Source: an uncultured Clostridia bacterium
GTDB lineage: Bacteria > Bacillota > Clostridia > UBA1381
DNA length: 44,978 nt
Assembly (NCBI GenBank): GCA_905236685.1
Contig: CAJOPD010000058.1
Coordinates: 1 to 44,978 of the forward strand
Reading direction: 5' to 3'
A program made the position numbers and the translations under genes. Below the pieces are notes generated by a model. The model worked only from the letters and a program-made list of their open reading frames with translations, was not told the DNA's origin and did not search any database. Within the stretch, counting starts at the first letter, position 1. The number at the start of each line of letters is the position of its first letter. Positions 1-44,978 of this stretch are shown in pieces.

Positions 1-128
1 ATTATATGAACCTCGGTATGATAATGGTTGTGATTGGGTGAAATTATATGCTGCGAACTATAAAACCCATCTTGAAAATATACACTTTTTATGCCTGAGC
101 CTATTATTATATCCATTTGCTTGAACAT
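1..128 (-). CDS. 5' end of an unidentified CDS running off the window edge (42 codons visible)
   Basis: ATG at 128-126 with GGAGG (140-136) 7 nt upstream. Reads MFKQMDIIIGSGIKSVYFQDGFYSSQHIISPNHNHYHTEVHI with no stop to position 1. It is below the ORF-track length cutoff and the product is not assignable. Confidence 0.3.
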   Translation of the reverse strand, partial: MFKQMDIIIGSGIKSVYFQDGFYSSQHIISPNHNHYHTEVHI

Positions 129-414
129 AACATTACCTCCAAAGACATTTCTGTTTTAAATTTGACTAAATGGTTAATTGTAGTATTAACCAATATGGTA
201 TATAGTACTATGTGTATACGATAACACAAAATCCGACAATAATCAAGCACATATTTGTGTTTTTGCCCGTAAAATCTATGTTATTATAAATGTATAAAAA
301 GATATATACAAAATAATAAAAGTGTGTTGTATAATATCATATGTCTTTTTTGTTAATATTTAAAAGGCGCAGTAATTAAGAAGAATTTATTACACTGACA
401 GGGGGGAATATACA

Positions 415-1515
415 ATGAAAATTATTGATATCGGGGAAGTGAAAACAATAATGTCAAACCCGATGAGCAAGCACAATTATTTTGCATGGCCGACAGTAAC
501 AAGATTACAAAACGGAAAAATTGCAGTTGCCGCATCTGGCTTTCGGATTGCGCACATTTGTCCTTTTGGGAAAACAGTTATATCATACAGCGAGAATGAG
601 GGAGAAAGCTATACCCTGCCGGCGCCTGTTATTGATACTGTGCTTGATGACCGTGATGGCGGAATATTGGCATATGGCGACAAAAATGTCATTGTTACAT
701 CCTTTAACAACACAAGAAAATTTCAAAGATGGGCAATTAAAAATTTTACAATTAAAGACTTTGAAAGTAGCGATATGCAGGAATATCGCTATGAATATTT
801 GAATACGGTTACCGATGAAGAAGAGGACCTATATTGCGGTTCAAATTTTAGAATAAGCACCGATTGCGGAGTAACCTTCGGAAAATTATTCAAAAGTCCT
901 GTTTCATCACCACACGGTCCCACCGTACTTAACGACGGAAGCGTTTTGTGGGTAGGCACTGCATATACGAAGGAAAATAGGATAGATGCATATAAAATCA
1001 ATACCGACGGTACTTGCGAATATGTGGGTACTGTTCCGGCAATTATCGAAAACGGCGAAAAAATGTTATGTTATGAGCCCTATGCCGTATGTCTTGAAAA
1101 TAATAAAATAATTTGCCACATAAGAGTTGAGGGAACATCTGAGGTCAAAAAATTTACCATTTATCAATCCGAATCGGAAGATGGCGGAAAAACATGGACT
1201 GTTCCTCATAAAATACTTTCGGATAAAGGCGGGGCTCCATCACATATTTTAAAACATTCAAGCGGCGTTTTAATTGCGACATACAGTTACCGCGAAGTTC
1301 CCTGCGGGATAAAGGCTATGTTCAGTTATGATATGGGGGAAACATGGGACATAGGTTATGATGTGTATATTGACGGCGTGAACTCGGATTTAGGTTATCC
1401 GTCAAGCGTGGAATTGAAGGACGGAAGTATTGCAACAGTATTTTATTCACATTCAAAGGAGGACAAAAAGCCTGCCGTTATAATGCAGCAAAAGTGGAGA
1501 TTTGAAGAAGACTAA
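415..1515 (+). CDS. BNR/Asp-box repeat protein, sialidase-fold beta-propeller (glycoside hydrolase-like), no signal peptide
   Basis: Four Asp-box-like motifs (YSENEGESYT, ISTDCGVTFG, SESEDGGKTWT, FSYDMGETWD). N-terminal GFRIAH resembles the sialidase (F/Y)RIP motif. GGGGGA RBS lies upstream of the ATG. There is no hydrophobic N-terminus. Confidence 0.75.
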   Translation: MKIIDIGEVKTIMSNPMSKHNYFAWPTVTRLQNGKIAVAASGFRIAHICPFGKTVISYSENEGESYTLPAPVIDTVLDDRDGGILAYGDKNVIVTSFNNTRKFQRWAIKNFTIKDFESSDMQEYRYEYLNTVTDEEEDLYCGSNFRISTDCGVTFGKLFKSPVSSPHGPTVLNDGSVLWVGTAYTKENRIDAYKINTDGTCEYVGTVPAIIENGEKMLCYEPYAVCLENNKIICHIRVEGTSEVKKFTIYQSESEDGGKTWTVPHKILSDKGGAPSHILKHSSGVLIATYSYREVPCGIKAMFSYDMGETWDIGYDVYIDGVNSDLGYPSSVELKDGSIATVFYSHSKEDKKPAVIMQQKWRFEED

Positions 1516-1609
1516 GGGCAAGAAAATGCAGAAAACTCATTTGTATGGCTCCCAGAGTAAGTAAATCCGGGTTTTGTTTTTTCTGAATACGGATAGCAAA
1601 AAATGTTTA

Positions 1610-1638
1610 TTGACTTTTTTACGCAAACACTGTATTAT
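1610..1638 (+). promoter_or_regulatory. putative sigma-A promoter (TTGACT-17-TATTAT)
   Basis: TTGACT at 1610-1615, a 17-nt spacer, then TATTAT at 1633-1638, about 30 nt upstream of the 1670 start. Confidence 0.35.
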
Positions 1639-1669
1639 ATATAAAGAATACTTCAAGGAGATTTACAAG

Positions 1670-2041
1670 ATGCAAAGCTTTGAGGAACTGAAACAGCAAA
1701 AGAACGATACTGACAATTTTTTGCTCCGTTTGGAAACAGTTTTGGGATATATATCCTCCGTTTCATTTTTGGCGCTCATCTTTGTTGCCTCGTATATTGA
1801 AATGCCCGTTTTTACGCGAATTATACTGATTGTTTTGGGGAGTGTTATTTTTACGGTAGGTATCTCAAATGCCATAAAAATTGAGCAAACCGTAGGATAC
1901 TATGAATGCGGAATATGCGGGCACAAATATGCCCCCACATATCGCAGTGTGCTTTTCGCAACGCATATAGGCAGAACGAGGTATTTAAAATGTCCGCATT
2001 GCGAAAAAAAGAGTTGGAATAAGAAGGTTTTGACAAAATAA
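1670..2041 (+). CDS. small membrane protein with C-terminal zinc ribbon (two TM helices, CxxC-N24-CxxC)
   Basis: Internal ATG at 1670 has AGGAG 8 nt upstream, so the 1574 start in the ORF track is unlikely. Hydrophobic segments are VSFLALIFVASYI and IILIVLGSVIFTVGI. The zinc-ribbon cysteines are CGICGHKY...CPHCEKK. Confidence 0.6.
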   Translation: MQSFEELKQQKNDTDNFLLRLETVLGYISSVSFLALIFVASYIEMPVFTRIILIVLGSVIFTVGISNAIKIEQTVGYYECGICGHKYAPTYRSVLFATHIGRTRYLKCPHCEKKSWNKKVLTK

Positions 2042-2044
2042 TTT

Positions 2045-2074
2045 AAAAGCGCCGCTATAATAGCTGCGCTTTTT
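2045..2074. terminator. bidirectional intrinsic terminator between convergent genes
   Basis: AAAAGCGCCGCTAT / ATAGCTGCGCTTTT inverted repeat (14 bp, 1 mismatch) flanked by an A-tract and a T-tract. It sits between the stops at 2041 (+) and 2075 (-). Confidence 0.6.
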
Positions 2075-3244
2075 CTATAATCCTATACTTTTTTTAAATT
2101 CAGCCAAGTTTTTGGCATAAGAAACAGATATTCCTTCAATGTTTCTCGTTAACCCTGAAATTTTTTTACGCTCAAAAAACAAAATCCTGTTTGCTCTTAA
2201 AACCCAGTAAAACGGCAGTAAAATCGGGTATTTTGATAGCCTTGGATAAATCATACACATATTTAAATACGGCAAAAAGGTGTATTTTGTCAGCTTTTTA
2301 ATGACGCCGACTTTTTTGCTTGTATTCTCCTCCATATCCTCTGCCATTTCGGCTGCAAACGCCTGCTCTGCTTTGCCGAAAATGCCGCTTTCAAATATGT
2401 ATCTTGCCAAATTTTTTGTCTTTATATCGGCATCTTTTCCGTTAAACCAGTAATCTACAAGCTTTGCTACTTCCTTCTCAAAAATGTCCAGTCCGCAGTA
2501 TTTTAGTCTTTGGCTGAGTATTTTTCTGTCTAAAACCGTCCCGAATTTGTTTAGATAAACCCATATATCCAAAACCATTCTTATCCCGCAGCCCGAATAT
2601 TTCATATGCTTTGCCATATGCCCTATCATATGAAGATAAAAGTCCTCGGGCGACATAACATACTCATATGAGCCTTCTTTTTTCGGTACAATTCTTTCAA
2701 TTATTTCCTGACATTTTTCGTCCCAGGGGCATTTATTTGAAATCAGCTTTCTGTGAATTTCTATATGCACAAATTTGCCAAGACTGTATGCGTCGTCTTG
2801 CAGACGGTGGTCAAACCGCTCCACCGTAAAACCAAGTCCTGCCATAATATCACGGACTTTTTCGGTGTTCTCGTCATCAACAAATATATCCAAATCGCCT
2901 GATGAACGCATATACGGCTCAGGATACAGCGTTTTTAAATATGCACCCTTCATACAAACAAATCTGACCTTTTGCGCCTCAAAGCTTTCCTTGATTTTTT
3001 CAAGGTAATACTGCTGATTTGTCCCTTGTGCAAGCCAAAAATTAAAATCCTTATAAAGCTCGGCACTTTCAATGCCCTTTTCCTTAAAGACGGGATATAA
3101 AAGGCTTGAAAGCTTGTGCATTTTAATTATATCCGTCAGAATATCAAAGTCGATTTCATCGGATATTTCCGTAATATTTTTACCTAAAACCGCATCTTTA
3201 ACAATGCCAATAAGGCATTTTTCATAAAGCTCATAATCTAACAT
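2075..3244 (-). CDS. nucleotidyltransferase family protein (uncharacterised NTP_transf_5-type, from memory PF14907)
   Basis: SSGDLDIFVDDEN matches the GS-x-D-x-D nucleotidyltransferase motif. The ~390-aa length and overall layout are typical of this uncharacterised family. Confidence 0.7.
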   Translation of the reverse strand: MLDYELYEKCLIGIVKDAVLGKNITEISDEIDFDILTDIIKMHKLSSLLYPVFKEKGIESAELYKDFNFWLAQGTNQQYYLEKIKESFEAQKVRFVCMKGAYLKTLYPEPYMRSSGDLDIFVDDENTEKVRDIMAGLGFTVERFDHRLQDDAYSLGKFVHIEIHRKLISNKCPWDEKCQEIIERIVPKKEGSYEYVMSPEDFYLHMIGHMAKHMKYSGCGIRMVLDIWVYLNKFGTVLDRKILSQRLKYCGLDIFEKEVAKLVDYWFNGKDADIKTKNLARYIFESGIFGKAEQAFAAEMAEDMEENTSKKVGVIKKLTKYTFLPYLNMCMIYPRLSKYPILLPFYWVLRANRILFFERKKISGLTRNIEGISVSYAKNLAEFKKSIGL

Positions 3245-3294
3245 ATGCCCATACTCCGTGCGGGGCGCTTAAAAGGTTTTTAAAGGAATTCTTT

Positions 3295-3903
3295 TCACTT
3301 TTCAAGCCTATGGACAGGAACACCGACATATGTCCCCGGTTCTTTAATATCCCTGTTTACAGCTCCGCCTGCTCCCACTATAACCTTTTCGCAAATATTG
3401 ATTTCACTTACTACCGATGTTCCTATGCCTATATGCGACAATTCGCCTATGCTTACTATTCCGCCAATAGCTACACGAGGCGATAAATGCACAAAATCTG
3501 CAACCTTGCAGTCGTGCTCCACAACCGCTCCGGAATTTATTATACAATGCTCCCCTATTTCTGACATTGAGTTAACAGTAACATTCGGCATAACACAAGT
3601 CCCCGCACCGACAGATGCCGTCCGTGATATAACCGCCGACGGATGAATGGCTGTATAGTAGTTTAAATGCGGGTATGTTTTTGCAATTCTTCTGCGTATT
3701 TCATTGTTTCCTATGCCAATTATAAACAGACTGTCTTTATAATTTTCTATTTCCGACATACTACCAAGGTACTTAAATCCGTTAATTTTTACATCTGCAC
3801 GGTCGTCAATAAAACCTGCAACCTCATCACCGCAAGCCAAAATAATGTCACTTATTACTCTGCCGTGACCTCCCGCCCCGATAATAATGACCTTCTTGTC
3901 CAT
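3295..3903 (-). CDS. sugar O-acyltransferase, NeuD/PglD-like (left-handed beta-helix hexapeptide transferase)
   Basis: N-terminal Rossmann-like KKVIIIGAGGHGRVISDII, and C-terminal hexapeptide repeats (IGEHCIINSGAVVEHDCKVADFVHLSPRVAIGG...). Length is about 200 aa. Confidence 0.8.
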   Translation of the reverse strand: MDKKVIIIGAGGHGRVISDIILACGDEVAGFIDDRADVKINGFKYLGSMSEIENYKDSLFIIGIGNNEIRRRIAKTYPHLNYYTAIHPSAVISRTASVGAGTCVMPNVTVNSMSEIGEHCIINSGAVVEHDCKVADFVHLSPRVAIGGIVSIGELSHIGIGTSVVSEINICEKVIVGAGGAVNRDIKEPGTYVGVPVHRLEK

Positions 3904-4204
3904 ACCGATTAACCTTTTAGCTTAAAAAAGCCGCCTCTCTCCTGTTTTTTCACCGGTGAAGTTGTTACAATGTTGTCAGCCTGCTCTTAATTCGGCAATA
4001 CCTATTTTTTATTCTATATTTTTTTTGTTTTTTTGTCAATGCTTTTGTATAAAAATATGTCGTTATTATAGTGATTTTAAGAGGAAAATTTTTACAGTCT
4101 GATTGACTGCTTTGTAAAAATCGTGATATACTTTTATCAGGATAATATTAAAGATTGATGAGCATAATAATTACGCATAATTTATCAAAAATGAGGCGCT
4201 TGCT

Positions 4205-4450
4205 ATGAACACATTTGAAAAAATTTATGAGGTTGTAAAAGGTATCCCAAAAGGCAAAGTTGCAACCTATGGGCAAGTGGCAATTCTTACAGGAAATCCA
4301 CATTGGGCAAGGGTTGTGGGATACGCCCTTCATAATAATTCCGACCCGCCCACCATTCCTTGCCACAGGGTAGTAAATCGAGAAGGCATGGTCAATGTTA
4401 TAAATCACTTTTTGAGTATTTTTTGGGTGAAACTCCCGTCTTTTTTTTGA
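4205..4450 (+). pseudogene. MGMT-family (methylated-DNA-protein-cysteine methyltransferase DNA-binding domain) gene, apparently 3'-truncated
   Basis: KIYEVVKGIPKGKVATYGQVA...IPCHRVVNREG is the conserved HTH plus PCHRV core. After NREGMV the expected Gly-rich/LL-EG tail is replaced by unrelated sequence. The reading frame then runs 53 nt into the convergent araC-type gene. Confidence 0.5.
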
Positions 4451-5216
4451 AAATTTTTGAAAAATAGATTTGGTTTGGAAATCCAACCATTTCGGCTATT
4501 TCGGAAACTGTGTGGTTTTGAGATAACAGCAGTTCCTTTGCTTTGGAAATTCTGATTTCGTTTATATATTCAAGAGGGGATTTTCCTATGGCTTCTTTAA
4601 ACACATGCGCAAACCTGCCGGGACTCAGTTTACATTGACGGGCACAGGCTTCGACCGATAATTTTTGCATATAGTTATCGTACATAAATTGGCATACTGC
4701 ACTCATTTGTGATTTTTTGTTCAAATAGGCATGATTGTCCGAATAAAAAAATCGTCTGCCTGCTAATGACAGTATTTCTATTATATATCCGGCACACAGT
4801 TCTTCTGAAAAGGGTTGATTTAAATTTGAATCCATTTCCATTTTTTCAAATAATGACAGAATCGTTTTGCTCGTTCCGATGTTAATTATACGCTTATCTT
4901 TGAAACCAATGTCATTTAAAATTTTTTCACAGCCGACACCTGTAAAATGAATATAGCAGGATATAGGCAAATCAGATTTATAAAACTGATATTTATGCTT
5001 CTCGTTTGGCTTAAAAAGAATCATATTTCCTGTTTTTGCAACTATTTTTTCCCCTAACAGCTCCGTGTGACAAGCTCCCTGATAAATATATAAAATATGG
5101 TAATCGGCTCGTCCGTTGGGGCGTTCCGTATAATAGTCTTTATCCCACAGCTTCTGTATGCCGCAGTGATTAAGATGTATGTATTCGTTTGAAACAAATT
5201 CGGATGAATTATTCAT
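4398..5216 (-). CDS. AraC family transcriptional regulator (N-terminal cupin sensor, C-terminal dual HTH)
   Basis: C-terminal ...FKEAIGKSPLEYINEIRISKAKELLL...VSEIAEMVGFPNQIYFSKIFKKKTGVSPKKY is a classic AraC HTH. It is divergent from the nagB-like operon. Confidence 0.85.
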   Translation of the reverse strand: MNNSSEFVSNEYIHLNHCGIQKLWDKDYYTERPNGRADYHILYIYQGACHTELLGEKIVAKTGNMILFKPNEKHKYQFYKSDLPISCYIHFTGVGCEKILNDIGFKDKRIINIGTSKTILSLFEKMEMDSNLNQPFSEELCAGYIIEILSLAGRRFFYSDNHAYLNKKSQMSAVCQFMYDNYMQKLSVEACARQCKLSPGRFAHVFKEAIGKSPLEYINEIRISKAKELLLSQNHTVSEIAEMVGFPNQIYFSKIFKKKTGVSPKKYSKSDL

Positions 5217-5376
5217 ATTTCTTACCTCGTAATAGTGTTCGTTATTATTATAATATAATTACCTGAAAAAAACAAGTTAAATAGCAGAATAATGCAAAAA
5301 AACAGCATAATCCGATATATATTTTTTTCTTTTAAAGTGATAAAATGTACCAAAAGTTTGAATGGAGGTTTAAAAT

Positions 5377-6225
5377 ATGGATATTAATAGAATCCCGGCG
5401 AATGAATTGGGAAAACACAGCGGAATAAAACTTGAACGATGCGAAACAGAACATGACTTGTACTGGAAGGTTGCTATTGAAGTCCTTGAAACCATAGCAG
5501 AAAACAACAAAAAAGGAGAGCCTACTGTTATGGTTGTACCCTACGGCCCGATTGGACCGTATTCCAGATTGGTTTACCTTATAAATAAATATAATGTAAG
5601 CCTTAAAAACTGTGTATTTATAAATATGGATGAGTATATGGAAAACGAAAAAGAATGTATTTGTGTAGATAGTCCGCTATCATTCAAGGGCGGTATGAAC
5701 AGAATATTCTATAATCGAATTAAAGACGAATTAAATGTTTTGCCCGAGAACAGATTGTTTCCTGACCCCAATAACACAAATCAAGTGATGGAAATAATAG
5801 AGAAGTACGGAAAACTTGATATGGCGTGGGGCGGAATAGGCATAAACGGACATTTCGCATTCAATGAACCCCCTGAATCAGATGAAATTTGTTCAAAGGA
5901 AGATTTCCTGAACAGACCTACACGCGTTCTCAAGGTTTCAAGGGAAACTATAACGGTTAATTCGTATGTGAACTGCGGCGGTGATCTTGATGCAATTCCC
6001 AAATACTGTATAACGGTTGGGATGAAAGAAATGTTTATGGCAAAAAAAGTCAGAATGTGTATGCCGAGAGCATGGAATGCGGGTGCTCTCAGGAAGGTTC
6101 TTCATGGCAAAATTACTCCAAAGGTACCATGCTCTTTGTTCCAAAATCATCCGGACGCAAAATTATTTGCTGCTGATGTTGCTCTTAATCCGCCTATCCC
6201 TGAGATTAAAATATATAACGAATAA
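5377..6225 (+). CDS. glucosamine-6-phosphate deaminase/isomerase family protein (NagB-like, long form)
   Basis: NMDEY and GGIGINGHFAFNEPP motifs of the NagB/6-phosphogluconolactonase fold. GGAGG RBS is present. Confidence 0.8.
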   Translation: MDINRIPANELGKHSGIKLERCETEHDLYWKVAIEVLETIAENNKKGEPTVMVVPYGPIGPYSRLVYLINKYNVSLKNCVFINMDEYMENEKECICVDSPLSFKGGMNRIFYNRIKDELNVLPENRLFPDPNNTNQVMEIIEKYGKLDMAWGGIGINGHFAFNEPPESDEICSKEDFLNRPTRVLKVSRETITVNSYVNCGGDLDAIPKYCITVGMKEMFMAKKVRMCMPRAWNAGALRKVLHGKITPKVPCSLFQNHPDAKLFAADVALNPPIPEIKIYNE

Positions 6226-7406
6226 TGAATAATTTAAACATAATAAACGGAAATGTTGTTCTTGAGAACAGTGTGGAAAAAATCAATATAAAGATAATAA
6301 ACGGCAAGATAATTTTAGGCGATAACGCGAATGAAATATCTGAGGAAGCAGAAGTTATAGATGCGAAAGGTCTTTATGTATTGCCCGGATTTATTGATAT
6401 ACATATTCACGGCGGTGGCGGAAGCGATTTTATGGATCTGACGGAATACGCTTTTAAAAATATTATTTCGACGCACGCATATCACGGAACCACAGCGATA
6501 ATGCCCACCACCTTATCGGCGTCACCCGAGAGTATAGAAAGCTTCTTAAAATTGTATAAAATAATGAAGAATAAAGTGCTTGATGCCGATTTGTTGGGTG
6601 TGCATCTTGAAGGTCCTTTTTTGTCTCCTGATCAAACGGGGGCACAAAATAAGTCAATGCTGCTTTTGCCGACAGAAGACAATATAAGATTTCTGGAAAA
6701 ATACACGGATATAATAAAGCGTATTGATATAGCACCTGAACTTGAAGGTGCTATGAGTGCCGGAAAATTCTTTTCTGATAACGGCGCTGTCGTTTCAATA
6801 GGACATAGCGATGCATTGTTTGATGTCGTTGAAAAGTCGCTGAAATACGGGTTTTCACATGTGACACATTTGCACTGTGCTTCACCGTGGGCGCGGAAAA
6901 TTGATGAAAGGCTTCGTGCGGGCATACCTGAGGCAGCATATCTGTTTGATGATATGAGCTTTGAACTTATCGGTGACGGGTATCATATCGCTCCCCAGAC
7001 GATAGAAATGGCAGCAAGATTCAAACAGAACTGCAAAGTTTCTTTGGTTACAGATGCAATGCGGGCAGCAGGAACCGAGGTCAGCGAGAGTTACTTGGGG
7101 ACTGTTGCGCCTGAAAACAGAGTGATTATTGAGGGCGGAGTCGCAAAACTGCCTGACAGAAGTTGTTTTGCGGGGAGTATTGCAACTATGGACGATGTAT
7201 TCTTTAACGCATTAAAAAATACGAAATTGCCAATAACCAAGGTGTGTGAGCTTACTTCTACGGCAGCGGCGGTGCTGTTGGGTATTGATAAGGTTAAAGG
7301 AAGTATTGCATATGGGAAAGATGCAGATATTGTTATTGCGGATATTGAGAAAAATAAATTGAGATATGTTATATCAAATGGAAGGATAATAAGAAAAACT
7401 TTATGA
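6225..7406 (+). CDS. N-acetylglucosamine-6-phosphate deacetylase-like amidohydrolase (NagA family)
   Basis: DIHIHGGGG, HLEGPF, IGHSDA and TDAMRAAG motifs. Its start overlaps the upstream stop (TAATG). The segment THLHCASPW deviates from the usual THLFNAM. Confidence 0.8.
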   Translation: MNNLNIINGNVVLENSVEKINIKIINGKIILGDNANEISEEAEVIDAKGLYVLPGFIDIHIHGGGGSDFMDLTEYAFKNIISTHAYHGTTAIMPTTLSASPESIESFLKLYKIMKNKVLDADLLGVHLEGPFLSPDQTGAQNKSMLLLPTEDNIRFLEKYTDIIKRIDIAPELEGAMSAGKFFSDNGAVVSIGHSDALFDVVEKSLKYGFSHVTHLHCASPWARKIDERLRAGIPEAAYLFDDMSFELIGDGYHIAPQTIEMAARFKQNCKVSLVTDAMRAAGTEVSESYLGTVAPENRVIIEGGVAKLPDRSCFAGSIATMDDVFFNALKNTKLPITKVCELTSTAAAVLLGIDKVKGSIAYGKDADIVIADIEKNKLRYVISNGRIIRKTL

Positions 7407-7420
7407 TTTGAGGTGTAAAT

Positions 7421-8560
7421 ATGTTAAATATCGGAGTAATAGGATACGGCGGACGCATTAATCATGTCGTAAAGAAAATGATAGACACAGGCAAAGTGCA
7501 TTTAAGTGCTATAATGGACATCAATAACGCCGAGTCGAAAAGATTGTATTTAGACGAAGAAAAATATAATGATATCCGTTATTATGATGATGCGGAGGAA
7601 ATGCTTGAAAAAGAAAAACTTGACGGAATATGCATTGGTACAAGATGTTCGACTCACGCTGATTACGCTGTGTTGGCAGCTAAGTACAACATACCGATTT
7701 TCCTTGAAAAGCCTGTTGGTATATGTGAAGAGGATATCGAAAAGTTGAGAGGTATTCTTCATTTAAACGACAAGATTGTGGTATCTTTTCCGTTAAGAAT
7801 GTCAAGAATTGTGACCTATGTGAAAGAACTTCTGGACGCAGACAAAATAGGCAGGATTGTTCATGTGCAAGCTTATAACAATGTTCCCTACGGTCGCGGC
7901 TATTATCACAAATGGTATAGAGATGAAAGCATAACAGGAGGTCTGTTTCTTCAAAAGGCGACGCACGACCTTGATTATATTAACTACCTTATCGGTGATG
8001 ACAGACCCGTGAGAGTATGCGCAATGAAATCGAAGCAGATATACAAGGGAAATAAACCTGCGGGTTTGCTTTGTGAAAACTGTAATGAAACCGCAACCTG
8101 CCCGGAAAGCCCGCAGAATCTTGCGAAAAACGAAAACATATCAAATCTCGGAAAGTGGTGCTGTTTTGCAGAAGATGTTGGAAATGAGGATAGCGGCAGT
8201 GCTTTGATAGAGTACGAGAGCGGTATGCATGTTGCATATTCCCAGGATTTTATCGTTAGAAACGGTGCAGGTAAACGCGGGGCAAGACTTATAGGATATA
8301 AGGGAACCATTGAGTTTGATTGGTTCGATGAAAAAATAACTGTTTACAAGCATTTGGAAAATATTGTTGAAACATATAAGTTTCCCAATATGCAAAGTGA
8401 CCATTTCGGCGGCGATAATGAATTGGTTAGCAATTTTATCGGCGTGATGGAAGGAATGGAAAAATCGCGTGCAACCTTAAAAGAAGGAATACTCAGTGCA
8501 AATATGTGCTTGATGTGCAAGCGTTCTGCCGAGGAGAAGAGATTCAGAGAAATTCTCTAA
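7421..8560 (+). CDS. Gfo/Idh/MocA family NAD(P)-dependent oxidoreductase with Cys-rich insertion
   Basis: N-terminal Rossmann IGVIGYGGRINHV and the EKP motif (FLEKPVG). An insertion reads CENCNETATC...WCC. Third gene of the nagB-like operon. Confidence 0.85.
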   Translation: MLNIGVIGYGGRINHVVKKMIDTGKVHLSAIMDINNAESKRLYLDEEKYNDIRYYDDAEEMLEKEKLDGICIGTRCSTHADYAVLAAKYNIPIFLEKPVGICEEDIEKLRGILHLNDKIVVSFPLRMSRIVTYVKELLDADKIGRIVHVQAYNNVPYGRGYYHKWYRDESITGGLFLQKATHDLDYINYLIGDDRPVRVCAMKSKQIYKGNKPAGLLCENCNETATCPESPQNLAKNENISNLGKWCCFAEDVGNEDSGSALIEYESGMHVAYSQDFIVRNGAGKRGARLIGYKGTIEFDWFDEKITVYKHLENIVETYKFPNMQSDHFGGDNELVSNFIGVMEGMEKSRATLKEGILSANMCLMCKRSAEEKRFREIL

Positions 8561-8824
8561 TTAATACCTTTATACACAGTAGAATGATCAGATGCGTTTT
8601 TTTGCTGTAAGTGATAATATTGAGATTAAACAAGGAGGGTCAGGTCCCGCATAAACTCGCCCATATCACCACTTTTTGCTCGGGGCGGTACACGCGTACA
8701 GCACCTCTCGTTTCAAAGCTGCGATCTAAACGAGTTTCTTTCAGACTTAGGTTTTGTGCCTTGACAATGCCTTGGGCATATACGCCCGCTGCATTATCCT
8801 TTGCAAGAGGGTTATTTTTATTCT

Positions 8825-8853
8825 TCATATTTTCCCGAAAATCTTCATATATT
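8825..8853 (+). promoter_or_regulatory. putative sigma-E-type sporulation promoter for spoIIID
   Basis: TCATATT (8825-8831), N14, then CATATATT (8846-8853). This compares with the B. subtilis sigma-E consensus (ATATT -35 element, CATACA-T -10 element). It lies about 30 nt upstream of the spoIIID ATG. Confidence 0.35.
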
Positions 8854-8883
8854 GTACCAATAGCTGATTTTAGGGGGATAATA

Positions 8884-9144
8884 ATGAAGGATTATATCGA
8901 GGAGCGAGTTTTGGAGCTTGCAAATTACATTCTGGAAAACAAAACTACCGTAAGAGGAGCCGCAAAAAAATATAATGTTTCAAAATCAACCGTACATAAA
9001 GATATAACCGAAAGGCTTTCGGACTTAAATCCCACACTTGCAGTAAGGGTACACGCCGTACTTGACAAAAACAAGGCGGAACGGCACATAAGAGGCGGTA
9101 TGGCAACCCGTGAAAAGTACCTGCGTCTTTCAAAAATAAAATAA
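8884..9144 (+). CDS. spoIIID: sporulation transcriptional regulator SpoIIID
   Basis: MKDYIEERVLELANYILENKTTVRGAAKKYNVSKSTVHKDITERL... is the highly conserved SpoIIID HTH protein (86 aa). AGGGGG RBS is present. The 91 upstream in-frame codons in the ORF track are rejected. Confidence 0.9.
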   Translation: MKDYIEERVLELANYILENKTTVRGAAKKYNVSKSTVHKDITERLSDLNPTLAVRVHAVLDKNKAERHIRGGMATREKYLRLSKIK

Positions 9145-9149
9145 AGCAA

Positions 9150-9194
9150 AAAACTGATAAATCGCAAATTCTCTTGTGGTTTATCAGTTTTTCT
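9150..9194 (+). terminator. intrinsic terminator after spoIIID
   Basis: AAACTGATAAA ... TTTATCAGTTT stem followed by a T-tract. The loop is long (~18 nt). Confidence 0.6.
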
Positions 9195-9330
9195 TTATAA
9201 CTTCTTTTAAAACTGTTGTAAAAAAATTGCAAATATGATATATTTGGTATGCAAGATACTATTAGGCAAATTTGTTTTTGGTGCAAAAAAGCTTTTGAAG
9301 CGGCATATCTTTATTTTTAAGGAGGAAAAA

Positions 9331-11217
9331 ATGAAAAAGAAAACATTGAGTCTTTGCGTTGCGGTATTCATACTGCTTAGTATGGCAATTATGCCTGTTA
9401 AGGCGCGCGAAGAAGAAACAGTATCGGCAACTCAGGGCACAAAAATTGAATATGCAAAAAATCGCCAAATAAAATTTGGTCAAACCTATTACTCCTTTGA
9501 CGACATATTGAATATTTACATAAACGGCTCTCTATATATGTCTGTAACACCTGAAACAGAAAATGTAGATACAATACTTTCAAAAGTCATTGATGCTTCT
9601 TTTGAGAATATTAAAATCGCAAGGAAGGATACAAATTCGTATTATAATCAGATTTATGCAGATGCTTATGAAATTGGTCAGGTTACCTCTGTTTCATTTA
9701 AAAACAGTACCGTAACCGTAAAATTTGTGCCGTCTTCCAGCAACATAAGTCAATATAAACAGATTGTTATTCAAGAAGCTGATATTGCAAACGGGAACAT
9801 AAATGTTGATGTTTCGCTTGACGGCAATCCTATCAGCCTTCTTGATATTCAAAGTGATGATATAATCGCAATAAAGACAAACATCTCCCCTTCGGCTATG
9901 AGCATTGATACCGCAAATAACAGCGATGTTACCATTCTTGTTTCAAGGGAAACCACCACGGGCAGATTAACTTATATTTCATATGAAGATAAGGAGCTCG
10001 GTTTCGGCGACACATCTTATAACGCAATTAATGAAGATATTTTCCGCAGTTTTAAGCTTGCTATGATATATAAAGATGTATGGCTTGACCCCTTTGGCAG
10101 AATTTTCGGGTTTAGAGCCGAAATAGATACAACACCGTATGCTATTTTTGTGAAGTTGGACGGTGCGGAGGTTACATTGTTTTGTTATGACGGCGTAAAA
10201 AGAACTTACACGGCTGACAATCCCTATATGTTTGAAGGTATACCCCACCTTGAAAATTCCGACGGAGTGACCGGCAATGATATTTTAGACTGTGTTGTAA
10301 CTTATGTTGCAAAGAACGGTCAACACAAAATTATCAGTATGGAAAGCAAACCTTTAAATAGTAATAATTCGACGACGATAGGCGCCGTTACTGATCCTGT
10401 AAATTACAACGAGCCTTTGAGCAGGCTTGGAGATGCACCCGTTGATGAATTCACCCATTTCATTGACACATCGTTAGCGCAGCGTCCATATAAAGAAGGC
10501 GACTATAAATGGTTTCACGCCGTAAATTACAGCAACTTGCATAGTAATGAGGAATATGCCGGTGCCGCTTACGGAGGAAACTCAACATATGGACTGAGGT
10601 ATTCTTTTGTAGTTTTTAACTATAATTCCACATCAAACGGCGAAATATTTATGCTTGCCTCCGGTCAGAAAGAAGCCCGCCGTTACAATCAAATACTTGA
10701 ACTTGAAGAAGCACCTATCAGCATTTCGGGGATTATGTATGCCCCGATAGCTACAATTGGAGGACTTCTTAAATTGACTATTGAGTATGATGTAGATACA
10801 GATAATATATCAATTACAAATGGTTCCAAAACTTTGAATTTTACAGCTGTTACAGGCGTTGGTCATAACTGCTGCATTATAAACGAACAGATGTATGCCA
10901 ATGCGAATTTTCTCGTCAACGAATTTTTGGACCCCGATTGTGAAATTGTTGAAAATAACGAACTAAGTATTATTGTCAGGAAAAGAGATAAAACACAAAA
11001 TACAATTTTAGGTGATGTAAACGGAGATGAAAAGGTAAATGCCAAGGACCTTACATTTTTTTCAAGGTATTTGGCACACTGGACCGGATACGAAACGATA
11101 GCTGAATTGGCAGCAGATGTAAATAATGACAGCAAGATAAATACAAAGGACAGCACGGTTTTAGCCCGACATATTGCGAAATGGTCGGGGTATGAGGTTC
11201 TCCCTGTTTCAAAATAA
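9331..11217 (+). CDS. secreted dockerin-containing protein of unknown function
   Basis: Start at 9331 (GGAGGA RBS) gives the signal peptide MKKKTLSLCVAVFILLSMAIMPVKA. The C-terminus (11011-11214) has two Ca-binding dockerin repeats, DVNGDEKVNAKD and DVNNDSKINTKD. I recognise no catalytic motif in the ~560-aa body. Confidence 0.8.
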   Translation: MKKKTLSLCVAVFILLSMAIMPVKAREEETVSATQGTKIEYAKNRQIKFGQTYYSFDDILNIYINGSLYMSVTPETENVDTILSKVIDASFENIKIARKDTNSYYNQIYADAYEIGQVTSVSFKNSTVTVKFVPSSSNISQYKQIVIQEADIANGNINVDVSLDGNPISLLDIQSDDIIAIKTNISPSAMSIDTANNSDVTILVSRETTTGRLTYISYEDKELGFGDTSYNAINEDIFRSFKLAMIYKDVWLDPFGRIFGFRAEIDTTPYAIFVKLDGAEVTLFCYDGVKRTYTADNPYMFEGIPHLENSDGVTGNDILDCVVTYVAKNGQHKIISMESKPLNSNNSTTIGAVTDPVNYNEPLSRLGDAPVDEFTHFIDTSLAQRPYKEGDYKWFHAVNYSNLHSNEEYAGAAYGGNSTYGLRYSFVVFNYNSTSNGEIFMLASGQKEARRYNQILELEEAPISISGIMYAPIATIGGLLKLTIEYDVDTDNISITNGSKTLNFTAVTGVGHNCCIINEQMYANANFLVNEFLDPDCEIVENNELSIIVRKRDKTQNTILGDVNGDEKVNAKDLTFFSRYLAHWTGYETIAELAADVNNDSKINTKDSTVLARHIAKWSGYEVLPVSK

Positions 11218-11227
11218 AAAAACATAC

Positions 11228-11279
11228 AAAAGGGCTTTTTATTGAATTGAATTAGTTCGCTTCAATATAAGCCCTTTTT
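11228..11279. terminator. bidirectional intrinsic terminator between convergent genes
   Basis: AAAAGGGCTT ... AAGCCCTTTT outer stem extended by an inner ATTGAA/TTCAAT pairing. It is flanked by A- and T-tracts. Confidence 0.65.
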
Positions 11280-11289
11280 AAATACCTTT

Positions 11290-12123
11290 TTATTTTAATC
11301 TTTCTACCAAATAAGGTACCGTTTTTTCAAATTCCACGCCGTACCAATGCTTATCCCTATCGGGCATAGTCACCTTGATACACTCAACCACATAATCCGC
11401 CGCAAGTTTTAAGGCTTCCTTAATATCCATACCGCGCATAATTCCGCCTATTACAACCGACGAGAAAATATCGCCCGTTCCGTGAAATTTTGCGTCAATC
11501 TTTTCATTGAAATAATAGAAAAACTCGTTCTTTTCGCTGTCGTACATAGCAACGCCCAGCTTATCGGGTTCCAAGCTTACTCCTGTCAGAACAGGCGTTT
11601 TTATGCCCATATCCGCAAATTTTTTCAAAATATCCTCGACATACTCCTTGTCATAGCCCTCCTCAACATACGGAACATCAAGCATAAAGGACGCCTCTGT
11701 AATGTTTGGAACTATAATATCTGCTTTTTGACAAAGGGTGAGCATATGATGCGCAAATTCGGGCGTAAATCCCGTATAAAGCTTGCCGTTATCCGCCATT
11801 GCAGGATCGACAAACGCAAGCGCCTTCCCGCGTTTTTTATCGATAAACGCTTTCATCAGGTCAATCTGCTCAAAGGAGCCTAAATATCCCGTATAAATCG
11901 CATCAAATTCAATTTTTTCACTGTCCCAATGTTCAAAAATCTTGGTGATGTCCTCCGACAAATCACGGAAGGTAAATCCCTTAAATCCGCCTGTATGCGT
12001 TGACAAAACCGCCGTGGGAAGTATCGCCGCCTCAACGCCCATTGCCGAAATTATCGGCAGCGCCACCGTCAGCGAGCATTTTCCAAAACAAGATATGTCC
12101 TGTATTGTAACTATTCTTTTCAT
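11290..12123 (-). CDS. pdxK: pyridoxal/pyridoxamine kinase (ribokinase superfamily)
   Basis: N-terminal IQDISCFGKCSLTVALPIISAMG and the GTGD anion-hole motif (HGTGDIFSS). Length is 277 aa. Confidence 0.85.
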   Translation of the reverse strand: MKRIVTIQDISCFGKCSLTVALPIISAMGVEAAILPTAVLSTHTGGFKGFTFRDLSEDITKIFEHWDSEKIEFDAIYTGYLGSFEQIDLMKAFIDKKRGKALAFVDPAMADNGKLYTGFTPEFAHHMLTLCQKADIIVPNITEASFMLDVPYVEEGYDKEYVEDILKKFADMGIKTPVLTGVSLEPDKLGVAMYDSEKNEFFYYFNEKIDAKFHGTGDIFSSVVIGGIMRGMDIKEALKLAADYVVECIKVTMPDRDKHWYGVEFEKTVPYLVERLK

Positions 12124-12243
12124 AATAAACCTCTCTTTCTTACAATACCTACTTAATTGATGTGCTTTATTCTAACACAGAAAGTATGTGCAGTCAAGCA
12201 TTTTGACATAAAATTAAAAAGTCGCTTTTTAGGCGGCTTTTTG

Positions 12244-12510
12244 CTACGCGTTAATCTTCGCAAGCTTCAATGCAAGCTGTGATTTTTTTCTTGCAGCGGT
12301 ATTCTTATGAAGTATACCCTGCCTTACGCCCTTGTCAAGCTTTTTAACAGCTTCGTTAAACAAAGCCTTTGCTTCATCTGCATTGTTTTCCGCAACGGCT
12401 GTTTCAAATCTTTTTACAGCTGTTTTAAGTGCTGTTTTATGCATCTGGTTGATTAAAGTTTTCTTTTCAATAACCAAAACGCGCTTTTTTGCTGATTTGA
12501 TGTTAGGCAT
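12244..12510 (-). CDS. rpsT: 30S ribosomal protein S20
   Basis: [13 protein letters not shown]... is the canonical S20 N-terminus. ATG at 12510 has GGAGGTG upstream. The ORF-track start at 12540 is rejected. Confidence 0.95.
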
Positions 12511-12551
12511 AAATTTCACCTCCGAACAGTTTAATAACATAATACCCGACT

Positions 12552-12580
12552 ATTCTATCACACCGAAACTAAAAAAGCAA
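12552..12580 (-). promoter_or_regulatory. putative sigma-A promoter for rpsT (TTGCTT-17-TAGAAT)
   Basis: On the minus strand, TTGCTT (12580-12575), a 17-nt spacer, then TAGAAT (12557-12552). Confidence 0.35.
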
Positions 12581-12612
12581 GCACTTTTTTAATTTTTTTC
12601 CAATATTTTTGG

Positions 12613-13101
12613 TTAATAACCCCTTGTGCCGTCAAGGCTCTCGTCATTGTCTATCCATTCCTGCACTTTGATAACCCTGAAATCGTCCTTGGTATCCCTT
12701 ATAACAACCTCGTTTATGCCTGCATTTATAACCATACGCTTGCACATTGAGCAACAGCAGCTGCCCTTTACAATCTCGCCGCTTGACATTTCCAGTCCCA
12801 CCAGATAAAGCGTTGAGCCGATAAGCTCGTTACGCGATGCGGATATAATTGCGTTCGCCTCCGCGTGCACGCTGCGGCACATTTCATACCGTTCGCCGCG
12901 CGGAATTTGAAGCTCCTGCCTGATACACACGCCTAAATCGCTGCAATTTTTTCTGCCTCTCGGCGCACCCACATAACCCGTTGAGATAATCTCGTCATTT
13001 TTTACAATTATTGCACCGTAATTTCTGCGGAGGCAGGTGCCCCTCTCCGCTACCGTCTGTGCAATATCAAGATAATAATTGTGTTTGTCGCGTCTTTCCA
13101 T
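12613..13101 (-). CDS. comEB: deoxycytidylate (dCMP) deaminase, ComEB-like
   Basis: Zinc-binding VHAEANAI and CCSMCKRM (PCxxC-type) motifs. The ATG at 13101 is preferred because AGGAG lies 10 nt upstream. Alternative starts exist at 13110 and 13119. Confidence 0.85.
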   Translation of the reverse strand: MERRDKHNYYLDIAQTVAERGTCLRRNYGAIIVKNDEIISTGYVGAPRGRKNCSDLGVCIRQELQIPRGERYEMCRSVHAEANAIISASRNELIGSTLYLVGLEMSSGEIVKGSCCCSMCKRMVINAGINEVVIRDTKDDFRVIKVQEWIDNDESLDGTRGY

Positions 13102-13115
13102 ATGTACCATTCTCC

Positions 13116-13844
13116 TCATATTATTTTTTTATAATATTCAAGCGATTTATACTGCTTATCGCTTTTGCTAAGTATATAGTTCTCGCATATCTGCGAAAGG
13201 ATTTCTTTTGCCGATTTTGATATTTCAAAGGAAAAAAGGCGTTTTGTGTCCGATTTCAATATGTATTTCATCGCCTCTTTTACATCATTTGACAAAAACG
13301 GCATAGCGGGCGTTTTGCAGGACGCACATACCGCTCCGCCCAAAACGGAAAAGGCGGAAATTCCGTCCTCTTTTCCGCATTTTACACAAGCGTCCAGGCT
13401 TGGCGCATAGCCAGAATATTGCATCATTTTAAGCTCAAATACCGCCTTTGCAACACTTAAATCAATATCCTTATATGAAATTGCATACAAAGTGTTCAGC
13501 AAAAGCGTAAGCGGCCCGCCGTCCTCTGCGGAAAAGACATCGCCTGTTATATCGAGAAAATAGTTTGCAAGGGCAAGCTTTTTCAAATCCTCTGATACGG
13601 GATAAAAAGTTTCTATCACCTCTGCTGACTCTGCACGGTAAATATCACCCCTCGTCTTTACAAGAACGAATTCCGAAAAACAAAGAGGCTGGGCTGCCGA
13701 TTTCATACGGCTTTTTTTGCCGCTCACGCCGTAAACGCAGGCGGAAACGGTTCCGAGCCCTTCCGCAAAGAGCGTCAGCATACAGTTTGATTCTGCGTAA
13801 TTTGCCCGTCTTGCGACAATTGCTCTTGTCTTGATGCAGTCCAT
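13116..13844 (-). CDS. recO: DNA repair protein RecO
   Basis: An N-terminal OB-fold-like region and a central Cys4 zinc motif (CVKCGK...CASCK). It sits in the conserved position downstream of era. Confidence 0.9.
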   Translation of the reverse strand: MDCIKTRAIVARRANYAESNCMLTLFAEGLGTVSACVYGVSGKKSRMKSAAQPLCFSEFVLVKTRGDIYRAESAEVIETFYPVSEDLKKLALANYFLDITGDVFSAEDGGPLTLLLNTLYAISYKDIDLSVAKAVFELKMMQYSGYAPSLDACVKCGKEDGISAFSVLGGAVCASCKTPAMPFLSNDVKEAMKYILKSDTKRLFSFEISKSAKEILSQICENYILSKSDKQYKSLEYYKKII

Positions 13845-13942
13845 TCCTTTTCCCTCGCATTTTTTATTTCACGGTGTAAAAGATAGGAATTTATATCCCC
13901 CGTCGCCTTAAATATATCCCACGAAACTTCTTCAAAATTCAT
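13775..13942 (-). CDS. yqzL: YqzL-like small protein (55 aa), not in the ORF track
   Basis: ATG at 13942 with AGGGGG RBS. MNFEEVSWDIFKATGDINSYLLHREIKNAREKE matches the W-x-x-F-x-x-TG-x-I-x-x-YLL pattern of YqzL. It lies between era and recO as in B. subtilis. Its 3' end overlaps recO by 70 nt in another frame. Confidence 0.5.
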   Translation of the reverse strand: MNFEEVSWDIFKATGDINSYLLHREIKNAREKEWTASRQEQLSQDGQITQNQTVC

Positions 13943-14005
13943 AAAATTACCCCCTTTTTTTAATAGGGTTGGTAATTTACTCTTAAATATACTGTAACTT
14001 TTTGG

Positions 14006-14896
14006 TTATAGCTCAAATCCAAAGCCTTTTATCATTTTTTCGCTGTTGCGCCAGTCATTTTTAACGCGTACCCAAAGCTCTAAATACACCTTTTTATCGA
14101 GCATTTTTTCAATATCACCCCGCGCACGCGTGGCAATTTTTTTAAGCATTTCGCCATTTTTGCCGATAATTATTCCTTTATGGCTTGCCTTTTCGCAGTA
14201 GATTACGGCATAAATTTTGGTTATACGGTCAAGCTCCTGCATTTTTTCAATTTCAACCGCTATGCCGTGAGGCACTTCCTTATCCAAAAACCACAAAAGC
14301 TTTTCCCGTATAATTTCCGCCGCTATCTGCTTTTCCTGCTGGTCGGTTATTTGCTCGTCATCATAGAATTTCGGCCCTTCGGGAAGGGCTCTTTTCAGCT
14401 CGTCAAGAAGGATATCAGCTCCGTCCCCCGTCTTTGCCGACATAGGTACTATCGCAGTAAAATCGCCAAGGCTTGAATAGTCGGCAATAACAGGAAGAAG
14501 CTCCTCCTTTTTCACAAGGTCGGTCTTGTTTATGACCAGCATTTTATCTGCGCCCGATTTTTCGATTTCCCGTATGACATTTCTTTCAGCTTCTGTTATT
14601 TTCTTTGTGGCGTCTGCAACAAAAACCACGATGTCAACATCATTTATTGCCTCTGATGCGGATTTTACCATAAATTCGCCCAGCTTATTATGGGGCTTAT
14701 GCACCCCGGGCGTATCGGTAAAAATAATTTGATGTCCTTTGTCGTTATAAATGGCGAGTATTCTGTTTCGTGTTGTTTGGGGCTTGTCCGAAACAATGGC
14801 GATTTTCTGCCCCGCCAAAGTATTTAAAAGTGTGGACTTGCCGACATTTGCCATACCTATTATCGCAACAAATCCCGATTTAAACTTTTTTGTCAT
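14006..14896 (-). CDS. era: GTPase Era
   Basis: G1 GMANVGKST, G3 DTPG and G4 NKTD motifs, plus a C-terminal KH domain. Confidence 0.95.
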   Translation of the reverse strand: MTKKFKSGFVAIIGMANVGKSTLLNTLAGQKIAIVSDKPQTTRNRILAIYNDKGHQIIFTDTPGVHKPHNKLGEFMVKSASEAINDVDIVVFVADATKKITEAERNVIREIEKSGADKMLVINKTDLVKKEELLPVIADYSSLGDFTAIVPMSAKTGDGADILLDELKRALPEGPKFYDDEQITDQQEKQIAAEIIREKLLWFLDKEVPHGIAVEIEKMQELDRITKIYAVIYCEKASHKGIIIGKNGEMLKKIATRARGDIEKMLDKKVYLELWVRVKNDWRNSEKMIKGFGFEL

Positions 14897-15329
14897 TTTT
14901 TCCTCCGAATATTGTAAAAATCAGCAATACGGCGCCAACCGCAAGGCACGGAATGAGAATTTTCGGCGCAGTAAATATGAGTTTTAATGTGCCGCCGATT
15001 TTGGCAATATCGCCGAAAAGGCACAATCCCACCAAAACCGAAAATACAGCAAACACCAAAACCGCCCCTGCCGCCGCGTCCTTTGCAAGCTTTGCAGACG
15101 GTTTTATTTCAGATGTTGCGGTGTCCACCGCCCGTTCTATTGCGGTATTTAAAAGCTCCGCACCGATTACCGAAGATATTGCCGTAAGCAGAACAGCCCA
15201 CTCAAAACGGCTTATTCCGTAAAAGTATGCAAAAATCGATATAAGCACCGCAATCATTATATGAAACCTAAGATGCCCTTCCCTTTTCACTGCACCCCAA
15301 AGCCCTTCTAATGCGTGGTAAAAGCTCAT
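14880..15329 (-). CDS. dgkA: diacylglycerol kinase family membrane protein
   Basis: Three TM segments and the AELLNTAIERAVD motif. It overlaps the era start by 17 nt. Confidence 0.85.
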   Translation of the reverse strand: MSFYHALEGLWGAVKREGHLRFHIMIAVLISIFAYFYGISRFEWAVLLTAISSVIGAELLNTAIERAVDTATSEIKPSAKLAKDAAAGAVLVFAVFSVLVGLCLFGDIAKIGGTLKLIFTAPKILIPCLAVGAVLLIFTIFGGKNDKKV

Positions 15330-15331
15330 AT

Positions 15332-15826
15332 CTATACCTCCTCCCGAGTTATACCGAGCATATTTAATATTTCTTCCTGACGGGCAAACATTTCCCTTTC
15401 CTCCTGCCCGTCCATATGGTCATATCCCAGTAAATGCAGCATTGAGTGAACGGTCAAAAATGCCATTTCGCGCTTAAAGCTGTGCCCGAATTCCCGAGCT
15501 TGCTCCTTTGCGCGCTCTGCGCAGATTACAATGTCGCCCAAAAGCAGATTTTCGCCGTCCATATCAAAGTCGGAATTTATAATCTCTTTGTTTTCGTCAA
15601 ATTCAAGCATAGGAAAGGACAAAACATCGGTCACGGCGTCAATATTTCTCTGCTCGCGGTTTATACTGCGGATTTCCTCTGCGTCAACTATCGTAACGCT
15701 CACCTCTGCGGAAAAATCACAGCCCTCTTCATCGAGAGTTTTCAGTATTACCTGCTCTATTGTATCCTTTATCCTGTCATCTATCGGCAGCTTGTCCTGA
15801 TTATTTTCCAGTATGATTTCTGCCAT
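15332..15826 (-). CDS. ybeY: rRNA maturation endoribonuclease YbeY
   Basis: HSMLHLLGYDH zinc-binding motif. ATG at 15826 (MAEIILENN...) is preferred. Upstream TTG/ATG alternatives reach 15856. Confidence 0.9.
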   Translation of the reverse strand: MAEIILENNQDKLPIDDRIKDTIEQVILKTLDEEGCDFSAEVSVTIVDAEEIRSINREQRNIDAVTDVLSFPMLEFDENKEIINSDFDMDGENLLLGDIVICAERAKEQAREFGHSFKREMAFLTVHSMLHLLGYDHMDGQEEREMFARQEEILNMLGITREEV

Positions 15827-16796
15827 TTTTGCGTTTTTTCTCCTGTTCATTATCAAATTTTTCGTATGCTTTTATTATCTTTTGTACCAATGGGTGACGG
15901 ACTACATCTTTTTCGGTAAGAATTGAAAACTCAATCCCCTCTATACAGAAAAGCACCTTTTGCGCGATTTTTAAGCCCGATTTTTTGCCGTCAGGCAGGT
16001 CAATCTGCGTTATATCTCCCGTTACCACCGCTTGCGAGCCGAAGCCTATTCTTGTCAAGAACATCTTCATCTGTTCAGGCGTTGTATTCTGCGCCTCATC
16101 AAGAATAATAAAGGCGTTGTCAAGCGTTCTGCCTCTCATATATGCAAGGGGCGCAACCTCAATCATACCGCGCTCCTGATACCTTGCAAAGCCTTCTCCG
16201 CCCAGCATTTCGTACATACCGTCATATAGCGGTCTTAAATACGGGTCAACCTTATTTTGCAGGTCGCCCGGCAAAAAGCCCAGCTTCTCGCCAGCCTCAA
16301 CGGCAGGACGCGTTAAAATTATTCTGCTGACCTTTTTGCTTTTCAGCGCCGTTACCGCCTTGGCTACCGCAAGGTATGTCTTACCCGTACCCGCAGGACC
16401 TATGCCGAAAACTATTGTGTTTTCGTCTATCGCCTCAACATACTTTTTCTGTCCCAGCGTTTTTGTTTTTATAGGTGCTCCCTTGCTGTTTATTGCAATA
16501 CAGTCCTCGCCAAGCAGTTTTAAATTGTCCGCCTCATTCCCGCCTGCCATTTCCATAGCGTACAGGATTTTCTGCTCGTCAAGCTTTTCGCCCCGCAATA
16601 AAATCTGCATTAAGAGGTCTACAACCTCTCCCGCCTTTTCAATATTTTCCTCATCGCCCGATATTTTTATCTGATTGTCGCGTGTTGTAATCCCAACGCC
16701 GAGCCCCTTTTCCAGCAGTTTTACATTTAAATCAAAGTCTCCGAAAAAATCTCTAAGGTCAATTTCTTCGGGAAGACTGATTATTCTTTGGTTCAA
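15801..16796 (-). CDS. phoH: PhoH family ATPase
   Basis: Walker A GPAGTGKTYLA, Walker B FIILDEAQN, and an N-terminal KH-like region. Confidence 0.9.
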   Translation of the reverse strand: MNQRIISLPEEIDLRDFFGDFDLNVKLLEKGLGVGITTRDNQIKISGDEENIEKAGEVVDLLMQILLRGEKLDEQKILYAMEMAGGNEADNLKLLGEDCIAINSKGAPIKTKTLGQKKYVEAIDENTIVFGIGPAGTGKTYLAVAKAVTALKSKKVSRIILTRPAVEAGEKLGFLPGDLQNKVDPYLRPLYDGMYEMLGGEGFARYQERGMIEVAPLAYMRGRTLDNAFIILDEAQNTTPEQMKMFLTRIGFGSQAVVTGDITQIDLPDGKKSGLKIAQKVLFCIEGIEFSILTEKDVVRHPLVQKIIKAYEKFDNEQEKKRKNGRNHTGK

Positions 16797-17985
16797 TAAT
16801 GTTCACCTCATCAATCCGTTTTTCTGTGCCTATTTCCTCTATAAAATCCATTGTGACGGTTACCTTTACCGTTTCTTCATCTATTTTTTCCGCATCGCAG
16901 TTTTTGCTTACCAGCTGTGCGGGCTGTAACAGCTCGTAAGATATGTCGCGTTCCAGCTCCTTTTGGGCAAAGGCAACAGCCGTTTCATAAGAAATCGGTT
17001 CCCTTTTTGTTTCATACTCTTTAAGCTCATTCACCTTAAAACCTATTCCTATGTACCTGTTTTTGCCCGCTTTTGCGTCAAAATCTCTTTCTGTGCTGTC
17101 ATACTTTTCAAAGCGCACCCTGCTTTTAATATATAACGGTATGCGCCATTTATACAGTTTTAAAGTCAAAAACCGCTGAACTCTTCCCGTGTAGGTTTTG
17201 TAGCAGTAATACTGCTTATATATACCCGATTTTTTATGCTCGGTATATGCTTCTGCCGTTCCCCTCGAATGTACCTGATATCCCTCCGCTTCCGCAAAGT
17301 CGAAAGTGCCCGAAATAATGGTGTCGCCGGCTGTAACCGCTTGATTTTCCGTGACCACGCACCGTCCCTTTTTTGTTATAACGCGCTTTATTGTGCCGTT
17401 TCGCATAGCGATTATGTCACAGGGGATTTTTTCGTCAAACATTTCGGGCGGGAAAACGCTTTTTCTGAGCCTTACGGTTGCTCTCGTTCCTCTTATATAA
17501 ACCCAGCACCAGCAAACATCGTCTGTATGGTTTAATATGATATTTTTCATTTCTTCGGGCTTTTTAAGCCTGAATTTCGGCACGCCCGTTTTCAGTCCCG
17601 CAAGCTCCAACGCATCGGATACGCGCTCCAAATCGACGCCTTTGTCGGCGTCATAATCTATCTCCCAAACAAACTGTGAGCCTGTTACCGTTATCAAAAG
17701 AAAAATTATAATTCCCGCCAAAAAGCCTTTTTTATGCTTTAATCCCGACACAAAAACGGGCAGACCGCACCTTTTAACCACCTTGATTTCGGTGCTGTCC
17801 GTTTCCAAAATCCGATTGAGGCAGGAAAGCCGCGCCTTTACCGTTATGCCGTCTTCCGTGCGGTTGATTTCGCTTAATTTACAGCCCTTTTTCAAGATTT
17901 CCGTTATAAGCTTTTCTTTATTATTACCTGTTATCAACAGTATAACATATCCAACAAAAAAATGGAAGATTTTTATAAAAAACAA
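16759..17985 (-). CDS. yqfD: sporulation protein YqfD
   Basis: About 400 aa with an N-terminal membrane-associated region. It lies between yqfC and phoH, as in other sporulating Firmicutes. Confidence 0.8.
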   Translation of the reverse strand: MFFIKIFHFFVGYVILLITGNNKEKLITEILKKGCKLSEINRTEDGITVKARLSCLNRILETDSTEIKVVKRCGLPVFVSGLKHKKGFLAGIIIFLLITVTGSQFVWEIDYDADKGVDLERVSDALELAGLKTGVPKFRLKKPEEMKNIILNHTDDVCWCWVYIRGTRATVRLRKSVFPPEMFDEKIPCDIIAMRNGTIKRVITKKGRCVVTENQAVTAGDTIISGTFDFAEAEGYQVHSRGTAEAYTEHKKSGIYKQYYCYKTYTGRVQRFLTLKLYKWRIPLYIKSRVRFEKYDSTERDFDAKAGKNRYIGIGFKVNELKEYETKREPISYETAVAFAQKELERDISYELLQPAQLVSKNCDAEKIDEETVKVTVTMDFIEEIGTEKRIDEVNIIEPKNNQSSRRN

Positions 17986-18002
17986 TTCAAAAACCTCCCA
18001 TT

Positions 18003-18272
18003 TTATATAAATTTAAGGGCATTTATTTTCCCTTGTATCAATATACAGCCTTCCTTTATCGCCTTAACGCAAAAATTTTCGCCAGATACCGAAATAACGC
18101 TGTTTTTGCATTTGAGCTTAACCGAGTTCCTTTTATAATCTTCAAGCGACAAAAAATTTTCGATATACGCCTCCTCTTCACCCAAAAGCGTTATTCTCGG
18201 AAGATTTGCCACATCGCCGTAGGGAATATCAAAAATATCGCACACCTTTTTTAAGCCGTCCAAAATTCTCAC
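18003..18272 (-). CDS. yqfC: sporulation protein YqfC (YabP family)
   Basis: An 89-aa protein with ITLLGEEEAYIENFLSLEDY..., typical of YabP/YqfC, directly upstream of yqfD. Confidence 0.8.
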   Translation of the reverse strand: MRILDGLKKVCDIFDIPYGDVANLPRITLLGEEEAYIENFLSLEDYKRNSVKLKCKNSVISVSGENFCVKAIKEGCILIQGKINALKFI

Positions 18273-18336
18273 CTCTTGAAAATTATATGCTATATTTTTT
18301 CGGTAAATGTCATATTCATTTATAGGGGGTGCAGGT

Positions 18337-19419
18337 ATGCGAAAGTCAGTATTATATATTTCCGCTCTTGTTTTGACGGCGGCAATGGTTTTTTCGCCCG
18401 AAAATTCGATTTTTTACTCGAAACAGGCGCTTTTGATGTGTTATGAAATCATAATCCCCTCTCTTTTTCCTTTTTTTGTATGCTCGGGGATTTTGGTATA
18501 TTCAGGCTTTGCACAGTCTGCCGCAAAACTTTTCAGACCTGTTATGAAGCCTCTTTTTAATGTTAACGAAAACGGTGCGTCGGCATTCGTTTTGGGCATA
18601 ATAAGCGGCTACCCCTTGGGCGCCGTTACCGCGTGCCAGCTTTATGAAAATGCATACCTTTCCAAAAGCGAGGCGGAAAGGCTTTTGGCTTTTTGCAACA
18701 ATTCGGGACCTTTATTTATACTTGGCGCGGTAGGCGCTGCTATCTACAAAAATGCAAAAATCGGCGTGATTTTATATCTTTCCCACATAATTTCCGCACT
18801 GCTCGTCGGGATTATTTTTAAATTTTACCGCCGCGGCAATTTTTCCGCGCCGAAAAGCCGTTTAAATACGGAAAATCTCCCGCCTGCCGAGATTTTTTCA
18901 AAGGTTTTGGCAAATTCTTTAAACAGTATTATTACAGTATGCGGAGCGATAGTTTTTTTCTTTACCGTATCCAATCTTTTAACAAGGCTTCTTCCGCAAA
19001 ATGCTTTTTTTGACGCTTGTATATCTGCGATTTTAGAATTTACGGGCGGTATTAAGAAGATAAGCGGGCTCTCCGTTTCCCTTCCCGTCCGTCTTGTTAT
19101 GTCCTCATTTGCGGTAGGATTTGCGGGGCTTTGCGTGCATATGCAGGTTATGGCGGTCACGGCAAAATACGGGCTGAGTTTAAAGCCGTATATTTTGGGC
19201 AAGCTCCTGCACGGCACTATTTCCTCCGCCATTACTCTTTTGATACTGAGGGCTTATCCACAAACGCTCGCCGTGTTCAATATGACGGGCGCACGGCTGT
19301 CCTGCGGTTTCTGTTGGAGCAGCGTATATGTGCTGTCGGTAAGCTTTCTGATAATATTGATGTCCGCCTTCATAATTTCCTCAAAAAATATTTTTCGGCA
19401 AAACAAAAGGGACGCATAG
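18337..19419 (+). CDS. ylbJ: sporulation integral membrane protein YlbJ-like (nucleoside-recognition/gate domain)
   Basis: A polytopic membrane protein of ~360 aa. The ATG at 18337 follows a GGGGGTG RBS. It is divergent from yqfC. Confidence 0.7.
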   Translation: MRKSVLYISALVLTAAMVFSPENSIFYSKQALLMCYEIIIPSLFPFFVCSGILVYSGFAQSAAKLFRPVMKPLFNVNENGASAFVLGIISGYPLGAVTACQLYENAYLSKSEAERLLAFCNNSGPLFILGAVGAAIYKNAKIGVILYLSHIISALLVGIIFKFYRRGNFSAPKSRLNTENLPPAEIFSKVLANSLNSIITVCGAIVFFFTVSNLLTRLLPQNAFFDACISAILEFTGGIKKISGLSVSLPVRLVMSSFAVGFAGLCVHMQVMAVTAKYGLSLKPYILGKLLHGTISSAITLLILRAYPQTLAVFNMTGARLSCGFCWSSVYVLSVSFLIILMSAFIISSKNIFRQNKRDA

Positions 19420-19429
19420 ATTGCGTCCC
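19400..19429 (-). terminator. intrinsic terminator of the zinc-ribbon gene, embedded in the ylbJ 3' end
   Basis: GGGACGCA-N5-TGCGTCCC stem (19409-19429). On the minus-strand transcript it is followed by UUUUGUUUU. Confidence 0.6.
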
Positions 19430-19447
19430 AAAGGCTTCAAAACTTAA

Positions 19448-19735
19448 TCACAAAGTAAGAGATTCCTCTTTATGCTTTTCAAAGCACTCACTGCAATAAA
19501 CGGGGCGGTCGTCCTTAGGCAAGAACGGCACCTTGTCAACCTTTCCGCAGTCAGCACATGTGATTTCGTGCATTTCCCTGTTTTGTCTTATGCTGTTTTT
19601 CCTTGCAATTCTGCACTCCTTGCACCTTATGGGCTCATTCTGGAAACCCTTTTCAGCATAAAATTCCTGCTCGCCTGCGGAGAATATGAATTCCTTTCCG
19701 CAGTCTTTGCAGATTAGCGTTTTGTCTTCGTACAT
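19448..19735 (-). CDS. double zinc-ribbon domain protein (four CxxC pairs)
   Basis: CKDCGK...CKECRIARK and CADCGK...CSECFEKH. The ATG at 19735 has GAGGG about 8 nt upstream. Confidence 0.75.
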   Translation of the reverse strand: MYEDKTLICKDCGKEFIFSAGEQEFYAEKGFQNEPIRCKECRIARKNSIRQNREMHEITCADCGKVDKVPFLPKDDRPVYCSECFEKHKEESLTL

Positions 19736-20006
19736 TCTTTGTTCCCTCACTTTGAAAATAAAAAAATTTGTTCGCTCTGAATAAAAACTTATACAGACTT
19801 GAAAAAATTATAGCATTTTATGTAAATTTTGTCAAGAATAAAATTATATATTTTTACTAACTAATTCACAAAATTTTTGACATTTTTTATACTTTTTCCA
19901 CAAAAACCGCCTTTTTATTACCTTTATGCACAAAATGTTATTTTCCTTGATTTTCCCGTTTTTATATGATATACTTTTTTGTATCAAGCAAAGGAGCAGG
20001 TTTAAT

Positions 20007-20306
20007 ATGCACGGAATAGGAAAAATTTTTAAAACAAAATACGGCGGTTTGGCGTTTTCGCTTTTGGCGGGAGCGGCATATTTTGTGATAATTCTTGACT
20101 TTATATTAAAGCACACCTCCTACGGCGGTGCGCTTTTGGGCTTTTTCTTTTCCCCTGCGATTATTGCGGGAGCGGCGCTCATAATAATAAAGACGATCAA
20201 ACGGCTTGAAGAGGAAGAAGCATTTGCAAAAATAAACCTTTTCCTCTATCTGCATATTGCGCTGATGATTTTGGGAATTGTATTTTTGATAGATATAATA
20301 AAGTAA
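20007..20306 (+). CDS. small hydrophobic membrane protein (99 aa)
   Basis: The ATG at 20007 has AGGAG upstream. It has three predicted TM segments. I recognise no family. Confidence 0.5.
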   Translation: MHGIGKIFKTKYGGLAFSLLAGAAYFVIILDFILKHTSYGGALLGFFFSPAIIAGAALIIIKTIKRLEEEEAFAKINLFLYLHIALMILGIVFLIDIIK

Positions 20307-20334
20307 AAATGCAATCGCATAAATGCGATTGCAT
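20305..20334 (-). terminator. intrinsic terminator downstream of the D-Ala-D-Ala carboxypeptidase gene
   Basis: Perfect ATGCAATCGCAT / ATGCGATTGCAT inverted repeat. A U-tract follows only on the minus-strand transcript. Confidence 0.55.
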
Positions 20335-20396
20335 CAGACTGTCGAAAAAGTCGCCAGACCGCAGAAATTTATTTACTTCTGTGTTTGGTGCCTTTT

Positions 20397-21584
20397 TTAT
20401 CCCTTTATTATTCCGCCTATTATGTCCGCCAAAATCCTGAAAAAGCCCTTTTTCGCAACATCTTCGCTCGCCACTATATCCACCGTTTTAAGCGTTTTGC
20501 CGTCCTTTGAAAATGTCACCTCACCAAGCTTGTCGCCCTTTTTGACAGGCGCTGAAACTCTGTTTTTCATTTTTACCGACTTTTCTATATCCTGCGGCTC
20601 CGACTTTTTATTTACAACATTGTAGGTTTCATCTGCTTCACACGGGACAACCTTTTCCACTCCCCAAGAAACCGTTACCGTTCCCATAGGCTCGCCCTTT
20701 TCCGCCATTTTTACCATAGAGTAATTCGAGTATCCGTAATCCAAAAGCTTGCTTGCCGACGAAAAACGCATATCGCTGTCAGGCGCTCCCAGCACAACCG
20801 CCACAAGCTCCATTCCGTTCCTTGTTGCCGTTGCGGAAAGACAGCAGCCCGCCTTTGTGGTAGAGCCTGTTTTTAAGCCTGTCGCGCCCTTATAGTTGCG
20901 GATAAGCTTGTTTGTATTTGCAAGCAAAAACTTTCCGTTCCGCAAGGAATCTGTCCATATCGTTGTATAATCGAATATTTTTTTGTGCTTTATCAGTTCC
21001 TTTGACATTATTGCAACATCTTGCGCCGTTGAATACGCCTCACTGACATCTACATCGTCATCAAGTCCGTTGCAGTTCACAAAATGCGTATTTTCCATTC
21101 CGAGTTCTTCCGCGCGCTTATTCATAAGCTCCACAAAAGCGTCTGTATTGCCGCTGATATGCTCCGCCATAGCTACACAGCCGTCATTTGCGCTTGCTAC
21201 CGCTATGCCTTTTAACATATCGCTCACGGTAAACTGCTCGCCCGCCTCCAAAAACATTGTCGAGCCGCCAAAACTCTGAGCGTGTGCGCTTGCCGTTACC
21301 ATATCGGTAAGACTGAGCTCGCCCGCCTCTATCTTTTCCATTATAATAAGCATAGTCATAATTTTTGTTATGCTTGCTATCTGCAATCTTGTATCGGCAT
21401 TCTGCTCATACATTACGGTATCGGTTGTTGGCTCTATCAAATACGCCGATTTTACTTCGGGCACAAGCTCCTCTGCATAAACCGCTCCCGAAAAACTTGC
21501 AAAAACCAAAGATATACTAAGTAATAATGCGATTTTTTTCAATGCTGCATCTCTCCCTTTATATATTATATTCAGCAAGTCCAA
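20397..21584 (-). CDS. D-alanyl-D-alanine carboxypeptidase (class C low-MW PBP, PBP5/DacB/DacF type)
   Basis: Signal/anchor sequence, SxxK (SITKIMT), SxN (SANDG) and KTG (LKTGST) motifs, and a C-terminal PBP5 beta-sandwich region. Confidence 0.9.
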   Translation of the reverse strand: MDLLNIIYKGRDAALKKIALLLSISLVFASFSGAVYAEELVPEVKSAYLIEPTTDTVMYEQNADTRLQIASITKIMTMLIIMEKIEAGELSLTDMVTASAHAQSFGGSTMFLEAGEQFTVSDMLKGIAVASANDGCVAMAEHISGNTDAFVELMNKRAEELGMENTHFVNCNGLDDDVDVSEAYSTAQDVAIMSKELIKHKKIFDYTTIWTDSLRNGKFLLANTNKLIRNYKGATGLKTGSTTKAGCCLSATATRNGMELVAVVLGAPDSDMRFSSASKLLDYGYSNYSMVKMAEKGEPMGTVTVSWGVEKVVPCEADETYNVVNKKSEPQDIEKSVKMKNRVSAPVKKGDKLGEVTFSKDGKTLKTVDIVASEDVAKKGFFRILADIIGGIIKG

Positions 21585-21597
21585 ATTTTATGACAAG

Positions 21598-22887
21598 CTA
21601 CTTCTTGTAGTACTTCAAAATCATATCCACAAATTCGCTGTTTGTTTTCGTGCTTTTCAAAAGCTGTAACACCCTTGCCATTGTATCATAGGTGTTCTGC
21701 GCGTTCAGGCTTCTTCTTATGCTCCAAACCGCCTCCGTTTCCCGCTCCGAAAGCAATTCCTCCTCCCTGCGCGTGCCCGATTTCAAAATATCTATTGCGG
21801 GGAAAATTCTGCGCTCCTGCAAGCCTCTGTCCAGTTTTAACTCCATATTTCCCGTACCCTTGAATTCTTCAAATATAACATCGTCCATTCGCGAACCCGT
21901 TTCTACAAGCGCTGTTGCAAGAATTGTAAGGCTTCCGCCCTCCTCAATGTTTCGCGCCGCGCCAAAGAATTTTTTCGGCTTTAAAAGCGCGTCGGGGTCA
22001 AGTCCTCCCGACAATGTTCTGCCCGTCGGCGTCACCGTCAGGTTATACGCCCTTGCCAGTCTTGTTATTGAGTCCAAAAGTATAACGACATCATTTTTCT
22101 GCTCGACAAGCCGCATAGCCCGTTCCAGCACCATTTCCGCGCACCTTGTATGATTTTGCGGCGTCTGGTCAAAGGTGGAGGCTACAACCTCGCCGTCAAT
22201 CGAGCGGCACATATCGGTTACTTCCTCAGGACGCTCGTCAATCAGCAGAACTATGAGCTTTGCGTTCGGATAGTTTTTGGACACAGACTGCGCTATCTGC
22301 TTTATTAAAGTTGTTTTGCCCGCCTTTGGCGGCGCTACTATCATACCCCTTTGCCCTTTTCCTATTGGCGCGATGACATCTAAAAGACGCGAGGCATATT
22401 TGTCGCGTTCCCCTGTATCAAGCCTTAATTTTTCCTTTGGATATATCGGCGTAAGCTTTTCAAAGTTTTTGCGCTTTAACGCAACTTCAAGACTGTCGCC
22501 GTTTATTTTCTTTACAAACAAAAGGGGCGAATATTTGTCCTCCTCCTGCGAAGGTCTTGCGTCACCCGTTATTTCATCGCCCGTTTTCAAATTAAACCGC
22601 CTTATCTGCGTAGGAGATACATAGACATCGGTTTCGCTCGGCTTATATCCGTCAGCACGCAAAAAGCCGAACCCGTCCGACATAACATCTAAAATACCGC
22701 ACACCTCCACCGCCTCCTGCGGTCTTTGGCGCTTTTTCGGTACAGTATCCACTTCGCTTACTGCTTTGGTTATAGCCGAAACAAGCTCGTCCCTTTTCAA
22801 TAGCGATATTTTTTCTATTCCAAGCCCTTTGGCGATTTCTTTCAGTTCTTCCTTTGTTTTTCCGCTCAAATCTGTATTTTTTTGCAA
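21598..22887 (-). CDS. rho: transcription termination factor Rho
   Basis: N-terminal Rho_N helix (ELKEIAKGLGI), a cold-shock-like RNA-binding domain, Walker A APPKAGKT, and the RecA-type ATPase. Confidence 0.95.
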   Translation of the reverse strand: MQKNTDLSGKTKEELKEIAKGLGIEKISLLKRDELVSAITKAVSEVDTVPKKRQRPQEAVEVCGILDVMSDGFGFLRADGYKPSETDVYVSPTQIRRFNLKTGDEITGDARPSQEEDKYSPLLFVKKINGDSLEVALKRKNFEKLTPIYPKEKLRLDTGERDKYASRLLDVIAPIGKGQRGMIVAPPKAGKTTLIKQIAQSVSKNYPNAKLIVLLIDERPEEVTDMCRSIDGEVVASTFDQTPQNHTRCAEMVLERAMRLVEQKNDVVILLDSITRLARAYNLTVTPTGRTLSGGLDPDALLKPKKFFGAARNIEEGGSLTILATALVETGSRMDDVIFEEFKGTGNMELKLDRGLQERRIFPAIDILKSGTRREEELLSERETEAVWSIRRSLNAQNTYDTMARVLQLLKSTKTNSEFVDMILKYYKK

Positions 22888-22904
22888 ACGCTTATACCTC
22901 TTTT

Positions 22905-23597
22905 CTAAATGAATAATGCCATAAGCAAGTTATTTTCATAAAAATATTTCAAAATATAGGTGCTTTTTACTGTTTCCGAAACGAGTTCAATTTTGTCGGA
23001 CGGTGTGAACAGGCTCACCGCACCGCAGATTATGTATATCAAAAGCAGGGCGTTTATTATGCCCAAGCCCGCACCAAGCGCGCGGTTAAGCGTTTTAAGC
23101 CCTGGCAAATTGAAAAGACCTTCCAATAACTTTAAAATCAGGAATACGAAAAGCTTCACTATCAGGAACAGCAATATAACCGAAAGGAGTTTCAGTATCA
23201 TAAGCGTTACCGCGTCGGTTATTACTTCCATAACATTATTTTTTATATCGTTCATTCCCGAAACCGTCTTATTTATGCTTTTTTGCATAAATTTAGGAAA
23301 TCCGAGCGAGGATACAATAACCTGCGTTTCCTCCGTTTCTGTCGTATCGGTGTCCTCAGGAAGCGCCTCTCTTTTGTAGGACGCGGAGATATTTTTTGCA
23401 ACCATTTGCCTTATCGCATCGCTTGCAGGCGTGCTTTGGAGCATATTTAGCATTACGGGCTGTACCGACGAAAGCAAAAGCGCTGTTAAAATTAGCGCAA
23501 GAAGCTTTTTTGACGCGCTTATAAAGCCCTTTTTCATCGAAAAGCCTATACATATCGCCGCAACAAGAATAAGTATGCCGTCACAGATATAACTCAT
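22905..23597 (-). CDS. cvpA: CvpA family membrane protein
   Basis: Four to five TM helices with the CvpA-like N-terminus (ILILVAAICIGFSMKKGF). The assignment is from overall pattern only. Confidence 0.65.
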   Translation of the reverse strand: MSYICDGILILVAAICIGFSMKKGFISASKKLLALILTALLLSSVQPVMLNMLQSTPASDAIRQMVAKNISASYKREALPEDTDTTETEETQVIVSSLGFPKFMQKSINKTVSGMNDIKNNVMEVITDAVTLMILKLLSVILLFLIVKLFVFLILKLLEGLFNLPGLKTLNRALGAGLGIINALLLIYIICGAVSLFTPSDKIELVSETVKSTYILKYFYENNLLMALFI

Positions 23598-23611
23598 ATC
23601 TTTCTTCCCTT

Positions 23612-24958
23612 CTACTGTTTTTCCTCAAAATCCTTGACTTTTGGCGGTTTTTTAAGAGCTTTTTCCTGAACGCTTGCGGCATAAACGCAGAACACCTTGT
23701 CCGAACCTGTTATATAAAGCTGCTTTATATCGCCGCCGCATTCGGCAGTAAGAACCCTTTTCCCGCTGTACTTTGTCAAAACTGCATTTCTGCCGTTATT
23801 ATATGCTACATATCTTGAATTGATGTTAATTGCGTCGGGCATATTTTCCGTTTTAATAGGCTGGTATGTCTTGCCGCTTGCCTTTAAAACAACTATTTCG
23901 CCTATGCCGTCATTATCAAAAAGAATTGCCCTACTGCCGTTTTGAGATACTGTGCTTTTTTTGATTTTTTTGCCCTCAAAATCATATTCCCAGCGTATTT
24001 TACCCTTTTCTGTGATTGACACGCATTTGCTCTCGGACAAAAGCGACAGATTTTCGCCGTCAAACCTCATATCAAAGAAAACGGTATTTTTAAATGCGTC
24101 GGTTTTGCAGATTTCCCTTCCGCGCACATCAAAAATCTGTATTATACTGCTTGCGCCTTCATCTGCGTCAAGAAGCGACACTGCAACCCTTCGTCCCTTG
24201 GATATTGCCGCGTCTAAAATGCTGTAAGAGCCTGAATCCCAGACAAAAATCTTTTTTCCGTTTTTGTTAAAGACCGCAACCTGCCCTTTATAATATTCCT
24301 TTTCGGTAACCGCTATGACATCGCCCTTTGCCGAGAGGTCGGCGGTTAATATATTGCCTTCCGTTTCGGCGGAAAACATAAGCTTTTTGCCTTTATAAAG
24401 GCTTATTTTCTTTCCGCCCGTTTCGCTTATTAAAACATATTCGTCCGAAACCTTCAAAATCGGCTCCTGCATCTGAATTTTTTCGCTCCACAAAAGCTTT
24501 GTGTCGCTTTTATACCGCGAGTATCCCGTTTCATTTGCGCAAACTATACCGTTTTGGTAGTTTGCAAATCTTGTGTTTTCGGCATTGGCAATCGCTGTGG
24601 GAAGATTTTGCCGAACTTTTGCATTATCCTTTACAGTAAAATCCGCGTCCCCTTCCTTCTTTTCGACCGTTTCTTCCTCATATTCTTCGGGTTCTGCCTG
24701 TGCAGTTTCCTCCTCCGACGCAGGTATCATACGGGGCTTCGGCTCCGGCTCGGACATATCGTCAAGATAAAGCTGTGTTTCAATAGGCAGTTCAATCCCG
24801 AGATATGTGCAAATCCCGCTTATATTCCTCTTGAAATTATTTTTATAGGCAATTACAAACTTAGGCGTCACTCCCGACTCAATAAGCGCAAACACCGATG
24901 CAACAGCAAGGCAGACTGCAACTATAAAAATTTTTAAAAATCCGCTTTTTTTGTTCAT
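23612..24958 (-). CDS. membrane-anchored protein of unknown function (possibly DUF5711-like beta-propeller)
   Basis: N-terminal TM anchor FLKIFIVAVCLAVASVFALI and an acidic linker. This is followed by repetitive beta-strand-rich sequence. The start overlaps the truA stop (ATGA). Confidence 0.6.
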   Translation of the reverse strand: MNKKSGFLKIFIVAVCLAVASVFALIESGVTPKFVIAYKNNFKRNISGICTYLGIELPIETQLYLDDMSEPEPKPRMIPASEEETAQAEPEEYEEETVEKKEGDADFTVKDNAKVRQNLPTAIANAENTRFANYQNGIVCANETGYSRYKSDTKLLWSEKIQMQEPILKVSDEYVLISETGGKKISLYKGKKLMFSAETEGNILTADLSAKGDVIAVTEKEYYKGQVAVFNKNGKKIFVWDSGSYSILDAAISKGRRVAVSLLDADEGASSIIQIFDVRGREICKTDAFKNTVFFDMRFDGENLSLLSESKCVSITEKGKIRWEYDFEGKKIKKSTVSQNGSRAILFDNDGIGEIVVLKASGKTYQPIKTENMPDAININSRYVAYNNGRNAVLTKYSGKRVLTAECGGDIKQLYITGSDKVFCVYAASVQEKALKKPPKVKDFEEKQ

Positions 24959-25692
24959 CAGTAAAACACCTCCGTCAAAAATAATCCCTGCGGTTCAGCA
25001 GTTACGCCCGCTCTTTTCCTGTCCTTTGAGGCTATTATTTCCGCCATACTTTCCGGCTCTATCTTGCCGCAGCCCACAAATGCGAGAGTTCCTGCGATTA
25101 TGCGCACCATATTATACAAAAAACCGTCGCCTGTTACCGTGATTTTTACCAAATTCCCTTCCTTTTCGATATCGAGGGAATATATCTCGCGCACCGTCGT
25201 TTTTACGGTAAAGCCGCTTGCGGCAAAGCCGACAAAATCGTGCTTTCCCAAAAATGCTTTCGCCGCCTTTTTCATTTTTGATATATCAAGCTCATAGGGA
25301 AAATGCCAGGAATAATTGCGCAGGAACGCATCTGGCTGTTTTGAATTCAGAATGTAGTAGGTATAGCATTTCTTTTTTGCGGAAAATCGGGCATTAAAGC
25401 TATCCTCCGCATCTTCTGCAAAAAGACACACTATATCGGGGGGCAGATATGTGTTAAGTGCCGCAGGTATGCGCTCGGAAGGGATTGACGCGTTCGTTTT
25501 GAAATTGCATACAAAGCTTTTTGCGTGAACTCCCGCGTCTGTTCTGGAAACGCCCGTAAGCTGCGGCACGCTGCCCGTTATACGCTCTATGGCGCCGCTC
25601 ACCGTTTCCTGCACTGTCGGCGCATTTTTTTGCATCTGCCAGCCGTGATATGCCGTGCCGTCAAATTGCAGCACCAGCTTTATATTGCGCAT
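24958..25692 (-). CDS. truA: tRNA pseudouridine(38-40) synthase TruA
   Basis: GVSRTDAGVHA catalytic Asp motif. It follows ecfT, as in many Firmicutes. Confidence 0.95.
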   Translation of the reverse strand: MRNIKLVLQFDGTAYHGWQMQKNAPTVQETVSGAIERITGSVPQLTGVSRTDAGVHAKSFVCNFKTNASIPSERIPAALNTYLPPDIVCLFAEDAEDSFNARFSAKKKCYTYYILNSKQPDAFLRNYSWHFPYELDISKMKKAAKAFLGKHDFVGFAASGFTVKTTVREIYSLDIEKEGNLVKITVTGDGFLYNMVRIIAGTLAFVGCGKIEPESMAEIIASKDRKRAGVTAEPQGLFLTEVFY

Positions 25693-25704
25693 ATCTGTAA
25701 CTCC

Positions 25705-26514
25705 TTAAAATCTCTGTATGGCTATAATCAAAACGGAAAATACCGCCATCACGCCTGCCGCGGCGGCGTCAATCCAAGTCATTTTCATCTGTTTCATACG
25801 CGTGCGCTTTTTTCCGCTGTTATAGCATCGCGAATCCATCGCAATCGCCAAATCGTCCGCTCTTTTGAATGCGCTTATGAAAAGCGGCACCAAAATCGGA
25901 ACCATCGCTTTTGTTCTTTTTAAAATATTTCCGCTCTCAAAATCTGCGCCGCGCGCCATCTGCGCCTTTATAATCTTTTCCGTTTCCTCCGAAAGCGTCG
26001 GAATAAACCGTATTGCAATAGTCATCATCATAGCAATTTCGTGCGACGGAACTTTTACGGCATTAAGCGGTTTTAACAGCTTTTCAATGCCGTCTGTCAG
26101 CATAAGCGGAGTTGTTGTAAGGGTTAAAAGCGATGTTCCCACAACAAGAAAAACAAGCCTTAATACCATCTGTGCGGCACTTACCGCCCCCTCTTTTGTG
26201 ATTTTCAGTCCCTGCCACAAGGGGAACTGCCACAAAACCGTATCCCCGCCCGTCATAAAAAGGTTTATCAAGGCGGTGAAAATCAAAATATAAAGCATGG
26301 GCTTAAAGCCCTTTATTACATACTTTACGGGCACTTTTGAAAGAACTACCAGCACCGCTGTGAATATACCGAAAAAGGCATAGGCTTTAAGCGAATGTAT
26401 GACAAAAAGAAGCACGATATAAAGCATAGCCAAAAGGATTTTCACACGCGCGTCCATTTTATGAATTACGGAGTTTCCGTCTATATACTGTCCTATTGTA
26501 ATATCCTTAAACAT
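25705..26514 (-). CDS. ecfT: energy-coupling factor transporter transmembrane subunit EcfT
   Basis: A polytopic protein with a conserved ARG-containing coupling helix (QMARGADFESG). It overlaps ecfA2 by 8 nt. Confidence 0.9.
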   Translation of the reverse strand: MFKDITIGQYIDGNSVIHKMDARVKILLAMLYIVLLFVIHSLKAYAFFGIFTAVLVVLSKVPVKYVIKGFKPMLYILIFTALINLFMTGGDTVLWQFPLWQGLKITKEGAVSAAQMVLRLVFLVVGTSLLTLTTTPLMLTDGIEKLLKPLNAVKVPSHEIAMMMTIAIRFIPTLSEETEKIIKAQMARGADFESGNILKRTKAMVPILVPLFISAFKRADDLAIAMDSRCYNSGKKRTRMKQMKMTWIDAAAAGVMAVFSVLIIAIQRF

Positions 26515-27367
26515 TTTCCGCCTCCTTTATGAGATTTGCGTATATCTCCGAGGCAAATTTAACGGTATAAATATCGGGGCGTATATTAACCCCGTCGCTT
26601 ATCAGCCTGTGTGTAAGCTCGGTAATCTGCGGCACATCAAGACCTATTTTTTTAAGTTCCCCGCTCCTTGCAAATATTTCCGAGGTTGCACCGTGCATAG
26701 CTATATGCCCGTGGTCCATAACAAGCACATTTTTTGCGAGCCTTGCAACATCTTCCATAGAATGAGATACAAACAAAATCGTCATCTGCGGGTTCTGCTT
26801 GTGCAGCTCCGACAGCCGTCCCAAAATTTCATCTCTGCCCTTCGGGTCAAGTCCCGCTGTCGGCTCGTCCAGTATGATAACCTTCGGCTGCATTGAAAGC
26901 ACGCCCGCTATTGCCGCGCGGCGCTTTTGCCCGCCCGACAGCTCAAAGGGCGATTTTTCCAAAATTTCCTCCGAAAGCCCTACCATCTGTGCCGATTTTA
27001 CAACTCGTTCCTTTATTTCCGCGTCCGAAAGCCCCATATTTTTCGGACCGAAGGCTATATCCTTATAAACCGTTTCTTCAAACAGCTGGTGTTCGGGATA
27101 CTGAAAAACAAGCCCCACGCTCTTTCTTATATCCATAAGCTTGGTCTTTGGGTCGGTGACATCAACGCCGTCTATCTCAATTTTCCCCGATGTCGCCTTT
27201 AAAAGCGCATTAAAATGCTGTATCAGAGTAGATTTTCCCGAGCCTGTATGCCCGATTATCGCCAGAAAATCGCCCGTCGGTATCTCAAAGCTCACATTAT
27301 CCACCGCTTTTTTCTCAAAGGGCATACCCTGCTGATAAATATATGTTAGGTTTGATACTTTAATCAT
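26507..27367 (-). CDS. ecfA2: ECF transporter ATPase subunit EcfA2
   Basis: Walker [10 protein letters not shown], signature LSGGQKRR and Walker [11 protein letters not shown]. Confidence 0.9.
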
Positions 27368-28208
27368 TCTTATCCCCTTTTTTTACCCTTTCAAGAATTG
27401 CCCTTTCGCAGTCGGCAACGGTAATTATGTCGCCCGGCAGGTCAATACCCTGTTTTTTTAGCTCAAAAATAAGCTCGGTAACCTGCGGCACATCAAGACC
27501 TATTTTTTTTATTCTTTCCACCTCGGAAAAAATCTTTTGCGGCACATCGTCCATCTCGATTTTGCCGTGGTTCATAACGATAACCCTATCGGCAAGCGCC
27601 GCCTCCTCCATAAAATGCGTTATCAAAACGACCGTCATATTGCGCGATTTATTAAGCTCTTTTATCGTTTTTATAACCTCGCGTCTGCCCTTCGGGTCAA
27701 GCATTGCTGTCGGCTCGTCAAGTATGATACACTCAGGCTCCATAGCCAGCACCGCCGCTATTGCCACACGCTGTTTTTGTCCGCCTGAAAGCCGCGACGG
27801 CGAGCTTTTTGCAAATTCCAACATATTGACCGTTTTTAAACATTCGTCAACTCTGCGCCGTATCTCCTTCGGCTCAACGCCCAAATTTTCGGGTGCAAAG
27901 GCAACTTCGTCCTCAACAATCGCCGCTACCATCTGGTTATCGGGATTTTGGAAAACCATACCCGCTGTGCTTCTTATATCAAAAATTTTGTCCTCGTCCT
28001 TTGTGTCCATTCCCGCAACATAAACAGCTCCGCCTGACGGCAGCAAAATTCCGTTAAATGTCTTTGCAAGCGTCGATTTTCCCGAGCCGTTATGCCCCAA
28101 AACAGCGACAAAGCTGCCCCTTTCAATATGGAGGTTAAGCTCTTTTAAAACATATTTTTTCGGCTCTTCTTCATCATAAGTGAAGGTTATATTTTTTGCA
28201 TCAATCAT
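27360..28208 (-). CDS. ecfA1: ECF transporter ATPase subunit EcfA1
   Basis: Walker [10 protein letters not shown], signature LSGGQKQR and Walker [11 protein letters not shown]. Confidence 0.9.
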
Positions 28209-29082
28209 AATAATCGTTTCCGTTCCAGCGACAGCTTATTCCGCACGGCAAAACCATATTTTTGTCCTGCATCATAAGCCCGATTTCATCACAGCTTATC
28301 TTTCCGCCAAATTTTTGTTTAAGAGTAAGCTCTGTAACATTTTCCAGAATTGTTTTGGAAAGCCCCGTTGTATACGCATTTATGAGGAAAAACAAGGGCT
28401 TGTCCGTCAACACTTTAATACATTCCTCTATGAGCGGATAAAGCTCGTCCTCTATCTTCCAAAGTTCGCCCTTAGGACCTCTTCCGTATGATGGGGGGTC
28501 CATAATTACCGCGTCATATTTTTTGCCGCGCCGTGCTTCGCGTGCGACAAACTTTTTAACATCGTCAACAATATACCTCACAGGTCTGTCGGAAAGCCCC
28601 GACGACGCCACATTCTCCTTTGCCCAGGACACCATACCGCGTGACGCGTCCACATGGCAAACCTCCGCTCCCGCCGCAAGCGCCGCAACCGTTGCGCCGC
28701 CCGTGTATGCGAAAAGATTTAGAACCGACACAGGCTTTTCTGCATTTTTTATAATCTCTGAAAACCAGTCCCAGTTGACCGCCTGTTCGGGAAAAAGCCC
28801 CGTATGTTTAAAGCCCATAGGCTTTATGTTAAAGGTAAGATTTTTGTAGCTGACCGTCCATCTTTCAGGGATTTTTTTGTTAAAAATCTCCCAATGTCCG
28901 CCGCCCGTGCTGCTTCTTTTGTATGTTGCGTCGGTTTTGCTCCAAAGCGCCGTGCGCGATTTTTGTGTCCACACAGCCTGCGGCTCGGGACGCCGCAGCA
29001 GCACATTTTTCCAATATTCCAGCTTTTCTCCGCCCGCCGCGTCTATCAAAATGTAATCCTTCCATTCAGAAGCACACCACAT
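28201..29082 (-). CDS. class I SAM-dependent methyltransferase (RlmI/RlmK-like catalytic domain, no PUA)
   Basis: SAM motif [20 protein letters not shown] and the catalytic-type DPPSYGRG (DPP-x) motif. It overlaps the ecfA1 start by 8 nt. Confidence 0.8.
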
Positions 29083-29682
29083 TTATTTTCTCCTTTTTTC
29101 AACTGCTTCCATAACAGCTTTTGCTATAATCGTTACTAAAACCGTAGCGGCAACCGCCTCAACAAGCGAATTTGTGGTAACCAAAACTCCTATTATTTTT
29201 ATAACGCTGTCGCCCAGATTTTCTATAACAGGCTCTGAATTTCTAAAAAGCAGCAACAGGGCGCTCACAAAGAGAACGGTATTAAGCGCCGACGCCAAAA
29301 ATGCGGAAATCGCATAGGCAAAAGTCTGCTTTATTTCGGTTTTTTTCAAAAGCTCAAAACAAAGCCCCGTAAGGTAACCCATCGCCGCTCTCGGCAATAT
29401 ACATAAGATTGCTGTAAACAGCGGATTTACGCCAAAAAGCAAGGTTCCGAAGGCGTCCATACCGAAACATTGCGCAAAGCTCGTAAGACCGAAAATTGTT
29501 CCCAGTATAAGCCCTCCCGATGCGCCTAAAACAATAGCGCCTATCGCAACGGGGATTGTTAAAAATGTAATCGAAAGAGGTCCTATTTTAAGATATCCGA
29601 GCGGAGTAAAGGACATCAGCACAATGATAGCGCCCAACACCGCAATTTCGGCAAGTCTTTTTGTCGTATTTTGTTTTGTCAT
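29083..29682 (-). CDS. ECF transporter S (substrate-capture) component, substrate unknown
   Basis: A six-TM 199-aa protein whose N-terminus (AEIAVLGAIIVLMSFTPLGYLKIGPLSITFLTIPV) is typical of S components. Its stop abuts the methyltransferase start. Confidence 0.75.
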   Translation of the reverse strand: MTKQNTTKRLAEIAVLGAIIVLMSFTPLGYLKIGPLSITFLTIPVAIGAIVLGASGGLILGTIFGLTSFAQCFGMDAFGTLLFGVNPLFTAILCILPRAAMGYLTGLCFELLKKTEIKQTFAYAISAFLASALNTVLFVSALLLLFRNSEPVIENLGDSVIKIIGVLVTTNSLVEAVAATVLVTIIAKAVMEAVEKRRK

Positions 29683-29818
29683 ACAGCATCATCTCCAAAA
29701 GAGGTATTTTCCTGTAATTCTATCATATTTTGCCGTTTTGGTCAATAGTTTACAGGGCTTTTTAATATATTTGAAATCATCGGAAATAAGTGATATAATG
29801 AATAAAAGAGGTGAATTT

Positions 29819-30700
29819 ATGCGTGAATTTGTGCTGACCGTTCCCGAAGCTTTTGCAAACCGTGAAATTAAACACATACTTAAAAATCATTTCGGCTTTT
29901 CAAGCCGTCTCATAACCGCCTTAAAAGAAGGCGACGGCATAACTTTAAACGGGAAAAAGGAATTTGTGAACAAAAAGGTTTCGTCGGGCGATATTCTTAA
30001 AATCACCCTTTACGACAGGGCCTCAAAAAACATAACCCCTGAAAATATACCCTTGGAAATTTTGTTTGAAGATGAGGACCTGCTCATCATAAACAAGCCC
30101 CCAAAAATGCCGACGCATACATCGGTTTACCATACAACAGGGACCGTCGCAAATGCCGTTTTATACTACTTTAAAGACCGTCCCTTTACCTTCCGCGCAC
30201 CGTCACGGCTTGACCGCGACACATCAGGCGTTTTGATAATTGCGAAAAATGCGTGGAGCGGCGACTGCATTTCCCGCGCCATAAAAAACGGCGAATTTGA
30301 AAAGGAATATTCCGCAGTTTGCGTGGGTACGCCAAAAAACAGAAAAGGCACGGTAAACGCGCCCATCAAACGCGAAAAAGAGGGGATTATAAAGCGGATA
30401 ATAGCGCCGGACGGCAAAAGCGCCGTGACAGAATATGAGGTGCTCTGCGAAAAAGGCGGTCTGAGCCTTATAAAACTGCACCCCAAAACAGGCAGAACAC
30501 ATCAGATACGCCTGCACCTTGCATATATCGGTACGCCCATTTACGCCGATTTTCTGTACGGCAGGGATATTGACGGCGAAAGAATACGCCTGCATTGCAG
30601 CAGCGTGCAGTTTATGCACCCCGTCACAAAGAAAATTATGAAAATTACCGCTCCGCTCCCCGCCGATATGGATATTACAAAATTACAAAAGTCTTTTTAG
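29819..30700 (+). CDS. RluA family 23S rRNA/tRNA pseudouridine synthase (S4 domain plus catalytic domain)
   Basis: SRLDRDTSGV catalytic Asp motif. The ATG at 29819 follows AGAGGTG. The upstream 65 codons of the track ORF lie antisense to the S-component gene and are rejected. Confidence 0.9.
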   Translation: MREFVLTVPEAFANREIKHILKNHFGFSSRLITALKEGDGITLNGKKEFVNKKVSSGDILKITLYDRASKNITPENIPLEILFEDEDLLIINKPPKMPTHTSVYHTTGTVANAVLYYFKDRPFTFRAPSRLDRDTSGVLIIAKNAWSGDCISRAIKNGEFEKEYSAVCVGTPKNRKGTVNAPIKREKEGIIKRIIAPDGKSAVTEYEVLCEKGGLSLIKLHPKTGRTHQIRLHLAYIGTPIYADFLYGRDIDGERIRLHCSSVQFMHPVTKKIMKITAPLPADMDITKLQKSF

Positions 30701-31831
30701 CACACGCTCTATCTTATCTTTCGATGCCAAAATCCTTCCCTCGGCCATATCGTCTTTGCCGCCGCCTTTTCCCGAAAGCTCTGAGTTAAGCGCCTTTGCA
30801 AAGTCTGCGGCGCCGCTTTTTGCGGTAACGATATAGCTGTAACCGATACCGTCGTCACCTGCAAAAACGGCGAATATCCCGCCTATGCGTATTTTTCCCT
30901 CGTTTGCGATGATACGCAGGGCGTTTTTTTCGGTAATATCGGAAAAAATATAAAAATTGCCGTCCGTTTCAGGTATATTCTGTGCTTGCGCCAAAGCAAG
31001 CCTTTTTAATATCCCGTTTTTTTCGCGGTTTGCCGTTTCCAGCTCGTTTTTAAGCTTTGAAACAGCCTTTAAAACCTCATTTTGCGGTACCGACAGCATA
31101 GCGGAAATTCCGTACACGCTTTTTTGTTTTTCCGAATAATCGCAGAGCGCGTCCTTTGCGCATATCATCTTTATCCGAATACCGCCCCTATGGCGCATTG
31201 TTTCGGTAAATTTGATTATGCCCGCCTCTCCCGTCCTTTTGAGGTGCGGCGCACAGCAGGCGCATACATCAATTCCGTCTATCGTAACAATTCTTATTCT
31301 GCCCAAAATGTCGGTTTTGCTGCGGTAATTTATGCTTTCAAGCTCCTTTTCTGTCGGGTAGCTTGCCGATATTTCAAGATTTTTCCATACCGCTTCATTT
31401 GCGAGCCTTTCAAGTTCCAAAAGCTGATTTTCGGTAAGCTCCGCGTCATAATCTATGGTAACGCCGTCTTTATCTAAATGGAAACCGACATTATTAAGCC
31501 CAAAATGCGAAAAGGCTATGCCCGAAACGATATGCTCCGCGCTATGATGCTGCATTTTGCGGAAACGCTCCTCCCAGTCGAGCTCGCCGCTCACCTGTTT
31601 GCCGACTTCAATCGGATTTTTTACAAGATGATAAACCTCGTCATTTTCCAAAATAACCGATAAAACCTTCTGCCCGTCAAGTGTGCCGCTGTCACATTCC
31701 TGACCGCCCGCCGTCATAAAAAATGCCGTTTTGTCAAGCAAAATCAAATACCCGTCCTTATGCGGCACGCACCTTTCTACCGACGCAGTAAAGCTATGTA
31801 TATAACTGTCCTCGTAATATAATTTTATCAT
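30683..31831 (-). CDS. alaX: alanyl-tRNA editing protein (AlaX-type: AlaRS second additional domain plus DHHA1-like C-terminus)
   Basis: HSAEHIVS (HxxxH) and CCAPH (CxxxH) zinc-site motifs of the AlaRS editing domain. The start lies 1 nt after the scfB stop. Confidence 0.85.
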   Translation of the reverse strand: MIKLYYEDSYIHSFTASVERCVPHKDGYLILLDKTAFFMTAGGQECDSGTLDGQKVLSVILENDEVYHLVKNPIEVGKQVSGELDWEERFRKMQHHSAEHIVSGIAFSHFGLNNVGFHLDKDGVTIDYDAELTENQLLELERLANEAVWKNLEISASYPTEKELESINYRSKTDILGRIRIVTIDGIDVCACCAPHLKRTGEAGIIKFTETMRHRGGIRIKMICAKDALCDYSEKQKSVYGISAMLSVPQNEVLKAVSKLKNELETANREKNGILKRLALAQAQNIPETDGNFYIFSDITEKNALRIIANEGKIRIGGIFAVFAGDDGIGYSYIVTAKSGAADFAKALNSELSGKGGGKDDMAEGRILASKDKIERVLKRLL

Positions 31832-31832
31832 T

Positions 31833-33203
31833 TCAGCTCCTCTTTTTAAGCGCCTTGTCCACCTGCATCATAATAGCACATTCCATACGCTTTTTAAAAA
31901 GCTCGCAGCCATATTCATAGACCTTTTCTATATCTCCTGCCGCGTGATACGCGTTCGCCGCACAGCCGCCAGAACAATAGAGCTTCGCCCAGCAGTCACG
32001 GCACTCGGGACGGGAATATGCGTTGCACTTTCTGAACTTTTCGCGGAGCGCGGTGTTTGTAACGCCGTCCCATACATTGCCCATACTGTACTTTTCATCG
32101 CCGACAAACTGGTGGCACGGGAAGAATTCGCCCCACGGCGTGACCGCCATATATTCTGTGCCCGAGCCGCAGCCCGAAATCCGTTTATATATACAGGGAC
32201 CGTTTTCCAAATCTATCATATAGTGATAAAAATTAAAGCCCCTGCCTTCGCTGTCCCTTTTTATCATTTCCTCCGCCAAAATCTCGTACTGCCTGAATAA
32301 AGTCGGCAAATCTTCCTTCGTAAGAGCGCACTCATCATCGGGTGCACAAACCACAGGCTCCATACTGAGCTCGGTAAAGCCCAAGTCCGCCATATGAAAA
32401 ATATCCTTTGTAAAATCGGTGTTTTTATGCGTATAGGTACCCCGTATGTAATAGCTTTTATCGCCGCGCTTTTTGACAAAATCCAAAAACTTCGGCACAA
32501 TTACATCATAACTGCCCTTTCCTTTATAGTCCTTTCGGAAACGGTCGTGCACCTCGCGCCGCCCGTCAAGGCTTAAAACCACATTATTCATTTCCCTGTT
32601 GCAAAAATCGGTTACCTCATCATCGAGCAAAACTCCGTTTGTGGTGAGAGTAAAGCGGAAATTTTTGCCCTTTTCCTTTTCAATACTGCGGCAATATTCC
32701 ACAATTTTTTTGACAACCTCAAAATTCATAAGCGGCTCGCCGCCGAAAAAATCCACTTCAAGATTTCTCCTGTCTCCCGAATTTTCGATAAGGAAATCTA
32801 TCGCCTGCTTTCCGACCTCAAAGCTCATCAAAGCTCTGTCGCCCTTATATTTTCCCTGTCCCGCAAAGCAATAACTGCAATTTAAGTTACAGGTGTGTGC
32901 AATATGAAGGCACAGCGCCTTTACCTCATTATTTTTACCTTTCAGAGTATCCGCCTTATCGGCGTAAATATCCTCGCAAAAAAGCTGTTTTTCCGCCTTC
33001 AAATTTTCTATATCGGCTATGCACGAAAGGACATCTTGCTCCGATATTTCGCACTTTTCGGTGATTTTTCGGACAATTTCATCTTTGCCGCATTTTTCGT
33101 ACATTTCTATAACATTATAGGCAACATCATCAACAGCGTGCACCGCTCCGCTGAAAGCGTCTATAACAATATTATATCCGTTTAATTTATACTGGTGTAC
33201 CAT
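31833..33203 (-). CDS. scfB: SCIFF radical SAM/SPASM maturase (thioether cross-link-forming, ScfB/CteB type)
   Basis: CNLNCSYCF (CxxxCxxC) radical SAM motif and a C-terminal SPASM Cys cluster (CRDCWAKLYCSGGC). The N-terminus MVHQYKLNGYNIVIDAFSGAVHAVDDV is typical of SCIFF maturases. It is adjacent to the SCIFF precursor. Confidence 0.9.
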   Translation of the reverse strand: MVHQYKLNGYNIVIDAFSGAVHAVDDVAYNVIEMYEKCGKDEIVRKITEKCEISEQDVLSCIADIENLKAEKQLFCEDIYADKADTLKGKNNEVKALCLHIAHTCNLNCSYCFAGQGKYKGDRALMSFEVGKQAIDFLIENSGDRRNLEVDFFGGEPLMNFEVVKKIVEYCRSIEKEKGKNFRFTLTTNGVLLDDEVTDFCNREMNNVVLSLDGRREVHDRFRKDYKGKGSYDVIVPKFLDFVKKRGDKSYYIRGTYTHKNTDFTKDIFHMADLGFTELSMEPVVCAPDDECALTKEDLPTLFRQYEILAEEMIKRDSEGRGFNFYHYMIDLENGPCIYKRISGCGSGTEYMAVTPWGEFFPCHQFVGDEKYSMGNVWDGVTNTALREKFRKCNAYSRPECRDCWAKLYCSGGCAANAYHAAGDIEKVYEYGCELFKKRMECAIMMQVDKALKKRS

Positions 33204-33216
33204 ATCTTTCTCCTCA

Positions 33217-33254
33217 TAAAAAATTTGCCGACCGATAGTCTATCAGACGACAAA
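33217..33254 (-). terminator. intrinsic terminator/attenuator between scfA and scfB
   Basis: A 15-position stem (33224-33238 with 33240-33254). On the minus-strand RNA it has 1 mismatch and 2 G-U pairs, versus 3 mismatches on the plus strand. UUUUUU follows, then the scfB RBS GAGGAG. Confidence 0.6.
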
Positions 33255-33268
33255 TTCATAGCTTATAA

Positions 33269-33532
33269 TTATCTGTTTTCACAAGGCTGATTTGCAACTC
33301 CGCAGGAGGTCTTGCACGCCGACTGGCACGAGGTCTGACATTCCCCGCAGCCACCCTCGCAGTTTGTCAAATTCCTTGTTACAAGCGTCACAATTCTTGA
33401 ACCCGCTTCACAAGGCTGATTTACAACTCCGCAGGAGGTCTTGCACGCCGACTGACACGAGGTCTGACATTCCCCGCAGCCGCCCTCGCAGTTTGTCAAA
33501 TTTCTTGTTATCAATGTTTTAATTCTGCTCAT
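33269..33532 (-). CDS. scfA: SCIFF-family ranthipeptide precursor, tandemly duplicated (two leader+core modules, 87 aa)
   Basis: Each half carries the SCIFF signature GGCGECQTSCQSACKTSC...NQPCE, preceded by an SRI(K/V)TL(I/V)TRNLTN leader-like segment. AGGAG RBS is present. It lies immediately upstream of the maturase. Confidence 0.85.
   Translation of the reverse strand: MSRIKTLITRNLTNCEGGCGECQTSCQSACKTSCGVVNQPCEAGSRIVTLVTRNLTNCEGGCGECQTSCQSACKTSCGVANQPCENR
33279..33532 (-). repeat. in-frame tandem direct repeat, 129-nt period, two units
   Basis: Unit starts at 33279 and 33408 (TCACAAGGCTGATTT...). There are 4 substitutions in the first 103 nt. The last ~25 nt of each unit are more diverged. 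Confidence 0.9.
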
Positions 33533-33571
33533 TTTTATTCTCCTTGCATCAGAAAAATCTTAACTGTGACT

Positions 33572-33600
33572 ATTATATAGCCTTTTTTTTACATTGTCAA
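33572..33600 (-). promoter_or_regulatory. consensus sigma-A promoter for scfA (TTGACA-17-TATAAT)
   Basis: On the minus strand, TTGACA (33600-33595), exactly 17 nt, then TATAAT (33577-33572). It abuts the stop of the upstream decarboxylase gene. Confidence 0.6.
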
Positions 33601-33601
33601 G

Positions 33602-34960
33602 TTATTTTTTGACGAGTATCTTATCGTCCCGAATATCACCGAAAAGGTTTAGCCCGCTTTTTTCATATTCGCGCATCTTTTTAACAGCGTTTTCGGTAAT
33701 TTCCTCATCAGGCACCAAAATCGGCACCTCAGGCGGATACGCCCAAAGGTATCCCGCGGAAATCCTGCCGCACGCCTTTTCAATTTCGCAAAATTCACAA
33801 TCCTCCGAAAAGGCATTTTCGTGTTCGGAAAGCGTGCGTTTTGCTTTGTTAATGCTTGTCCTGCCTTTGTCAAGCTTTTTAAGCGACTTTGCGAGCTTTT
33901 TGAGATTTTTGCGGGTTTCCCCCGCGCCCGTCATACAAATCACATAGTGCGGCGCGGTCATTTCAGGCTCTATCCCGCACTTGCGCAAGCCCTCCGCCAG
34001 CTCTGCGCCGCTTTGATTTTTTGGAAAAAGCACAATTTTGCTTTTGTCTATGTCAAAAAATTTGTTATCCGCATTTGTTAAAATTTCAATATTTTTAAGC
34101 GGCAAAATATCTTTATAAAATTTTTCCAAGTTTTTCTCCCAATCGCTGAAAATCGCTTTACCGCGCGTTTTCAGCTCATTTATACAGCCGTCTGCCGACG
34201 AAAGCAGTATATATGACGGACTGCTTGTTTCAAAAACGGAAAGCATTTTTGAAACCGCATTTTTATCAATCAAATTGCCCGAAACATAGCATACTGCCGT
34301 CTGTGTGAGGCTCGGAAGCGTTTTATGAAGGCTCTCGACAGCCGCGTCCGCACCGAGTTTTACCGCGTCCTTCGGAAAATTCCCAAAGCCGAAATGCGCG
34401 CCGTGCGCCGCGTCCACCAAAACGGGAATACCCCGTTTGTGCGCCGCCGCGCAGATTTTTTCTATGTCGCTTATTATGCCCTCATAGGTCGGACTTGTAA
34501 CAATTATCAGCTTTGCGTCGGGATTTTCCTTGATTTTTTGTTCTGTTTCCAAAGGGCTTACCGACCCCGATACTCCGTATTTATTGCTGTTTTCGGGATA
34601 AACAAAAACAGGCTTTGCTCCCGCAAGGCTTATGCCGTTATAGACCGATTTATGACAGTTCCGCGCCACAATTACCTTATCATCTTTTTTGAGCACGGCG
34701 CATATTACCGCCAAAATTCCGCAGGTTGAGCCGTTTACCAAATAAAATGCCCTATCGGCACCCCGCAGCTTTGCCGCCTTTTCCATAGATTTTTTAAGTA
34801 TTCCGCTTGCACTGTGGAGATTGTCAAAGCCCTTGATTTCGGTTATGTCGATATCCGAAAAGGCTTTTAAATAACGGAATTTTTTGCCGTTTCTCTTATG
34901 CCCCGGCATATGCATAGGCGTTTTTTTGTTCTTCTTTAACTTTTCAAATAATTCTTCCAT
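33602..34960 (-). CDS. PLP-dependent Orn/Lys/Arg decarboxylase family protein (fold type I)
   Basis: N-terminal PMHMPGHKRN motif characteristic of the OKR_DC_1 major domain. Length is ~450 aa and it lacks the wing domain, as in Firmicutes YaaO/SpeA-like enzymes. Confidence 0.85.
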   Translation of the reverse strand: MEELFEKLKKNKKTPMHMPGHKRNGKKFRYLKAFSDIDITEIKGFDNLHSASGILKKSMEKAAKLRGADRAFYLVNGSTCGILAVICAVLKKDDKVIVARNCHKSVYNGISLAGAKPVFVYPENSNKYGVSGSVSPLETEQKIKENPDAKLIIVTSPTYEGIISDIEKICAAAHKRGIPVLVDAAHGAHFGFGNFPKDAVKLGADAAVESLHKTLPSLTQTAVCYVSGNLIDKNAVSKMLSVFETSSPSYILLSSADGCINELKTRGKAIFSDWEKNLEKFYKDILPLKNIEILTNADNKFFDIDKSKIVLFPKNQSGAELAEGLRKCGIEPEMTAPHYVICMTGAGETRKNLKKLAKSLKKLDKGRTSINKAKRTLSEHENAFSEDCEFCEIEKACGRISAGYLWAYPPEVPILVPDEEITENAVKKMREYEKSGLNLFGDIRDDKILVKK

Positions 34961-34976
34961 AAAAGCCTGCTTTCTT

Positions 34977-35003
34977 AAAAAACCGCCGTAAAAGCGGTTT
35001 TTT
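34977..35003 (-). terminator. weak intrinsic terminator after mgtC
   Basis: AAAAAACCGC-N7-GCGGTTTTTT. The G-C core is short and extended by A-U pairs. It overlaps the mgtC stop. Confidence 0.45.
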
Positions 35004-35676
35004 ATATCGAGAAGGAGTGAATATACGGTGCTTCCTTAAAAGTCCTCAGAATGCTGTCGTAATCTATATCCGCATCAATCGAAACATCCATTTCTATTTC
35101 AATAAGTCCTGCTTCCTTCTTCCTGCATTTCATACCGCCCACCGATATATTGTACTTTTCAAGCATATTATGCAAAAAATCCATCGCTTCCTCATCATCT
35201 GTTATTGTAACGGCTAAAACTTCCTCGCTCGGCATATGCAGAATTTTATAATTTTTATGAAGGATTACCTGCGAAATAACAATCAGCACCGTTGCAACTA
35301 TCGCGATAATATACAGCCCTGCGCCCATAGCAAGACCTACTCCTGCCGTCGCCCATATTCCCGCCGCAGTAGTTAATCCCCTTACAAGATGGCGGTTAAA
35401 ATATATCATTCCTGCGCCCAAAAATCCGACGCCGCTTACTACTTGTGCTGCAATTCTGGCGGGGTCTGCACCGCGCATACCCGGGTAGCCGACTAAATCA
35501 GCAAATCCGTATTTTGAAACTATCATCATAAGTGCAGCGGCAAGCGCAACTATTGTATGCGTCCTTACGCCTGCGCCTTTACCTCTGTTTTTGCGTTCAT
35601 AGCCTATGACCAGCCCGCATAAAGAGGCAAGCAAAAGCCTGAAAATGAACACTAACTGCTCCGATACAAAGTTCAT
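35002..35676 (-). CDS. mgtC: MgtC/SapB family membrane protein
   Basis: The GYERKNRGKGAGVRTH motif, four to five TM helices, and a C-terminal ACT-like soluble domain. Confidence 0.85.
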   Translation of the reverse strand: MNFVSEQLVFIFRLLLASLCGLVIGYERKNRGKGAGVRTHTIVALAAALMMIVSKYGFADLVGYPGMRGADPARIAAQVVSGVGFLGAGMIYFNRHLVRGLTTAAGIWATAGVGLAMGAGLYIIAIVATVLIVISQVILHKNYKILHMPSEEVLAVTITDDEEAMDFLHNMLEKYNISVGGMKCRKKEAGLIEIEMDVSIDADIDYDSILRTFKEAPYIHSFSI

Positions 35677-35745
35677 TATAGTCCCTCCCTCTATTTTTTT
35701 ATCCTATCACTTTTCCCTCGCTGTGTCAAGGCAGGGCTTTTCCGC

Positions 35746-35780
35746 AAAAAAATATCCGCACACCCAAAGGTGTGCGGATA
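35746..35780 (-). terminator. intrinsic terminator after the NhaC-family gene
   Basis: An 11-bp perfect stem TATCCGCACAC / GTGTGCGGATA with a 6-nt loop. UUUUUUU follows on the minus-strand transcript. Confidence 0.7.
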
Positions 35781-35797
35781 CGCTTTACATTATACCG

Positions 35798-37450
35798 TTA
35801 AGCTGTTTTTTTGCCGGTTACTGCCTTTATAACAAGCAAAGTACCAATCATAAGCACTATCGATATGGGAAGTACAATCCATACCGTCTGCACAAAGCCT
35901 GCGATTATGTAGCTCACAAAGGATACCGCCGCAACCGTCAAAGCATACGGAAGCTGTGTGGAAACATGGTTAATATGGTTACACTCAGCACCTGCCGAGG
36001 ACATAATAGTTGTATCGGAAATAGGCGAGCAATGGTCGCCGCAAACAGCGCCTGCCATACAAGCGGAAATAGCAACGATTGTTATGCTGCCCTTATCAAA
36101 GCCGAATACTGCTATAACTATCGGAATTAAAATTCCGAAAGTGCCCCAAGATGTTCCCGTTGCAAAGGACATACCAACTGCAATCAGGAAGATAATTGCG
36201 GGAAGCAGATTCATAAATGAAGATGCGGAATTTCTTACAAAACCGTCAATAAACTCCTGTGCGCCCAAGCTCATAGTCATAGTTTTAAGTGTCCACGCGC
36301 ATACCAAAATCAAAATCGGCGGTACCATAGCCTTAAAGCCTTCGGGAATACATTCCATACAATCCTTAAAGCTCATAACTCTCCTTAACATAAAGAAGAT
36401 AACCGAAAGAATTAAAGTAATAAATGAGCCGTAAACAAGACCTACCGACGCATCGGAATTTGAAAATGCGGTAATAAAGCTTCTGTAACCCTCTTCACCC
36501 TCTGTAAAGAAACCGCCCGAATAAATCATTCCGATTACGCACGCAATAATGAGTACAATTACGGGCAAAACAAGGTCGATAACGCGGCCTTTTGCATTTT
36601 CCTGTCTTTCCTTTATCTCCTCGATTTTTTCCTTTGCCTCTTCAATTACGCCCTTCTTGCCTGCGTCCTTTTCAAACTTCTTCATCGGTCCGAAATCAAA
36701 CTTCATAAGAGTTATTGTTAACATCATAACTATTGTCAAAATAGCATAGAAGTTGTAAGGAATTGCGCTTATAAACAGCTTAAAGCCGTTCATTCCCGAG
36801 CCTTCCGCAAATCCGCTTACAGCCGCTGCCCAAGATGAAATGGGGGCTATGATACAAACCGGCGCTGCCGTTGCGTCAATCAAATATGCAAGCTTTTCGC
36901 GGGAAATTTTTTGTTTTTCGGTAACGGGGCGCATAACGCTTCCAACCGTTAAGCAGTTGAAATAGTCGTCTATAAAGATGAGCACTCCGAGAGCAACCGT
37001 TGCAAGCTGTGCGCCGACCTTGGTGTGAATTCTCTTAGATGCCCAGCGTCCGAAAGCGGCGCTTCCGCCCGCCTTATTCATCATAGCAACCAAAGCGCCC
37101 AAAACAACAAGGAATATCAGAATACCTACATTATAGGCATCTGCAACGCTTGCTATAAAGCCGTCCTGGAAGACATGAACTATTGTCATTTCGGGGTTAA
37201 AGTTTGCGTACAAAAGTCCGCCCGCCAAAATTCCGACAAACAGCGAGGAATAAACCTCCTTCGTGATAAGCGCCAGTGCGATAGCGATTATCGGCGGCAA
37301 CAGCGACCAAAAAGTGCTGTCAAATCTGCTTACATACTCTGCAGCTTCCTCTTCGCCTTCGGCAAAAGCAACTATTGCCATAGCAATCATAAATACAAAG
37401 GTAAGCACGGTAAGGAGTGTAAGCTTTTTCTTTGATTTCAGATTAAACAT
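35798..37450 (-). CDS. nhaC: Na+/H+ antiporter NhaC family transporter (candidate lysine-related transporter)
   Basis: A polytopic 550-aa protein. The ATG at 37450 has GGAGG upstream. The track ORF start at 37573 would run through the riboswitch and terminator, so it is rejected. Confidence 0.85.
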   Translation of the reverse strand: MFNLKSKKKLTLLTVLTFVFMIAMAIVAFAEGEEEAAEYVSRFDSTFWSLLPPIIAIALALITKEVYSSLFVGILAGGLLYANFNPEMTIVHVFQDGFIASVADAYNVGILIFLVVLGALVAMMNKAGGSAAFGRWASKRIHTKVGAQLATVALGVLIFIDDYFNCLTVGSVMRPVTEKQKISREKLAYLIDATAAPVCIIAPISSWAAAVSGFAEGSGMNGFKLFISAIPYNFYAILTIVMMLTITLMKFDFGPMKKFEKDAGKKGVIEEAKEKIEEIKERQENAKGRVIDLVLPVIVLIIACVIGMIYSGGFFTEGEEGYRSFITAFSNSDASVGLVYGSFITLILSVIFFMLRRVMSFKDCMECIPEGFKAMVPPILILVCAWTLKTMTMSLGAQEFIDGFVRNSASSFMNLLPAIIFLIAVGMSFATGTSWGTFGILIPIVIAVFGFDKGSITIVAISACMAGAVCGDHCSPISDTTIMSSAGAECNHINHVSTQLPYALTVAAVSFVSYIIAGFVQTVWIVLPISIVLMIGTLLVIKAVTGKKTA

Positions 37451-37463
37451 AATCTTCCTCCTT

Positions 37464-37501
37464 AAAAATAAAAAAAGTGTGACAGGCAATGCGCCAATCA
37501 C
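37464..37501 (-). terminator. riboswitch expression-platform terminator
   Basis: GUGAUUGGC-GCAUU-GCCUGUCAC hairpin (37501-37479) followed by ACUUUUUUUAUUUUU, just before the nhaC RBS. Confidence 0.7.
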
Positions 37502-37539
37502 AACAAAACCATACCTATTGCGATAGCGCTCCACCTGCG

Positions 37540-37680
37540 GTGACAGTACGGCACATATTTTGTGCCGTCCCAAAAAACGCCTTCGGCAAAAAGCATTTTT
37601 TTCGGCGGCGCCTCCTTTTGCCGTTTTCTGTATTGCCGTACATTAAAAAATGGCTACTTTTAAACGCCGCTCCTCTATAC
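37540..37680 (-). promoter_or_regulatory. lysine riboswitch (L-box) aptamer
   Basis: The minus-strand RNA reads AUAGAGGAGCGGCG..AAAGUAGCC...GGAGGCGCCGCCGAA...UGCCGAAGGCG...GGCACAAAAUAUGUGCCGUACUGUCAC. It matches L-box landmarks recalled from B. subtilis lysC (AGAGGUGCG, GAGUA, GGAGCGUCGCCGAAG, terminal CUGUCA). Confidence 0.8.
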
Positions 37681-37688
37681 ACAAGGCT

Positions 37689-37717
37689 ATAATAGCATAA
37701 ACATAAAAAAAATGCAA
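37689..37717 (-). promoter_or_regulatory. putative sigma-A promoter for the L-box/nhaC transcript (TTGCAT-17-TATTAT)
   Basis: On the minus strand, TTGCAT (37717-37712), 17 nt, then TATTAT (37694-37689). The -35 element overlaps the proposed glgD terminator. Confidence 0.35.
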
Positions 37718-37739
37718 CAAAAATATTACTTTTTGTGCA
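37705..37739 (-). terminator. possible intrinsic terminator after glgD
   Basis: TGCACAAAAA-N6-TTTTTGTTGCA (10 bp with one bulge, A/U-rich) followed by UUUUUUUU on the minus strand. Confidence 0.4.
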
Positions 37740-37765
37740 TTTTTTCTATATTTTACAAGTTTTTC

Positions 37766-38881
37766 TTATATAACTGTGCCCTTTGCGACAGGCAGCGGAT
37801 AGCTTTCCTGACCTATAAGCGTCTTATTTTCGCCCACAGTTACGCCTTTGTCAAGAACGACATATTCAAGCCGTGAGCCTTTTTCCACCTTCACGCCCTG
37901 CATCAATACCGAATTTTCCACAACCGCGCCCTCTTCTATGGTTACATCGCCCGAAAGAACGCTGTTTATTACCGTTCCGTATATCTTACAGCCGTCTGCT
38001 ATATATGAATTCTGAATTTTTGCATCGCTGCCGTACTTGGTAGGCGGCAAGTCTTTATTTTTGGTATAAATCGGAAGCCCTGAATGAAGCATTTCCTTCT
38101 GCATACCCGCATTTAAGAACAGCATATTGTTGCCGAAATACGAAATCATACTGTCAATCTTGTCAAGGTATCCCTTATGTTCAAAGCCGTAAACACGCAG
38201 TCCCGACATCTTTTTCGCGATGGCGTCCTTTATAAAATCGTGGTTTCCCTTTGAAGAGCTTTCATCTATTATACTTTCCAAAAGCGCCTTTTCCATAACG
38301 AAAACATCTGCTCCCGCACAGGTCCATTTTGGATAATAAGGGCATACTTCTATGTCCATTATCCCCTTTTCTTCATCAACTTCCAAAAGAGTGAAGCGTG
38401 ACAGCTCGCTCTGGTCAACATCTTTCATATCCTTATAGATAACCGTTATATCCGCCTGCTTATCTATATGTTCCTTGATGACTTCCTTAAAATCAATATT
38501 GTAAATACAGTTGCCCAGGGAAAGTATGACATATGTTTCGGGCGCGCGTCTTATAAACTCTCTTATTCCCGTCAAAATATCAAGGTCGCCGCGTATTTCG
38601 TATGCGCTTTTGTTTGCGACATTCGGAGGAAGTATGGTAAGACCTCTGTCCTTTCTGTGCAAATCCCACGGAGACCCCGATTTTATATGGTCCATAAGCG
38701 AAGAATAATTCGCCTCGGTTGCAACGCCGATATTCTGTATTCCTGCGTTTGCCATATCGGAAAGCACAAAATCAATAATTCTGAACCCGCCTGCTATGGG
38801 AAGCGCCGATGCACTGCGGACATCGGTAAGCGGGGGTATGTTTGTGTTGCTTGCTATGATTATTCCCATTGTATCTATCAT
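37766..38881 (-). CDS. glgD: glucose-1-phosphate adenylyltransferase subunit GlgD
   Basis: A GlgC paralogue with a degenerate N-terminal nucleotide-binding motif and a C-terminal LbH domain. It follows glgC, as in Firmicutes. Confidence 0.9.
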   Translation of the reverse strand: MIDTMGIIIASNTNIPPLTDVRSASALPIAGGFRIIDFVLSDMANAGIQNIGVATEANYSSLMDHIKSGSPWDLHRKDRGLTILPPNVANKSAYEIRGDLDILTGIREFIRRAPETYVILSLGNCIYNIDFKEVIKEHIDKQADITVIYKDMKDVDQSELSRFTLLEVDEEKGIMDIEVCPYYPKWTCAGADVFVMEKALLESIIDESSSKGNHDFIKDAIAKKMSGLRVYGFEHKGYLDKIDSMISYFGNNMLFLNAGMQKEMLHSGLPIYTKNKDLPPTKYGSDAKIQNSYIADGCKIYGTVINSVLSGDVTIEEGAVVENSVLMQGVKVEKGSRLEYVVLDKGVTVGENKTLIGQESYPLPVAKGTVI

Positions 38882-38896
38882 TTTTTCTGCCTCCTT

Positions 38897-40105
38897 TTAC
38901 TCAATTTCAACCATTGAGCCTTTTGGAATATCGGTATTTTGAGCTATTGTCGCTCCGCCCTCTATGAGAACCAGCCCGCCTGAGCACATTCCCGAAATAT
39001 ACTTGCTTTCGGGGTCGTCATTGATGCCTGCGCTTACGCCGTCCTCCAAAACCGCTCCTACGCCCACAAGCGTATTTTTGAGCTTTACATTTTTACCTAT
39101 CTTTACATTCGGCATAATTACGCAGTCGCTGACCTCCGAGCCTTCGCCTATCTCTACATTTGAGAAGATAACCGAGTGCGTAACATTTCCGCAAATCGTA
39201 CAGCCCTGCGATACAGTACTGTTTTTGATACGCGCGTTTTCGCCCACATACTGAGGCGCAAGCGCTGTATTCCTTGAATATATATTCCAGCTCTTATTGC
39301 TTATTTCAAAGACTGGCGGTGTGTCCAAAAGGTCCATATTTGCTTCCCAAAGGCTCTGCACCGTTCCGACATCTTTCCAGTACCCTTCAAAGCGGTAGCT
39401 GACCATCTTTTCGCCCTTTTCGAGCATTGCGGGGATAATATTCTTTCCGAAATCGTTTGAGGACGCGGGGTCTCTCTCGTCATCGGTCAGATATTTTTTG
39501 AGTACCGAGTAGTTGAATATATATATTCCCATTGACGCCAGATTGCTCTTGGGATTTTTCGGTTTTTCCTCAAATTCGACGATATTTCCTTCGTCATCTA
39601 CATTCATTATGCCGAACCTGCTCGCTTCCTCCCACGCAACAGGCATAACGGCGATTGTAACGGCGGCATTATTCTGCTCGTGAATTTGAAGCATTTTACC
39701 GTAATGCATTTTGTATATATGGTCGCCCGACAAAATCAAAACCGTTTCAGGATTGAACCTGTCCAAAAAGCTGAGGTTTTGATATATCGCGTTTGCCGTT
39801 CCCTTATACCATTCCCCCGCCTTTGCGCTCTGATACGGCGGCAATACATACACTCCGCCGTTGTTGCGGTTTAAATCCCACGGATTTCCGTTTCCTATAT
39901 AGGTATTTAGGTCGAGAGGCTGATACTGCGTAAGAACTCCCACCGTATCTATGCCCGAATGTACACAGTTTGAAAGAGGAAAGTCAATAATTCTGTACTT
40001 ACCTCCAAACGCCACAGCAGGCTTTGCAACATTTTTAGTCAGGGCTCCCAGCCTGCTCCCCTGACCACCTGCCAAAATCATTGCCACGCATTTCTTCGAG
40101 TTCAT
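38897..40105 (-). CDS. glgC: glucose-1-phosphate adenylyltransferase GlgC
   Basis: [14 protein letters not shown] nucleotidyltransferase motif, [15 protein letters not shown], and a C-terminal hexapeptide domain. Confidence 0.95.
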
Positions 40106-40106
40106 T

Positions 40107-42011
40107 TTACTTCTCCTTTTTCTTCATATATATTGCCGAAAGTCCGGGCAAGTCAATTTCTATCTGATACGGCAGCGCCTCTGTCGCCTGCTTGCTCGGT
40201 TTTGACTTATAAACAGTCTTTGTTTCAGGCGTTCCGCCGCCGAAACGCTCCCAATCCGCGTTTAAAACAACTTCATATTCACACTCTGACGGCACATTTA
40301 TTATATATTTCTCTCTCCTTACGGGTGTAAAGTTGGTGCATATTATAACCTGCTCTCCGTCCTCTGCCGTTCTGATATATGAAAGCACCGAATTATCGCA
40401 GTCCTCTGCATTTATCCACGAAAAACCGTCCCAATCGCTGTCATTCTGCCACAGCGGACTGTTATCAAGATAAAAATGATTGATTTCCTTGACATAATTT
40501 TGGAATTTTTTATGCATTTCTATATCCAAAAGGTGCCATTCCAGACCCTCATAGTACCGCCATTCAATGAACTGCGCAATTTCTCCGCCCATAAACATAA
40601 GCTTTTTCCCCGGCATCGAAAGGTAATACGCTAAAAGTGTACGGTAGTTCGCAAACTTTTCCTCATAATTTCCGTACATTTTGTCGATAAGCGATTTTTT
40701 GCCGTGAACAACCTCGTCGTGCGAAAGGGGCAGGATAAAATTCTCCGAATACGCATAACACATTACAAAGGTAAGTAAATTATGGTTCGGTTTCCTGAAA
40801 TACGGGTCCATTGACATATACCGCAAAGTATCGTTCATCCAGCCCATATTCCATTTATAGTTAAAGCCCAGCCCGCCCTTGTCGGCAGGACCCGTAACCA
40901 TACTCCACGCCGTCGATTCCTCGGCAATCATCAAAATGTTCGGGAATTCGGCAAACATCATCTTGTTTAAATTCCGCAGAAAATCTATCGCTTCCAGATT
41001 TTCGTTTCCGCCGTATTTATTCGCTACCCATTCCCCGTCTCTGCGGCTGTAATCGCGGTAAAGCATTGAAGATACCGCGTCTACCCTCAGTCCGTCAAAA
41101 TGGTATTCCTTTACCCAAAAATGCGCTGACGACAAAAGAAATGATATTACCTCGCTTTTTGAATAGTCAAAAACCATAGTGCCCCAGTCTTTATGCTCGC
41201 CCAGTCTTGTGTCGGCATATTCATATGTCGGGGTGCCGTCAAACATATAAAGTCCGTGCAAATCTCTCGGGAAATGCGCCGGAACCCAGTCCATAATTAT
41301 GCCTATCCCGTTTTTGTGGCACTCGTTTACAAGATACATAAGCCCGTCGGGCTCGCCAAACCTCGCTGTCGCGGCAAAATACCCCGTCACCTGATAACCC
41401 CAGGAGCCGTCAAACGGATATTCCAAAAGCGGCATAACCTCGATATGAGTATAGCCCATTTCCTTGACATACGGAATAAGCTCGTCCGCAACTTCGCGGT
41501 ATGTGTAAAGCGTTCCGTCGCTGTGCATTTTCCACGAGGCAAGGTGCATCTCGTAAATATTCATCGGCTTATCGTAAATCGGCACGGTTTCTCTGTTTTT
41601 GAGCCATTCCCCGTCCTCCCAGCAAAAGCTCGGGATATCCTTGACCACCGACGCGGTGTTGGGTCTTAACTCGTTATAAAAGGCGACAGGGTCCGCTTTT
41701 AAAACGGTATTGCCCTTTCTGTCGGTTATCGCATACTTGTAGAGCATACCCTCTTCAATATCGCTGAACTCACCGTACCATATGCCCGTTGTCGCAATTT
41801 TTTGAAGCGGTTTTGCTGTGCCCTGCCACGCGTCAAAATCGCCTGTTAAGCACACTCTTTCCGCCTTTGGCGCCCAGACCGCAAAACGCCAGCCGTTATC
41901 CATTTTATGAGGCCCAAGCATCTCGTATGACCGAAAATTTGTCCCCTCATTATAAAGGTACATCTGAAATTCATCTATGCCCGACCACCGCTGTTCTTTT
42001 TTTTCCGACAT
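40107..42011 (-). CDS. glgB: 1,4-alpha-glucan branching enzyme GlgB (GH13)
   Basis: GH13 motifs DWVPAHF, GLRVDAV, IAEEST and SHDEV. The ATG at 42011 follows GGGAGG. Confidence 0.95.
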
Positions 42012-42226
42012 TACCTGTTTTCCTCCCTGCTCGGCTATGTATTTTCCATATATTATATCATATAAATTTTTGGCGGTAAACACCAAAAAAGTAAATTTTT
42101 GCTATTATTTTTTGTGCAGTTTATACAACTCATTATATCCACCTTTTTTTCTTTTATTTTATACTTTAAGCAAAGCGGCATACTTTTTTTACAAATGTTA
42201 CGGTTATGTAAAATTTTAATATCTTC

Positions 42227-42255
42227 TTGACACGGAAAACAAAATCAGTTAGAAT
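42227..42255 (+). promoter_or_regulatory. putative sigma-A promoter for rny (TTGACA-17-TAGAAT)
   Basis: TTGACA at 42227-42232, a 17-nt spacer, then TAGAAT at 42250-42255. This would give a ~140-nt leader. Confidence 0.4.
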
Positions 42256-42395
42256 ATGTATATGCTTGTTATTTCTTAAACTATTTTTTGGGAATGTTGA
42301 ATTTTTCATAATAGTTTATCAAAACAGTTTTTATAGATAGATGATAGCTTACAATTCAATATCCCCATTTAAATTTAACTTACTTTGAAACGGGG

Positions 42396-43958
42396 GTGGA
42401 CGAGATAGAATCATTTGGATTACTTACTGTTATAGCCGTAATTTTTGCCGTACTTAATATTCCCTCCTTCTTTTTGGGAATAAAGTACAGGAAAAAGGTT
42501 GCGGAAGCAAAGCTTGGCTCAGCCGAGGAGGAAGCAAAAAGCATTATTGAAAATGCTAAAAAGAGCGCTAAATCAAAGGCAAGGGAAATTACCATTGAAG
42601 CCAAGGAGGAAAACCAAAAACTGCGTGCCGCTTTTGAGGCGGAAATGAAGGATCGCAGAAAGGAAATTTCCATTCAGGAGAAAAGAATCAATCAAAAAGA
42701 GGAAAATCTTGACAAAAAAAGTGATATTTTAGAGAAAAAAGACCAGTCTTTGAGCCAAAAAATCAAGGACTATGAACGCAAAGCGCTTGAAATTGACGAA
42801 CTCAAAAACAAGCAGCTTGCAGAACTCGAAAGGATTTCCAAAATGTCACAGGCTGAGGCAAAGGCGCTTCTCATTCGCGACTTGGAGGAGGACGCTCGGC
42901 ACGAGGCCGCTATTATGGTTAAAGAAATAGAGCAGGAAGCGAAAGAGACCGCAGAAAAGAAGGCAAAAAATATCGTTGCGTCTTCAATACAAAAGGTTGC
43001 CGCCGACCATGTCGCAGAGGCTACCGTTTCTGTTGTGGCTCTTCCCGCAGATGAAATGAAGGGCAGAATTATCGGAAGAGAAGGCAGAAACATACGCGCA
43101 CTTGAAACTCTTACAGGCGTTGACCTCATAATTGACGATACGCCGGAGGCAGTTATTTTGTCGAGCTTTGACCCTGTGCGCCGCGAAATTGCGCGGATTG
43201 CGCTTGAAAAGCTTATTGTAGACGGCCGTATTCATCCTGCACGCATAGAAGAACTTGTTGAAAAGTCCAAAAAAGAGGTTGACGCAAGAATTAAAGAGGA
43301 AGGCGAAGCCGCATCGCTTGAAACGGGCGTTCACGGACTTCACCCCGAAATCATCAAGCTTTTGGGACGCCTTCATTACAGGACCAGTTACGGTCAGAAT
43401 GTGCTTAAACATTCGATTGAGGTTGCGCATCTTGCGGGAGTTATGGCAGGAGAGCTCGGCGTTGATATTGCACTTGCAAAGCGTGCGGGACTTCTGCACG
43501 ATATAGGAAAGTCGGTGGACCACGAAATAGAGGGCTCTCATGTTACAATCGGCGCAGATATTGCCAAAAAGTATAAGGAAAACGAGATTGTTGTCCACGC
43601 TATTATGGCTCATCACGGCGATGTTGAGGCAAATACCGTCATCGCACAGCTTGTGCAGGCGGCAGATGCTATAAGCGCAGCCCGTCCGGGTGCAAGACGC
43701 GAAAATATTGAAACATATATCAAGCGTTTGCAGCGTCTTGAAGAAATCGCGAATGAGTTTAAGGGCGTTGAAAAATCTTATGCAATCCAGGCAGGAAGAG
43801 AAGTCAGGATTATGGTTAAGCCTGATGTGATAAATGACGACAGTATGCTTTTGGTAGCAAAAGATATCGTTAAAAAGATTGAAGCAGAGCTTGAATATCC
43901 GGGTCAGATTAAGGTTAGCCTTATCCGCGAAACAAGAGCTGTTGATTTTGCAAAATAA
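42396..43958 (+). CDS. rny: ribonuclease Y
   Basis: N-terminal TM anchor, a Lys/Glu-rich coiled coil, KH domain ([15 protein letters not shown]) and HD domain (HDIGK). It uses a GTG start after a GGGGG RBS. Confidence 0.95.
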
Positions 43959-43965
43959 TTAGTTA

Positions 43966-43997
43966 AAAACGGTTATCATAATTGGTAACCGTTTTTA
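43966..43997 (+). terminator. intrinsic terminator (probably partial) between rny and ymdB
   Basis: AAAACGGTTA-N10-TAACCGTTTT stem followed by Ts. Confidence 0.6.
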
Positions 43998-44015
43998 AAA
44001 CGAACGGAGAATTTT

Positions 44016-44792
44016 ATGAAAATTTTAGCTATCGGCGACATTTTTGGAAGAGCTGGGCGCGACGCCGTTTTTGAGTGGCTTGAACACTCGGGCGGCGAAT
44101 ATGATTTTATAGTTGCCAATGCGGAAAATGCCGCTCACGGCAGGGGGCTTTCAAAACCCGTTTTTGAGGAGCTTTTGCGCGCCGGAATAGACGCCTTTAC
44201 TCTCGGAAATCACGCTTGGGGCTGCCCTGATGTTACCACAATATTGCGCTATAACGAAAATATTGTCCGTCCCGCAAACTTTGAAGGCGATGTTTTGGGC
44301 AGCGGCAGTACCGTTTTGACTGCCAAAAACGGCGCAAAAGTCGGGATTATAAACCTTATAGGCAGGGTATATATGCCCCAGCCCGCAAGCTCGCCCTTTT
44401 ACACGGCAGACGCAGAAATAGAAAAAATCAAGGATAAATGCGACATAATTTTGGTGGATTTTCACGCCGAAGCAACCAGCGAAAAAAATGCTATGGGCTA
44501 CTACCTCGACGGGCGCGTTTCTGCGGTTTTCGGCACGCATACGCATATTCAGACAGCCGACGCGAAAATTTTGCCTAAGGGCACGGGATATATAACAGAC
44601 CTTGGTATGACAGGTCCCGTTATCTCGGTTTTGGGTGTTGATAAAAATATAATAGTTGATAGATTTTTGGGTGGTATCCCGCAAAAATTTGCTGTCGCAG
44701 ACGGAAAACCGCAATTTTGCGGCGCCGTTTTTGAAATTGACGAAAACAGCGGGAAAACTGTCAATATTACAAGAATTTATAAGGAATTTTGA
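44016..44792 (+). CDS. ymdB: YmdB-type metallophosphoesterase (2',3'-cyclic-nucleotide phosphodiesterase, TIGR00282-like)
   Basis: MKILAIGDIFGRAGR, ANAENAAHGRG and GNH motifs of calcineurin-like phosphoesterases. It lies in the conserved position after rny. Confidence 0.9.
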   Translation: MKILAIGDIFGRAGRDAVFEWLEHSGGEYDFIVANAENAAHGRGLSKPVFEELLRAGIDAFTLGNHAWGCPDVTTILRYNENIVRPANFEGDVLGSGSTVLTAKNGAKVGIINLIGRVYMPQPASSPFYTADAEIEKIKDKCDIILVDFHAEATSEKNAMGYYLDGRVSAVFGTHTHIQTADAKILPKGTGYITDLGMTGPVISVLGVDKNIIVDRFLGGIPQKFAVADGKPQFCGAVFEIDENSGKTVNITRIYKEF

Positions 44793-44854
44793 TGCGGAAA
44801 TTTCTTTATTTATAAAATTCATACCCGTATCACAAATTTTTATGGGATATTGTA

Positions 44855-44883
44855 TTGACTTTTGATTTTCTTTAATGTATAAT
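44855..44883 (+). promoter_or_regulatory. sigma-A promoter for the tRNA gene (TTGACT-17-TATAAT)
   Basis: TTGACT at 44855-44860, 17 nt, then TATAAT at 44878-44883, about 18 nt upstream of the tRNA 5' end. Confidence 0.5.
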
Positions 44884-44901
44884 GTAAAAAGTCAGCAAAA
44901 A

Positions 44902-44977
44902 CGGGATGTAGCGCAGTTGGTAGCGCACACGTCTGGGGGGCGTGATGCCGCAGGTTCAAGTCCTGTCATCCCGACCA
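44902..44977 (+). tRNA. tRNA-Pro (anticodon GGG) with encoded CCA
   Basis: Manual cloverleaf. Acceptor stem is CGGGATG/CATCCCG and D stem is GCGC/GCGC. The anticodon stem is CACGT/GCGTG with loop CTGGGGG (U33, GGG, G37). The T stem is GCAGG/CCTGT with loop TTCAAGT. Discriminator A is followed by CCA, for 76 nt in total. Confidence 0.9.
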
Positions 44978-44978
44978 A

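Follow-up and report, generated by a model that had tools for sequence, protein, structure and literature searches.

The window, by which we mean the whole 44,978-nt stretch of DNA analysed here, carries on its reverse strand a single 264-nt ORF (33269-33532), called scfA2. Its 87-aa translation consists of a Met, a 43-aa unit that is present twice, and a TAA stop, and no stop interrupts the frame between the units; the protein reads MSRIKTLITRNLTNCEGGCGECQTSCQSACKTSCGVVNQPCEAG-SRIVTLVTRNLTNCEGGCGECQTSCQSACKTSCGVANQPCENR and then ends. An earlier note on this DNA had described the ORF as Met plus two 43-aa modules arising from an in-frame tandem duplication with a 129-nt period, and both descriptions hold. 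Tandem Repeats Finder gives a period of 129 nt, with 1.8 copies, 96 per cent matches, and no indels, at 33278-33510, a repeat far beyond chance. Each module has seven Cys, as the note had counted, made up of the six that are typical of the SCIFF family and one in the leader (TNC).

Two family profiles identify scfA2 as a SCIFF precursor. TIGR03973 from NCBIfam (121.8 bits, cut-off 50) and PF13165 from Pfam (122.2 bits, cut-off 27) both match it in two separate stretches, which settles the number of domain matches per ORF that the earlier note had proposed to count. The core pattern C-x2-C-x3-C-x3-C-x3-C-x6-C is likewise found in both modules. Every SCIFF family test agrees with this locus except the one for length, since a SCIFF is expected to be a single peptide of ~45 residues and scfA2 has 87 aa in two modules.

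The chain begins with leader 1 (M1-G18, MSRIKTLITRNLTNCEGG; 33479-33532, reverse strand like all parts of the gene), which contains the conserved motif RI.TL.TR.L. Core 1 follows (C19-E42; 33407-33478), with the six family Cys and with Val37 where the consensus has Ala. A three-residue linker, A43-G44-S45 (33398-33406), can be read from the sequence between core 1 and an internal leader 2 that has no Met (R46-G61, RIVTLVTRNLTNCEGG; 33350-33397). The last part, core 2 (C62-E85; 33278-33349), is the same as the family consensus core. AlphaFold2, run with a 13-sequence alignment, produced no confident fold for the 87-aa protein (mean pLDDT 32.6).

When the two 129-nt units are compared codon by codon, nineteen positions differ, fifteen of them in codons 1-9 and 42-43, which encode the leader N-terminus and the junction. 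Coding nucleotides 27-123 contain only four differences (three synonymous and one Val/Ala exchange), so that the central 97 nt of the copies are ~96 per cent identical. The earlier note had reported the same four substitutions and the much greater divergence at the unit edges.

The maturase gene scfB (31833-33203, reverse strand) begins 65 nt downstream of scfA2. Its product, a SCIFF maturase of the radical SAM/SPASM type, is homologous to CteB and scores 752.5 bits against TIGR03974 (cut-off 425), which bears out the claim of one adjacent maturase. Compared with the crystallised CteB (PDB 5WGG/5WHY), the protein is a full-length homologue (residues 1-448, E = 7e-166). Upstream of scfA2 lies a putative sigma-70-type promoter for the scfA-scfB operon (33572-33600, reverse strand), in which TTGACA, a 17-nt spacer, and TATAAT agree with the consensus at 12/12 positions. 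A Shine-Dalgarno sequence, AAGGAG, can be read 7 nt ahead of the ATG (33540-33545, reverse strand).

The spacer between scfA2 and scfB contains a stem-loop followed by a run of six U (33214-33268, reverse strand; MFE -18.5 kcal/mol, z = -2.78 against shuffles). This element may stabilise the mRNA or act as a partial terminator, and in either case it would set the ratio of precursor to enzyme. Seventy-three of seventy-seven scfA-scfB spacers from relatives could be tested, the other four being too short for the fold test, and all seventy-three fold stably. Only one of the seventy-three was flagged by our terminator rule, which combines MFE with a run of U past the last paired base and which misses U-runs paired with an upstream A-run, as in the window spacer.

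No peptidase or exporter gene is present among the eight genes that flank scfA2-scfB, within ~5 kb. An AlaX-like alanyl-tRNA editing gene (30683-31831, reverse strand) begins 2 nt from the scfB stop, a spacing that suggests translational coupling of the two genes. We rejected this gene as a part of the system; the adjacency is common to only three close relatives (L001, L003, L009). Further upstream in the window, a lysine riboswitch (RF00168, 104 bits; 37516-37685, reverse strand) stands directly ahead of a Na+/H+-antiporter-family gene (35798-37573). The window contains no rRNA gene.

Two-module precursors in other genomes

We searched with the 87-aa protein against one genome per GTDB species and kept the eighty best loci. 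Sixty of these (L001-L060) have one ORF with two SCIFF modules, 85-102 aa long as called, and the other twenty have one module; the earlier note had suggested such a comparison of one against two modules in related loci. Exactly one scfB lies directly downstream, 4-290 nt past the two-module ORF (measured from ORF ends to ScfB match starts), in the fifty-eight two-module loci whose contig extends that far. This count leaves out L028, where the ScfB match is split, and L029, where the contig ends too early. Most carriers are MAGs from gut or rumen with the labels Clostridia, Oscillospiraceae, Lachnospiraceae, or Christensenellales. Among the carriers are also the isolate Filifactor villosus CCUG 46385 and a MAG of Filifactor alocis, both Peptostreptococcales. 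All related loci came from Clostridia/Bacillota records.

A protein database independently added thirteen further two-module clusters (P0001-P0013). A single-module profile searched against 1.84 billion cluster representatives identified 1381 SCIFFs, a handful of which have two matched stretches; two was the maximum, and no SCIFF with three or more modules was found among these representatives. The two-module form is therefore rare in the SCIFF family, yet it is a stable state common to many species.

These results bear on whether the repeat arose in assembly, or else by a tandem duplication that is peculiar to this genome, very recent, and selectively neutral. Taken alone, the ~96 per cent identity of the central 97 nt is compatible with a recent event. 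The same architecture, however, occurs in sixty independent species-level assemblies, including that of the isolate F. villosus, with module pairs that have diverged to pS values of 0.12-0.71 and with position-specific leader differences that are common to many species. In the window itself the copies differ at 19 nt and would neither collapse nor expand in assembly, and because the copies can be told apart, short reads can span the repeat unambiguously. Diverged in-frame copies in sixty independent assemblies cannot have their source in assembly error, and we consider this explanation as a whole hardly credible.

The gene immediately upstream of scfA2 (33602-34960, reverse strand) encodes a PLP-dependent protein of the Orn/Lys/Arg decarboxylase family (PF01276). 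The synteny is conserved: in 51/60 two-module loci a PF01276 gene directly precedes scfA in the same orientation, as one also does in L081, L082, and some single-module loci. Twelve of the twenty single-module loci also have a PF01276 match, several of them downstream and with <32 per cent identity.

We surveyed the junction in sixty-one genes, those of the window and the sixty loci. The linkers are 2-6 aa long and contain many T, N, S, and G residues; NTG, NT, ATS, and STG are the commonest forms, and no conserved linker motif was found among the sixty-one sequences. The earlier note had stated that no stop, ribosome-binding site, or start codon lies between the modules of scfA2. This is correct for the stop and the Shine-Dalgarno sequence but not for the start codon, as an in-frame GTG is present at Val48 (33389-33391). 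Internal translation initiation at this GTG could in principle yield two separate peptides. The codon is not preceded by a Shine-Dalgarno-like sequence in the window, though, and it is GTT or GTA in the eighteen other relatives that have Val at this position. A start at Val48 would also strip the conserved R-I from the leader. More generally, the region around the junction is free of in-frame ATG, GTG, and TTG codons in 52/61 genes, and a Shine-Dalgarno-like sequence is present there in just one of the sixty-one. On this survey of junction codons and Shine-Dalgarno sequences we rejected an internal start, which we regard as very improbable. The fusion is one ORF read from one start, and one CteB-type maturase gene follows it.

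Gene conversion and selection in the two modules

The window and the sixty two-module loci provide a set of sixty-one sequences, or 122 modules, in which the histories of leader and core can be compared. For leader DNA, the nearest neighbour of a module is usually the same-position module of another genome (99/122). For core DNA, it is most often the partner module in the same gene (71/122). The two modules of one genome differ with a pS of 0.60 in the leader versus 0.23 in the core, and leader pS exceeds core pS in 56/61 genomes (Wilcoxon p = 1e-10). Between genomes, leader and core have similar pS (0.70-0.81). Codon usage cannot account for the contrast, as each comparison of leader and core is made within one gene pair.

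That leaders of different species are orthologous by position shows the duplication to be old; the greatest similarity of core DNA is to its own partner, which points to gene conversion. The simplest reading of these patterns is that a single old in-frame duplication took place, or a small number of them, and that the centre has been repeatedly homogenised by conversion while the edges escaped. Conversion confined to the core also explains why scfA2 has a near-identical centre next to a diverged leader N-terminus and junction. The earlier note had argued from the mostly silent differences within the window that both halves are under selection. That argument fails, as the pattern reflects recent gene conversion and silent differences in the window are not by themselves evidence of selection.

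The comparison between species leads to the same conclusion by another route. The consensus core GGCGECQTSCQSACKTSCGVANQPCE is matched exactly by 110/122 modules, and the set of six Cys is complete in 59/61 modules at the first position and 60/61 at the second. Core pN has a median of 0 both within and between genomes, at a point where synonymous differences between genomes are near saturation (pS 0.77-0.81). The internal leader retains its motif as faithfully as the N-terminal leader: the residues R/I/T/L/T/R/L are kept in 57-61 of the sixty-one second modules, except at one position, where Leu, Ile, and Val exchange conservatively. Most of these residues are also invariant or near-invariant in single-module SCIFFs. 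Strong purifying selection acts on the two cores and on the two leader motifs in at least sixty-one species, and the note's conclusion that both halves are selected stands on this evidence. Neutral decay of the second module in relatives, which the note had named as a finding that would count against it, was not seen at the species level, where neither half is in decay. Gene conversion alone could keep a non-functional copy apparently intact for some time, but it leaves unexplained why the motif is kept in the position-specific leaders, which escape conversion.

One module has been lost or damaged in a few relatives (L061, L063, P0012, P0015-P0017, P0021), and two modules are thus not obligatory; P0012, P0015-P0017, and P0021 are located on short contigs. 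In L061 (4001-4263; CP091729.1, a complete MAG) a frameshift falls in a T7 homopolymer run between the modules, and the second module is annotated separately as a 47-aa protein (P0019). The frameshift is due either to a sequencing error in the homopolymer or to a genuine disruption. L063 (4001-4135) has a single module with an N-terminus of the module-1 type and a tail of the module-2 type (CENR), and its ScfB is nested in the two-module clade, at 81 per cent identity to the window ScfB. These features fit a deletion by recombination between the repeats, or a repeat collapse in assembly.

A neighbour-joining tree of ScfB places most two-module loci, including the window, in one clade. A Filifactor-type group with longer linkers is placed apart from this clade, so the two-module form may have two origins in a tree whose single-module outgroup is thinly sampled.

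Proposed maturation of the fused precursor

We are fairly confident that the locus is a two-gene SCIFF/ranthipeptide operon whose precursor gene joins two complete precursors in frame, head to tail, in the order leader 1, core 1, short linker, leader 2, core 2. The earlier note had proposed this doubled leader-core arrangement, and the relatives have the same form, with intact cores and one scfB.

Grove and colleagues reportedly found in 2017 that CteB holds the CteA leader with its N-terminal RRE domain, which offers the core to the active site. ScfB could act in the same manner on scfA2: the peptide-recognition (RRE) domain at its N-terminus would dock on one leader after the other, and ScfB would put the Cys thioether crosslink or crosslinks into the core that follows the engaged leader. 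One translation product would then give two modified cores. Since a full leader is under selection in both modules and there is one maturase, such leader-by-leader action is the most economical explanation, and on these grounds ScfB rather probably modifies both modules. No new protease would be required. If a housekeeping protease removes the SCIFF leader, that protease would automatically part the cores as it cut at leader 2; if the leaders stay on, the product would be a two-domain mini-protein.

Alternatively, only one module might be a true substrate, with the other as an accessory that serves as an extended leader, a chaperone-like element, or a decoy that tunes ScfB. Single SCIFFs in vitro gave one thioether despite their six Cys (PMC8326336), and the occasional relatives that tolerate module loss fit an accessory role as well. 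If one module were an accessory, however, the same 24-residue core would not be expected at both positions in sixty-one species; the cores are equally invariant, and the recognition motif is kept in both leaders. Bidirectional gene conversion would, in addition, spread any change that inactivated one module as a substrate. We find an accessory module unlikely.

Another possibility is that the fusion only doubles output, as a polyprotein that a housekeeping protease always cuts into two near-identical SCIFFs of ~43 aa. The modules are indeed nearly identical and are held so by conversion, and the linker is short and variable, with abundant small polar residues. The stem-loop between scfA and scfB could, moreover, favour an excess of precursor over enzyme, which would fit selection for abundant precursor. 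Against a role in dosage, the linker has no conserved cleavage motif, and there is no protease gene nearby. Separate tandem precursor genes, the usual dosage route for RiPPs, are not seen here, and the lack of any SCIFF with three or more modules among 1.84 billion representatives would be odd if dosage alone set the repeat number. We regard a pure dosage effect as somewhat unlikely, though it has more to recommend it than an accessory module.

A more speculative idea, to which we give only a small chance, is that the modified chain including its leader is the functional unit inside the cell, in place of an exported peptide from which the leader has been cleaved. Such a chain might be a thioether-stapled mini-domain that binds metal or has a redox role, and the two-module form would be a two-domain mini-protein, doubled in the way of a ferredoxin. 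Retention of the leader would account for a leader that is nearly as conserved as the core, for a cassette that is never accompanied by a protease or exporter, for an internal leader that is tolerated and conserved, and for a repeat number that stops at two. The clostridial 2x[4Fe-4S] ferredoxin is a small Cys-rich protein classically read as an internal gene duplication, and it resembles scfA2, by analogy only, as a small Cys-rich module duplicated in frame. A PDB sequence search with scfA2 returned only a chance-level, Cys-driven match, to the 2x[4Fe-4S] subunit NuoI (E = 0.13); this match is not significant, and the Cys spacing differs.

Whichever product is formed, SCIFF is among the most widespread RiPP-like cassettes in Clostridia, and a fused precursor with an internal leader in at least sixty-one species, including the culturable Filifactor, is a natural experiment on it. 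It probes whether the maturase uses a leader located inside the chain and whether one enzyme processes two cores per chain. It also probes leader removal: if the leader is removed, the fusion falls apart, and if it is not, a species of ~9 kDa persists. The gene is at the same time a compact case of concerted evolution: conversion reaches only the core, and the divergence of the edges shows how old the duplication is. In current annotation, two-module ORFs bear the name of ordinary SCIFFs, or gene callers have split or truncated them.

Comparison with known systems

SCIFF has been described only as a single peptide of ~45 residues (PMC8326336, PMC8172795, PMC10114670, PMC5300114). Our literature searches found no published tandem, fused, or two-domain SCIFF, in agreement with the earlier note, and the sources that name two-module proteins call them plain SCIFF. 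As far as these searches tell, the two-module SCIFF is undescribed; it is a variant of a known cassette, not unique to this genome and not mechanistically exotic. The earlier note had also called the biological role still unknown. This is slightly dated, in that a 2020 study, cited by PMC8326336, reportedly connected SCIFF with quorum sensing in solventogenic clostridia.

The closest comparison is with the canonical SCIFF/ScfB pairs, CteA/CteB of Clostridium thermocellum and Tte1186a/Tte1186. Each scfA2 module has the same RI.TL.TR.L leader motif, GG, and six-Cys core, the adjacent maturase is of the same radical SAM/SPASM type (TIGR03974), and the locus is likewise a two-gene cassette with no protease or exporter. 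The difference is that the canonical precursor is one ~45-aa peptide, whereas scfA2 has two leader-core modules in 87 aa, with an internal leader that has no Met.

For the canonical SCIFF one thioether has been mapped, at a disputed position, and no leader protease is known (PMC8326336). The acceptor residue in CteA/Tte1186a has been published both as Thr37 and as Thr34 (PMC8326336). The residue equivalent to Thr37, the acceptor reported in vitro, is Gly in scfA2 (SCGVANQ) and in all SCIFFs that we examined, while the equivalent of Thr34 (KTS) is kept in scfA2 and conserved in the others; the Gly bears on the published discrepancy. The donor also varies among two-module SCIFFs. In P0001/L021, P0004/L081 (3077-3355), P0005/L082 (4001-4285), and P0007-P0010, the fourth conserved Cys is replaced by Ser in both modules (by a TCA codon in L081 and L082), and in P0006 it is replaced in module 1 only. 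The fifth conserved Cys is also Ser in P0004, P0009, and P0010. The fourth Cys corresponds to the reported thioether donor of Tte1186a/CteA (Cys32), so these variants are without the only donor that has been mapped. An intact scfB adjoins the Cys-to-Ser genes, and no peptidase domain was found among the called genes of L081 and L082.

Several core copies in one precursor gene are also known from multi-core RiPPs such as cyanobactins of the PatE type, fungal dikaritins, and plant cyclotides (PMC8842026). Their precursors have one N-terminal leader and cores flanked by short recognition sequences, which are processed by dedicated proteases or macrocyclases (PMC8842026). In contrast, scfA2 repeats the whole leader with each core, and its locus has neither conserved recognition sequences, the linker being 2-6 aa long and without a motif, nor a dedicated protease.

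Repeated motifs within one core offer a last comparison. The freyrasin precursor PapA has six CxxxD motifs, and plesiocin-type graspetides have repeated cores. PapB is an example of one maturase that acts repeatedly on repeated motifs in a single chain (PMC8172795). The repeats of PapA and plesiocin are short motifs in one core after one leader, whereas the unit repeated in scfA2 is a complete and autonomous precursor.
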